The position numbers were made by a program, and so were the translations under genes. Shown here piece by piece: positions 1 to 64,000 of a DNA stretch of 64,000 bases (within the stretch, counting starts at the first letter, position 1; every line of letters starts with the position of its first letter). The notes beneath the pieces were generated by a model. It was not told where the DNA came from and did no database searches. It saw only the letters and a program-made list of their open reading frames with translations. Source of the DNA: Okamejei kenojei (Eukaryota); NCBI GenBank assembly GCA_035221665.1, contig CM069150.1, positions 25,544,001 to 25,608,000 of the forward strand, written 5' to 3'.

Positions 1-639
1 GAACAAAAATCAAAACGAACATACACAAAGACGTCTTTGTTCCATTTATAGCTCAGCTGAAGGAACCTGATCTGCCAGAAGCAATGTTCATTCTTTCTTA
101 GATCTGGTTGGCAATTACACTGTTCCTGGAATTAATCTTTCACACCAGTGAAATTATGAACAGTCCTTCTTATTCACAGCCTTTGGTCTACGTTTCTGCC
201 TTGTTGGAGGAGCTAGTCCCTTGAGACTATTTAATTCTACAACAGGAGGCAAAATTAGCCCAGGAAAAAGTTGAGCAATTGGGGAATTTGAAAGGTCATA
301 CATCATGAAGAGAGCTACCTGAATAAATATATTCTATAAAGGTTACTTGTGTTCGAGGCTTCCTTCCGAAGCTCAGAAAAAGGGTTTTACAATATAGCCA
401 TCATGTTGGGTATTGTAGGAGAAGCTGCAGATACCTATGTTGACTGCGCATAGCCTTGGTAGCATTGATAAGACTACGGATAGCAAAACAGAGGATCAGC
501 AATATGGAGAATTCTTTGTTTCTGGCCTTAATGAAAGATTAGATGATTTAAGAGTTGTGTCTTCTACTTGAAGCTGACCGTTTAGAAAGAAAAAAAATGA
601 TGTAAACGAAGATCTTGTTTGCAGCCAGAGATTAAGTAA

Positions 640-700
640 ATGTTGGAGACGCCCATCAGGTCTGGCAGCATCTGTGGAAGGAACAATGTTTCACATCCTG
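640..700 (-). mobile_element. Degenerate Penelope pLTR-derived fragment
   Basis: aaatgttggagacgcccatcaggtctggcagcatctgtgga resembles 38478-38520. Confidence 0.55.
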
Positions 701-709
701 GACAGAGGC

Positions 710-998
710 TAGTTTAGTCTAATTTAGTTCAGAGATACAGCGTGGAAACAGGCCCTTCAGCCCACCAAGTCTGCCCCGATCAACGATCACCCATAAACTA
801 TTTCTATGTTATCCAGCTTTACATCTTGTACGCTAGGGGCAATTTACAGAAGCCAATTAGCCTACAAATCTGCACATCCTATGGAATGAGGCAGAAACTG
901 GACGGAGCACTCGGAGGAAATCGCACCCATGGTCAGGATTGAATATGGGTCTCTGGCGCTGTAAGGCAGCAACCCTACTGCTACTCCACTGTGCTACT
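710..998 (-). mobile_element. HE1-like V-SINE (tRNA-derived head, CR1-like tail)
   Basis: (ctaaa)n tail, gggcctgtttcc tail motif and gttaattggc V-domain-like core. Confidence 0.85.
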
Positions 999-1039
999 GT
1001 GTACCTGGCCTATCAACTTCACAATATTCCTTAACCTCT

Positions 1040-1260
1040 CCCTAATCCTGATGGTCCAAAAATCTGAATCCCTGTGCCCTGCATCAACTAGTTAGCCACA
1101 CATTCATCCATCTTATCTTCCTAATCCAACCCTCACATGGGCACATGGCACCAGGAATAATCTGGAACATCTGGAGACTACTACTCTTGGGGTCATGCTT
1201 TTAGCCTTTTGCCTAACTCCTAGTATTAACTCTGCCGGACCACATCTCTGTTCCTACCTA
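1040..1260 (-). mobile_element. Degenerate CR1 ORF1 fragment
   Basis: Similar to 58670-58775 (aatctgaa..cc..ccctgcaccaact...attcatc). Confidence 0.55.
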
Positions 1261-2009
1261 ATCAAATCACAATGCTGGAAGTGGATGCCTGAAAAATACA
1301 GATGGCAAAGATTCCAAAAGGAATCCACAATTATGTGGAATTCACTCCTTGGCAGCATTCTGTACGCTGCATATAGGTTTTATGGTATGTTTTGTTCTTG
1401 TTCTGTTTTTATATGAATAAGTAGGCATGTCTATTTGAGGTCTAATTGTTTTTTCACACAAAACATTTGTAGATCAAATCATAATTTTGGATGAAAAATG
1501 AGAATGTATAGCCAACAGCATAGCAAATCTCCATTGCCAATAAGCACACAACATTTTGCTGATGTTAATAATTTCTGTAATTGCATACAGTAAAGAATAG
1601 TATTTGGGATGAACGCACAGCTGAATGTGAAATACAAGCTCATCCATTCTGTTGACAGATTTGAACTGGCCACTGGCGGAGGATTTATTCGATAATAACA
1701 AACTATTGGCATGAGTTGTAGTTTCTTTGAATAATGAGAGATGTGAACTTTTTAAGCTATTCACTCCACTCAAATTGGACATTAATAACTAATTGTGATG
1801 TTTTACTACAACTAAAATATTTAATTTCTGATATTTCCAAATAGTTGGAAGGGGACATAAAAATTGAAGTTCATTGATGGCACCTTTAACATGAAAAAAA
1901 CATGCAAATACATTCATAAAATAAAACAATGTGCTTTCTACCATAGTATAGTGTAAGCTACCATAATTGAATTGTATGAAGGAATTGTTTATATAGTTTA
2001 TTCTGATGC

Positions 2010-2720
2010 CATAAGACCAGAAGATATAGGAGCAGAATTAGACCATTCAGCCCATTTAATCTATTCCACCATGGCTAATATTTTTTTCCCCCTTTCAACC
2101 CCAATCTCCTGCCTTCTTCCCATAACCTTTGATGCCCTTCCAAATCAAGAATCTATCAATCTCTGCCTTAAAAATACCCAATGACTTGGTCTTCACAGCT
2201 GTGGTTGAATTCCACAGATTCACCACTCACTGGCTGAAGTAATTCCTCCTAACCTCCATTCTAAAGATACATCCTTTTATTCTGAGGCAGTGTCCTCTGG
2301 TTCTAGATTCTCCCATTACTAGAAACATCCTTTGCACATCCACTCTAGGCATGAACATGCACCTTGCTATGCTGTATTCCATTTGCCACGTCTTTGCACG
2401 CTCTTCCAACCTGCCCAAGTCCTCTGCAGACTCCCTGCTTCATAAACACTACCTGCCCCTCCACCATCTTCATATAGTACATAGACTTGGTCACGAAGCC
2501 ATCAATTCCCTAATCCAGGCATTAACATATAACATTAAAAGTAGAGGAGCCAACGTCAACTCATGCGGAACACCACTAAGTCCCCATTTATTCCCACTCT
2601 TTGCCCTCTGCCAGTCAGCCAATCCTCTATCTATGCCAGTACCTTGCCTCTAATACCATGGGCTCCTATCTTGTTTATCAGCCATACTTGTGGCACCTGA
2701 TGAAATGTCTTCTGAAAATC
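2010..2720 (-). mobile_element. CR1 fragments (3'UTR, RT C-terminus and RT core pieces)
   Basis: ORF 2227-2418 contains ESRTRGHCLRIKG...RRNYFSQ. A KWQMEY-like motif is also present. Confidence 0.85.
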
Positions 2721-3084
2721 CCCCAAGTAAATTACAGGATTCTACCAGCTTATTTTATTTGATAATTTTAACTTTACTTGTATATTCTGGGATGAGATTG
2801 GGATACGTCATATTATATATTTACATTATATTAATTCTATTGTTCCTCTGTTCAAAGCATTTTCAATGGAGCCTTTGCAGGTCACTTTTCTCCCTCACCC
2901 ATCAGACTCATTTCTGGTCTTATAACCTTTCATTTCATTGTTTCCGCTTCTGCTAAATTGTACATTTTTACCCAAGACTGAAGGTTTTTTTTTTGCTAAA
3001 TAACCTCTGTTGGCAAAATAATATAGACCCATATTTTGCAGTCAGCAGTGCGCCCCCTTACACTGACCAGTGAGATTACACCTT

Positions 3085-3364
3085 TTTCTTCGGCCTATTG
3101 AGTCTACACCGACCAGCGATCCCCACACATTAATACTATCCTACACACACTAGGGACAATTTCTACATTAACACCAAGCCAATTAACCTACAAACATGTA
3201 CGTCTTTGGAGTGTGGGAGGAAACCGAAGATCTCAGAGAAAACCCACACTGTCACAGGGAAAACATACAAACTCCGTACAGACAGCACCCATAGATGAGA
3301 TCGAACCCGGGTCTCTGGCGCTGTAGAGCTGTAAGGCAGCAACTCTACTGCTGCACCCACCATG
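3085..3364 (-). mobile_element. HE1-like V-SINE
   Basis: Head carries a B-box-like gggttcgatc. Core tcctcccacactccaaagacgtac. Confidence 0.9.
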
Positions 3365-4290
3365 GGAGTGGGGGAAGAGGGTGGTGATGTGAGATGAGAA
3401 TGGGGTGCCCAGAAAAGCGCTTGCTCATTTAATAGCTGGAATCTATCTCAGCTGGGTAAATATTTCACCGCTCATAAAATTTAAACTATTTAAAAGTTTC
3501 AAAAATTATCAACAAATTATCAAACAAATTACAAAAAAATTCTAAAATTCTTAGGGATAATTAAAAGCATATGAAAACATTCCTCAAGCAATAAGAAACA
3601 TGTGAACATATGAACATTTAATCACTTGCAGCAAATGAAAGAAAACCCTGTACCAGGATTAATCAACTGAATATTGTATATTTGATTCCTCAATGTAAGT
3701 GCGTGAACGGTCTGGCACCAACATGTGATTGTGTAGGACTACTAAAGCACAGTTGTCAGGGTATTAGGAGCCTGCATGCTCACACACGCTTGTATGGGGA
3801 TCCTGAACCAGGCTATCCTCTTTCATCCATGATAGTAGAGTTAACACAGAAGGAGTAGAGGTGTAATAAGCAGGAATCATTGGGGAGATGACGTGGTATG
3901 GTAACAAAATACCTTAACTGTGTAATCCCAATACATGAATGCAATCCAAGAATGTAACTCTACTATTATGTGGGAAGGAATGTGGAAAAATATTGGTTCA
4001 CAGGCCTAAGAAACAGGCAATCTGTGAATGGAGGAAGTAGACTGATTTCCATGCACTGACTCATAATATCATCAACTTTAAGTGATTATAAGCCATCGGG
4101 GAATGTAAATTTAAACAACGAGCATGATTGTCTCTGAGCTGATGTCAGAGAAGCGGGAAATTTATTGAAACACTTGTCATTAGTTAGTTCTGTATTTCTT
4201 TTCGTATATTGAGACAAATTCTTAAAGCAGCATTTATTCAACAAATAAAAGTATCTCTTCCCGCCTGAAATAATAAACAGTATGTCAGAA

Positions 4291-4385
4291 GTCTGGAGAA
4301 GGGTTTCGGCCCAAAATGTTGCCCATTTCCTTCGCTCCATAGATGCTGCCGCACCCGCTGAGTTTCTCCAGCACTTTTGTCTACC
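4291..4385 (+). mobile_element. Penelope pLTR-derived short element with a mutated hammerhead core
   Basis: ctggagaagggtttcggcccaaaatgtt...gctgagtttctccagca matches the reverse complement of 38470-38562. Confidence 0.85.
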
Positions 4386-4811
4386 AACAGTATGTCCAAC
4401 ATAGTTTTATCAATATAATGTTAATCTAACAAAGATGAATTTTGTCATCAAAAAACTTATATCTTCTACTTGTAATTTATCTTTATTTTACTACCTGATT
4501 ACCCAGACATTTTTTATAAAAAACAATTGCTACCCAATGCTACTCCGATACCCTTGAACCCTCTTGAATCCACGAAGGTGCTGATTAGTTAATAATCTGA
4601 TTAATGAAACTGTGCAGAAAGAGATAGTATTCCACTACTAAACCGATAAAGGATATGAATATAGCAATCTGAATCAAACTTGGCTACATTGTTGATGTTG
4701 AAATAACTGCAATAGCTATCTTAGGTGTGGAATATTTTATTTTCAATTTGATATTTAAATTAAAATACCCAAATTTAAACTGAGATACCTATTTATGTGA
4801 AGCCACCAGAT

Positions 4812-4943
4812 CCTGAAGAAGGGTCTCGACCCGAAACATCACCCATTCCTTCTCTCTAGAGATGCTGCCTATCCCGCTGAGTTACTCCAGCATTTTGTGT
4901 CTATCTTCGGTTTAAACCGGCATCTGCAGTTCCTTCCTACACA
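4812..4943 (+). mobile_element. Penelope pLTR-derived short element with hammerhead core at 4813-4840
   Basis: ctgaagaagggtctcgacccgaaacatc...gctgagttactccagcattttgtgtc...catctgcagtt. Confidence 0.88.
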
Positions 4944-5414
4944 GATCTGATTTGAACTTGTTTTTTTAAATTAGATGGTAATAGCCAGTGAAATGCTCTG
5001 GTTCCATTTATAATAGCACGCCAAAGCAATATGCTGTTTTATTTGGGGTTGTATGTTGTGTATGTTGCTTCAATCTGAATTTTAAAGAACAATTGTGCAG
5101 ACAATATTCTGTGTATGTTCCACTTAAATTTGCTCAGTAGATAAGCAGAAGAGGTGCCAATATGGTGACATTAAACTTATTTCTCTGAGTGCTGCCATGT
5201 AATCAGCTCGAATAGTGGGGGCCATTGAAGCTTTCTGTTGCACCATCTCAGCTACCAAGGAAAATTACTTCTGTTGGTTGCGCTTGGTTTCCCTGGAACC
5301 AGGGATCTGCAGCGCGGCATCATTTAATCCCTATTAAGAATAAATACTCACCATCTTTTCAATAAAGACAGCAGTAGGGAATCTTGCAATAAGTTTTCTG
5401 AGTATGATAGCATT

Positions 5415-7101
5415 ATCTAAATCTGACTTTGAGAGCAGTGCAAGTACTTGTGTAATCTTGCTTCAATAGATTCTGCAATCCTTTGTGTTGTTTTGCCTAA
5501 TTTCAGATGAGCAACATCAAAAAAAAACTGGCACCTGATTTGGTCAGTGCCACGACAGAGATGGCTGATCCTCAGAGAACTGGATCTCTCACCAGCAGCC
5601 ATCTGAGAGTTATAATCTAATCAGTTGTGCAGTGGCAGATTTACTGCTCACTGGACATCTTGATTCAATCAGTAGTGCCTTCACCTTGAGAAACAGAAAG
5701 TGGTTTAGTCATTATTTGTCCTGCAAGATGATTTGTTAACAAATTTGGGAAGGTTGTCAATCAATTAGCCATTAAGGTTTGTCAACAAAACCAAGCTGTC
5801 CCTGTTTACCCAATGCTAGTAAATCTCAGATGAGGGACTGTAAACTAATCATTAGATTCAGTGACAGAGATGAGCCAAAACACCAGATGCTAAGAAGTTC
5901 TGAAGTTAGTCAACATTTTGTAATTTGTCACAGCTATAATAAAATCCATGTGACAATCTGATATTTGTTTCAAAATAACTTTCAATTCAATGTACCATGC
6001 TAAAACAAATCTGTGTTTTTTAACCATAAATAACTGATATTGTTTTATGTAAGTAGTCACTGTTACAATCTGACTGATTTAACCAACAATTACCAATGGG
6101 TTTAAAGAGTTATTGATGCAGATAAAAGCTGTAGCTCACTAGTTCTTGCAAACTTGATTTGACTGGAAGCAGCAAATAATGAAAAGAAATTAAGCATTCA
6201 ACAAATGGTCGCTCATTTCTTTAAGGCTATGAGTGGTACAATTACCCTCAATTTAAATAATCTTCAGGATAAAGCTGTTTCTGGACAATTAACATTATAC
6301 TTTCTTCACAATAGTTTTAATTCCACCACCACTGTAATAGATATTGTCATAAATGTGAACTTACTATTAAGCCAAGGAAAACATTCAGATTATCTGAACT
6401 TGCTGTAGTTGTCAAATTTATTTCTGGCACGTTTAGAAATTATGTAAGCCCATAACATAGAATTTCCTTTCCAATTCATAGATATTTCTCTGGAGTTGAT
6501 TTTTAATCTGGACAGAAAATTGTATTTAATTTATTCTTTAGTCAACAGAACTCCCCAATGCTAGAGAATAATGTGCTTGTTTCCTCTACAGTTGATAAAG
6601 ATTTTGAAAATAAATGATAAATGGATTCTTTATCATAGCCATGGGGATAATATGTCAGAATTATAAGGCGCAAATGATGCTGGGTTTTCTATAAAAGGAT
6701 ACAAAGTGCTGGAGTAACACAATGGGTTAAGCAGCATCCCTGGGAGAACATGGATGGGTGATGTTTCAGATCTGAAGCCTTCTTCATTATATCACCTATC
6801 CATGTTCTTCAAAGATGCTGAGTTACTCCAGCACTTTGTGACTCTTTGTGTAAACCAGCATCTCCAGTTCCTTGTTTCTAACTTCTGGGATATCTATACT
6901 TACTCCATTGGTTCTTGAAGGAGTCTCTGTAGAAAATCTTCAGTGTTTGTATGTGTAAACATTGAGCATTAGAGTTTGAGAGGCACCAAGTTTTGTTGAT
7001 GTTGTTCCTGTAAAATTGGGAGAACCAACACCTCAAATTACAGAATCTCTCGATGCAAAATCACACATGTTCTTGCACTGCTCTCAAAGTCAGATTTAGA
7101 T
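5415..7101. repeat. Long-range inverted repeat, arms at 5415-5536 and 6981-7101
   Basis: The outer 30 bp are exact reverse complements (5415-5444 and 7072-7101). The inner ~90 bp align almost without gaps at lower identity. Confidence 0.9.
6698..6882. mobile_element. Inverted pair of Penelope pLTR fragments
   Basis: cacaaagtgctggagtaac-type arm on the minus strand, then gttactccagcactttgtg on the plus strand. Confidence 0.8.
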
Positions 7102-7199
7102 TCACCTTTACACACAGAAAAAAGATATGCATTGCACATTAATTGCAAGTCACAATTATTATTAGTAGTGATTATCATGATTATGAGATTCACAATAAC

Positions 7200-7850
7200 T
7201 AGATCGCATTAATTCAGAATTGGCATATTCATAGTAGGCAGAGAGTTGTGGTGGAAGTTGGATATTTTGTCTGGAGGTCAGTAAACAATGGAGTTCTGCA
7301 AGGATATGTGCTGGGACCTCTGCTGTGATGTATATAAATAGCCTAGACATAATTGTAGATGGGTTGGTGAGTAAATTTGCTGATGACTGGTCAGACCGCA
7401 TTTGGAGTATTGCGAGCAATTTTGGGCCCCATATCTGAGGATGGATGTGCTGCCACTGGAGAGGGTCCAGAGGAGGAGGTTTACAAGAATGATCCCAGGA
7501 ATGAATGGGTTAACATATGATGAGTGTTTGACAGCACTGGGCCTCTACTTGCTGGAGTTGAGAAAGATGTGGGAGGACTTGATTGAAACTTACGGAATAG
7601 TGAAAGGTCTGGATAGCTTGGATGTGGAGACGACATTTCCACTAGTGGGAGAAACTAGGACCAGAGGACATAGCCTCAGAATAAAAGGATGTTCCTTTAG
7701 GAAGGAGATGAGGAGGAATTTCTTTAGTCAGAGGGTGGTAAATCTGTGGAATTCATTGCTACAGGATGCTATGGAAGCCAGGTCAATGGATATTTTTAAG
7801 GCAGAGATGGATAGATTGATTCTTTATTAGTACAGGTGATTAGCACGAGT
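7200..7850 (+). mobile_element. CR1 RT fragments
   Basis: ORF 7402-7830 contains EYCEQFWAPYLR..LERVQRR..TRGHSLRIKG..FFSQRVVNLWNSL. Confidence 0.92.
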
Positions 7851-9479
7851 GCATGTTTAAACAACAAACAACAGTAGAACCACAAGGTTAACATAGAGGT
7901 GGTGAGGAAATGGACATCAAAGCACTTGACACTTCCCAAATTGCACTCCTGAAGAGGAAAGAATGTTACCGTACACTAACGATGAAGACAGAAAGAAGAA
8001 AATATGGAGTGGCACGTGGAAAAGCTAAAAAATGAATCAATAGGTTAGAGTTTGGTCAGGAACCATAGTATCTTTGGAGATATTAGCTTTCAATCATTCA
8101 CAGATGATCATTCAGAGATATATATTTTGATATACTGTAAACAACGTCACTGCTTTATTTGTACATTTTTATTTAAAATGTTTGTAGTTTACTGATAAGT
8201 GCACAGTTACATCATCAATTTGGAGGAACAGAGGAGTGACCAAGTAAAATGGAAAGTGAATGTGGATCTTATGAATTCCACCTACTATTATGCTGAGGCT
8301 GCACTTTGAATGCCCTGTTTTTGTATGTCTGGTCTAGCATTGTTAATCACAGGTTTGTATCTACAAAAAGGCAAGGCTGTAATGCTGAAAGGTTGGCAAT
8401 GAGAGGAGGTTCAGTAAATATAGCCGTCTAATCTCAGTGGGATCAGAGATCACTTTTCATTCACATTTCTGATTGAGAGGGCCTCAGATCCCATCCGTTG
8501 CCAAGCAGTTTTAGCTTACTTGTTCACCTAATGCTTGTTGGTTGGATAAATACATGGATTTAGATTTGGCTGTACTGATGTAGCCTTCATATTTTATCCC
8601 CATACCAGATTCATCATGTGTATAATTTGGAAAGATTCTAAATGTGGTTGCACTCTGAAATACCTTTATCAATGCAATGGAATGCTCACCATAGAGAAAT
8701 GTCTGCAGTTCCTGTTGGGACTGTTAACATTTTCCCCTCACAAGTATAAAGAGGGTGTGGACCCCCTGTGTGCAAATAAAGGACCCAAACCTCTTGACGA
8801 GTGTTTATTGAGATTTTACTGATGTGAATTCCTCAACAAGGCTGAAATATATATACATACATACATGTATATGGAATTAATTAGGTATAATGGCATTTTA
8901 GCTGTATTTGAGTGTTTTAAGTTAAAAGCTAAATATTTTATGTGTGAACTTTATGAGTAGGTGGATTGTAGCATGGATAATTTTTGGACTTTGATATTTC
9001 AGAATGTATTGTACTTTTAGTTAATTCTTCTTTAATTGGACCAACTGCTTTGCAACAACAGACATTTCCTAGTATAGAGTGTCAGCTATCAGTTCAGTGT
9101 TCTCATGTGTGTGATGTCAGCCACGATGTTGACTATAGATGATGAATAATCAAACAGTAATAGTGCAAGTCCTTGATGTGAAGAGCACAAGTTCCTTGTT
9201 GCTCAATCTATGGTCAAGCACACAGGAATGAGGACTGAGGAAGAAGAAATGCCAATCGTTAAATAAACGTAACAGATATGTTGAAGATTCAATACTCTCT
9301 ACAATTTTGAAGTTCCCTTTGCTCTCCACATGTCCCTAAATTAATTTTAGTCTATTAGCAGAATGGCTAATTTAAGGGGAATGTTGTGAGATCCATGGAG
9401 AGGAACCCCAGGCTAGTTGTGAGGATTATTTCCAATAGTTTTGAAAACCACAGGCAGTCAGCTAACCGGCCTTTAGATC

Positions 9480-10370
9480 CCTGGATTTCACTCTATTTCC
9501 CATCTTAAACAAAGGAACAACACTGATCACTCAACAGTCCTCCGTGACCTCACCTGTGGCCAGAAAAGAAACAAAGATCCTCGTCTAGACCCCCACAATC
9601 TCCTCCCCTACCTTCGTCTATAACCAGGGACAGATCCCATCAAATCCTATCCACCGTAATGTTATTCAAGACCCTCAGTACCATCCCCCTCTCGATCCCA
9701 AACTACCCTAGCATATCCACACTGATCCTGTTGTCCTGCAAGCCCTTCTCCTTAGTCAAAACAGATGCAAAGTATTCATTTAGCACCTCACCTACATCCT
9801 CCAAATCCAACCTCCATGTCTAAGCATCATGTTCAGGATCAACATTGTAGGCTGAAGTTCCTGTTTCTGTGCGATAATGTTCTATGTTCCATGTTATCCT
9901 TGAGCAGTCCTACCTTCTCCCTGGTCACCCTCTTGTTTTTAATATACTTATAAAAAGACTTGGGATTTGCCTTAATCCGATGCCAATAACTTTTCATGGC
10001 CCACTTGAGTTCTTTCCTACTCACTTCCAATTTTCATCAGCCTCATCTGATGCCACCTTCTTAAACCTGACACATGCTTCCTTTTTCTTCCTGACCAAGT
10101 TTACAACCTCTTTGGTCATTCACGGTTCCCTTATCTTGTCATCCTTATCCCTCCTCCTCACTGGAACATGCTGATCCTGCACTTTGATCAGCTGGCCTTT
10201 AAACAACTCCCACATGTCATCTGATTTAACCAATAACAACTTCTCCCAGTCTACCTTCCTAAACTCCTGCCCAAATGACATTACAATCTGCCTTGTGCCA
10301 ATTAAATACCTTCTCCCAACATTCAGACTTGTCCCTATTTCAAAACTTTTGGAGCTGTGATATTGTCCTG
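9480..10370 (-). mobile_element. CR1 ORF2 fragment (linker between endonuclease and RT)
   Basis: IKANPKSFYKYIKNKRVTREKVGLLKD and DWEKLL..WELFK. Confidence 0.85.
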
Positions 10371-11389
10371 TTAACATAATATTATTTATTGACTAGAGTG
10401 ATATCAAACTTCTGTCAGAGAGTTGGATGACTGACAAAACTGATCTCTTTGTTCAGCCAGAATACTTTGGAATCTTAAGAGGCAAGACACTCAAAATATT
10501 GTGATTTATCTTCAAATTGTCAAGGCAGCCAGGACTGTCTGAGTAAAATGGTAAAATCTGTGGAATGAAGTTATAAATATAGTTTTCACCGGATGGGGTG
10601 TATTTATGTCAGAGCTATGAATAGTACATCCATTCTGAGTTGGAACCTGAAATGCAGCACAAAATCAAATGCATTAAAATGTCGAGTGTTAACAGTACTC
10701 AATATTCTCTATCTTATCTTGAATGTTCCTTCTCCACTTTGTGTGGTCATCGGTCAAGATTCCCATGGGCAACGTAACTCCTGGGACTTTAATCTTTATT
10801 ACATGTCCTAGCTTTCTGTCATCTGTAAATGTAATATGCTCAAATTGAGGTTTTTTTAACACATCCATCAGGTTTTCAAGATTTGTACATATGGAATGGA
10901 CAATTCAAGCAAAAAGATTCTTCGATTGAGTTTTGTTTATTTAACAATTATCAAGTGGTTTCAAACAGTTCAACAGCATCATCAAATGTAAAATGCCGGA
11001 TCTCTTACATGTATGCACAAACATATTTATTTCCTTTAAACTTGTTTCCCAAGCAACCCGACACATTTTGCTGATCTCATTTTAAGACCATGTGAGAAAT
11101 AACCAAGCATTGATCTATTCTCACATGCAGCTATTCCAATCCAAATTACTACATGCACACTTAAATTACTATAAACAAGGGCCTATATGTTTGATCATTT
11201 CAGACCAGTGTGACAAAAGATGCATGTGTTTTGGTGTGTGTGTTAAAAATCTCAATTTGGGCATATTCAATTATTTTCCATTCTCCTAGATGCTCTCCCA
11301 TCTCCTGAATCCTAAAATTGATTTCATCTCAAGGTTTTCTCAGTTCATCTCTAACCAAACCAAACTGATATCATTTCAACAGTTAGGGC

Positions 11390-11750
11390 CATGGAGTCAT
11401 ACAGCATACAACACGGAGTTGTACAAATTCATATAGAACCAAGATGCACCATCTACGCTAGTCACATTTGCCTGTGTTTGGCCCATATCCCTGTACACCT
11501 GTCCTATCCATGTACCTGTCAAAGTGTTTTTTAAATGTTGTTATAGTACCTGCCTCAACTACTTCCTATGGCATTCGTTCCATAAACTGACCGCAAAAAA
11601 AAGTTGCCCCTCAGGCTCCTACTAAATCATTCTCCTCTCACCTGAAAGCGATGCCCTCCAGACTTTGATTTTTCCACGCTGGGGAAAAAGGTTTTGACTG
11701 TCTACCGTATCTATGTCGCCCATAATTTTAAATACTTCTATCAGGTACAA
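11390..11750 (-). mobile_element. CR1 3' end
   Basis: 3'UTR and RT C-terminal motifs shared with other copies in the window. Confidence 0.75.
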
Positions 11751-12329
11751 GACCCAACCTAATCTACAGAACCCTTGCTACTGTGTCTGGGAAAGATGCA
11801 CGGTCATTGATCCATGACTGAAGGAACATTCACCATTTTCCAAGAGCAAATAGCCTAGCATCACAGGATTTACCATCTGACCGGACTTGCAGACTATTTG
11901 GGCAAACATGAAGGAAAGAATCTTCTGAATCACAGCTTACTTCTAAACAATATTGATCAAAATATGTACAATTGGCAACATGTACAGGATATATATACAA
12001 TTTCACGATAACCTCTGACGTTTCAAACAATGTGGTCTTTTCACGGATATGATGAAACTTTTGGACAGTTTCAGTTCCCACTCCTATTCTGCCACCTCCT
12101 CCACTCTTGCCTGAAATCTCAATTGCTCAACATTGATTGTACACAGCTGAGACTTTGCTGGAAGAAATAAATTGGTCTAAGGCTGGGGGCTGATGATTTT
12201 GAGGCCATCAGAAGATGTGCAGTAATGTATAATGGTATTCATTTAGAAGTGCAATCAAATTATATTTTAAATTACATGACAAGCAAATAGTAAATCTCCC
12301 ATTGAGAGCAGTTTAGATACTCACTAAAA

Positions 12330-12500
12330 ACACCACAAAGTGCTCTAGTGCAGATATGGATCCTTCTTGAGACGGATTGTGGTCTCAACCCAAAATGTCA
12401 CGTTTCCATATTTTTTAGCGATGCTACTTTATCCACAATTACTCCAGCACTTTGTGTCTTTTATTTGGAAAGCAGCATCCACAGTTCTTTGTGTCTCCAT
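12330..12500. mobile_element. Degenerate Penelope pLTR fragment(s)
   Basis: ggtctcaacccaaaatgtcac...ttactccagcactttgtgtc. Confidence 0.7.
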
Positions 12501-12569
12501 AGATACTCACTGTGAAGGCTGACATTGTCCACTCTTAATACTGCTGTTGAAACAAAAAGGATGTGGAAG

Positions 12570-13040
12570 AGGCGACACAGTAACGTTGCTAGTAGAGCAA
12601 CCTGGATTTAACCTTGGAGTTTACATTCCTCCTATAACTGAGTGGGTTTCTTCTGGATACACCAATTTCCTCACACATTCAAAAGATTTGCAGATTGTTG
12701 GGTTAATTGGCCACTCTAAATTATCTGTAGTGTACTCAAGAGGGAGTTAAATTTAGCTCTTAGAGCTAAAGGAATCAAGGGATATGGGGAAAAAGATTTT
12801 TCTGATTTTAGATGATCAGCCATGACCATATTGAATGGTGGCGCTGGCTCGAAGGGCCGAATGGCCTACTCCTGCACATATTTTTCTATGTTTTTCTATG
12901 TTTTTCTATGAACGTGATTGGTAGAATCTGGGAGAACTTGATGGAAATGTGAGGAGAATAAAATTAGATCATCGTAGAATTATTAGATATGGATCCTTGA
13001 TAATCAGCATGGATTAAATGGGCTGAAGAGCCTGTTTATC
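12570..13040 (+). mobile_element. Old V-SINE interrupted by a CR1 3' tail (~12737-12910)
   Basis: V-core gttaattggcc. The CR1 tail ends in (tttctatgt)n. Confidence 0.75.
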
Positions 13041-14279
13041 TACTAAAAAACTATGAGATCCATAAAAACTTAATCTAACTCTGAACTCCTGCGTCTTTGA
13101 GACCTTGTGGGCAATAACTAAGCGTTGATCTATTCTGCCACAAGTTCATGTTTCAAGACTCAAAGCTAATATGTGGCCAATATGTTTGTCCTATACTCCA
13201 CATAGATGTTTGGACTATAGGGTCTATATTGTACAGCTCTGCATTTTTTACATAATTGGATCCGACAGTATTTGGCATTTTCCAAGATAAAATTATTCTA
13301 TAACTTTGACAATTTGAGGGGAAGGGTCTCACTGAAAATGACAAATTTAAATAGTTACATACAAGTTAAACCTGTCATGTGCTCTTAATCAATTTTTGGC
13401 AAAATATAGCATTTAATTTAATATAGTTTTTTAACTTAATAAGTTGTATCAACAGGAACATGATGTGATTGCTGCTTCATCCTGCATATTGGGCCAGGGC
13501 TTGCAGGGGAAAGCCTACAGTACTGTTTAGAAATCGCATTTGCTCTGCTAAGTGCCAGCAGATTCGGGATTCCGCACAAATATGGAGGAATCACGTTGGC
13601 TAACAGAGTTCGGCCGGCAATCTCCAGGTTGCGTCCACAAGACAACAAACAGAGGAACAAGAATTAGTTGCATTCCTCAACATTTGGCTAGAGAATACTG
13701 TATGCCCACAGAACCTACATCAGGTTTGACCTGGTGGAAGATCCACAGGCCCATTCATTTCAATTGAAGTTATAGGCTTTAACTAAAAAGGGTAAGTTAT
13801 TTCTTAATTATTTGTGTTTTGTGTTAATGATTCTACTTATTACAGGATTTTTTTAGTCTATTACATGTTTTAATAATTTGATTTTTTTCTTATCATCTGG
13901 AACATTTGTTCTCAAACATTCCTAAAAAATTGAGACCATTGACAATATCCCTGCAAAAGAATACCAGATGCCTTGTCGAGCATATACATCATTACGGATA
14001 CAAATCAGTTAAGTACATATCCTCAGCTGTGAGTATGGCAACGAGCATCATATATTTGAGCCAATAAATTTTGGAATGTTTTACTGCACTCGTAATTATT
14101 AATACTTACTGTAGATAGGATGTAGACCAAAGGCAGATAAGTTATTTACAAGGCTAGGATAACAGGTAGAAGGATTAGAGAGAACCTGAAGAATGTTCTT
14201 ATGAACCGAAGAGTGAATGGAGTCAGCAATATTGCCTGTTGGAAACTAAATTCCTTGTCAAATTGATCACAGGTGATGG

Positions 14280-14590
14280 AGTCAGAGAGAGTCCTAGACT
14301 TATACAGCAAGAAATCTGACCCTTCAACCCAACTTGCCCATGTTGACCAAGATGTCCCATCTACACCAGTCCCACCTGATCACTTTCGGCCCAAATCTCT
14401 CTGAACATTTCCTATCCATGTACTCTGTCCAAATGCCTTTTTTATGCTGTCATAGTACCTTCCTCAACTTCCTCCTCTAGCAGCTCATTCCATATACTTA
14501 CCACCCTCTGTGTGAAATAGCTACCCCTCAGAAATCTCTAAAATATTTTCCCTCTCAGCTTAAACCTATCACTCCTGGTTCTTGATTTCA
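14280..14590 (-). mobile_element. CR1 3' end
   Basis: Typical 3'UTR and cacagagggtgg motif. Confidence 0.8.
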
Positions 14591-14925
14591 CTACTCAACC
14601 GAGCCATCTTCATCTTTAAGACTGTGGATCATAGAGCTTGCCCTGTGAACCTTATGGAAGAGGAAGCGTGAGCACGTCTTATCCTGCTCCATGCAGCGGA
14701 CTCTGGATCGAAAGATGATCTTGCAGGATTCTGAGGAAAAGAGCCGAGCTTTCCGGCACTTCATTTCTCGAAGTTCCTCCCTCACATCCATCCCCCTCGA
14801 CCTCAGAAGGAAGAGTTGCTCAAAATCTGTCTGGAGTTGGCACAATTCCCTTTGACTCTGTCTTGCTCTCTGCACAACTTTGAGGATGAAGAACCTCTTG
14901 AAGGATGCTGCCAAGCCAACTGTAG
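14591..14925 (-). mobile_element. Tx1/L1-clade ORF2 fragment (linker between endonuclease and RT)
   Basis: FKRFFILK...KIIFRSRVRCMEQDKTCSRFLFHKVH...SLKDEDGSV. Confidence 0.8.
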
Positions 14926-16284
14926 CGTTCCCGTCGGGTGTTAACACGGTTCTGTGCAGCACTACGCTCACAGAAGGCCTGCTGCCAGCACATCTGTGTT
15001 GGTGACCCGGCATGCCCGACTGGGGGGGCTTGACTAGTGGTGCTTTGCATTCACATTTTTCTCTGTTCTGGGAGGCGTTGCTGCAACAGTCAGCCCGGGG
15101 TTGGGTTCTCAGCCAGTCAATTTACCTGTCTCACCACTTATGTATTATAACAAGACATTTCCAGCAGGGGCCTATTGAGGACATATGGCTTGCTGCTTTC
15201 TAGAACCATTAGATACAGTGCAGCTGCGTGTGGTCTATGGCCTCAAGACACACCGCTGCAAATCAGCCACATTCGTGAGTGAGTTCTGCAGCCACCCGCA
15301 GCCACCCCAGCCAAGTAAACTGCCCTTTAAACAACTAATGACTGCTTTATTCTTCATAAACTATTTTAAGCATCCTCTATCTTGATGTATTTCAATACCA
15401 GTTATTTATAGTAATATATGAATTAATCTTTCATGACAACTTTGGAAATCTTGATTGTCATTGTTACTTTTAACACTGTTTAACTTTGAAAACGTTATTA
15501 AAGTTAAATAAATTACTGTCAGTTCTTTCAGGAAGATAACCTAGTAAAACAGGGTGGAGTTTGACATTTGTAAACTTTTAAACTTTCAAAATGTTAAGCT
15601 AAAATGTTATGCTTGTAGAAAACCTATCCAATCGCCCCAATAGCCCCAATTGATCGGTTTACCAGGTTGCCGGCCATTCTAAAACTGCGACAATTCCTAT
15701 GCCCAACATTTTGGCTTGGATTATATTTATCACAAACACAGCTTGACCCAATTCCAACAGCTGGTAGTATGTTTATTTTTTTCTGGCTTTGCTTTACTCA
15801 TGGGCAGATGCACCCTGCAACCAAAGCAGGGATAGAAATATTGGCCAGCACCTTCAAGTTATCACATTTCGCTAGTGTACTGTGGGAACATGCACATGGG
15901 AATTAGGTTGTAAACTCCAATGTAAACAATCTTTCATGCCCAAAGCAATACTCACTTGAAAGTATCTACCACTGACACATATGGCTTGCAATAAATACAA
16001 TTGCACGCAGTCCCTTGTACCCAGCTGCAAAGAGTTTGCTACCATGTTCAGAGAACTGCAGTAAAGTGATGTTATGATGATTACATACATCAAGACTGTA
16101 TTACTCTTCACAACATTGACTATATTGGGGACAAATGCACACAAATGCAATGTATGTTGATCTAAATTGTACTGATATTGCCTGTTAAAAATAGGTATTG
16201 AAATTTGTAGAACTTATAAAGTTTGCTCTCACTGCTTATTTTTCCCATCTGGTACTTTTACAAAGACGTTGATTCTCACGTGAT

Positions 16285-16593
16285 TAGTTTAGTTTAATTT
16301 AGTTCAGTTTAGAGATACAGCGCAGAAACAGGCCCTTCCACACCTGAGTCCACACCAACCAGCGATGCCTGCACATTTACACTATCCTACACACACCAGG
16401 GACAATTTACAATGATACCAAGCCAACTATAAACCTGTATGTCTTTGGAGTGTGGGAGGAAACCAGAGATCCGGGAGAAAACCCACGTGGTCACGGCCAG
16501 AACGTACAAACCCCGTACTGACAGCACCCGTGGACAGGATTGAACCCAAAGTCCCTAGTACTGTAAGGCAGCAACTCTACCACTGCACCACCT
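16285..16593 (-). mobile_element. HE1-like V-SINE
   Basis: Same head, core and tail as the other copies. Confidence 0.9.
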
Positions 16594-17931
16594 TGTACTC
16601 TGAAACATTTATTGGGAAGATAAATGGAACGCTAGGATGTCGTATGTAATTCAACCAAAATGTAACTTTACTTACAAAATTCAATTCCAGTCTTTCTCTT
16701 TTCATTTTCCCCATTGAATTTTCGCACACAAACTATATATCAAATAAGAGGGAAATGCTTTGTTTGGCAACTTTTCCCAGTATTATTAGAAGTTTGACAT
16801 TGACACTAAGAAGAGTTTACTTTTTGCTCCCCAGCTGGAATAGAGAGGCAGCTGTGAACTACAGAAATGTTTGAAATGTAAATTCAAAATGGCTAGTTCA
16901 CACTATTGTGTACTGGCTAATCACAACTGAAACTCACCATGTTGTTCAAATCGAATGGTGGCTTCCACACATTCACTTGACTTTCACATAAAGCTGTGAT
17001 GACAGTAGTTTAACACAAATAAATGGACTTTTTATCCAGATGGAAGAACATTTCAGCTACAGTGGATGAGCCATGTGTGATTTTAAGTTGTTTGATGGGG
17101 AATTTTTTAAGTGAACTCTAATTACGATAAACAGCACAATTCCTTGTCAGAATCTGATCTTTAACTTTACATCTGCATGTGTGAAAGAGTCACACAATAG
17201 CCAAGTCCTAAAATGTTGGGTTTTGGTCTTGGTAGTAAATGTGAAAATGGAAAGACGTGGAGTTGCATGCAGTACGGTGCAGATTATTGTCTGAGCTGCT
17301 TAATGCATGCTTATGTGGAGAGTGTTCAACATTCCACTGATGAGATGATTGAAAGGAACTCTGTTTTATCATAAACAATAATCTACCTTGTCCCGACATT
17401 GGGAAGATTAATTATAGGCATTCACTTGTTGAATGTAAAAGTTTGTTTGAAATAGCATACCCAACATTACATTGCATCTGTATTAAAAGACTGTGCAAAT
17501 CATAACATATGTTTAGCAAGTTGTGATTTATTTTCCAAATATCAAATTTTCCAAGTGTTGATTGGTTTGTTAATGGAGTCTAAGACCTAATCATAAGGGT
17601 CTTATCATCACAGTTGGAATTTTGAAGATATGCATTAAATGGTTGAAGTAGTCATGGAAACAATGGGAACATATCCAGCTGTATATTTTGATGACACAGT
17701 TGATAATTTTAACATTCTTGAACTGATTAAGAAGAAGGAGGCATTGCAGGATAGTGGTTGAAGTTTATTTTACTTCGGAGTCACGTGAGTGACTTCGTGA
17801 AGACCCCGCCAGCACGCATGCGCGACATATTGTCGCGCGAATTTGCTCGACAAGCTGGGGGGCGGAGTGCGCTCTCTCCACCAGCTCCTTCATAAGGACC
17901 GGCAGGTAAGTACTTACCTTACTCCCACAGG

Positions 17932-19717
17932 ATGGACAAAGGCAAACGGAAGGCGACGCTCTCCAGGAGCCGTGCTGCATCGACCAGCCAACGGCCTTTG
18001 TCACCGGAGCTGCAAGTACCAGCAGCTTCGGGATGTGTGGGGGCAGGAATGCGGAAGTCGGGCGCTCCCGTTACTCTAGCGCCCGACTCATCACCTGAAT
18101 GGTTCACCGCACCGGAGCTGGAGACTGCTGATCCAGACTTCGAGCCCATTCCCCCAAGAAAAGAGGGGGAAAACAGGTACGTGGGAAGGAGCCTCGCTCA
18201 TCACCAGCGACATCACCCCGAGTTCCAGCGGACCCAAGGAGACTGGGCCGGGGGACAGGTGCACTGCAGGGGAGCCCTGCAGCTGCGCACCATCACATAC
18301 AACTGCCAGGGAGATCTGCCGTAGAGCAGTCTGGCAGATCTACTGCTGCGTCGAGCAGACCTGTAGGAGCAGGTGCTGCCGGCAAAACACCCCGTCAGGC
18401 TGCGGTCAAGGGCGGTGGTGGCAGCAGTAGACGGTTGGTCAGCTTAGCTCTGGGAACGGCCGACCATGCGCCTCCACGCCGAATATTGGGCGACAGCGGA
18501 GATAAGCCTGCACGGACTCCGGGGAGCCAGGTTCCGGGGGCCGGCGCCGATCCAACTCACCTGCCTTCGTATCAGACAGGTGGGCCGCCACAGTCTGGGA
18601 GAAGACAGACTAGCGGAAAGTCCGTGCGGGAGTCGTATGAGCCTACTCGGGCGTTAGGCCACGACAACCTGCCATTGGACCCTAGACAGCACCTTACGGA
18701 GGGTGGTCCGATGGTGGAAGCCCCAGTGATATTGCAGGGCCTGGGGAAGTCGGCTTGTCCGCTGCACATAGCAGGGACGGTTGCATAGAGCGGTTGGAGC
18801 TCTTAGTGGAGCAACTCCTCCAGCGGGACAGGGACCGGGAAGAACGGGACTCGCGGGCATCCACAAGCCGCGCAAGGAGTCCCCTCAGTATCTCGTCTTC
18901 ACCAGCCAGAAGTGCCAGCAGTTGCCCAGCCGCTGTATTTGAAGACGACCCGGGACAGCCAGAGACCGCAGAGCCAGAGCATAAGGAGGATATGCTGGAC
19001 GTGGTGGGCACGTTTGCCACAACCACACAAACAGGGGAACCCCTGCACCACAAATTGGCGGGCACCATTGATTACCTGACTACTCACCAACTCCAGAGTC
19101 AGGTACTCAATAACGCAATGGAGAAAATAAAGCCACCCGAGAACTGCATCAACCTCAGTGTTCCCCTGGTTAATGCTCAAATCTGGGGACACTTGAGCAC
19201 GGCCACCAGGATGCAGGATGTCCGCCTCCAGCGTATCTTATAGGTCCTCTCCACGGGTATAACGGCATTTGCTAGGACCCTTGACGGGAATAATGTGTCC
19301 AGCGAACAACAAGATGCCCTGGCACTCCTATGCAACGCCCAGTATGAGATCAACTGCCTGCGTAAGAGCTCCATAAAGGCCACACTCAACCCCAAATTCG
19401 CGGGGTCGTGCCGTCCATCAACCGCTCCACCGCCTCATCAACTGTTTGGAGATTTGTCCAAACAAGTGAAGGAACTAGACGAGGAGGCCAAAACAGCTGG
19501 CCTAATGAAACCTCCTACGACTAGACTTCACCCACACACAAACTGGAAACCGCGGCAGCCGGACAGGACACCAAGGGCCTATCCCCCTCCACTTCCCCAA
19601 ACACAGCGGCCTTTTTTAGGGCAAGGCCAACAGCGGCCTGCATGGAAGATGCGGCCGCCATCCCGACAACCTCCACAACGTCCAGCCAAAACGACATTCG
19701 CCAGGAACCGTCGTTAA
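17932..19717 (+). pseudogene. DIRS ORF1 (gag-like), frameshifted, with an internal stop at 19241-19243
   Basis: ATG at 17932 opens a low-complexity N-terminus. The C-terminal part (KPPENCINLSVPLVNAQIW...DVRLQRIL*...DALALLCNAQYEINCLRK...LFGDL) resembles DIRS gag and ends at TAA 19715-19717. Confidence 0.8.
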
Positions 19718-19719
19718 CC

Positions 19720-21640
19720 ATGGAGGTAAGGGGGCCTGGTTCCTCTCAGACCGTAGCATCCCTTCCTGCACAAATTGGTGGGCGATTGCGGGCCTTTTTG
19801 GGAATATGGAACACTATCACCACAGGCGAGTTTATTTTACAAAGTGTTCAAGGTTAATGTCATAGAATTAATCGGTGGTAAAAATCCCCCTACCCAGCAT
19901 TCGCCTCATCGGAAATTTACACTCTCCCAAAAAGAGGTGGAAGCAGGACATGCTGAAATTGTACGGCTAGCAGCAAAAGGGGTGATTGGGAAAACAATGC
20001 ACGAACCCCTTGAGTTTGTGTCCAACATTTTCACCAGAATTAAAAAAGATGGGGGGTATCGAATTATAATAGACCTAACTGAGCTGAACACCTTTGTACA
20101 ATATACCCACTTTAAAATGGATACCTTTGAAACAGCCAAGCAGATGCTTTACCGGGGTACTTTATGGCATGCATCGATTTAAAAGATGCATACTATACAG
20201 TGCCCATCACTGAATCTCACAGAAAGTTTCTGAAATTTGTCTGGAAGGAATAATTATTGGAATACAAAGCATTGCCCAATGGAATCACCACAGCCCCTAG
20301 ACTATTTACAAAATTAGTAAAACCTATATTGGCTCTTCTCCGACAACAAAATTACATGGTCATGGCATATTTAGATGATATCCTAATAGTGGGTCAGACC
20401 CTCCAATTGGCTACACGGGCAGTGGCAGCAACTAAGGCTTTATTCGAGAAGCTGGGATTTGTAATCCATCCAGACAAGTCAAAATTGCACCCATCACGGG
20501 TAATGGATTATTTGGGGTTCACCCTAGACACCACCTTAATGATGATCACCATCCCAACCAATAAAGCTACCGCTATAAAAGAAGAGTGCCACAGTCTTGC
20601 TTGCGCCAGGGTACCGACCATCCGGCAAACGGCAAAAGTAATAGGGAAATTGGTAGCTACATTCTCAGCTGCACAATTCGGACCGCTACATTACCAAAAT
20701 TTACAAAGAACAAAGATCGCAGCATTAAAAGCAAATGCTGGGCACTTTGATCGATCAATCCGGTTACCACCAAAGGCTAGAACCGAGCTACAATGGTGGA
20801 TTGACAATATTAGCGAGTGTCGCAGACCCATCATAGTAAGCAACCCATCCGTCGTGCTACAGACTGACGCAAGCGCACAAGGCTGGGGAGCAACTGATAC
20901 TATGTCCAGTTGTGGTGGCAGATGGGTCTACCTTCCTTCAGTCACACGGGATAAATTATACAGAAATGCTGGGGGCATTTCATGGACTGCGGGCTTACTG
21001 TACTAACTCACGGGACTTACATGTCCGCCTCCAAATAGATAACACAACAGTGGTGGCTTACATCAATCATATGGGTGATATCAGGTCGTTATCTTGTGAT
21101 GGATTGGCAAACACAATTTGGCACTGGTGCATCGAGAGGAATATTTGGATTACAGCGACCTATTTGCCAGGGAAGCTTAATACAGTGGCGGACACCAGGT
21201 CACGAGTATTCAATGACAACATCGAGTGGATGTTGAACCCCCAAATTTTTGGAGACATTATAGCTCACTACGGGACACCAGATATTGACCTTTTTGCGTC
21301 CAGGTTGAACCTTCAGATACCAACGTATGTGTCTTGGGAACCAGACCCTGGGGCAATAGCAATGGATGCGTTTTCTATCCATTGGGGGAAATGGTTTTGC
21401 TACGCATTTCCCCCATTTTGCCTCATCAGTCGGGTATTGCAGAAAATTAAACTAGACTCTGCAACTGGCATATTGATCATTCCCGACTGGCCTACACAGC
21501 CATGGTACCCGATGGTCCTTAAAATTTTGAAACGACCATGGGTTTCGATTGGGAAACACCCCAAATTGATTACTCACCCCATTACGGGGGATAGTCATCC
21601 ATGCCATGGTCACCTAAACTTGTTGGCCTGCAGGTTCTAA
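19720..21640 (+). pseudogene. DIRS ORF2: reverse transcriptase, RNase H and Dam-like methyltransferase domain (frameshifts near 19857, 20148 and 20927; stop at 20251)
   Basis: RT motifs: GGRLRAFLGIW, KKDGGYRIIIDL, IDLKDAYY, LPNG, YLDD (20368-20379). RNase H motifs: TDASAQGWGA, DNTTVVAYIN, LPGKLNTVAD. MT motifs: DIDLFAS and YAFPPF. Confidence 0.93.
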
Positions 21641-22582
21641 AAAGACCACTCATCAAGGCGGGTGTCTCACCACGAGCCATGGAACTCATCTCAGCATCAT
21701 GCCGAGAATCAACTCGGAGGCAGTACCTCACGCAGATCAGGAAGTGGGAGGCATTCTGCTCTCGTACCAACACGACTTCCAACACGGCAACTATCCCTGA
21801 TGTCCTGGAATTCCTAGCTGGCCTTCATTTCGATGCTGGCCTTAGCTACAGTGCCATCAACAGCGCCAGGAGTGCACTATCCTCATACCTGGACATAGGT
21901 ATAGGCTCAAACCACCTGGTGTCTAAACTCATGAAGGGAGTGTTCAACACCAACCCTCCACGACCCAGATACACCTTCACCTGGGATGTAGGGATCGTTC
22001 TGACCCTACTGAGGAGCTGGGCTCCAATGAACGAGTTACCACTCAAACAGCTCACCCTCAAAGTGGTGATGCTGATGGCACTGACTACAGCCCAACGAGT
22101 CCAGACATTACAAAAGCTGTGGCTGGATAGCATGGTTTCCACCCCTAATCAAATTAATTTCTTTGTCCAGGACTTATTGAAGCAGCACAGGCCAGGGGCT
22201 CATGGGCTGCAGTTGGAGTTTCGGGCATACCCTGTAGATGCCACCCTCTGCATAGTCACCCCTCTCCACCACTATATCGGAATTACAAAAACCATCAGGA
22301 AGAAGGAGCAGGGGCTCCTCATCAGCCACAAACCTCCGCATCATCGGGTGACTGTACAGACTATCGCCAGGTGGCTCAGGGTGGTGTTGGATGCAGCAGG
22401 AGTTGCTACTAACATTTTTAAATCTCATTCCACTAGGGCTGCATCCACATCAATGGCGAGGGCCATGGAGGTGCCCATGGACCGTGGGCTGGGCCAGTGA
22501 AGAAACCTTCCAAAGGTTCTACAATAAGCCACTGGTCGCCCCTGCGACATTCGCAGAAGCTGTGCTGGGAGCCGCTCAGTGA
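21601..22582 (+). pseudogene. DIRS ORF3: tyrosine recombinase, frameshifted by a deletion near 22485
   Basis: SAM-like N-terminal domain (STRRQY...WEAFC), AQRVQ (catalytic R) and HSTRAAS (HxxR). GWASEETFQRFY (W and catalytic Y) is in the shifted frame 22391-22582. Confidence 0.93.
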
Positions 22583-22752
22583 ATGTCTGTCCCCGAATCA
22601 GGGGTTATTTGTTTGTTATTATTTGATTAATAAATTGTATTATTTTTTCAGCCAGTTTTGACTGAACTGCATTAACAGCCTTCCTCCATCAGAATTGCGG
22701 CAGTGTGATAGCATGGACGTTGTCCAGGGCGTGAAATCACAGAGCTTTGAAA

Positions 22753-22866
22753 TCTTCACGAAGTCACTCACGTGACTCCGAAGTAAAATAGTAAGATTAA
22801 ACGAGAACTTACCAAGTTCGAAGGTTGATCTTTATTTTACGAGGAGTTGCGGTGAGGGATTTCGTG
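22753..22866. repeat. DIRS internal complementary region (ICR)
   Basis: 22753-22790 is the exact reverse complement of 17766-17803. 22787-22866 is the exact reverse complement of 23005-23084. Confidence 0.97.
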
Positions 22867-23235
22867 CCCCCCGCTCCCACCCTCTATCATAAGGTCAACT
22901 CGGAAGTTCTACGTTCTTCATCTTACTATTTCCAGTCATGGTGTGTTCTGCGATTCCACACCGCTGCTTTGAAGGATGTCGCGCATGCGTGCTGGCGGGG
23001 TCTTCACGAAATCCCTCACCGCAACTCCTCGTAAAATAAAGATCAACCTTCGAACTTGGTAAGTTCTCGTTTAATCTTACTATTAATTTTGTAATGCAGC
23101 TAAACTTAGAATTAAACTAAAATTAATAGTGGAACTCTTTCTTTTGAAATGATGAGCAGGTGTCTATTTTGTTTACTAATGTTATGTAAAGCAGTGACAT
23201 CTATCCCAGACCGAATTGGTCGGACAATAATAAAG

Positions 23236-23288
23236 CAATAGTAATATAGTAATAGTAATAATAATAATAATAGTAATAATAGTAATAA
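23236..23288. repeat. (AAT/AGT)n microsatellite
   Basis: Read directly from the sequence. Confidence 0.85.
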
Positions 23289-23709
23289 AGATCCTATGCC
23301 TTCACGGTGAAAATTAAGAATGATTAGGTGTGCATTGCCTACAGCATATCATTTTTCTTAATTTAAAATAACACTCTCCTCCCAGGTGCATTTTAGCTTG
23401 GTTTGTATCAGATCAAATAAAAAACAATGGTTCACTATTGCACTGGGAAGTACTTATGTGATTTGAATGAATGGATATGATTGGAAAAGGCTGGATACAT
23501 TATTTTCAACAAACAATTGTTCTCTTCTTACTTTGGAAATGTTTCATGATAACAGAGATTTGCTGAAATGGAAAGTTTTTCATTCCCTGCAATGAAATTA
23601 TTCAAAATTTACAGCAACAACTTAATTAGTTGGGCAAGTGGGCTGAGAAACAGTTAATGGAGTTTAATGCAGACAAGTTGCATTTTGGGATGTCAAACTA
23701 GGGCAGGAC

Positions 23710-23742
23710 GAAAGATCACAGAGCTCCGCTCTAAGATCATTG
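23710..23742. mobile_element. 33-bp TIR-only mini-MITE (hAT/P-type)
   Basis: Sequence gaaagatcacagagctccgctctaagatcattg is flanked by ggcaggac at 23702-23709 and 23743-23750. Its ends resemble those of 27235-27851. Confidence 0.75.
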
Positions 23743-23990
23743 GGCAGGACCTTGACGGTGAATGGAAAGGCAGTGTTGTAGAACAGAGGGATCTCGAAGT
23801 GCCCCACATAGTTCCTTGAAAGTGGAGCCACAGGTAGATAGGATGGTTAAGAAGGCTTTAGGTACATTAGTCTTCATTGATTATATAAGTTATGTTATAG
23901 TTGTACAAGACGTTGTTGAGGCCACATTTGGAGTATTGTGTTTGATGTTTTCCACCCTGCTATAGGAATTATATTGTCAAGCTGGAACAA

Positions 23991-24623
23991 GTGCTGGCCT
24001 TTATAAATCAGAGCATTGAATATAGGAGTAGGGAAGTAATGTTAAAATTGTACAAGGCATTGGTAAGACCAATTCTGGAGTATGGTGTACAATTTTGGTC
24101 GCCTAGTTATAGGAAGGATGTCAACAAAATAGAGAGAGTACAGAGGAGATTTACTAGAATGTTGCCAGGGTTCCAGCAACTATGTTACAGAGAAAGGTTG
24201 AACAAGTTAGGTCTTTATTCTTTGGAGCGCAGAAGGTTAAGGGGGGACTTGATTGAGGTCTTTAAAATGATGAAAGGGATAGACAGAGTTGACGTGGATA
24301 CGTTTTTCCCATTGAGGGTAGGGAAGTTTCAAACAAGAGGGCATGACATGAGAATTAAGGGACAGAGGTTTCGGGTAACGTGAGGGGGAACTTCTTTACT
24401 CAGAGGGTGGTGGCTGTGTGGAATCAGCTTCCAGCAGAAGTGGTGGAGGCAGGATCGATTTTAACATTTAAGAGTAAAGTGGATAGGTATATGGACGTGA
24501 AGGGAATGGAGGGGTATGGTCTGAGTGCAGGTAGATGGGACTAGGGGAAAACAAATGGTCGGCACGGACTGGAAGGGCTGAGAGGGCCTGTTTCCGTGCT
24601 GTAATTGTTATATGGTTATATGG
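23991..24623 (+). mobile_element. Young 5'-truncated CR1 with (ttatatgg)n tail
   Basis: ORF 23991-24383. Nearly identical to 61422-62063. Confidence 0.95.
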
Positions 24624-25327
24624 TCAAGTGCAGAGAAGATGTTGCCAAGACTTGAGGGCATCAGATGTACGAAATGGTTGGGCATGCTAGGACTTTATTC
24701 CTTGGAGTGCAGGAGGATGAAGGATGATCTTATAGAGGTGTATAAGATCAGCAGGGGAATAGATATGACAAATTGCAGCCTTTGATCCAGAGTAGGGGAT
24801 TCAAGAATCAGAGGACATTGGTTAAAGGTGGGAAGAGAAAGATTTCATAGGAACGTGAGGTGCAGCTTTTTCATCCTAAGGGTGGTGGTTGTATGGAATA
24901 AGTTGCCAGAGGAAGTAGTTGAGACATGTACTATAACAACATTTCAAGGACATTTGGACCAGTACATGGAAAGGAACGGATTAGAAGGATATGGGCCGAA
25001 CACGGGCAGGTGGGATCAGTGCAGATTGGCATCTTGGTTGGCATGGGGAAGTTGGGCTGAAGGTCCTGTTTCCATGCTGCAAGACTATAACTCTAACTTA
25101 AAAAGCATAAAAACATAAAGGCCATTTATTGTTTATAAGCAAACTATCTTCTATTGCAGTCAGTGCATAAAACATTCCATGCCCTCTGGTCCTAGAAATA
25201 AACCCCTCATTTTATGGCATTCAGCGGCAAATTACATTTCAACCTGATTGACGCCAATATATTCTATAATTGTCCCAGGTTTGCTGTGATGCAAGTTGAA
25301 CATAATACAATAATAATTGTACCCTAA

Positions 25328-25939
25328 AGGGGCTGTCCCACTGTAGCGACCTAATCTGTGAGTTTAGAAGAGTTTGCCTTCGACTCATACTTGCAGCGTG
25401 GTCGACACGAGGTCCTAGGAGGTCCTATGAGGTCACTGGAACTCTCCTTCATGCTCGAGGGAAGTTCCCGAATACTCGCGGCCTCAGCTAGGTCTGCGAG
25501 TAAAAGTTGGTCAGCATGGTTCTTTTTAACTCATAGTGCATTGGAGTGGGGTCGCTATTTAGTTACAGGCAGTCGAGGGCATCCCGTAGGCAATCTTCTT
25601 CTCCGGGATATTTCAATTGGCTCATTGGAGGTTTCAGGACCAGGGATAACCGACCAGTAGGTTAAATGCCTGCTAAACTTTATTATACTTCTCTAAAGTG
25701 TCTCCACTACTTCTTCCCCTCTCTCCCCCCTTCTCTCTCCTTCCCTCCCCCTCTCTCCCCTTCTCCTCCCTTCTCTCCCCCCCCCCCCAGAATTTCAGAC
25801 AGCACTCCCCCACTTTCCCTGGCCCCCGCCTTTGCGATGTGTTTGTGCGTGTGTGCGGTCGGTCGATCCAGCTCGAGGTTGAAGGTCGAAGACACTCTTC
25901 TTAACTCACGGATTAGATTGCCACAGTGGGACATACCCT
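25328..25939. mobile_element. PIF/Harbinger-type non-autonomous DNA transposon
   Basis: Imperfect TIRs of about 45 bp (aggggctgtcccactgtagcgacctaatc / gattagattgccacagtgggacataccct). TAA TSD at 25325-25327 and 25940-25942. Confidence 0.9.
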
Positions 25940-25959
25940 TAAGTTCTTACTTCCATTAA

Positions 25960-26085
25960 ATTACTCGCACAAACTGGCTGTCGTGGTTCCTATTTTACAG
26001 TAGTCAGGCACTTCATTACTGATAAGCATATTGGGTCAGCTTTGGAATGTGAAATGCACTTTACAAATGCAAGTCTTTTCTTTCT
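25960..26085 (+). mobile_element. SacSINE1/DeuSINE-like 3' fragment
   Basis: gcacaaactggctg...cacttcatt...aaatgcaagtctttt. Confidence 0.6.
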
Positions 26086-26204
26086 GGTATGTGGTAAATA
26101 AGGTATGTGGTAGAAAAAATATAAATGAATGCACTAGTTTGCAAAAAAAAAGATTGAAGTCAAGATTAAGGATCTGAGGATGTTGTTCAGGAGGGAGAAC
26201 ACAG

Positions 26205-26505
26205 GGGAGGCACGGTGGTGCAGTGTCGAGATACTGTCTTACAGCACTTGCAGCGCCGGAGACCCGGTTTATATCCCGACCACAGGATCTGTATGGAGTT
26301 TGTATGTTCTCCCCGGGACCGCGTGGGTTTTTCCGAGATCTTTGGTTTCCTCCCACACTTCAAAGACGTACAGGTATGTAGATTAATTGGTGTTTTGTAT
26401 GTGTAAATCGTCCCAAATGTGTGCAGGAATCACTAGTCGGTACGGACTCGGTGGGCCGAAGGGTATATTTCTGCGCTGTATCTCTAAACTAAACTAAACT
26501 AAACT
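26205..26505 (+). mobile_element. HE1-like V-SINE
   Basis: ggcacggtggtgcag head, core and (ctaaa)n tail. Confidence 0.9.
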
Positions 26506-26729
26506 ATACAGTTCAAAGGGTGTATTTAAGAGTCATTCTTCTTGTCACCTTTTTTCCTTGTACATGTTGAGGATTGAACATGCAGTACAAGACACCAAAT
26601 GTTATTTTGTTGATACTACATAGCGTGATTAATAAATAGTTGAGACAGTGGGAGAGGACATCAAATTAACACAATCAACAGATAGATAACAGTTGAAAAT
26701 TAATTACAGAAATTATATAATTATATGGG

Positions 26730-27975
26730 GTGATATATTTGGTGTAAACAATAAGGGAATGGAATTATGAATTCAATGGAATCATGATGCGGCTCTATAG
26801 AGTTTGCTTAGTCTGCGTTTAGAATATTGTGAGCAGTTCTGGTCGCCCCATTACCAGAAAGGTGTGGAGGTTTGGAGAGGGCACAGAGCAGGTTTACCAG
26901 AATGCTGTCTGGATTAGAGGGTTTGAGCTACAGAGAGAGGTTGGACAGACTTGGAATGATTTCTCTTGAACATCGGAGGTTGAGGGGAGACTTGATAGAA
27001 GTATGTAAAATTATGAGAAGCGTAGATAGGATAGAGAGATATCTATTTTTCCCAGGGCTGGGGAGTCTAAAACTAAAGGGCTCAGGTTTAATGTGAACGG
27101 GAATAAATGTAAAGAAAATCTGAATGGTGTATTTTTTTCACACAGAGGGTGCTGAATATCTGGAATTTTATTACATTAAAATTGCAATTGGACAGGTAGT
27201 AGGATAGCAAAGGCATGGAGGAATGCCTTTATAGCAAAGATCTTGGAGCGGTGCAAGATGGTCCACTCCTGTAAAATCCTATGGACTGACGTGTAGTACG
27301 CAACGGAGCGCAACTTCAGCCATTTCAATAAACCAGACCCAACTTCAGTTATGCCTCTCACAGCATAATCAGCATTGCGGGGGGACAGTTTGCATGTTTT
27401 TAAATGTTTTAAAAATTTTTTTTTAATTTTTTTCTTCTTAAATGGCTCATGTCCTGTGTTTGAATTGATTTTTGTATTAAACTTGCAGTAATTTATCTAA
27501 TCCTATTGATCACAACTTCATGTATGCACCCATAAAGCTGATACACACATATATAAATGTGATATAGATGCATATAATTATATAACACACACACGTACAT
27601 ATTTTTCTAGTTTCTTATATATATAAAAACACATATATATTCATTATATATATATATATGATGCATATATATATATATGTGTGACATATACGTACATAAA
27701 CATATAACACACATCTATATATATATTCTCTTGTGATCTCTAATTATTTGTTGAGCAACCTTTTTCTTTCTTTCTTTCATTCATTCATTCATTCATTCAA
27801 CTAATCTCTCTCTTTCCCTCTATGAAATCCTAATCCGCTCTAAGGTCTTTGCTTTATAGCAGATAAAATGGGCTGAATGCAGGCAAATGAGATTAGTGCG
27901 AACAAGCATCATGGTTAACATCGGCTGAAAGGACCCATTTCTATGTTGTATAATTCCATGATTTTATGATTCTAT
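26730..27975 (+). mobile_element. CR1 3' region interrupted by a MITE
   Basis: ORF 26872-27096 contains RFTRMLSGLEGLSYRERL..RRLRGDLIEV. Confidence 0.85.
27235..27851. mobile_element. Non-autonomous DNA transposon with 8-bp TSD (hAT- or P-type)
   Basis: TIRs caaagatcttggagcgg / ccgctctaaggtctttg. TSD ctttatag at 27227-27234 and 27852-27859. Internal (AT)n and (ATTC)n tracts. Confidence 0.85.
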
Positions 27976-30349
27976 TCCAACTGGAAACTTATAATTACCC
28001 AGTAATTTAAAACTCTCAGCAACTTTCCACAGGAGTGAAAAAGATTAAGAGATCTAGCAGTTTTACAATTATAAGGGGTTACAATGGTGCAAATGTACAC
28101 AAATCAATTTTCAAAATAATTGTCAAAGAAACAGTGGGTTAGAGACCAATTTGTCTTTTAATTTACAATAGGATAATTGATTTAAAGAGAAAATGCAGAT
28201 GAAAACAATACAGTAAATAAGAGTTGATGGTTGTATTTACCTTGTAGTTCATCATCTATTCATAATTTTACTGTGAAGAAAATGTGCATGCTATTATTCT
28301 ACACTGACAGAGTACAAAGTATTCATTTATTGATAAAAAAATTTCTGAATGAGATTTGATTTTACATTAAAAAACAGCATCCTCACTGAAGAAAATTGTA
28401 ATACATAAGGTTGGTACACGATAACTTGCATCAGCCTTTCCTGTTTTTTTAAGCCATTTTGTTTTCTTTGACTCTCAACTAGTGTAATTCTTCCTGGAGG
28501 GTTCAACTGTGCAATTCCATTTGGACATAAAATAAAGGTATTTTAGTTTCAATAGGATATGCTGTTCCTAAGCATTCCCTCCCCCCACCCCCCCACCCCT
28601 CCTCTTGTGTTTAAGATTTTCCTTATTTATGAAGAGATTGAATATGTTCACATTTTCATATGTGAGTAATGCTATAAATAGTACAAATGGTATAATAGAT
28701 AGATAATAGATAAGGAAAGGAATAAAATATTCTGCCGATAAAATATTTCACATCAATTTGAAGCCTTTTTTATGTGAATTTCGTTCATTGATTTTTTACT
28801 TTATGAACTATTCTAGCCCTGGTGGATAATTGTACTGTAGAATGAGGATTTTCCACGTTGTACAACGGCTGGCTGGTTTTCTTAATGCATTATATTGTGG
28901 GACAATAAACACTTTGTAACTGGGTAGAATCCTTTGTTTGACTTGTCTCATTCTGAAGATCATTACTGTCTTTCAAACTATGGTTATAATTAACCATTGT
29001 TTGAGAATTATAAATTTGGGTTGATATCATGCAAATAAACTATATGAAAGGTCAATTGTATGAGGCTATTCTATCTGTGTAATGCAAATTATCACTGATA
29101 AGTGAGTGATATAATGATTTTAGATGCACGTTACATGAGAAATTGCCTTGAATGAACATGTGAATGCTACATGTATGCCTAGAACAATGCAAAACATATT
29201 ATTTGATTCCAGTATAATGAGGTTCACCTCTGTCAAAGCTTCCAAAACTGTTGAAAATGTAATTTGTATTCCACTGGCCTTTAGAATACTCATATCATAT
29301 GTTATTAGTTGTTTAATAAATTATTTTACGTATTACTGATGTTTACTATTCTATTAAGGACTGATCATTTTGGGTGCAGTGTTAAAGGAGTGAACTAGTT
29401 AAAACCTGAAACATTATCTTTTGTTGCTGAATCTCAAACTCTGTACTGTATTTCCATGACCTAATTTGTCTATAACTAAAAGAAGGGAAGCAGAATATAG
29501 TTTGGTATACAATTGGCTACATTTACTGCTGTATTAGCGATGGCCAATTTGAAAATGTATCAAAGAGGAACCAGAACAAAATATGTTTGCAATTTCAGTT
29601 GGACAATTAGCACTTTTTGGCCTGAATTTAAACCACGCCAGCTGTGCAAACTGAAACAGTAAAAAAAAACACTACTTAAAGGATTTAAAAGTCAGTTTTG
29701 TGAAAGATTCATTTCAATTATGCCATGAGTGTACAAAGTACATTCTGGTGCTGGGTTTTGTGACAGAGCATATGTTTTTCCCATGGCTTGTTTCACAAAC
29801 TAGTTGCTTGGATACACAGAATTTTGTTATTGCAATAATAAAAAAGACACCAATCCAAAAAAAGTCTCCGTATTGGCATCTTCATGGTGGGACTTACTTG
29901 TTATTGTGACTAACTAACGAATGAATTAGTGCTGGGTTCTAACAGCACCAATTCCACTGTTCAGATTAGCAGACCTTTAAAACAAAGAACTTTCTTTCTT
30001 GGATTCATTCTGCGGAATTTCTCTGCTACCGATAAATCAAATTTGCAAAACCTTTTAATTAACCTTTTCACTTATTTCCCAGGCTTTCACACACTGATGT
30101 ATAGAGAACCCTAATTAGATTGACAATGTTCACTGAAACTCTGAAAGATCTTATTAAAGGAATTGCTGATAAAGCTGGTCAGTGGGACTCCAGTTAATTC
30201 ACTGTTCGCTTAAGTGCATTTAATACGCAAATATTCACCTAATGATCCTATAAGCTTTCATATTCATAGTGACCTATTTAATTTTTGTTGTATATGTCTA
30301 TGGTCTGTGCTTAAATTACCGTTTTTATAACTGCTTGCCATGGTGTGAC

Positions 30350-30800
30350 ATATTCATTGTGGCTCAGTATGTAGCATTTTTGCATCAATCAGAAGGTTCT
30401 GGGTTAATAGTTCACTCCAGAAACTTGAGCACAAAATCCAGGCTGATGCACAGAACGAAGATAGTTCTGCAAAAGCATTACTAGCACCTTTCACTTGAGA
30501 AGTTAAACCAGCCTTTACAGGAAAAAGATTTTCAATTGCCCAATGCAATAATGCTTTTGAAGAAAACGCAAAGTTATCCCAGGTGTCATTTATCCCTAAC
30601 CACATCTTTTAAAGCAGATTACCCGGTCATTATCTTATTGCTGGCTGTGGATATATAATGCACAATTACAGCCTTCCTTACATCATGACAGTGACAACAC
30701 TTGAAAGGGAAATTTCATTTGGTGCTAACTGCTTTGGAACTTCCTTAAAGGCCCTTGGTATATTTCATTAGAAAACCTCAGACAATGAGGCTTTCTTTTA
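30350..30800 (+). mobile_element. SacSINE1-like DeuSINE, old copy
   Basis: Recognised from memory of the family: cagaaggtt...cactccagaaacttgagcacaaaatccaggctga...cagattacccggtcattatc...acagtgacaacactt. Confidence 0.75.
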
Positions 30801-31371
30801 AAAGCTACTTTTTTCTTTTCTTTACGTACAATTTACTTTTCCTCAGGGATGAATTCAGGGATGGGCTTCGGCTTGGGATTTGGCCTTCATTCAAGAGCCT
30901 TGTGTATCATGTGGTATTTATCCACCACTGGAATGATTCCACAAGTGCAGGAGAGTATTGACTCCATCTGTGGTAATTATATTTTAAATTTTTTTATTGT
31001 TGCTTTGAGACGGAACTTGGATTTTCCGTTCTGACTCTGCCAGATTTCAGATGGATCTTGGGCAGGCAGTGGTGGAAAATTGGCCTGGGAGTCTTTCTGG
31101 TCTCTATCGATTGCTGCCACTTTCAAGATTTTCTGGAAAAGATGACCTGAGCCATGGAATATTTTCTTCCAAACAGTGATGGGGATGTTCACATTGCACA
31201 GCAATTGTAGAATATCATCATATGTTACATTTTCTGTTATTAGTTTTATATTCGTGATGGAAACACAGTGAGAGAGTTGATTTAAAACATATATGGCTCT
31301 GCTGTAAATATAGGTTGAAAATATTCTTAGGAAATGTATTTTTTTAGTAATTTTGCAAAACGATCCAGGAC

Positions 31372-31665
31372 AAGGGGTCACATTTTAAGGATAAGGGGGA
31401 AATCTTTTAGGACCGAGATGAGAAAAACATTTTCACACAGAGAGTGATGAATCTCTGGAATTCTCTGCCCCAGAAGGTAGTTGAGGCCAGTTCATTGGCT
31501 ATATTTAAGAGGGAGTTAGATGTGGCCCTTGTGGCTAAAGGGATCAGTGGGTATGGAGAGAAGGCAGGTAAGGGATACTGAGTTGGATGATCAGCCATGA
31601 TCATATTGAATGACGGTGCAGGCTCGAAGGGCTGAATGGCCTACTCCTGCACCTATTTTCTATGA
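31372..31665 (+). mobile_element. CR1 3' end
   Basis: cacagagagtgatgaatctctggaattc...gaatggcctactcctgcacctatt. Confidence 0.9.
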
Positions 31666-33629
31666 TTTTACCTATAGCCCAAGTTTTAATTGTGACCAGA
31701 TACTTACTTTGTTTATATTTCGCACTCTTCCTACGATTGTCCTCCCTGCATCTATGTGCCATGCCTGCTGGGCTATACAGCAATGTGAATCAGTATACAA
31801 TGCACAATTAATGAGATATGTGAAGTTCTCCTCTGCATGTAAAATTTCTGAGAAGCATGGGCCTCAAACAGTATCGTAGATGTTAACCAGAAAGTCGAGT
31901 CCCAAATAAGAACCCTTTCTGCAACCTCTACTTTCTGCAACAGTGGGGGATTACAGTGGAAGGGATTCTGCACACGACTGATGCACTGTCTATTGTACTT
32001 CACGTCTTGAATCCTTGCGTGTGCTGTGCCATCAGCCGAAAATGACAATGGGACCCAAAGCGGGAACTGCTCCAAGCATAAATGCATTGAAGAATTTCTA
32101 GCCCAATATTTATTGTAATCTGTCACATTGTGACTAAAGCAGAAGTCGCTCTATTCATAAACAATTGAATTCTATTTTCAATTGCTCCAGATCAGTAGCT
32201 GTATTCTGCTGCAGCAGATAGACAATTGATTAAATGGACGAATATTCTTCAAAATATCTCCTGCAACAAATATGTACTGATGATGTAAATCACATTCATA
32301 ACTTTCCATGAGCCAAAAAACATTTTAAGATGGCTTTATGTTCAAAGAAAAATTCAAACCTACTTTACTCTGAAAATTAGTTGTAGGATCATCATAATTA
32401 TGTGAATAATTGTGTAGTTAACATTTGCAATGTTGATTCTTGACTCATTTGAGGACTGAGGGATGAGGATTACAGGCGTAGGATTGAGACACTGGGCTTG
32501 TTCTTTGCAGGGAAAGGCAGGCAGATAAAGGATGTGATGGAGATGTTCCAAATAAAGATGGTTCCAAACAAAGCAGATAGAGAGAACCCTTTCTCATTGG
32601 CAAAACGATAAAACACAGATATAAGTTCATGTGCAAAACAATATATGATGACATAAATATTTTTTATGTAGTGAATGGATGGCACCTGGATTGTATTATC
32701 TGACAGGACAGCATTTGGAAGTAAAGATGTTCCATTAGTAGGCAGGATGAAAGTTGGATTGAGACAATTTGCATTAGTTAGTGAAAACTAACCCCTTTCT
32801 CCTTTAGCTGCTGGGTTACTCTTCTTCCTCCCTTTCTTGGTACTGCTGTTTAAACCCACTCTCTCCATTACAGTTGATTCCAAATGTTTAAGAAATGTAC
32901 AGAACAGCAGAAATCAAATGGGTTTAATAAATCAGTGCAAGAGCACAGAGGATAGAGTGAATGTGAATCGAGAACGAATCTGGGGGAGAAAAACATAGTA
33001 ATTGCCTTAAAAATGCAGCACAGTGCAGTGATTTGGTGGAGCAGTCCATGGTGTGGTATTCTCATGCTGTACAGCTCAATCAAGATAGAAGGAAGGGTGT
33101 CATTTCAGAGGAAAAACTATGAAAGTAAAGTGGTTAGAAGGAATGAGACATGAAAAAAAATTCAAACTAGTCACAGCAGTGTTGCCTGAACTTGCAAACC
33201 ACAAACAATCCCTGCATGTGTGATATAAATTCCAGCAAACCACTACACCCAAATGCTTATTATATTTTTACCACACAAGCTCTGAAACCACCAGTATGAT
33301 TAACTTTTAGGAGAATATTGTTAATGATTTGTTCAGATTTTATATTATTTGCTGATGCCAATTTTTGTGCACAGAGGAACAAAATTAGCTCTGCATTAAT
33401 TTTTGATCCGAAGACCATTTATGGTTGCAGAAAGAGGCACAATTACAATAGACCTAAAGGATTACAATGGTGACCTGAGGGTAACATTTATTGTGGCCTA
33501 CATCAAGCTCATAATTGACAGACTTGGAGAACCAAGGTTCGTCCAATATCAGAACAAACTGCTAGCTTCCATCATGATTTCCCAGGCATCATGCAAACAC
33601 AGTCTGATAAGAAGTCCACTATGAATGAT

Positions 33630-34910
33630 CTAAACATAAATGTAGATGGATTGGCGAGTAAGTTTGCTGACACCACCAAAATTGGAGGAGTTGCAGACAG
33701 TGAGGAATGGTGTCAGAAGGTACCATGAGAGGAACAGGTCGGGTAGACGTAGAGTCTTTAGCCTAGTGTAGGAGAATCGAGAATTAGAGGACCTAGGTTT
33801 AAGGTGAGGGGGGAAAGATTTAATGGGAACCGGAGTGGTGGTGGGTGTTTGGAACGAGCAGCTGGAGCACGTGGTTGAGATAGGTACTATCGCAACATTT
33901 AAGAAACAATCAGATGGGACCGGTGTAGATGAGACATGTTGGTCGGTGTGGGCATGTTGGATCAAAGGGCCAGTTTCCATGTTATTCTATGGTTGAGTAA
34001 ATTTGCTGATGACACCAAAATTGGAGGAGTTGTTGACAATGAGGAAGGTTGTCAGAAGATACAGCATGTATCGATCAGCTACAGAAATGGGTAGAGTAAT
34101 GGCAGATGGGGTTTAACCTGTGCAAGTGTGAGGTGTTGCATTCTGGGAGATTCAATGTAAGGAGTATACAGTTAATGGCAAAATCCTCAACAGCAATGAT
34201 ATGCAGATAGATCTTGGAGTCCAAGTTCATAGCTCACTGAAGATGGCAGCACAGATAGATTGGGTGGTAAAGAAGGAGTATGGCATGCTTACCTTCATTG
34301 CTAGGGGCTTTGAATATAAAATTCAGGAAGACATGATGCAACTTTGATTAGGCCACATTTGGAGTATTGCATGCAGTTCTGGTCACATCATTATCGGAAA
34401 GATGTGGAAGCCTTGGAAGGGATGCAGAGGCGGATTTCCAAAATACTGCCTATATTGGAGGGTTTCTGCTGCAGGGAGAGGTAGGATAGTGTTGGATTGG
34501 TTACTCTGGAATGCCAGAGGTTGAGGAAAGACTTGATAGAAGCTTATACAATTATGAGAGGCATAGATAGGGAAGACAGTCAGAACCTTTTTTGCCACAG
34601 TGGAAATGTACAACAGAATAGGGCATAGCTATAATATGAGAGAGGGAAAGTTTAAGGGCGATGTGTGAGGCAGGTTTTTTTACACTTAGATTAGTGGGGG
34701 CCTGGAACATTTTGCTGGGGGTAGTGATGGAGGCAGATACGTCAGTGGTGTTTTGAGAGACCTTTAGATGGGCACATGGAAGTGTAGGGAATAGAAGGAT
34801 ATGGATCATGATGGCAGATGAGATCAGTTTAACTTGGCATCTTGTTCGCTGCAAACATTGTGAGCTGAGGGGCCCATTACTGTGCAGTACAGTCCTATAT
34901 TCTATGTCCC
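33630..34910 (+). mobile_element. CR1 fragments (two juxtaposed copies)
   Basis: SKFADDTKIGGV-like motif occurs twice (33660 and 34000), followed by RT C-terminus and 3'UTR. Confidence 0.85.
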
Positions 34911-35009
34911 AGGAGTGCATATTGATTATTACCTAAGCTAATTAATAAAGCATGTCAGAAAATAGGATTTCTCTAAAGGGAAATGCATGATAGACATATT
35001 GTCATCCTT

Positions 35010-35336
35010 ATAGTTTAGTTTAGTTTAGCTTAGAGATACAGCGCAGAAAGAGGCCCTTCGGCCCACCAAGTTGGCACTGACCAACAATCCCTGCACATTA
35101 ACACTACCCTACACACACTCGGGATAATTTTACATTTTGTATTTATACCAAGCCAATTAACCTGCAAACCTGTACATCTTTGGAGTGTGGGAGCAAGCCA
35201 AAGTTCGCAGAGAAAACCCTTGCAGGTCACGGGGAGAACGTACAAACTCTGTACAGACAGCACCCATAGGCAGGATCAAACTCCGGTCTCTGGGGCTGTA
35301 AGGCAGTATCTCTACTGCTACACCACTGTACCACCC
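35010..35336 (-). mobile_element. HE1-like V-SINE
   Basis: Same head, core and tail as the other copies. Confidence 0.9.
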
Positions 35337-35427
35337 ACTTGTTTTGACATCAATGATCTGGGAAATTCTGAGAATGTCATGGGGTCTTTGGCACACCAGC
35401 TCAAAAAAGTCCTCTGGGAGAGAGTAA

Positions 35428-35995
35428 AGGGCCTGTCCCACTTAGGCTATATTTTAGGCGACAAGGCTGTCGCCACATGGTCGCCGGGGTGTCGCCTGTG
35501 TGGTCGTGAGTCGTCTCCTCAGTCGCCCAAAGAGTCGTAGCATCTTTCCGGTCACCACTGGATTTTCAACATGTTCAAATATTTTCGGTGACAGTTGGCG
35601 ACAGTGGGTTGACGCCAATGTCTTCTCCTGACATAGGTGCTGTCGTAGGGTGTCGCCAGGTGACGTAGGCTGTTGCCAGTGCTGACTTCGGTGAATTCCA
35701 TTGTCGACTACCTATGTCAACCTACGCCAACCGGCGACAGGTACCGGCGAGTGAATTGGCCTCAGTTGTCGCTGACAGGGTCGTAGCTTGTCGTAGGTTG
35801 TCGCTTGTGGGCGTAGGTTGATTTCAGTTGTTGTAGGTTGTCGTTTGTATGGTCGTTGCTTGTCGTAGGTGTGGTTGTATGTGGATGTCGTAATGGGTCG
35901 CCGGTTGTTGGTAGCTTGCCATAGATGATGTCGACTTGGTGGTAGGTTGTTGTAGCTTGTCGTAGACATTGTCGTAGACATTGTGGGGGGGGTCT
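35428..35995. mobile_element. Truncated Harbinger-type MITE (left TIR only) with TGTCGTAG-rich interior
   Basis: The end taa|agggcctgtcccactt matches the terminus at 25328. No right TIR seen. Confidence 0.7.
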
Positions 35996-36780
35996 CAACA
36001 CAATGCAAAGATGACAAGATCATGAAACGTGCATTGTCTACTCCCAAACTGTGCAGGTGGAAAGACGTTGTATGGTTTGTCTCTCATGGCAATCACAGGT
36101 CTCAGGTAATATAGCACTGCCACACTTCATCATGTCCTGTCTTGACCTTCTCACGTGGGTGCAAAAGCCATTCAAGAGTCAAACATGCGGGGTCATTGGG
36201 CGATGTTAACAAGAGAATTTTAAGTAACTAATCACTGGAGAAGGGGCCGAGGGAAATCATCACAAGTCTTCACGATAAATAATTATATATTGCTAATATG
36301 GTAAGAAGGCTGCTAATGATGGTCTCAGTGTAGGAGTACAGGGAAACAACATTATGTTGACTAAGGCATGTTTGTAGATGTGGTCTTTGGCTTTGAAGGA
36401 CGCTGGATCAGTATCTGTGCATGACAAAGTTGATGATTCTAGACATGTAGGATTTTAGCTTAGAGGTGAATGAGTTAGGATATAATAGGGTAGCATATTA
36501 AAGAGTTATTTGAGAAATAAATTTCAACAGAATCACATGCCATACATTTTGGATGGGGCTCATTTGATCACCTTTGGGCTTTTCACAATCTACAGCTTCT
36601 TGTACCGTAATGTTGGTTATAACTGGAGAATTCTCGTGTGAGGTGAATGCATTTTGAACACAAACTCCAACAAACATACAATAGAAAATCACCTGCCTGA
36701 TAAAATATAATGTTGCAATATTCAAATTGTAATCTGTTGTTATGTTTCCAATTAAAAGCATAAATTAACCCTTTTAATTA

Positions 36781-37125
36781 GTCAAGAGTCAAGAATGTTT
36801 TATTGTCATGTCGCAGATAGAACAATTAAATTCGTATTTAATTATTTAATAGCCTGATGGTTGTAGGGAAGAAGCTGTTCCTGAACCTGGACGTTGCACT
36901 TCTCAGGCTCCTGTACCTTCTTCCCGACGTCAGTGGTGCAATGAGTGTGTGGCCAGGATGGTGTGGGTCTTTGATGATGTTGGCTGCCTTTTGAGGCAGC
37001 GACTACGATAGATCCCTTCGATGGTGGGGAGGTCAGAGCCGGCGATGGCCTGGGCAGTATTTACAACTTTTTACAGTCTTTTCCGCTCTGGACGTTCAAG
37101 TTGCCGAACCAGGCCACGATGCAGA
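36781..37125 (-). mobile_element. Rex1/Babar-type LINE 3' end
   Basis: Translates to CIVAWFGN..KVVNTAQAIAG..LPTIEGIY..IIKDPHHPGH..SGRRYRS..RFRNSFFPTTIRLLN, with a (tcttgac)n tail. Confidence 0.85.
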
Positions 37126-38533
37126 CTTTAGTGGATACAGTATATGTTTCCATAGAATGTGCAGTAAACTTCTTTGAAACCACTACATAACATGTTTATT
37201 ATTTTGTTTCTGAAGATTTAAATGTACAAGGATTGAAAGTCCTGAGAACAATTATTCACATTTTTATCAGGCGACAAAGAAATATATGATTCATAATCCT
37301 TCCATTTGATAGCCACTGTCATTATTTTTCATTCATGCCACTTCAGATTTATTGTTGGCAATAGCAAATACATTGGTACTCAGGAAACGAAGGAAAATTT
37401 CCATCTTGCCATTGGAAATATATTAAAAATATGGGAAGTTCTGCCTCCAGTGCTGAAATAAGGGTCGGCATATAAATTACCGGAGTTTTTATTTTAAAAG
37501 TTAACGCATTGGCAAGCATGTAATTTTTTTGTATTTCTGAAACAGAACATTTCTCAAAGCCAGGATTCACTATTGGAATATTTTCCAAGCTACCAGTTTG
37601 GAGCAGGAAAAGTAAGTATCCTATTTCTGAGCAAGCCAGACCCAAAAAATTAGTAAGATCACTCATAAAATTATACACTATGGTACTTTAAATATTTAGG
37701 GTTTCCTTATATATTCTGTTCCAGTTCCACTCTTTTTTTTGTAATGTTTGTCATAAGGTCATAAGGAATAGTAGAATAAGGCTATTTGGCCCATCAATTC
37801 TACACCATTCAATCGTGGTTAATCTATCTCTCCCTCCTAACCCCATTCTCCTGCCTTCTCCCCATAACCTCTGACTAATCAAGAATCTATCTATCATTGC
37901 CTTAAAAATATCCACTGACTTGACCTCAAAGAATTCCACAGATTAATCACCCTCTGACAAAATTCCTTCCGAAAAGAACATCCTTTAATTCCGAGGCTAT
38001 GACCTCTAGTCCTAGTCTCTTCCACTAGTGGAAACATCCTCTCCATGTCCACTCTATCCAAGCCTTTCACTATTCTGTATGTTTCTTTTAAAAAAAATTT
38101 TTTTTGTTAGAAGTACAATAGTGTGGTACTTGAGTACCTAATACATACATACACATTACCATTCTTGTACAACTTCGTATTTTTAATTTAATAATAAAAG
38201 AACAGTGAAAGGAAAAATAAATAAAGTGTGTCGAAATAGATAGGCAAGCGAGTAGAAACAGATAGCGAAAGAAATAAAGAACAGAGATGAAAAGCTAGAA
38301 AGATTGAAAGAAAAAGAGAAAGTAGAGAAAAGAGAAATTAGGAGAGATTTCCCTATTTCGTATTTTTGCCCATCCGTCACCCGGTTCTGAACCATTTAAT
38401 TTCTAAGGTTGTGTTATGTTGCACCATATGCTTGTAAAAAGTTGATAAAAGGGGACCAAGTCTTTAAGGGTTACACAAAAAGCTGGAGAAACTCAGCGGG
38501 TGCAGCAGCATCTAAGGAGCGAAGGAGATAGGC

Positions 38534-38561
38534 GACGTTTCGGGTCGAGACCCTTCTTCAG
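38534..38561 (-). ncRNA. Minimal hammerhead-ribozyme-like motif in the Penelope pLTR
   Basis: Minus strand reads CUGAAGA-A-GGGUC-UC-GACCC-GAAA-CGUC: CUGANGA and GAAA boxes, stem II, palindromic ACGU stem III and a GUC triplet. Stem I is weak. Confidence 0.65.
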
Positions 38562-38799
38562 ACTGGTCAGGGATCAGGGAAACGAGAGATATAGACGGTG
38601 ATGTGAGAGATAAAGAACAATGAATGAAAGATATGCAAAAAAGTATCGATGATAAAGGGAACAAGCCATTGTAAGCTGTTTGTGGTGTGAAAATAAGAAG
38701 CTAGTGCGACTAGGGTGGGGGAGGGAGATAGAGATAGAGGGAATGCCAGGGCCCGAGGGCTGAGAGAGAGGTGGGAGGGGGAGGAGACAGCAGGGGTTA

Positions 38800-41700
38800 A
38801 CAGAATTGAGAAAATTCAATGTTCAAGCCCAAAGGATGCAAACTCCCCAAGCGGAATATAGGTGCTGTTCCTCCAACTTGCGGTGTTGCTCACTCTGGCC
38901 ATGGAGGAGGCCCAGGACCGAGAGGTCGGATACGGAATGGGAGGGGGAGTTGAAGTGCTGAGCGACCGGGAGGTCGGGTTGGTTTTTGCGGACCGAGCGG
39001 AGGTGTTCGGCGAAACGATCGCCAAGCCTCCGCTTGGTCTCACCGATATAGATCATCTGGCATCTGGAGCAACGGATGCAGTAGATGAGGTTGGAGGAGG
39101 TGCAGGTGAACCTCTGTCGGACCTGGAAGGACTGCTTGGGTCCCTGAAAGGAGTGGAGGGGGGAGGTGAAGGGACAAGTGTTGCATTTCTTGCGGTTGCA
39201 AGGGAAAGTGCCCGGGGAAGGAGTAGAGCGGAGGGAGGGAAGAATTGACAAGGGAGTCGCGGAGGGAGCGGTCTTTGCGGAAGGCAGACAAGGGGGGAGA
39301 TGGGAAGATGTGGCGGGTGGAGGGGTCACGTTGGAGGTGGCGAAACTGGCGGAGGACTATCTGTTGTATTTGCCGGCTGGTGGGGTGAAAGGTGAGGACC
39401 AGGGGGACTCTGCCCTGTTTGCGAGTGGGGGAATGGGGAGAGAGGGCAGTGTTGCGGGGTATGGAGGAGACCCTGGTGCGAGCCTCATCAATAGTGGGGG
39501 AGGGGAATCCCCGTTCTCTGAAGAATGAGGCCATTTGTGATGACCTGGTGTGAAACGCCTCATCCTGGGAGCAGATGCGGCGTAGACGAAGGAATTGGGA
39601 ATAGGGGATGGAGTCCTTACAGGAAGCAGGGTGGGAGGAAGAGTAGTCCAGGTAGCTGTGGGAGTCAGTGGGTTTGTAGTGGATGTCGGTCAGGAGTGTA
39701 TCACCTGCAATTGAGATTGTGAGGTCAAGGAATGGTAGGGAAATGTCGGAAATGGTCCAAGTGTATTTGAGTGCCGGATGGAAGTTGGTGGTGAAATGAA
39801 TGAAGTCAGTCAGTTGTGTGTGGGTGCAGGAGGTGACACCAAAGCAGTCATCGATGTAACGGAGGTAGAGGTCGGGGATGGGGCCCTGGTACGCCGAGAA
39901 CAAGGATTGTTCGACGTACCCAACAAAGAGGCAAGCGTAGCTGGGGCCCATGCGTGTGCCCATAGCTACGCCTTGTGTTTGGAGGAAATGGGAGGAATCG
40001 AAAGAGAAGTTATTGAGGGTAAGGACCAACTCCGCTAGGCGGAGGAGGGTGTCAGTGGACGGGTATGGGTTGCTCCTCTGGTCGAGGAAGAACCGGAGGG
40101 CTTTGAGACCGTCCTGGTGGGGGATAGAGGTGTAGAGTGACTGGACGTCCATGGTAAAGATGAGAGGATGGGGGCCTGGAGAATGGAATTGCACGGAGCC
40201 GACGGAGAGTGTCTGAGGTGTCTTGAACATAGGTGGGGAGGGATTTAACAAAGGGGGATAGGATGGAGTCAAGGTATGTGGAAATGTGTTCGGTGGGGCA
40301 CGAACAGCAGAGACAATGGGTCTGCTAGGGCAGTCGGGTTTGTGGATTTTGGGGAGAAGTTAAAATCGGGCCGTGCGGGGCTGGAAACGATGAGGTCGGA
40401 GGCTCGGGGGGGTAGGGAGCCGGAGCTGATGAAGTCGGTTATGGTGCTCGAGATGGTGGCCTGGTGTTCGTCAGTGGGGTCATGGTCCAGGGGTAGGTAG
40501 GAGGAGGTGTCCGAGAGTTGGCGCATGGCCTCCGCTTTGTAGAGATCGATGCGCCAGACTACCACGGCACCTCCCTTGTCGGCGGGTTTGATAACCCAGT
40601 CTGGGTTGTTACGGAGTGAGTCGATGGCAGTACGTTCGGGGCTGGAGAGATTGGAGTGAGACAGGGGAATGGAGAAGTCGAGGCGGTTGATGTCCCAACG
40701 GCAGTTCTGGATAAATAGTTCTAGAGCCGGAAGGTTACGAGGGGGGGGTCCAGGTGGAGGGGTACGTGGGAGACAGGAAAAGGGATCATCAGTGGGGGCG
40801 AGGACTTCTTCCCGTGGAAGAACGCTGTGAGGCGGAGGCGACGGTAGAAGAGCTCCAAGTCGTGGTGGGCGTGGAACTCATTGAGGTGGGACGGAGGGGG
40901 ACAAAGGTAAGACCTCTGCTGAGGACAGACCGTTCGGTGTCGGTGAGGGGGAGGTCCGGGGGGATGGTGAACACGCGGCAAGGATGGGGGTTGTGGCCGG
41001 AGGAAGGCAGGTGAGTGCACTGAGGACGGAGCGTTGTTGTGGTGGGGGCGTGGAGAGTGGTCAGGGGGTGGGGGGGTATGGGGGCTGTGGTGTGGGTGGG
41101 GAAGAGCAGGGGTTACATGGTAGGGGGGGGATGGGGAAGATCCAGTGGAATAGCCACTAAGGTTACTGGGGCTGGGGAGACGGGCACTAGGACCCAGTGT
41201 GATGGGAGGAGTTAGCAACGTGGAGGCTTCAGGCCCACTGTAGAGTCCAGTCTGCAGGTGAGGCGACGGCTGCGGGCTGCTGGAGGGCGGTGGAGAGTCG
41301 TGGGTCGGCGGCCCGAAGGTAGGAGTCCGCGGGCAGTGGAGTCGGGGTCGGCGGGCGATGCGTTGGCGGTCCTGATGGGCGGGTGGTTGGTCCGACCGGT
41401 GAGGCGGCGAGATGAGTGGGGTGCGGTGTGGCGGCCGTGTTTCGGGTGGCCCCGGTCCGGCGGCGATGCAAGGTGCGGCTGTGGTCTTCGGCGGGCCCAG
41501 TACACTGGCGATGCTGGATGGGCCCGGTGTGGCGGCTGTGGTCTTCGGCGGGCCCAGTGCACTGGCGATGCTGGATGGGCCCGGTGCGGCGATGGGGTTA
41601 GGTGGTCCCGGGGGGCGGCGAGGTTCGGCAGTCGCGTTGCGCTGGTGATGGGCGGTGGAATCGGGGAGGGGGAGATAAACAGAGTTACCGGGCAGGCAGC

Positions 41701-41852
41701 GGGGCTGGGCGTCATCAGTAGGCAGGTGGAGGTCGGCGGCAGCATCGGCGTGGAGGTCGGTGAAGGCGGCGTCCTGGTGAGTCCTGGAGGCGCTCCTCGT
41801 GGACAAGATGGTGTCGGGGGACTCAGGCCGGCGGCTCGGGCCAGAGTTGGGG
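38800..41852 (-). pseudogene. Penelope polyprotein: Pro-rich N-terminus, RT and GIY-YIG endonuclease, with several frameshifts
   Basis: Motifs VLSRGLTFVP, IKPADKGGAVVV, TMDVQSLYTSIP, GVAMGTRMGPSYA, RYIDD, LPFLDL and YKPTD. Zn-linker CNRKKCNTC. Endonuclease motif NLIYCIRC..CQMIYIGETKRRLGDRFAEH. Confidence 0.93.
41475..41590. repeat. 57-bp tandem duplication (19 aa, PGPSSIAS[A/V]LGPPKTTAA) inside the Penelope ORF
   Basis: Two near-identical units gcggctgtggtcttcggcgggcccagt...ggatgggcccggtg. Confidence 0.9.
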
Positions 41853-42289
41853 CTCCTTCGCTCCTTAGATGCTGCTGCACCCGCTGAGTTTCTCCAGCAT
41901 TTTGTGTAACCCTCGATTCTCCAGCATCTGCAGTTTCTTCGTTAACACCAAGTCTTTAAGAATTGATTTACTTTGCCTAGTAGGAGGAATCTCATTCCTT
42001 ATTCTGTATGTTTCAATGAGATCCCCCTCATTCTTCCAAACTCCAGCGAGTATAGGCCCTGTACTTGTCCTGCATAACATGATGCTGAAAGACACTAAAG
42101 AACAGAGGGTGCTGCAAGTTCAGGTAGAAATGGATTATAAAACAACACACATTTTCGCAACGCCATAAAGTGTGCAGAAATATTTGTCAGGTGGCAGTTT
42201 CTTTGTGCTCTTCCTGAGGAATACAATACTCCAATGAAAATACAACAAAAATAAAAACACTTGTATAAAATGAATACTCCATGCAGTCT

Positions 42290-42543
42290 AAGATTGACAC
42301 AAAATGCTGGAGTAACTCAGCAGGACAGGCAGTATCCCTGGAGCGAAGGAATGGGTGATCTCTCGTTTTCACACCTTACCCTTCCATACATCTGTCTCCC
42401 TCTCCCCTGACTCTCACTGAAGAAGGGTCTCGACCCGAAAAAGTCATTCCTTCTCTACAGGATGCTGCCTGTCCTGCTGAGTTACTCCAGCATATTGTGT
42501 CTATCTTCGATTTAAACCAGCATCTGCAATACCTTTCTACACA
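42290..42543. mobile_element. Inverted pair of Penelope pLTR fragments, hammerhead core from 42417
   Basis: gacacaaaatgctggagtaactcagcaggacaggcag is inverted as ctgcctgtcctgctgagttactccagcatattgtgtc. Confidence 0.88.
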
Positions 42544-42944
42544 CTCCCTGTATTGCGTCTATTGCGTCTCTACTTACCCCCCCCCCCCCCCCCCCCCGCT
42601 TTATAAATCTGTCCACAAAGGGTTATTTTCTACAGTCCATCTGATATTTTTATTAAAAGTGAAAATTAATGTCCATTGTATTTCAAGCTATTGAAAGTTT
42701 AAGGAATATAGGTTTTGACCAGGAAATATGCAAGTACTCTCTAATCTGCAAATTTCCCCCATAAAACAGAATTGAATCTACGAATGTCTCTTCATTGTAG
42801 AGTATAGCTACAATAATTAAGCTTTATGCAGTGCTGATACCTTGTAAAGTACTGGTGCTGATTTTGGAATTGATGTTCCAAAAGTGTGGACAGTATGTCG
42901 GTCATAAGACTAAAATTGGTTTTACATTTATGCAACCACTTTTA

Positions 42945-43170
42945 TGACATCTGGACATCACAAAATGCTTTATTACTAACAAAATACTTGTAGAATGTAA
43001 TAATTATAGTATTGTAGGGAAACAGCAGCTAAATTGCTCAAAGATAGGCGAATGTGATAATGACTGATAATTTGTTTCGGTAATGTTGAAGGCGTGTTAG
43101 CTAAAGTATGGCTAAGATTCCAAGTCATGCTTTTCTTTGAAATAGTGCCCTCAATGGGCCACAAACAAGG
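42945..43170 (-). mobile_element. SacSINE1/DeuSINE-like fragment
   Basis: tgtagggaaacagcagctaaattg...aatgtgataatgac...ttctttgaaatagtgcc. Confidence 0.6.
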
Positions 43171-43319
43171 TTGAATTCTCCAATTTCAGGCAGATAACTT
43201 ATTAACAAACTCCCCACACCTCCCCCATCCTTCCTTTCACTGCGCCCCACCTGGATTCATACCCATTTCTTCTCTTCCCACTAACCCTGTCCCCTTCCAC
43301 CCATCTTCCATCCTCTGCC

Positions 43320-43698
43320 CAGGCACGGAAATTACTATCAAAACATGGGAGGGACACAATTTCTTGGCGGCCGTGCGCGCGCGTACACACATGCGCACAC
43401 ACGCGAGGCTTCGGCCGTGGGCCCTGTGGATGTTAACATCGGGATCTGACCTGGTTCTGAGGTTCACGGGGCCTTTGATCGGCCGGCAGGGGCTTCAACA
43501 TCGGGAGCCTCGATCGCCTCAATGCAGCAGTTTGATTTTAAGCCTCGCCAGGTGATGAAAGACCCCTGAACGGGCCGATTCAGCCCTTAGAAAGTGTGTG
43601 ATAAAGTCCGGATCACAAAACATGTGGGGGATTCTCCCCCACCTCTCAAAGCATGGGGAAGGCGTCCCCCCCCGTCCCCCCCAGGATTTCCGACCATA
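43320..43698. mobile_element. hAT-type MITE inserted in a Penelope pLTR fragment
   Basis: Ends are caggcacggaaat and atttccgaccata. TSD cctctgcc at 43312-43319 versus cctctacc at 43699-43706; it is exact in the duplicate near 44289. Confidence 0.7.
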
Positions 43699-44103
43699 CC
43701 TCTACCCCCCACCCCCTCCAAACCAATTATAATCGGACTGATGAAGGATACCGGCCTGAAACATCACCCTACACATAAATTAGATTGGCAGGGGAGAGGG
43801 TAGCACAGAAGGAAGGAAACAGATGACAAGTAGGGGGCAAATACTATAGTCAGAGAGATCAAGATTAATGGGCAGGACAGGTATGTGCACAGAAAATTGA
43901 TTGGAAAGGCCAGTGATTTAAACTGTATTGAGTTTTTCTAGCATTAAAATCTTGCCATTGATAAGAATAAAACAGTTGACTCAAGGCATCAGATGAAATT
44001 TTCTGTACTGGAATAGCTATTACTTCACACAGTTTTTATTTCTCATGATACTTTCATTTTATTAAACGTTACGTGCACAATTATAACCCAATAGGTGCAG
44101 ATC

Positions 44104-44731
44104 CATTAAATGGTTCTTTATATGTATCGCCTCGATGCAGCAGTTTGATTTTAAGCCTTGCCAGGTGATTCAGCCCTTAGAAAGCGTGTGATAAAGTCCG
44201 GATCACAAAACATGGGGGGGGATTCTCCCCCACCTCTCAAAGCATGGGGAAGGCGTTCCCCCCATCCTCCCCAGGATTTCCAACCATGCCTCTGCCCCCC
44301 ACCCCCTCCACACCAATTATAATCGGACTGATGAAGGATACCGGCCTGAAACATCACCCTACACATAAATTAGATTGGCAGGGGAGAGGGTAGCACAGAA
44401 GGAAAGAAACAGATGAAAAGTAGGGGGCAAATACATATAAAGGTTCCTTATATGTATCGCCTCGATGCAGCAGTTTGATTTTAAGCCTCGCCAGGTGATG
44501 AGAGACCCCGTGAATGGGCCGATTCAGCCGTTAGAAAGCGTGTGATAAAGTCCGGATCACAAAACATGGGGGGGGGATTCTCCCCCACCTCTCAAGCACC
44601 CCCGTAGATTCAATTCTGTTTGATGGGGGAAATTTGCAGATTAGAGAGTACTTGCATATTTCTTGGCCAAAACTTATATTCCTTAAACTTTCAATAGCTT
44701 GAAATACATTAAAAGGTTCTTTATATGTATC
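44104..44731. repeat. Complex local templated duplication
   Basis: 44126-44434 copies 43513-43844. 44456-44598 copies 43513-43653. 44603-44708 is the reverse complement of 42677-42782. A 25-bp anchor is repeated three times. Confidence 0.92.
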
Positions 44732-45284
44732 ATGTTTCAAGGTTTATACTGGCATTAAAACATAAAATGCCTGAGCAAATAGGCCATTAAAAATATTCCT
44801 TTAAACTGGATCTGGCAATCTGGTGAACCAGAGCTGCACACGAGACATATTCACCCAAAAGTGTAGTAATAATAAAAACTTGCAAACAATAGAACTCTGA
44901 AGCCGAAACAATGGGTAGATCAGATTTATTTTATGCTTATTTTGGGTGAAATTTGTGTTAATCCAATTATGAAATGATTGCATTGGGAGAAATGGAACAA
45001 TTTCTTCCAACTTGTTATGCAGGATAAGTTCAAACATGAATATGTTGGAAATGTGCTCACCATGCTTCTATGGTCGGTAATATGACAAGGGACTAGTGGC
45101 AACCTGACATCCAGAAGCTTGAACCTCTGATCCGAGAGCATATGTTTGAATCTCCCTGGACAGTCTGGAACATACATTTTGTTAATTGAATCAATCTAGA
45201 TAGTGAAACAAGTAACAGGGAACCATAAGACTACCAAATAAGATGCTCGTGGGACTGACATTTTAATTTATTGAACGTCTTTTA

Positions 45285-45400
45285 GTTGTTTACTGTGGTA
45301 TCTACTGAGTACTATGTTTACATACCTGTTGTGCTGCTGCAAATAAGAATATCATGGTTCTGCTTCAGGACATATAACAACAAAACATTCTTGACTCTAC
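45285..45400 (+). mobile_element. Rex1-type 3'UTR fragment
   Basis: tgctgctgcaaataagaat...aaaacattcttgactct mirrors the tail at 36781-36830. Confidence 0.6.
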
Positions 45401-45871
45401 ATTGAACTTTTTCACATGGATAATGATAGGCATGTGGAATGAGCTGCTCGAGCAAGCTGTAGAGGTGGGTACTATTAAACATTGAAGAGACTGTTGGACA
45501 GGTACATGAATAGAAAATATTTTGAGGGGTATTGCCTAATTGGGGGCAAATGGGAGTAGCACAGATTGACATCTTATTGGCATGGATGAGTTGGGCCGAA
45601 GGGCCTGTTTCAGTGATGCATGATTTTGTGAAAGGTAGAATAAATTTATTGTAATATAGAAACATAGAAAATCCTGAATCTTTTGAACATCGGAAAATGT
45701 TCACCAATGCATCCAAGATTTCTGGAGCCACCTTGAGTACCCTGGGATGCAGACAATCAGGCTATGGGGATTTATCAGCCTTCAGTCCCATCAGTCTACC
45801 CAATACTATTTCTCAGTCCCATCAGTCTACCCAATACTATTTCTCAGTCCCATCAGTCTACCCAATACTAT
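45400..45871. mobile_element. CR1 3' end (plus strand) abutting a CR1 piece (minus strand)
   Basis: gggccgaagggcctgtttc tail, catagaaacatagaaa tail and a PEILDALVNIF motif. Confidence 0.75.
45782..45871. repeat. 31-bp tandem repeat, about 3 copies
   Basis: Unit tcagtcccatcagtctacccaatactatttc. Confidence 0.95.
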
Positions 45872-46799
45872 GTAAGGTAAATGGTATGTTATGGGATCTT
45901 CATTCATTTTGATTAATTAAATCATTGGTAAGGGTTCATTGATCAAAAACATGAACTCTATTCTCCCCAGAATGACATGTAAGTATTGCAACATTATTTG
46001 TTTTTATTTCTGATATCAGCATCTGAGATTAATTAGAAAATGGACTAATGGGGAGAAGTGAAATGTTGTGACATGAGTTGTGATCAGGAATACTCTCTCC
46101 AAAAGAATTCTTAAAGCAAATTTGTCAGTACAATTCAAAAGGAACCCCAAAAATATTTGGTAAGTACGCATGTGGATATCTATGAAGATAGAAATATAAA
46201 ATGGTACAAATTGGAGAATTGTTTTGAATTGTTTCTTCTATAACTTGCTTGGCAGCTCATTCCATACACCCACCATCATCTTGTGTTACTGGCACAACAT
46301 GCCAATGGCCTCCATCAATGTGTGATTTTGTGAAAACATTGGTACATCTGTGCTACAGTGTTTTGCTGAAGCATTCGAACATTCAACAATTTTTTTCCCC
46401 CAATTGTTTTGAACCAGATTATATTTAAACTGCGCCAAAGTGATGTCAAAAATGCAGCCACTAGACATCTGCAAGCCACAAGTTCCAGCAAACAATGAAA
46501 CTCAGAAGTTGAGTTCTACTTGTGTAATGATTTAAACTTGGTAATTGGTCCAGTTTGATTTCTGTGTGCCTGGAAGACTGGAAACGGTCAATTGGTGTTT
46601 AACTGTTAACTGATACACAAAGATCCATCAGTATCTGAAGTTTATGATAACTTAACTGACTTTATTGCTGACTCTATAGGTTCCATTGTATGCCCCAAGG
46701 AGCCTGGTTAAAAGGATTTGTGGGCATGCCAGTTTGCCCAAATTGTTTTGCCACATAATGTGCAAGTCTGTATTGTTTCCAGATTGTAACATCACTCGA

Positions 46800-47491
46800 A
46801 CATATCATATAGGAGCAGAATTAGGCTATTCACCACGTCGAGTCTCCTCCACCATTCGATCATGGCTGATCTATTTTACCTTTTTAACCCCATTCTCCTG
46901 CCTTCTCCCGGTAACCTTGCAAACACCAACTAATCAATAACCAATCATTCTCTGCTTTAAAAATACCAAATGACGGCCTCCACTGCTGTCTGTGGCAATC
47001 AATTCCACAGATTCACCACCTTTAAGCTAATGAAATTCCACCATATGTTCATTTGAAAACTACAAGATTTTATTTTGAGACTGTGCCCTCTGGTCCAAGA
47101 CTCTACCACTATTGGAAACATTCTCTCCACATCCATTCAATCTTGTCCTTTTATTGTTTGGTTGGTTTCAATGAGATATCCCTTCATCCTTCTAAACTCC
47201 AGTGAGTACAGGCCCAAAACCATCAAACACTCCTTGAACACTAACCCAATTACGGGATCATTCTCGTAAACCTCCAGTCAGGATTTACGAGGATGTTGCC
47301 TGGACTCAAGGGCATGAGCTACAGGGAGAAGTTGAGCTGGCCAGGTCTTTATGCCTTGGAGCACAGGAGGATGAGAAGTGAGCTTATAGAGGTGTGTAAG
47401 ATCATGAGAGGCATAGATATTGTAAATGCACAGTCTTTAACCCAGAGTAGGGGAATCAGGAACCAAAGGACATATGCTTAAGATGATGGAG

Positions 47492-47550
<59 letters not shown>

Positions 47551-48482
47551 GGGACATGGGCAAGTTGGGAAAAAAGAGCCTGTTTCCACATTGTATAACT
47601 CTCTAACCTTCCCCAAAGCCAGCACATCCTTCCTCTTTGTTGATTATTTGCTCTGTCTGGTCCCTTCAATGGATGATACTTCAGCAGCCAGTAAACCAAC
47701 AGTATATTTCCACTCTTGATTTTAGTGTCATTTTAAATTTCACGTACTACCCAGCAGAGTTACAGAAACCTGTGTTTGTATGTAGCACATGACAATTTTT
47801 GAACAATTGTCACTGCAAAATTAATCAACGTCAGCTTAGCCTCTGATCATTTGTTATTCTTTTAACATAAACAATTTCATTTCTGTTGAACATCACAAAT
47901 TATTTGCAGCAATTAAATGTGCTGAGGCACTATAAGGCGCTGGTCAGGCCGCAATTGGAGTACTGTGAGCAAGCTTGGGCTGCATATTTGAGGAAGGATG
48001 TGCTGGCTCTGGAGAGGGTTCAGAGGAGGTTTACAAGAATGATTCCAGGAATGAGTGAGTTTGCATATGATGAGCATTTGACAGCACTGGGCCTGCACTC
48101 GCTGGAGTTTAGAAGGGTGAGGGGGGACCTCATTGAAACTTGCAGAATATTGAAATGTATAGATAGAGTGGATGTGGAAAGGCTATTTCCACTGGTGGGA
48201 GAGTTTAGGACCAGAGGTCATAGCCTCCGAATTCAAGGGCGCTCATTTAGAAAGGAAGTGAGGAGGAACTTCTTTAGTCAGGTGGAAGTTAATCTGTGGA
48301 ACTTGTGGATATTTTTAAGGCAGAGATAGACAAATTCTTGATTAGAATGGGTGTCAAGGATTATGGGGAGAAGGCAGGAAAATGGGATTAGGAGGCAGAG
48401 ATCAGCCATGATTGAATTGTGGAGTAGACTCGATGGGCCAAATTACCTAATTCTACTCCTTTAGCTTGTGAATATGTGAACG
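46800..48482. mobile_element. Cluster of CR1 3' fragments (46800-47270 minus; 47280-47605 plus; 47920-48482 plus)
   Basis: ORFs 47293-47481 and 47886-48329 (YKALVRPQLEYC..LERVQRRFTRMIPG). Confidence 0.88.
47495..47548. repeat. 54-nt poly-G run
   Basis: Read directly. It replaces an internal part of a CR1 3' fragment. Confidence 0.9.
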
Positions 48483-48654
48483 TGTAATGCCAGAATGCTA
48501 GGTTAGTATGTAAAAAGGTTCGCTATTCTCCAAATTTTCAGTTGCGAAGAAATATTGCATATCAAATGTCACCTATCATTTTCTATTTAAAGGTTAGTAA
48601 ACCAATAGTATACTTTTTTATATATATTAATATTGTATATATATTTTACTGTTT

Positions 48655-48840
48655 GTATGCCTCGTTGTTCCCTTTCTCTCGGCCAACAATGAACCATTGT
48701 ACATTTCCTTGATCATTGTCTGCTTTGATCTGTCCTTTTCCTACCTTACATTCTCTTTGACCCGAAACATCACCCATTCCTTCTCTCCAGAGATGCTGCC
48801 TGTCCCGCTGAGTTACTCCAGCAGTTTGTGTCGATCTTCA
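48655..48840 (+). mobile_element. Penelope pLTR-derived fragment with a partly deleted hammerhead
   Basis: gacccgaaacatcacccattccttctctccagagatgctgcctgtcccgctgagttactccagca. Confidence 0.85.
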
Positions 48841-50619
48841 AGGGTATACTTTGTTTCTTTTCTGCTTACTTTAAATTTAATTTATTTTTCCCATTCGTTC
48901 CTAATCTTGTCAAATTCTGATAGGCTGGTAAATATGCCTTGGGCCTTCTCTTTGGTTTCCTATGTTCTGGATTGCTGAAAATCAGAAATACAAGAAAATT
49001 CAGAAATACAAGTAAATGCACCAGCCACTGTATGATGGTTTGTGTAACAGATGGTGAGTGTAAGTGAAGATGGAATTCTCGCCCTGAAGGATCTTTGGAG
49101 GAGAAATTATTCAACACTGTGTGGAAATAATGTGAGCAAAGCAAAGATCCAATAAATAATATTTTTTCTTATCCCAAAAAGGAATGGAGAGATAAAAGGA
49201 TGATTTTTTTTTGCTTTTCTGAAGGTGAATTGCACCAAATTCCCAAATCCCCTAATTTGTGTGACAAATAAATGTATCTTGTATCTTGTGTCTTCTATCG
49301 CAGATGCAGGTGGCAAGCGCCGCAAAGAATTGGAAAAAAAGTTTGGTTGGTCATTTGCATTTAAGTGAAGGTTTCTGTTGGAAAAAAATGGATGGATATG
49401 GGAAAAGTGCCAAGGATTGGAACTAGCTGGGTTTCTTTCAAAAGACCAATGCAGACCCAGCTGTTTGAATGGACCTCTGCTGTGTTGTGCTGTTCTGCAA
49501 TTTAATAAGCATGTAACAACTAGAAGGCTTACAAGACAACATGTAAGACAAAGTGAAGTCCAAGGTAGCCCCAGTTGAGAAATCAGCTAATTGATTCTGT
49601 CACTTGGTACATCGACTTGTCAGCAACATTCCTGTGGCGGTTTGCTCAGCTTTGCAGCTGAAGACCCGGTGAAAGTATTTTCCAACATCTATTTAAAGTA
49701 AGAGTGAAAAAGATTGAAAATGGTTGTGATTACTCCAATTTTCCATCATTTGTACAGCAGCATGTAAAGCATAAAATTTCATCATTGCTCTTGGGATATA
49801 AATAGGTGGTAATGGAGTTTTCCACTGAGGAAAATAGACTTAATGCATGCTGAGCATCTACTGCTGGTTATTCTCGACGGACATATTTGGCCCCATTGAC
49901 TCCAATGAAGCCAAAAGTGCTGAGATGAATAAAACAACAGCCAATACCTGTGAGTGATTTTAATGCTGCTGACCAAAAATAACCTAATTGCTTGCATTGG
50001 ATTATTGTGCCACGCTCTGTATCTTTCAACATTTAATGACTAGATGATTCATGCAGCACGGCATTCTTTTTCATGCTGCACATCCAATAATTGATGTAAC
50101 TGGAGCAACTCGTATTAGCTTTCACAGATGGCAAAAATTACTCCAGTTATGAAATTAGATGTTACTTCCGCCCATTATCCACTCATTCAATGGTAGCTCA
50201 GTGCTCAGTGCCTATACAGCTGCAGCAATATCGGATGCATTGGGAAAGGTGTGACAGGTCACAAGGGGAGAGTCAGGAACAAGAGGACATATCTCAAAGA
50301 TCCCAAATCATAACAGAAATACAGGCAGACCTCAACTCACAGAGGAACTCCATTCACAGCTTTGATTTTAGTAGGTAGGGAGAGCTAGATATCTGGGATA
50401 GTGGGGTTTTCCAGCATTCTTGACTCAAACAAAAGTCAACAACCAACAACTTTCTGTCAAAGTGGCTCACTGCAGGGATGTGATGTAATCACGTGCATTG
50501 GAAAAGCATTTTTTCCATGGCGCAGCTGATAAAGTGGGGGTGGTTTTGCAACAGAGTGTTGAATTCCCCCGTGCAACATCTCTCCATTTCTGGGGAACAT
50601 ATAGCTATCTCCTGGTAGC

Positions 50620-50775
50620 ACTCTTCCAGTTGCCAGCATTTTAATTTTCTTCCCACTCTCACATTAATCTGTCTGTGCTTGGCCTCCTCCACTGCTAGGG
50701 TGAGGCTAAGTGGAAACTAGAGTAACACCACTTCATATTCTTCCTGACACACTGGACAATGAAAGGTGAACAGAT
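50620..50775 (+). mobile_element. Old Penelope GIY-YIG C-terminal fragment
   Basis: PVASILI..H..LSVLGLLHC*GEAKWKLE*HHFIF is similar to the frame at 38823-39329. Confidence 0.7.
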
Positions 50776-50898
50776 GGCTATTTCTACAACTGCTATCCAC
50801 TGTGAAGCACATAGGACCAAAAATAGGACCCACATGATCATTTTTGCATTTGCTGACTTTATAGATCCACTCATTAGATCCACTTAAATGCCATTTCT

Positions 50899-51215
50899 TT
50901 TTTTTAATGTTTATTTTATTAGACGCAATTGTACAAGAAGAAAGTAATCGACATAACAATTATACAATTTTCGTACAGCTTCAGTTATAACATTTCATAA
51001 ATTGATAAATGAATCGGAAAAAAAAGTAAAAAGGAAAGAATGAAGAGAAAGAAGAAATATACAAAAAAGAGAGAAGGAAAAACCCCTGAACTGACAAAGA
51101 AGTGAGAGAAAAAAAGAGAAAAGCGGAGATATGTCCCACTATCCTTCCCTACACCAGCTCACCCAACCCAAGCATCGGTTTTAAATTTGTGTTCAACCAT
51201 TCTGTTGTTGAAGAA
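50899..51215 (-). mobile_element. L1-type 3'UTR with poly-A tail
   Basis: TSD ttaaaYgccatttct at 50884-50898 and 51216-51230. Composition resembles 38086-38400. Confidence 0.7.
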
Positions 51216-51799
51216 TTAAACGCCATTTCTGGCAATTGTTTCTTTTGCAGATATATATTTAATTTGTTTTTTCAAAAAGTAAAAGTAAATCTCCTTCCAG
51301 CATTAAGTGCATTCCGGATCATAACTGATTGCAACACAAGCCACTTACAGATAGATGAGCTATACATTGGATAGTAAACATAGAAAGCCCCAGCAGCATT
51401 ATTGTGTATTACCTGACATTAAGGAGACTATCTCTAGTCACATGGAAATGATGCAAACTTATTTGCAACCTAGTTTGATAAAATATTTGACTTTTTTAGG
51501 CTTTGCCTGGATAAGTGTTATTGATTAGTTACTATTCAATTTTCCTCAGTGTAGCACAGATCCCTCTGCTGGTCCTCTGAAATAAAACATTGAGACATGC
51601 ACTGCTGATCCCACTGTGCACTTATATGGGGATCTGTGCAAATTATTTTGAATTATTTATGTCTTTCTCTTACTTTGTCCATCCCATTGGAAATAGTTGT
51701 TGTGCTGCAGCAAAATATCTTCATCTTAGGCAGTTATCTGAGACTGAAGATACCTACTTCCATTTTGATTTTGTGAGTTCTGTCTTTGCTAGTGAGGGC

Positions 51800-52260
51800 A
51801 ATGTGAGAACCATGGACTCCTCCATGGATGGAGCAGGTGGTGGCTGACAGGCATTCAGCAGCAAGGTTTGTGAGATGGTCTTCGCCATCTGCTGCCTACA
51901 CACGACCTCTATGTACTCCAGATGCATAGCCCCAAGGCTGCTGAATTATGTGACTCCTTTTCCGTCATGATCCAGATATTCCTAGAGTCAGTGGAGGTGT
52001 TGCACCTCTTCAAAGAAACTTTTAGCACATCCTTGAATTGTTTTCCTTTGTCTTTCTGATAACTCATTCCCATGACAAAGCCACAAACTAAATGTCAGCT
52101 TCAGAAGTCTAGCGTTAGGTAGATGACAAAGGCAGCCTGCCCACCAATGCCAACTGAGTGTAATGGCACATCCACTGGAAAAATGGGCTTGGGCAATAAT
52201 GCTGATGTGGCTTATATTTTTCTTCCAGTGAATTAGGACGATTGTCAATACAGCATTGCG
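51800..52260 (-). mobile_element. RTE-clade LINE 3' fragment
   Basis: Degenerate WAG...RL.K...EL...QRK..KD..K..LKRC..W motif string. Confidence 0.65.
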
Positions 52261-52261
52261 G

Positions 52262-53310
52262 TTATTTTCAATGTTCATAACACTGGGTTATAAGCCATCC
52301 GAGCAGAATATGACATGCTGTTCCACCAGTTTGCATCACTCTGGCAATGGAGGAGACCAAGGACAGAAAGGTCAGTATCGGAATGAGAAGGGGAGTTTAA
52401 ATGCTTAGCACCCGGAAGATCTAGCAGGCCTTGGCAGATAGAGCGGAAGTGCTGGGGGTGTGACAATTGCCTAGTCTACACTAAGGAGGTTGCGTCAGGA
52501 GCACCAAATGCAGTAGACAAGGTTTGAAGGGATGCATGTGAACCTCTGTCTCACCTGGTAGGTTGTGCTCCCTGGATGGAAGTAGGAAAGGAGGTGTAGG
52601 GACTGGCGTTACATCTCCTGCAAATAAATTTGAATTATCCAATTTCCAGAAATATCCCCACTTGCCCTTCCCCCACCTCCATCCTGGGGAGCCCTCAATT
52701 CTCGCAACATCTCCCCTCAGCCCCATTCACCCAGTTCCTTTCGTCTCCTTAATACACTCATCTCCCATTCGAAGTCCCCCATTTCCATTTAGTTTAGTTT
52801 AGGGACACAGCATAGAAACAGGCCCTTCATTCCACTGAGTCCAAGCTGAACATTGATCACACGTTCACTTTAGTTCTATGGAGACTGCGCAAACTCCACA
52901 CAGACCACACCCGAAGTCAAGATCAAACCTGGATCTCGGGCACTGTGATACAGCAGCTCTCCTCCAATCCACCCACATATTTCCGTTTGACTTTACACTT
53001 CACATCTCTTCTTATCTGACACCATTCCGTCACTTTTTTTCACTCCTAGCCTTTGTCACTTACTATACCCATCTGCCAAACAAACTCCTGCCCCTCCCGC
53101 CCCACTTTACCTATCCATCTCCGACTTGCCAAGGTTTGTCCCACCCACGCCTCATTTTTCCAGCTTTTCCTCCACTATTCCAATCAGTCTGAAGAAGGGA
53201 CCCGACCCGAAACATTGCCTGTCCATTCGCTCCCCAGATGCTGCCTGGCCCGATGAGTTACTCTAGCATTTTGTGCTTTGCACAAGGCTCCAGAATATGC
53301 AGTTTCATGT
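52262..53310. mobile_element. Old Penelope remnant: GIY-YIG (52262-52620, minus) and pLTR (~52960-53310, plus; hammerhead core at 53189), with a deleted V-SINE (52788-52960, minus) between them
   Basis: AKHLNSPSHSDTDLSVLGLLHCQS and ctgaagaagggacccgacccgaaacatt. Confidence 0.78.
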
Positions 53311-54357
53311 AATTAGCATATTTGGCAATGTTTGCAATTCAGTCAAAGCTACAAAAACATTATTTGACTATTATTGCATTGTTTGAGACATGCTAGCTCA
53401 CAAACAAGCTGTCACAATCTGCACATTCAAAATTATTCCTTTGGCTGGGAAGGGGTTCTGGTGACCCGAGGCTTTATAAATACAGTACACTCTTTGTTTC
53501 TTTGAAGGAAGTAAGAAATGGCACGGCAAGGTTTAAAGAACAGCCTCTAAAGTTCAGGTATCATTTCATCAGAACTTGATTCCCTGGTTAAGGCTTGTGT
53601 TCAATGTATGAAGTTCTTGTCATCGAAATGTTTATTGCACAACTTTTGATTTTACTGTGCATGCCTAGCTAGATATAGGCGACCAGAACAGAAACCTGGA
53701 AGCTGCGCTCTATATGCAATTATCTTTACTGGGCAGGTCCTTGTGAAAAATACATTACCAAGTGTATGAAAACATTGTTAATTGCAACCAAATTCCCAAG
53801 CTAGCAACCTTCACTTCTATGTGTTTTTAACTGAACTAACTGTTCATCACACAACAAATGACTTGGATCTCAGATAACCAAATGCATCAGAACTGTTGGA
53901 TTCATGGGGGAAAAAACAATGTCATTCATATCTGTGCTAAAAGTACTGTAAAATATCAGCAACAAAAAAAAACGATACATTTCTAGCCTGATGAAGCCAA
54001 GAATTGAATCTGGAGCTTATTGTGAAACTCTACCATTGTATTAATACTGGGGCTCAGCAGAGGTTTCCAAAATAAAACGTGTATAATTCCTCATTGAGAA
54101 TTGGTAAAAAGTATAATATTCAGCAATGATATTACAATGGCAAATGAAATTAGGTTTGGCATTTGTTATTTGTTATCTGCCCAATTTCATTACTAACATT
54201 GACCTATTTGTCTCCTTTTTTGATATCTGCTGCTGTAAATTTGTCTGGTTTCTCATTGATTTCTACTAGAATTCACCAATGGGGTGATTAGTCCACCATA
54301 TCCACGTCAACCATCAAGTAGCCAGCTGTATATCTCATCTATCTTCAACCGCCCAAT

Positions 54358-54533
54358 GTGGGCAGCATGGTGGTGTGGCGGTGGAACTGCTGCCTCACAT
54401 CACCAGAGACCTGGGTTCAATCCTGAGTATGTGTGCTTGTATGTACGGAGCTTGGGCATTCTCCCCGTGACCTGGTCAGTTCGGACTCGGTTGGTCAAAG
54501 GCCTGTTTCTCTAAAACTAAAAAATTAAACTAA
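54358..54533 (+). mobile_element. Internally deleted V-SINE
   Basis: Head with gggttcaatcc and an aaactaaa tail. Confidence 0.8.
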
Positions 54534-54789
54534 AATGTCACACATAATTGTATACACCTCTAGCATGACTCATCAGCCACCTCTGCTCCAAGGAACACAG
54601 AAACCCAGCTTATTGAAACTTTTTTTTAGCTGAAAAGTCCATTCCAGGCAGATTCTGGAAAATTAGTTATAATTTCTACAATTTCATTCATCCTGCCAGG
54701 TTACAATCAGGGCGGTAACTTGTAAAAGTATTATTTGATGGCTGGGATGTGCTGAGGTGAATTTAGTTAATGCTTCAGCAGTTCACCAC

Positions 54790-55275
54790 AAAGGGCCTGA
54801 GCTATAGGAAGAGGTTGAGCAGGCCATGACTTTATTCCTTGGAGTGCAGGAGAATGAGTGGTGGTCATATAGAGGTGTACAAATCATGAGAGGAATAGAT
54901 AGGGTAAATACACAGAATCCTTCACTCAAAGGAAGGGAATCAAGAACCGGAGGACATAGGTATAAGGTGAGCGGGGAAAGATTTAATAGGAACTTTGAGG
55001 GCAACGTTTTTTACCCAAAGGGAGGTAGGTATATGGAAAGAGCTGCCAGAGGAGGTAGTTGAGGCAAAGGCTGTTAGAACGTTTAAAAAAACATTAAGAC
55101 AGGTACATGGATAGGATAGGTTTAGAATGATAAAGGCCAAATGCAGGCTGCTGGGATGAATGTAGATGGGCATGTTGGTCAGCGTGGGCATGTTGGTCAG
55201 CGTGGGCAAGTTGGTCAGCGTGGGCAAGTTGGGCGGAAGGGCCTGATTCCATGCTGTATGATTCTATGACTCTTT
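54790..55275 (+). mobile_element. CR1 3' end with an 18-bp tandem expansion (55167-55232)
   Basis: Unit tgggcaWgttggtcagcg, about 3.5 copies. Confidence 0.88.
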
Positions 55276-56634
55276 GATTAAGTCTGAGACATGAAGGACC
55301 TGATATAAAAGCAAAAATTAATTTTGCAGTTATAATTAGGTTTATCAATATTCTAGCGCAATAGAAATTGTACCGCAATAACTGGCATTTGAATAAGATC
55401 TTTTCAATGATAAAGCAGGAATTATATTGGACAAAATCTGACAATATGTTTTGTGAGAAATATTAGGAGAGATGAGCAAAAGCTTGGGAAGAGAAATATG
55501 TTTTTTGGAGCATCTTTCAACAAACCATGAGAGACACAGGAAGGATTTAAATGGATTCTAGAACCTGGGGACAATCCTGGACTATTCATTGCCAAGCATG
55601 GATCAATGAAAAGATGGGATTTTTAAGAGTCCCGAGTTGCAGAGATCTCAGAAGGTCACCAAACAGGCATGTGACTGATATACATGAACAATATTTTCAG
55701 AGTGCTATCTACTTTTGTTTGTAGCTTCCCTGCTCAAAGCACCCATTTGATTCGTGTTAGATATTTCCACCCTGGGAAATATGCTCTGAATGTCTACCCT
55801 ATCTGTGTCTCTCATAATTTTATACACATCTGGCAGGTCTCCCTTCAACATCTGAGGTTCCAGAGAAAACAATCCAAATCTATCTAACCTCTCCCTGTAG
55901 GTGAAACCCTTTCATCCAGGTAGCATTCTGGTAAACCTGCTCTGCACCCTTTCCAAAGCTTCCATATATTTTCTGTAATGGGGCCATTAACTGTATACTC
56001 TCTCCTTACATTCAACCTTGTAAAGTGCAACACCTCACACTTATTTGGATTAAACTGTATCTGCCATTTCTCCACCCATTTCTGATCCATAGCTGTATCT
56101 TCTGTCAGCATTCCTCACTGTCTGCAACTCCTCCAATTTTGGTGTCTTCAGTAGGCTTATGACCAACCCATCTACATTTATATCAATGCTATTTATATAT
56201 ATCACAAACAGGAGATCCCAGCAGCGCTCCCTGTGGAACTCCACTAGTACAGACCTCCTTCCACCACAACCCTCTGTCTTCTATGAATAAGCCAGTTCTG
56301 AATCCATATGACCAAGTCATCGTGAATCCCACACATCTTAATCTTCTGGAGCAGCCTATCATGAGGGACCATAAAATTCATGTATCTAAAATCTACAGCC
56401 ATGCCTTCATCAATCTCCTCTGTCACCTCCCCAAATATACGTAATCAGGTCAGTGAAACATGACCTGCCACATACAACGCCATGCTGGCTATCCCTAATT
56501 AGTATTCTCCACACTGATCTTACTGTCCTTCCCGTCGGTGAATACAAAGTACCTACATCCTCCGACTCCAAGCATAGTTTCCCTCCTTTACCTTTGAGCC
56601 GTCCTACCTTCTCCCTGGTCACCTTCCTATTTTT

Positions 56635-57020
56635 TTTTTTTGTAAAATATTTTTATTAGAAGTAAATACATATTAAGAAGAAATAATATAAAATCGAAAA
56701 AAAAGAAAACATATTATTCGTCACATACATTCTTAATATTTTTAAAATTTACAGTCAATCTTATTTATACTTCTATATTTTTTTATTATTTTATAACAGT
56801 AGGAAATAAAGAGAAATAATAAAAAGAAAAAGAAATAAGAAAGAAATAAAAAATCAATAAAATGAGTGGGGTATTAAGCAGGATATTCTTCATTGGAGAT
56901 ATATTCGTGATCTATCATATATAATTCTTCATCTATTCCTTCATTCAGGCTTCAGTCAGGGCCTCGAACCGGACCACCTTAACCCTTTAAGTATTCAATA
57001 AATGGAGACCATATTTCTCT
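56635..57020 (-). mobile_element. L1-clade 3' end inserted in the CR1
   Basis: REIWSPFIEYLKG* followed by poly-A. TSD gtcaccttcctattttt at 56618-56634 and 57021-57037. Confidence 0.85.
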
Positions 57021-57235
57021 GTCACCTTCCTATTTTTAACATATGTATAAAAAACCTTCAGATTTTCCTTAAACTGACTCACCAATTATATTTCATGGCT
57101 CCTTCGGTCCCTTCTAATCGTCCACTCGAGTTATTTCCTACTTGCTTTATATTCGTCATAAGCTCAGTCTGATGTCACCTTCTTAAACCTGACATATGAT
57201 GCGTATTTCTTCCTGACCAAGCTTACAACCTTCTT

Positions 57236-57570
57236 AGATAGACACAAAATGCTGGATGAACTCAGCGAGTCATGCAGCATTTCTGGTGTTCACAGAGGCG
57301 GTAGAGTGAGAACGCCTCTCAAAGAACCATGACAGTAGGCAAATCCTGAAGTGACTTTTCACTGGAGCAGTCAAAAGGTCATTACAAGGAACTACAAATG
57401 CTGGTTTATACCAAAGATAGACAAAAAATGCTGGAGTAACTCAGCGGGTCAGGCAGCACATTTGGAAACACTCCATAGATATCTCCAGAGATGCTGCCTG
57501 ACCCATTGAGTTACTCCAGCATTTATATCTGTCTTTGGAATAAACCAGCATCTGCAGTTTATTGATATTA
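57236..57570. mobile_element. Penelope pLTR-derived composite insertion carrying ~100 bp of unrelated sequence
   Basis: pLTR pieces at 57238-57285 and an inverted pair at 57387-57560 interrupt the CR1. Confidence 0.75.
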
Positions 57571-58777
57571 CATTTGCAACCTCCTTGATCATTCACGGTT
57601 TCCTTACCTGGCCATCTTTATCTCTCCTCCTTATTGGAACATGCTGATGCTGAATATGTTGATCCACCGCTAATCCTGCACTTTGATCAGCTGGCCATTA
57701 ACCGGCTCTCACATGTCATCTGTGGACTTACCCAATAACAACTGCTCCAAATTTATTCTCCTTGCCTCCTGACCCTTCCCCCAACATCCAGACCTGACCT
57801 TATTCAAAACAATCTTAAAACCTATGGAGTTGTGATCACTATCTACAAATTCTTCACCCTCTGCCACACCAGTCACCTGGCCAGGTCGTTTCCCAATTCA
57901 AGGTCCAGCATGGTCCCTCCTCGAGTCGGACTACCAACATACTGTACAAGGGAACCTTCTTGGATACACTTAACAGATTTTGACCCATCCAATCTTTTAG
58001 CTCTAAGTAAGTCCCAGTCTATTTTAAGGTAGTTACGCACTACAACAATCCTACGGTTCTTGCATCCTTCTGTAATCTGTTTGCATATCTGATTCCCTTC
58101 TGGCTATTGGGTGGCCTATAATATAATCCCATCAGAGTACTTGCTTCTTTCTTATTTTTTACCTCAACCCACAATGCTTCAGTAGACGTACCCTCCGGTA
58201 TGTCCTCTTTAAGTACCGCCATGACATTCTCCCTGATTAATAAACTCCTCCACCTCCTTTATCCCCCTCTGCCATCTCATCTAAAACATCGAGGCCCAGG
58301 CACGTTGAGCTGCCAGTCGTATCCCTCTCACAACCAAGTTTCCGTAATGGCCACAACATCATTATTCCAAACATTGATCCAGGCTGTAAGTTCATCAGCT
58401 TTACCCATAATACTCCTTGCTTTGAAGCAAACACACTTCAGCCCTTCATTATCCCTCTCCCTGTCTGTCCTTCATTTGAGAATTACTGATCATAGCTTCC
58501 CCTTTCTCATGACTTGCTCCTCTAGTTCCCACCCTCTGCCATTCTACTTTAAACCCTCCCAAGCAGCACTAGCAAACCTCCTTGCAAAAATGTTGGTGCC
58601 CCTTCATTTCAGGTGCCACCCGTCCCTCTTACACAGGTCACCTCTGCCCCAGAAGAGATGCCAAAGGTCCTAAAATCTGAACCCCTTTCCCCTGCACCAA
58701 CTCCTCAGTCACGCGTTCATCTGTCCTATCTACCTATTGCTACCCTCCCTAGTGGGTGGGATCAGTATTAATCCTGA

Positions 58778-59532
58778 GATTTGGATGAAGGGATTCAAAG
58801 TAACATTAGCACATTTGCAGATGACACAAAGCTGGGTGGCAGTGTGAACTGTGATGAGGATGCTATGAGAATGTAAGGTGACTTGGACAGGTTGGGGGAG
58901 TCGGCAGATGCATGGCAGATGAAGTTTAATGTGGATAAATGTGAGGTTATTCACTTTGGCAGCAAAAACAGGAAGGCAGATTACTATCTCAATGGCATCA
59001 AATTGGGAAAAGGGGAAGTACAACGGGATCTGGGAGTCCTTGTACAGGTTAATTCCCGGGATGGCGGGGCTGTCATATGCTGAGTGAATGGAGCAGCTGG
59101 GATTGTACACTCTGGAGTTTAGAAGGATGAGAGGGGATCTCATTGAAACATATAAGATTGTTAAGGGTTTGGACATGCTCGAGGCAGGAAACATGTTCCC
59201 GATGTTGGGTGAGTCCAGAACTAGGGTCCACAGTTTAAGAATAAGGAGTAAGCCATTTAGAACGGAGATAAGGAAAAACTTTTTCTCACAGAGAGTGGTG
59301 AGTCTGTGGAATTCTCTGCCGCAGAGAGCGGTGAAGGCAGGTTCTCTGGATGTTTTCAAGAGAGAGCTAGATAGGGTTCTTAAAAATAGCGGAGTCAGGG
59401 GATATGGGGAGAGGGCAGAACGGGGTACTGATTGGGGTTGATCAGCCATGATCACATTGAATGGCGGTGCTGGCTTGAAGGGCTGAATGGCCTACTCCTG
59501 CACCTATTGTCTATTGTATCTATTGTATCTAT
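58778..59532 (+). mobile_element. Younger CR1 3' fragment inserted in the old CR1
   Basis: FADDTKLGG, WQMKFNVDKCEVIHFG and ORF 59088-59441. Confidence 0.92.
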
Positions 59533-60459
59533 GTCATTTGTGCCAAGGTGCACAATGACTTCTTGCTGCTCACTCTTCCTTTTAGAATTTTTTGCAGCCG
59601 CTCCAAGACATCCTGGTCCCTGGCACCAGGGAGGCAACAGACCATTCTGGAACCCTTTTTGCTGTCACAGAATCTCCTGCCTGCACCCTAACTACCGAGT
59701 CTCTGATCAGTATAATTTCACCCTACTCCACTGTGTCTCAGAGCCAGGCCCAGTGCTGCTGCTCTCCCCTGAATGGTCACCCTACCCTACAGTATCCTGT
59801 GGGGTATACCTGTTTTGCAGGCGAATGGCCATGGGAATTCCTGAACATTTTTCCTACTTCCTCTCCTGCAGGCTATCCATCTATTCTCTGTCTGCACCTT
59901 AGGGGTGACCACCTCTCGATAGCTCCTAACTATGACATCCGCATTCTCCCAGATGAGCCTGAGGTCATCCAGCTGCAGCTTCAATTCCGTAACACTGAGC
60001 TGTACCTGGATTTACCTCCTGCAGATTTAGTCCTCAGAGACACCGGCCGTCTTCCTGAGTTCCTGAGATACTTCAATGTCAGCAATAATTACTCTCTTTG
60101 ATTTTTTTCGGTTCTTGAAAGTTTTTGGAAACATTTTGGTAAAAGTCCTCCAAATGCTGCAAAGTCACAGTTCAAAGCTTTCTTATCAGATAAACTTGCA
60201 TGTCTTTAATAGGACTTTCTTCCATAAAAATACAAAGTTAAGGATTGGAACTGTAAAAACAGTTCTAATTATGTGGGAAAATCTATGGTATTAGGTTCAA
60301 GATGAAAAGTTATTAAAAAATATTTTGTGGTCACCAGTTCCACTCACTACTTGGCCCTCATGATTGCAGATTGGATGATTTCTTAAAAATGTGACATCAC
60401 CAGAGTAACTTATCATTCTCTTCTGGTTCAGGTTGACATTAAAAGTATCGGTCTAGAAA

Positions 60460-60538
60460 TTCTATCACATCGGGTAATGTTTGTGTGTAGTATATGTGTT
60501 CTTTCACATCGGGTAACGTTTGTGTGTAGTATATTGTG
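60460..60538. repeat. Direct tandem duplication of about 39 bp
   Basis: ttctWtcacatcgggtaaYgtttgtgtgtagtatat occurs twice. Confidence 0.9.
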
Positions 60539-61019
60539 TATACATCTATTATAACTTTTCGCTTCTCGGTTGTGGGCCTTCCATGCTGAAACAGGTCTTC
60601 ACAATGAATGTAAGACTTACTTCATTGTAATTTAAAGGGGACCTGCCTCCAAGACATCCCCTTTACGTTGCCTCCATAGATGTTACTTGACTTACTGAGT
60701 TATTTCAACAATTTATCTTATTCACCTTTAAGTTTCATTATCTTCCCTCACTTGGGATTTACTTCAGGCCCTCCACCACTGTATCCTGACCTTACTGTGA
60801 CCCTGAATCCTTCTGCCACACCACTCCACTAGATGGCATTCCTCATCACATGCATCTTCCAAAGATCATTGTGCTCTTTCCCAACCTGAGCCAACACAAT
60901 CCAAATCCAACAGGCTTGACCCGTTCCTGAGTAAAACTCTGAATTACCCCCACCATATTAATTCACCCAGACCACAATAATTGTGCCCTGGATCTGCCTT
61001 ATTTGAATTCCACTACTCA

Positions 61020-62063
61020 CACCACAAAGGACATTCCTTCAGGAAGGAGATGGGAAGACATTTATTTAGTCAGAGCGTGGTGAATTTGTGGAATTATTTG
61101 CCACAGAAGACTGTGGAGGCCAAGTCAATGCATATTTTTCATTGCAGAGATAGATAGATCTTGATTAGTTTGGGTGTCAGGGGTTATGGGCAAGAGAATG
61201 GGGTTAGGACGGAGAGATAGATCAGCCATGATTGAATGGTGGAGTTTAATGCTGTTAAGTGTAAAGTGCTACATCTTGGCAGGACAAATCAAAATAGGAC
61301 GTACATGGTAAATGGTAGGGAATTGAGGAATGCTGTGGAACAGAGGGATCTAGGAATAACTGTGCATAGTTCCCTGAAGGTGGAATCGCATGTAGATAGG
61401 GTGGTAAAGAAAGCCTTTGGTGTGCTGGCCTTTATAAATCAGAGCATTGAATATAGGAGCAGGGAAGTAATGTTAAAATTGTACAAGGCATTGGTGAGAC
61501 CAATTCTGGAGTATGGTGTACAATTTTAGTCGCCTAATTATAGGAAGGATGTCAACAAAATAGAGAGAGTACAGAGGAGATTTACTAGAATGTTGCCAGG
61601 GTTCCAGCAACTATGTTACAGAGAAAGGTTGAACAAGTTAGGTCTTTATTCTTTGGAGCGCAGAAGGTTAAGGGGGGACTTGATTGAGGTCTTTAAAATG
61701 ATGAAAGGGATAGACAGAGTTGACGTGGATAAGCTTTTCCCATTGAGGGTAGGGAAGATTCAAACAAGAGGGCATGACATGAGAATTAAGGGACAGAAGT
61801 TTAGGGGTAACGTGAGGGGGATCTTCTTTACTCAGAGGGTGGTGGCTGTGTGGAATGAGCTTCCAGCAGAAGTGGTGGAGGCAGGATCGATTTTAACATT
61901 TAAAAGTAAAGTGGATAGGTATATGGACGTGAAGGGAATGGAGGGGTATGGTGTGAGTGCAGGTAGATGGGACTAGGGGAAAACAAATGGTCGCACGGAC
62001 TGGAAGGGCCGAGAGGGCCTGTTTCCGTGCTGTAATTGTTATATGGTTATATGGTTATATGGT
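61020..62063 (+). mobile_element. Old CR1 tail (61020-61240) fused to a young CR1 (61233-62063)
   Basis: ORFs 61236-61529 and 61590-61976, with a (ttatatgg)n tail. Confidence 0.93.
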
Positions 62064-62104
62064 TAAAATAGGCAAGATCTCTTTATTATTCCATGGGGAA
62101 AACA

Positions 62105-64000
62105 TATAGCATAGAACTGTACAGCACAAGAGCAGGCCCTTTGGTCACAATTTCTGTGCCAAACATAATGCCAAGACCAACTCTTATCTGCTTGCGCATA
62201 ATCCATATACCTCCATTCCCTGCATATCCATTTGCCTATCCAAAAGTCTCGTGCCACTTTTGTATCTGCCTCAGCCATCGACAGCGCATTCCAGATGCCC
62301 ACCACACTCTGAATAAAAAAACTTTCCCCGCAGATTTCCTTTAACTTTTGTCCCTCTCTCCTGAAAGCTATACATTCTAATATTTTTGATTTTTCCATAC
62401 TGGGAAAAAGTTCTGCTTGTCTACCCTGTCTATACCTCTATAATTTTATATACTGCTATCAGGTCTCCCCATAACCTCTGGCATTCCAGAGAAAACAATC
62501 TTATCTGTCCAATCTCTCTCTGTTGCTAATCCAGGCATCAGTCTAGTAAACCTCCTCTGCATCCTTCCCAAAGCCTCCATATCCTTCCTTTGATGGGGTG
62601 TCCAGAACTGTATATTCCATGTGCAGCCTAATCAGTCTTACAAAGCTGCACCATGACTTCCTAGTTCTTATACTGGGTGCTCCAGTTTCCTCCCACATTC
62701 CAAAGATGTGCAGGTTATTTTAGCTTCTGTAAATTGCTCTAGTGTGTAGAATTGAACTAATATATGGATGATTGCTTTTCATAGAAACATAGAAACATAG
62801 AAAATAGGTGCAGGAGTAAGCCATTCGGCCCTTCGAGCCTGCACCGCCATTCAATATGATCATGGCTGATCATTCAATTCAGTATCCTGTACCTGCCTTA
62901 TCTCCATACCCCCTGATCCCTTTAGCCACAGGGGCCACATCTAACTCCCTCTTAAATATAGCTAGTGAACAGGCCTCAGCTACCTTCTATGTCTGAGAAT
63001 TCCAGAGACTCACCACTCTCTGCGTGAAAAATGTTTTCCTCATCTCGGTCCTAAAGGAATTCCCCCTTATCCTTAAACTGTGACACCTTGTTCTGGACCT
63101 CCCCAACATCGGGAACAATCTTCCTGCATCTAGCCTGTCCAACACGTTAAGAATTTTGTATGTTTCTATAAGATCCCCCCTCAATCTTCTACATTTTAGC
63201 GAGTACCCAAGCCGAGTCTATCCAGTCTTTATATGAAAGTCCTGACATCCCAGGAATCAATCTGGTGAACCTTCTCTGTACCCCCTCTATGGCAAGAATG
63301 TCTTTCCTCAGATTTGGAGACCAAAACTGTATGCATATTCCAGGTGTGGTCTCACCAAAACCCTGTACAACTGCAGTAGAACCTCCCTGCTCTTATACTC
63401 AAATCATTTGCTATGAATGCTAACATACCATTCGCTTTCTTCACTGCCTGCTGCACCTGCATGCCTACTTTCAATGACTGGTGTACCATGACACCCAGGT
63501 CTCATTGCATCTCCCCTTTTCCTATTCGACCACCATTCAGATAATAGTCTACCCTCCTGTTTTTGCCACCAAAGTGGATAACCTCATATTTATCCACATA
63601 ATACTGCATCTGCCATGCATTTTCCCACTCACCCAGCCTATCCAAGTCACCTTGCAGCCTCCTAGCATCCTCCTCACACCTAACACTGCCCCCCAGCTTT
63701 GTGTCATCCATAAACTTGGAGATATTGCATTCAATTCCAAATCATTAATATATATTGTAAATAGCTGGGGTCCCAGCACTGAGCCTTGCGGTACCCCACT
63801 AGTCACTGCCTGCCATTCTGAAAAGGACCCGTTTACTCATACCCTTTGCTTCCTGTCTGCCAGCCAGTTCTCTATCCACATCAATACTGAACCCCCAATA
63901 CCTTCAATGAAAGTTTACTAAAGTTTATTGGTATTTACTACCCCCAATAACGTGTGCTTTAAGTTTGTATACCAATCTCTTATGTGGGACCTTGTCGAAA
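62105..64000 (-). mobile_element. CR1 fragments (62105-62670; 62780 to window end) with a V-SINE piece (~62672-62775, plus)
   Basis: [38 protein letters not shown] and a (ttctatgt)n tail. Confidence 0.9.

Follow-up and report, generated by a model that had tools for sequence, protein, structure and literature searches.

A DIRS1-like retrotransposon with overlapping frames

The window, which is the whole 64,000-nt stretch of the Okamejei kenojei assembly that was analysed, contains a decayed but full-length DIRS1-like element on the forward strand (Table 1). The element has inverted terminal repeats, an internal complementary region (ICR) matching both ends, and NTT end triplets, the last two being part of the definition of DIRS1-like tyrosine-recombinase retrotransposons in the available text of Piednoel et al. 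2011 (PMC3266345). Its ends are common to 39 other copies with approximately 92-97% identity.

The first open reading frame gave no Pfam match and was named gag because of its position; it is open over 602 codons in another copy (L048). Pol is open over 644 codons in L035, and its reverse transcriptase (RT) domain was recognized as PF00078 (E 9e-14 in the window and 2e-18 in L035). No Pfam match to RNase H (RH) or methyltransferase (MT) was obtained after the RT in the window family, and full-length homologs with 47-49% identity matched PF05869 and PF17917 without reaching the curated cut-offs. The tyrosine recombinase (YR) matched PF02899 above the cut-off and PF13495 and PF00589 below it, comprises 320 codons in many other copies, and has a frame that overlaps the end of pol (21595-21640). 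The window copy itself is broken, with damage in gag, pol and YR.

Table 1. Features of the element and their positions in the window (a slash marks a splice site or junction here and in the text)
Feature	Position	Strand	Remarks
DIRS1-like retrotransposon, decayed, full length	17767..23084	+	ATT at both ends
Left inverted terminal repeat, conserved part	17785..17828	+	pairs with 22976-23019, 95% complementary
Leader donor CAG/GTAAGT inside palindrome GGTAAGTACTTACC, then pyrimidine-rich AG	17906..17930	+	AG just upstream of gag ATG
gag (ORF1)	17932..19717	+	frameshifted, one stop in window copy
Predicted slippery heptamer for a -1 shift, T TTT TTA	19612..19618	+	in shift frame between gag and pol
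Proposed gag-skipping acceptor, rejected	19691..19704	+	weak, unconserved
Stop-start cassette TAA CC ATG GAG	19715..19725	+	gag stop, pol-frame ATG, last exon codon
pol (RT/RH/MT)	19720..21640	+	four frameshifted pieces in window copy
Predicted optional phase-0 intron GTAAGG...TTGTTGGCCTGCAG	19726..21633	+	1908 nt; RT and putative RNase H and methyltransferase regions inside
In-frame ATG upstream of acceptor	21601..21603	+	by-product of synonymous pol codon; lost in sister families
Tyrosine recombinase from acceptor onward	21634..22500	+	cut short in window copy
In-frame ATG 15 codons into YR	21679..21681	+	kept in window family and family B; rival start
Internal complementary region	22753..22866	+	100% match to both element ends
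Right inverted repeat and right extension	22976..23084	+	

Candidate splice sites flanking pol

An earlier note on this DNA had proposed that RT and YR are expressed from one ATG by alternative splicing. The letters on which it relied were all confirmed: TAA at 19715-19717, ATG at 19720, GAG/GTAAGG with its GT at 19726, TTGTTGGCCTGCAG/ ending at 21633, CAG/GTAAGT with its GT at 17906, and an AG ending at 19704. When 19725 was joined to 21634 on the sequence, the YR frame followed, as the note had claimed. The acceptor is held by the last codons of pol, C-R (TGC AGG), and its tract is middling, with 8 of 14 pyrimidines; the YR frame is closed 13 codons upstream of it in 25 of 35 copies. The claim that the ATG at 19720 opens the RT frame was true for 35 of 39 other copies and not for the window copy, in which a stop follows after 45 codons. 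The YR would not depend on the ATG at 21601, which all 20 sister-family copies lack and which varies in family B.

Conservation of the sites across genomic copies was rejected as a test within the family. The ATG (37/39) and the GT at 19726 (38/39) are indeed widely retained, but not above the background of 97.6%, and their retention is therefore no evidence for splicing.

Intron-less copies in a sister family

In sister family B, 13 genomic copies lack exactly the GT..AG stretch, and a reversed control pattern gave none. Exactly 13 copies span the junction, at which gag is followed by TAACC ATG GAG/GTT CTG AAG AGG CC and the YR. The 27 other family B copies that were retrieved retain pol sequence, most of them with GAG/GTAAGG and TTGGCTTGCAG/ approximately 1.9 kb apart. 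A rough script applied to 64 copies found 35 ordinary deletions, none of them with GT..AG ends. The general junction pattern found no intron-less copies of other families, the window family included. The 13 copies probably derive from one event, because nine of them have a common derived 5' part; all 13 have common sub-lineage letters, and trees of 400-nt parts of intron-less and full copies did not resolve a single clade.

The letters AGGT are common to donor and acceptor, and a microhomology deletion would therefore produce an identical junction. This allows an explanation without functional splicing, in which the signals are coding by-products, the 13 copies are such deletions, and YR is made on a short RNA from its own ATG of the 21679 type, which both families have kept. 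We consider this explanation very improbable. The element contains 66,851 four-letter repeat pairs and such overlaps were seen in 4 of 35 deletions, so the chance of the predicted pair is about 2 in a million per deletion. The comparison with distant families also speaks against it.

Donor and acceptor in distant families

Clustering of 99 distant loci at 80% identity left 69 clusters. The 44 clusters with both anchors were used for the donor and heptamer tests; 61 had the YR anchor, three of which were dropped from the acceptor test for frameshifts. The distant families are mutually related, and counts among them are not independent events. Donors were searched for in the 120 nt upstream of the GGRL motif of the RT and scored as consensus matches out of seven. 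A donor with at least five matches was found in 40/44 distant families compared to 93/550 control windows, and one with at least six in 23/44 compared to 3/550, the control windows differing in make-up from the donor window. Phase 0 was kept in 38 of the 40 (control phases 45/50/10). Although their distance from GGRL varies between 5 and 34 codons and the sequence there cannot be aligned, the donors are in one phase, which speaks against coding by-products. The use of AGY in the donor V-S codons (28/28) was set aside as circular because the donors had been picked by those same letters.

In most distant families the candidate acceptor lies at P-F/S in pol, 104-110 codons before the first Trp of the YR. 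The Ser is encoded by AGY in 41/43 cases compared to 24/93 for other F-S pairs. The P-P-F codons are pyrimidine-rich in any case. Where this AG is present, the YR frame extends open as far back as its position in 39 of 42 families, and where it is absent, in one of 16; a second frame of 108 codons is thus kept open only where the AG is present, which again argues against a reading without splicing. In families without the P-F/S AG, in-phase acceptors precede the Trp by 37-40, 61-62 or 104 codons, and the window belongs to this type (P-F-C) with a 37-codon acceptor site. Upstream of its first Trp, the open YR frame of 12/58 distant families contains no ATG at all, and a start at the YR's own ATG would not serve them.

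A joined product is also found as a protein model. RefSeq model XP_072015819.1 from the brittle star Amphiura filiformis joins Gag to YR without RT at GE/PD. For its relative L150 the junction had been predicted at this same place, and the model may thus exemplify the Gag-YR junction. No clear spliced form was seen among the N-termini of the 120 YR homologs listed. Precisely joined products were found as the 13 family B DNA copies and this one protein model.

By these comparisons of genomic DNA, the predicted donor/acceptor pair at 19726-21633 is beyond chance and the putative RT-removing intron is well supported. The joining of the phase-0 donor directly behind the gag stop to the acceptor that opens the YR frame is seen in DNA, and it is highly probable that it also takes place in the RNA. 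The proposal that YR is made by the splice 19725^21634, which would remove RT, RNase H and MT, is thus supported as likely.

Entry into the pol frame

The earlier note took the ATG at 19720 as the common start of RT and YR. This is plausible in the window lineage only; a pol-frame ATG before the donor is absent in 27/44 distant families. What the earlier description had overlooked is T TTT TTA G at the end of gag. The heptamer has the form X XXY YYZ in the gag frame (P-F-L-G; F-F-R-A in the pol frame), and the -1 frame is open downstream of it as far as the donor. It is in frame and open in 35/39 copies of the window family, 22/27 of family B and 8/14 sister copies, with an overlap of 37-41 codons. 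Pol is -1 relative to gag in 34/39 families. A canonical heptamer (T TTT TTA or A AAA AAC) stands in the shift frame in 26/44 distant families, compared to 9/292 and 5/157 control windows, and in the other two frames in two and none. A strict heptamer within the open pol frame is lacking in 15/44, and three families have gag and pol in one frame with the donor still present. The fold downstream of the heptamer has modest stability (mean z -1.0 in 28 cases compared to -0.2; window z -1.4), and family B has none. The general entry to the pol frame looks like a predicted -1 frameshift rather than the ATG at 19720, and we think it reasonably likely that T TTT TTA (19612-19618) is the site at which ribosomes would shift by -1 into this frame.

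The same intron could also be combined with a start of both RT and YR only at the ATG at 19720, by re-initiation behind the gag stop (TAA CC ATG) on RNA that contains gag, the heptamer being a leftover or kept by the Gag residues F-L-G. Several observations suit this. TAACCATGGAG/GTA is invariant in 7/7 copies from families 70-83% alike, where 1/34 upstream columns is invariant, positions -3 and +4 of the ATG are A and G, P0122, a homolog with 57% identity, likewise begins MEVG, and the intron-less copies retain gag and the ATG. Against it, the heptamer codons, the frame and the open overlap have been kept in the window family, family B and the sister copies, and the closest distant relatives, L091 and L092, have the heptamer and lack the ATG. 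An ATG-only start is therefore unlikely. The invariant ATG itself speaks for a start codon in the window lineage and against frameshifting alone. It is possible, although we lean slightly against it, that in the window lineage the stop-start TAA CC ATG adds a second entry by re-initiation, which would be compatible with the frameshift.

A gag-skipping splice is not supported

It had also been suggested that a splice 17905^19705 skips gag, so that unspliced RNA gives gag, single-spliced RNA gives RT and double-spliced RNA gives YR. Neither the splice nor the three-tier scheme was supported. One T in the acceptor cattcgcCAG is a private change of the window copy, found in 0/39 copies, and the AG at 19704 follows 6 pyrimidines of 14, compared to 9-10 for the AGs at 19606 and 19619. 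Sister families keep no AG at its place, and the acceptor proposed at 19704 is not beyond chance. The leader donor, in turn, has its own AG at 17930, which the earlier description had missed; this GT..AG stretch spans 25 nt in the window and approximately 55-65 nt in sister families, and both of its ends are kept in 11/13 intron-less copies. Gag itself is kept in 13/13.

A variant in which the leader donor at 17906 is spliced to a site upstream of the ATG, either at 19704 or TTTTTTAG/ at 19619, with one splice for RT and two for YR, is very unlikely. Every family examined in the Okamejei kenojei genome has a strong leader donor, and TTTTTTAG has 9/14 pyrimidines. Retrocopies sample packaged RNA only, and gag in retrocopies is therefore compatible with gag-less mRNAs. 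However, no leader-joined genomic copy was found, which as an absence weighs little, and the A AAA AAC sites of 11 families and the TTTTTTAT sites of three, in the same place and frame as the heptamer, cannot be acceptors. The sequence TTTTTTAG at the heptamer is readable as an acceptor too, which weighs against the frameshift. The sole leader-joined match, L202, lies within gag and is fortuitous.

Proposed expression of the element

We consider it likely that RT is made from unspliced RNA and the recombinase from a spliced RNA that still contains gag. The RT/RNase H/methyltransferase gene (19726-21633) would be treated as an optional intron, and the recombinase would be placed behind the same short pol-frame segment as RT. 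A -1 shift would yield Gag-Pol from unspliced RNA, Gag-YR from spliced RNA and plain Gag from both, and re-initiation at TAA CC ATG may, in the window lineage, add free RT and free YR beginning M-E-V. No gag-skipping splice would be needed. The unspliced RNA would serve as the genome and the spliced RNA could be copied in trans, and the RT of DIRS-1 has been suggested to act in trans (PMC7192593, in its available part).

More broadly, we are inclined, if only slightly, to see in animal DIRS1-like elements an ancient two-layer code, in which a retrovirus-type -1 frameshift at the gag end and an optional intron that exchanges the RT cassette for the recombinase let one promoter supply Gag, Gag-Pol and Gag-YR. 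The acceptor would have moved in phase several times, setting the length of the pol/YR overlap, and the window lineage would have added the stop-start ATG and with it free RT and YR, both starting from this one codon.

Contigs of five runs were compared with the window element and a family B copy, and the predicted joint was absent among the joints listed. In the family B comparison the empty insertion site was seen in all four runs, with 51 joints beyond those listed. The runs thus behave as DNA and speak neither for nor against the splice.

Relation to known systems

The window element resembles the DIRS1-like elements of the overview (PMC3266345, as far as available) in gag, pol (RT and putative RH/MT), YR, the pol/YR overlap, the inverted repeats, the ICR and the ATT ends. 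The available text of that overview and of a Xenopus DIRS study makes no mention of splicing, introns or translation; the present comparison adds a prediction of how the overlapping YR frame would be expressed. Oberlin et al. 2017 (PMC5580714) describe, in the part available, splicing to shGAG in Ty1/Copia elements such as Arabidopsis EVD. There too a conserved optional intron of a retrotransposon gives a second mRNA from the genome RNA, but the splice together with early termination gives Gag alone. In window-type DIRS elements, unlike EVD, the splice would exchange RT/RH/MT for YR while keeping gag and the 3' end.

In retroviruses, unspliced RNA is both the genome and the Gag-Pol message, and env and accessory mRNAs are made by splicing. 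The gag-pol -1 frameshift heptamers of the HIV-1 and MMTV types are U UUU UUA and A AAA AAC, the same two heptamers in the same frame relation as here. In retroviral splicing a leader donor is used and gag-pol is skipped, whereas the DIRS donor lies after gag and behind the frameshift site, and two alternative Gag fusions are therefore predicted. Non-autonomous retroelements and processed copies can arise from spliced RNA. The family B copies are like them in being intron-less, with their own flanks and without RT, and differ from ordinary processed copies in that what they have lost as an 'intron' is pol, a gene of the element itself.

Fish, amphibians and marine invertebrates commonly carry DIRS elements. 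The overlapping frames of these elements have been described, but translation of the start-less 3' recombinase is left unexplained in the available parts of the open literature consulted. No prior description of a DIRS pol-removing splice or slippery site was found in the open literature searched, to which the founding DIRS papers do not belong. If true, the model gives exact junctions and a frameshift site and would explain the fixed pol/YR overlap lengths. A Gag-recombinase fusion would be the predicted route of the integrating enzyme into the particle, current YR annotations would begin at the wrong residue, and splicing would be a possible point at which the host could control the RT:YR ratio. 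A YR profile search of viral contigs gave no matches, and a pol profile search gave one locus.

Splice signals in the window element and its sister families

The window holds a full-length DIRS1-like retrotransposon. It carries an internal complementary region besides its inverted ends, and both RT and tyrosine recombinase (YR) domains were detected in it. It is one copy of a family in a host genome of 2.76 Gb, and it is decayed, with gag, pol and YR each broken. The letters quoted by the earlier note were all found in place. That note had proposed that unspliced RNA gives gag, that RNA in which gag is skipped (17905^19705) gives RT from the ATG at 19720, and that a further splice (19725^21634) gives YR. 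The ATG opened a frame continuing into RT in 35 of the 39 other fetched copies, but in the window copy this frame met a stop after 45 codons, so this part of the proposal stood for the family and not for the copy itself. Retention of the splice sites among 39 copies was discarded as a test; the sites were kept, but so were 97.6% of all positions.

A diverged YR query returned 20 copies of other families with about 65% protein identity. The arrangement TAA CC ATG GAG|GTA was kept in these sister families, with GTAGGT replacing GTAAGG, and its 14 letters were invariant in seven copies from families 70–83% alike, compared to 1 of 34 upstream columns. The acceptor YAG was kept in 19 of 20 copies. 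In all 20, the YR frame had a stop shortly upstream of the acceptor and no ATG between the two, which ruled out the alternative that YR starts at its own ATG at 21601. The G-rich run after the donor (GGG..CTGGTT) was conserved in 7/7 copies across families of this genome, and could reflect either coding constraint or an intronic enhancer.

Copies already joined at the junction

A junction probe of the genome gave 13 matches, compared to none for the reversed control. A broader probe returned the same 13 places, and so did a DNA query spanning the junction. All came from one sister family, family B, and were ordered as gag, stop, ATG GAG and then YR, most with an intact right end and each with its own 3′ flanks. 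The remaining 27 fetched family B copies contained pol, and most had GAG|GTAAGG and TTGGCTTGCAG| about 1.9 kb apart. The stretch absent from the joined copies was exactly this interval. As AGGT is common to donor and acceptor, a deletion could mimic the splice; but the element contains 66,851 four-letter repeat pairs of this kind, and none of 35 ordinary deletions (64 copies) had GT..AG ends. By their sequences, the 13 joined copies probably descended from a single molecule; nine share a derived 5′ part absent from full copies, though short trees resolved no clade for them. Gag was present in them, and 11/13 kept the leader GT..AG stretch at both its ends, so the RNA that was copied had undergone a single splicing event, confined to the RT intron. 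No leader-joined copies were found by genome probes. A suggestion made for Dictyostelium DIRS-1, in the part of PMC7192593 covered, fits copying in trans.

The intron-less copies (L203-L215) form a non-autonomous subfamily. Nine of the 13 carried an extra 5′ gag piece from another lineage ahead of the leader. No normal left end turned up within the stretch fetched. For another family B insertion (L231:256-5831), the empty site was present in all four sequencing runs compared, which behaved as DNA, so at least some of the chromosomes sampled lack the insertion.

Donor and acceptor in distant families

A pol alignment led to 99 loci at 35–53% identity, from metagenome, MAG and viral contigs that are likely animal host DNA. 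They formed 69 clusters, whose kinship means that the counts exceed the number of independent events. The donor consensus is MAG|GTRAGT, and it was scored over the 120 nt upstream of the RT motif GGRL in the 44 clusters with both ends. At least five of seven matches were found in 40/44 clusters versus 93/550 control windows, and at least six in 23/44 versus 3/550. The donor was in phase 0 in 38 of the 40, 5–34 codons from GGRL, where the sequence is unalignable. The usual acceptor lay within the methyltransferase region at P-F|S, with the Ser encoded by AGY in 41/43 compared to 24/93 at other sites. The YR frame was open back to this AG in 39/42 clusters that had it versus 1/16 that lacked it. 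The latter, a type that includes the window element (P-F-C), mostly had an in-phase acceptor farther downstream, 104, 61–62 or 37–40 codons before the first YR Trp. The best YAG of the open YR stretch fitted phase 0 alone in 44/57.

A database search for long YR proteins gave 32 matches. One of them, XP_072015819.1 of Amphiura filiformis, known here as a protein model, has Gag fused to YR with RT missing; the two parts meet at GE|PD, which matches the junction predicted for L150, its relative. Removal of the RT region by the splice 19725^21634, as the earlier note had it, was supported by DNA evidence in the form of 13 precisely joined copies and conserved in-phase signals. It is very likely that this splice is genuine and also general.

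Other YR proteins, 920–1480 aa long, lack RT and show no clear similarity to Gag (P0247-P0250, P0252, P0254-P0259, P0261); they likely come from elements with the YR frame open along the whole of pol, a solution other than an intron. Eighteen contigs from bacterial genome bins (L170-L187) carried DIRS-type pol, many with spliceosomal signals, and are likely host DNA within those bins.

Entry into the pol frame

In 27/44 distant clusters there was no pol-frame ATG upstream of the donor, so the shared ATG is not general. The pol frame was −1 relative to gag in 34/39 clusters, and in 32 of those 34 the gag stop lay 5–62 nt upstream of the donor. T TTT TTA or A AAA AAC, the HIV-1 and MMTV-type heptamers, occurred in the shift frame in 26/44 clusters versus 9/292 and 5/157 control windows. 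The window has such a heptamer; in 35/39 copies it is in frame and no stop separates it from the ATG, and 22/27 family B copies have the same arrangement. Against a frameshift, the strict heptamer was missing in 15/44 clusters and the downstream fold was of modest stability only. The −1 frameshift predicted from these signals is a well-founded addition to the earlier scheme. In three clusters gag and pol shared a frame, yet the donor was kept, which would give Gag-YR without a shift. Since both the heptamer and TAA CC ATG are conserved in the window lineage, re-initiation may be a second entry. Two loci, L123 and L142, had a pol-frame stop 18 and 3 codons upstream of the donor, with gag of L123 in the same frame; read-through, re-initiation or decay could each account for this.

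Unspliced RNA would then be the genome and make Gag and Gag-Pol, RNA spliced at 19725^21634 would make Gag and Gag-YR, and the ATG at 19720 may contribute free RT and free YR in addition.

The leader and gag skipping

The proposed gag-skipping splice was not borne out; no AG corresponding to 19704 was kept in the sister families, the quoted acceptor tract contains a T private to the window copy, and joined copies keep gag. The window family's leader GT..AG stretch is only 25 nt (34/34 copies), too short for an intron. In sister families (L070-L087, L216-L242) the GT..AG stretch is intron-like and about 55–65 nt long, and its strong pyrimidine tract comes just ahead of the gag ATG; a genome probe found no copy joined across it. 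The leader donor lies within the self-complementary stretch GGTAAGTACTTACC, which may regulate the donor or allow U1 binding without splicing; the hairpin had a z of −2.5 in family B (L231:385-450) and +0.65 in the window.

Other elements in the window

Frames found in the window also pointed to three further elements, listed with the other features in the table.

Features of the window and their coordinates
Feature	Coordinates	Strand	Remark
LINE fragment	14591-15121	-	presumably an L1/Tx1-like piece
DIRS1-like element	17767-23084	+
Leader donor stretch	17904-17917		self-complementary
Leader GT..AG stretch	17906-17930
Heptamer	19612-19618
RT intron	19726-21633		predicted, phase 0
G-rich run	19726-19741
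LINE fragment	23887-24383	+	presumably a CR1-like 3′ end
RT and GIY-YIG-like frames	38823-41955	-	by motif, presumably Penelope-type

Relation to described elements

In an abstract of 2004, Goodwin and Poulter reportedly mention spliceosomal introns in YR retroelements. The open literature searched, which does not include the founding DIRS papers, held no description of an RT-removing splice, and a prior description is possible. The passages covered of PMC3266345 and of a Xenopus DIRS preprint do not mention splicing, introns or translation, and the splicing mentioned in those of PMC7192593 concerns a marker intron. Likewise, the parts covered of PMC6681497, PMC5633606, PMC4157794, PMC5941688, PMC9341512 and 10.64898/2026.05.21.726589 do not describe the splice. 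The closest case described is the shGAG splicing of Ty1/Copia elements, as presented in the covered part of PMC5580714.
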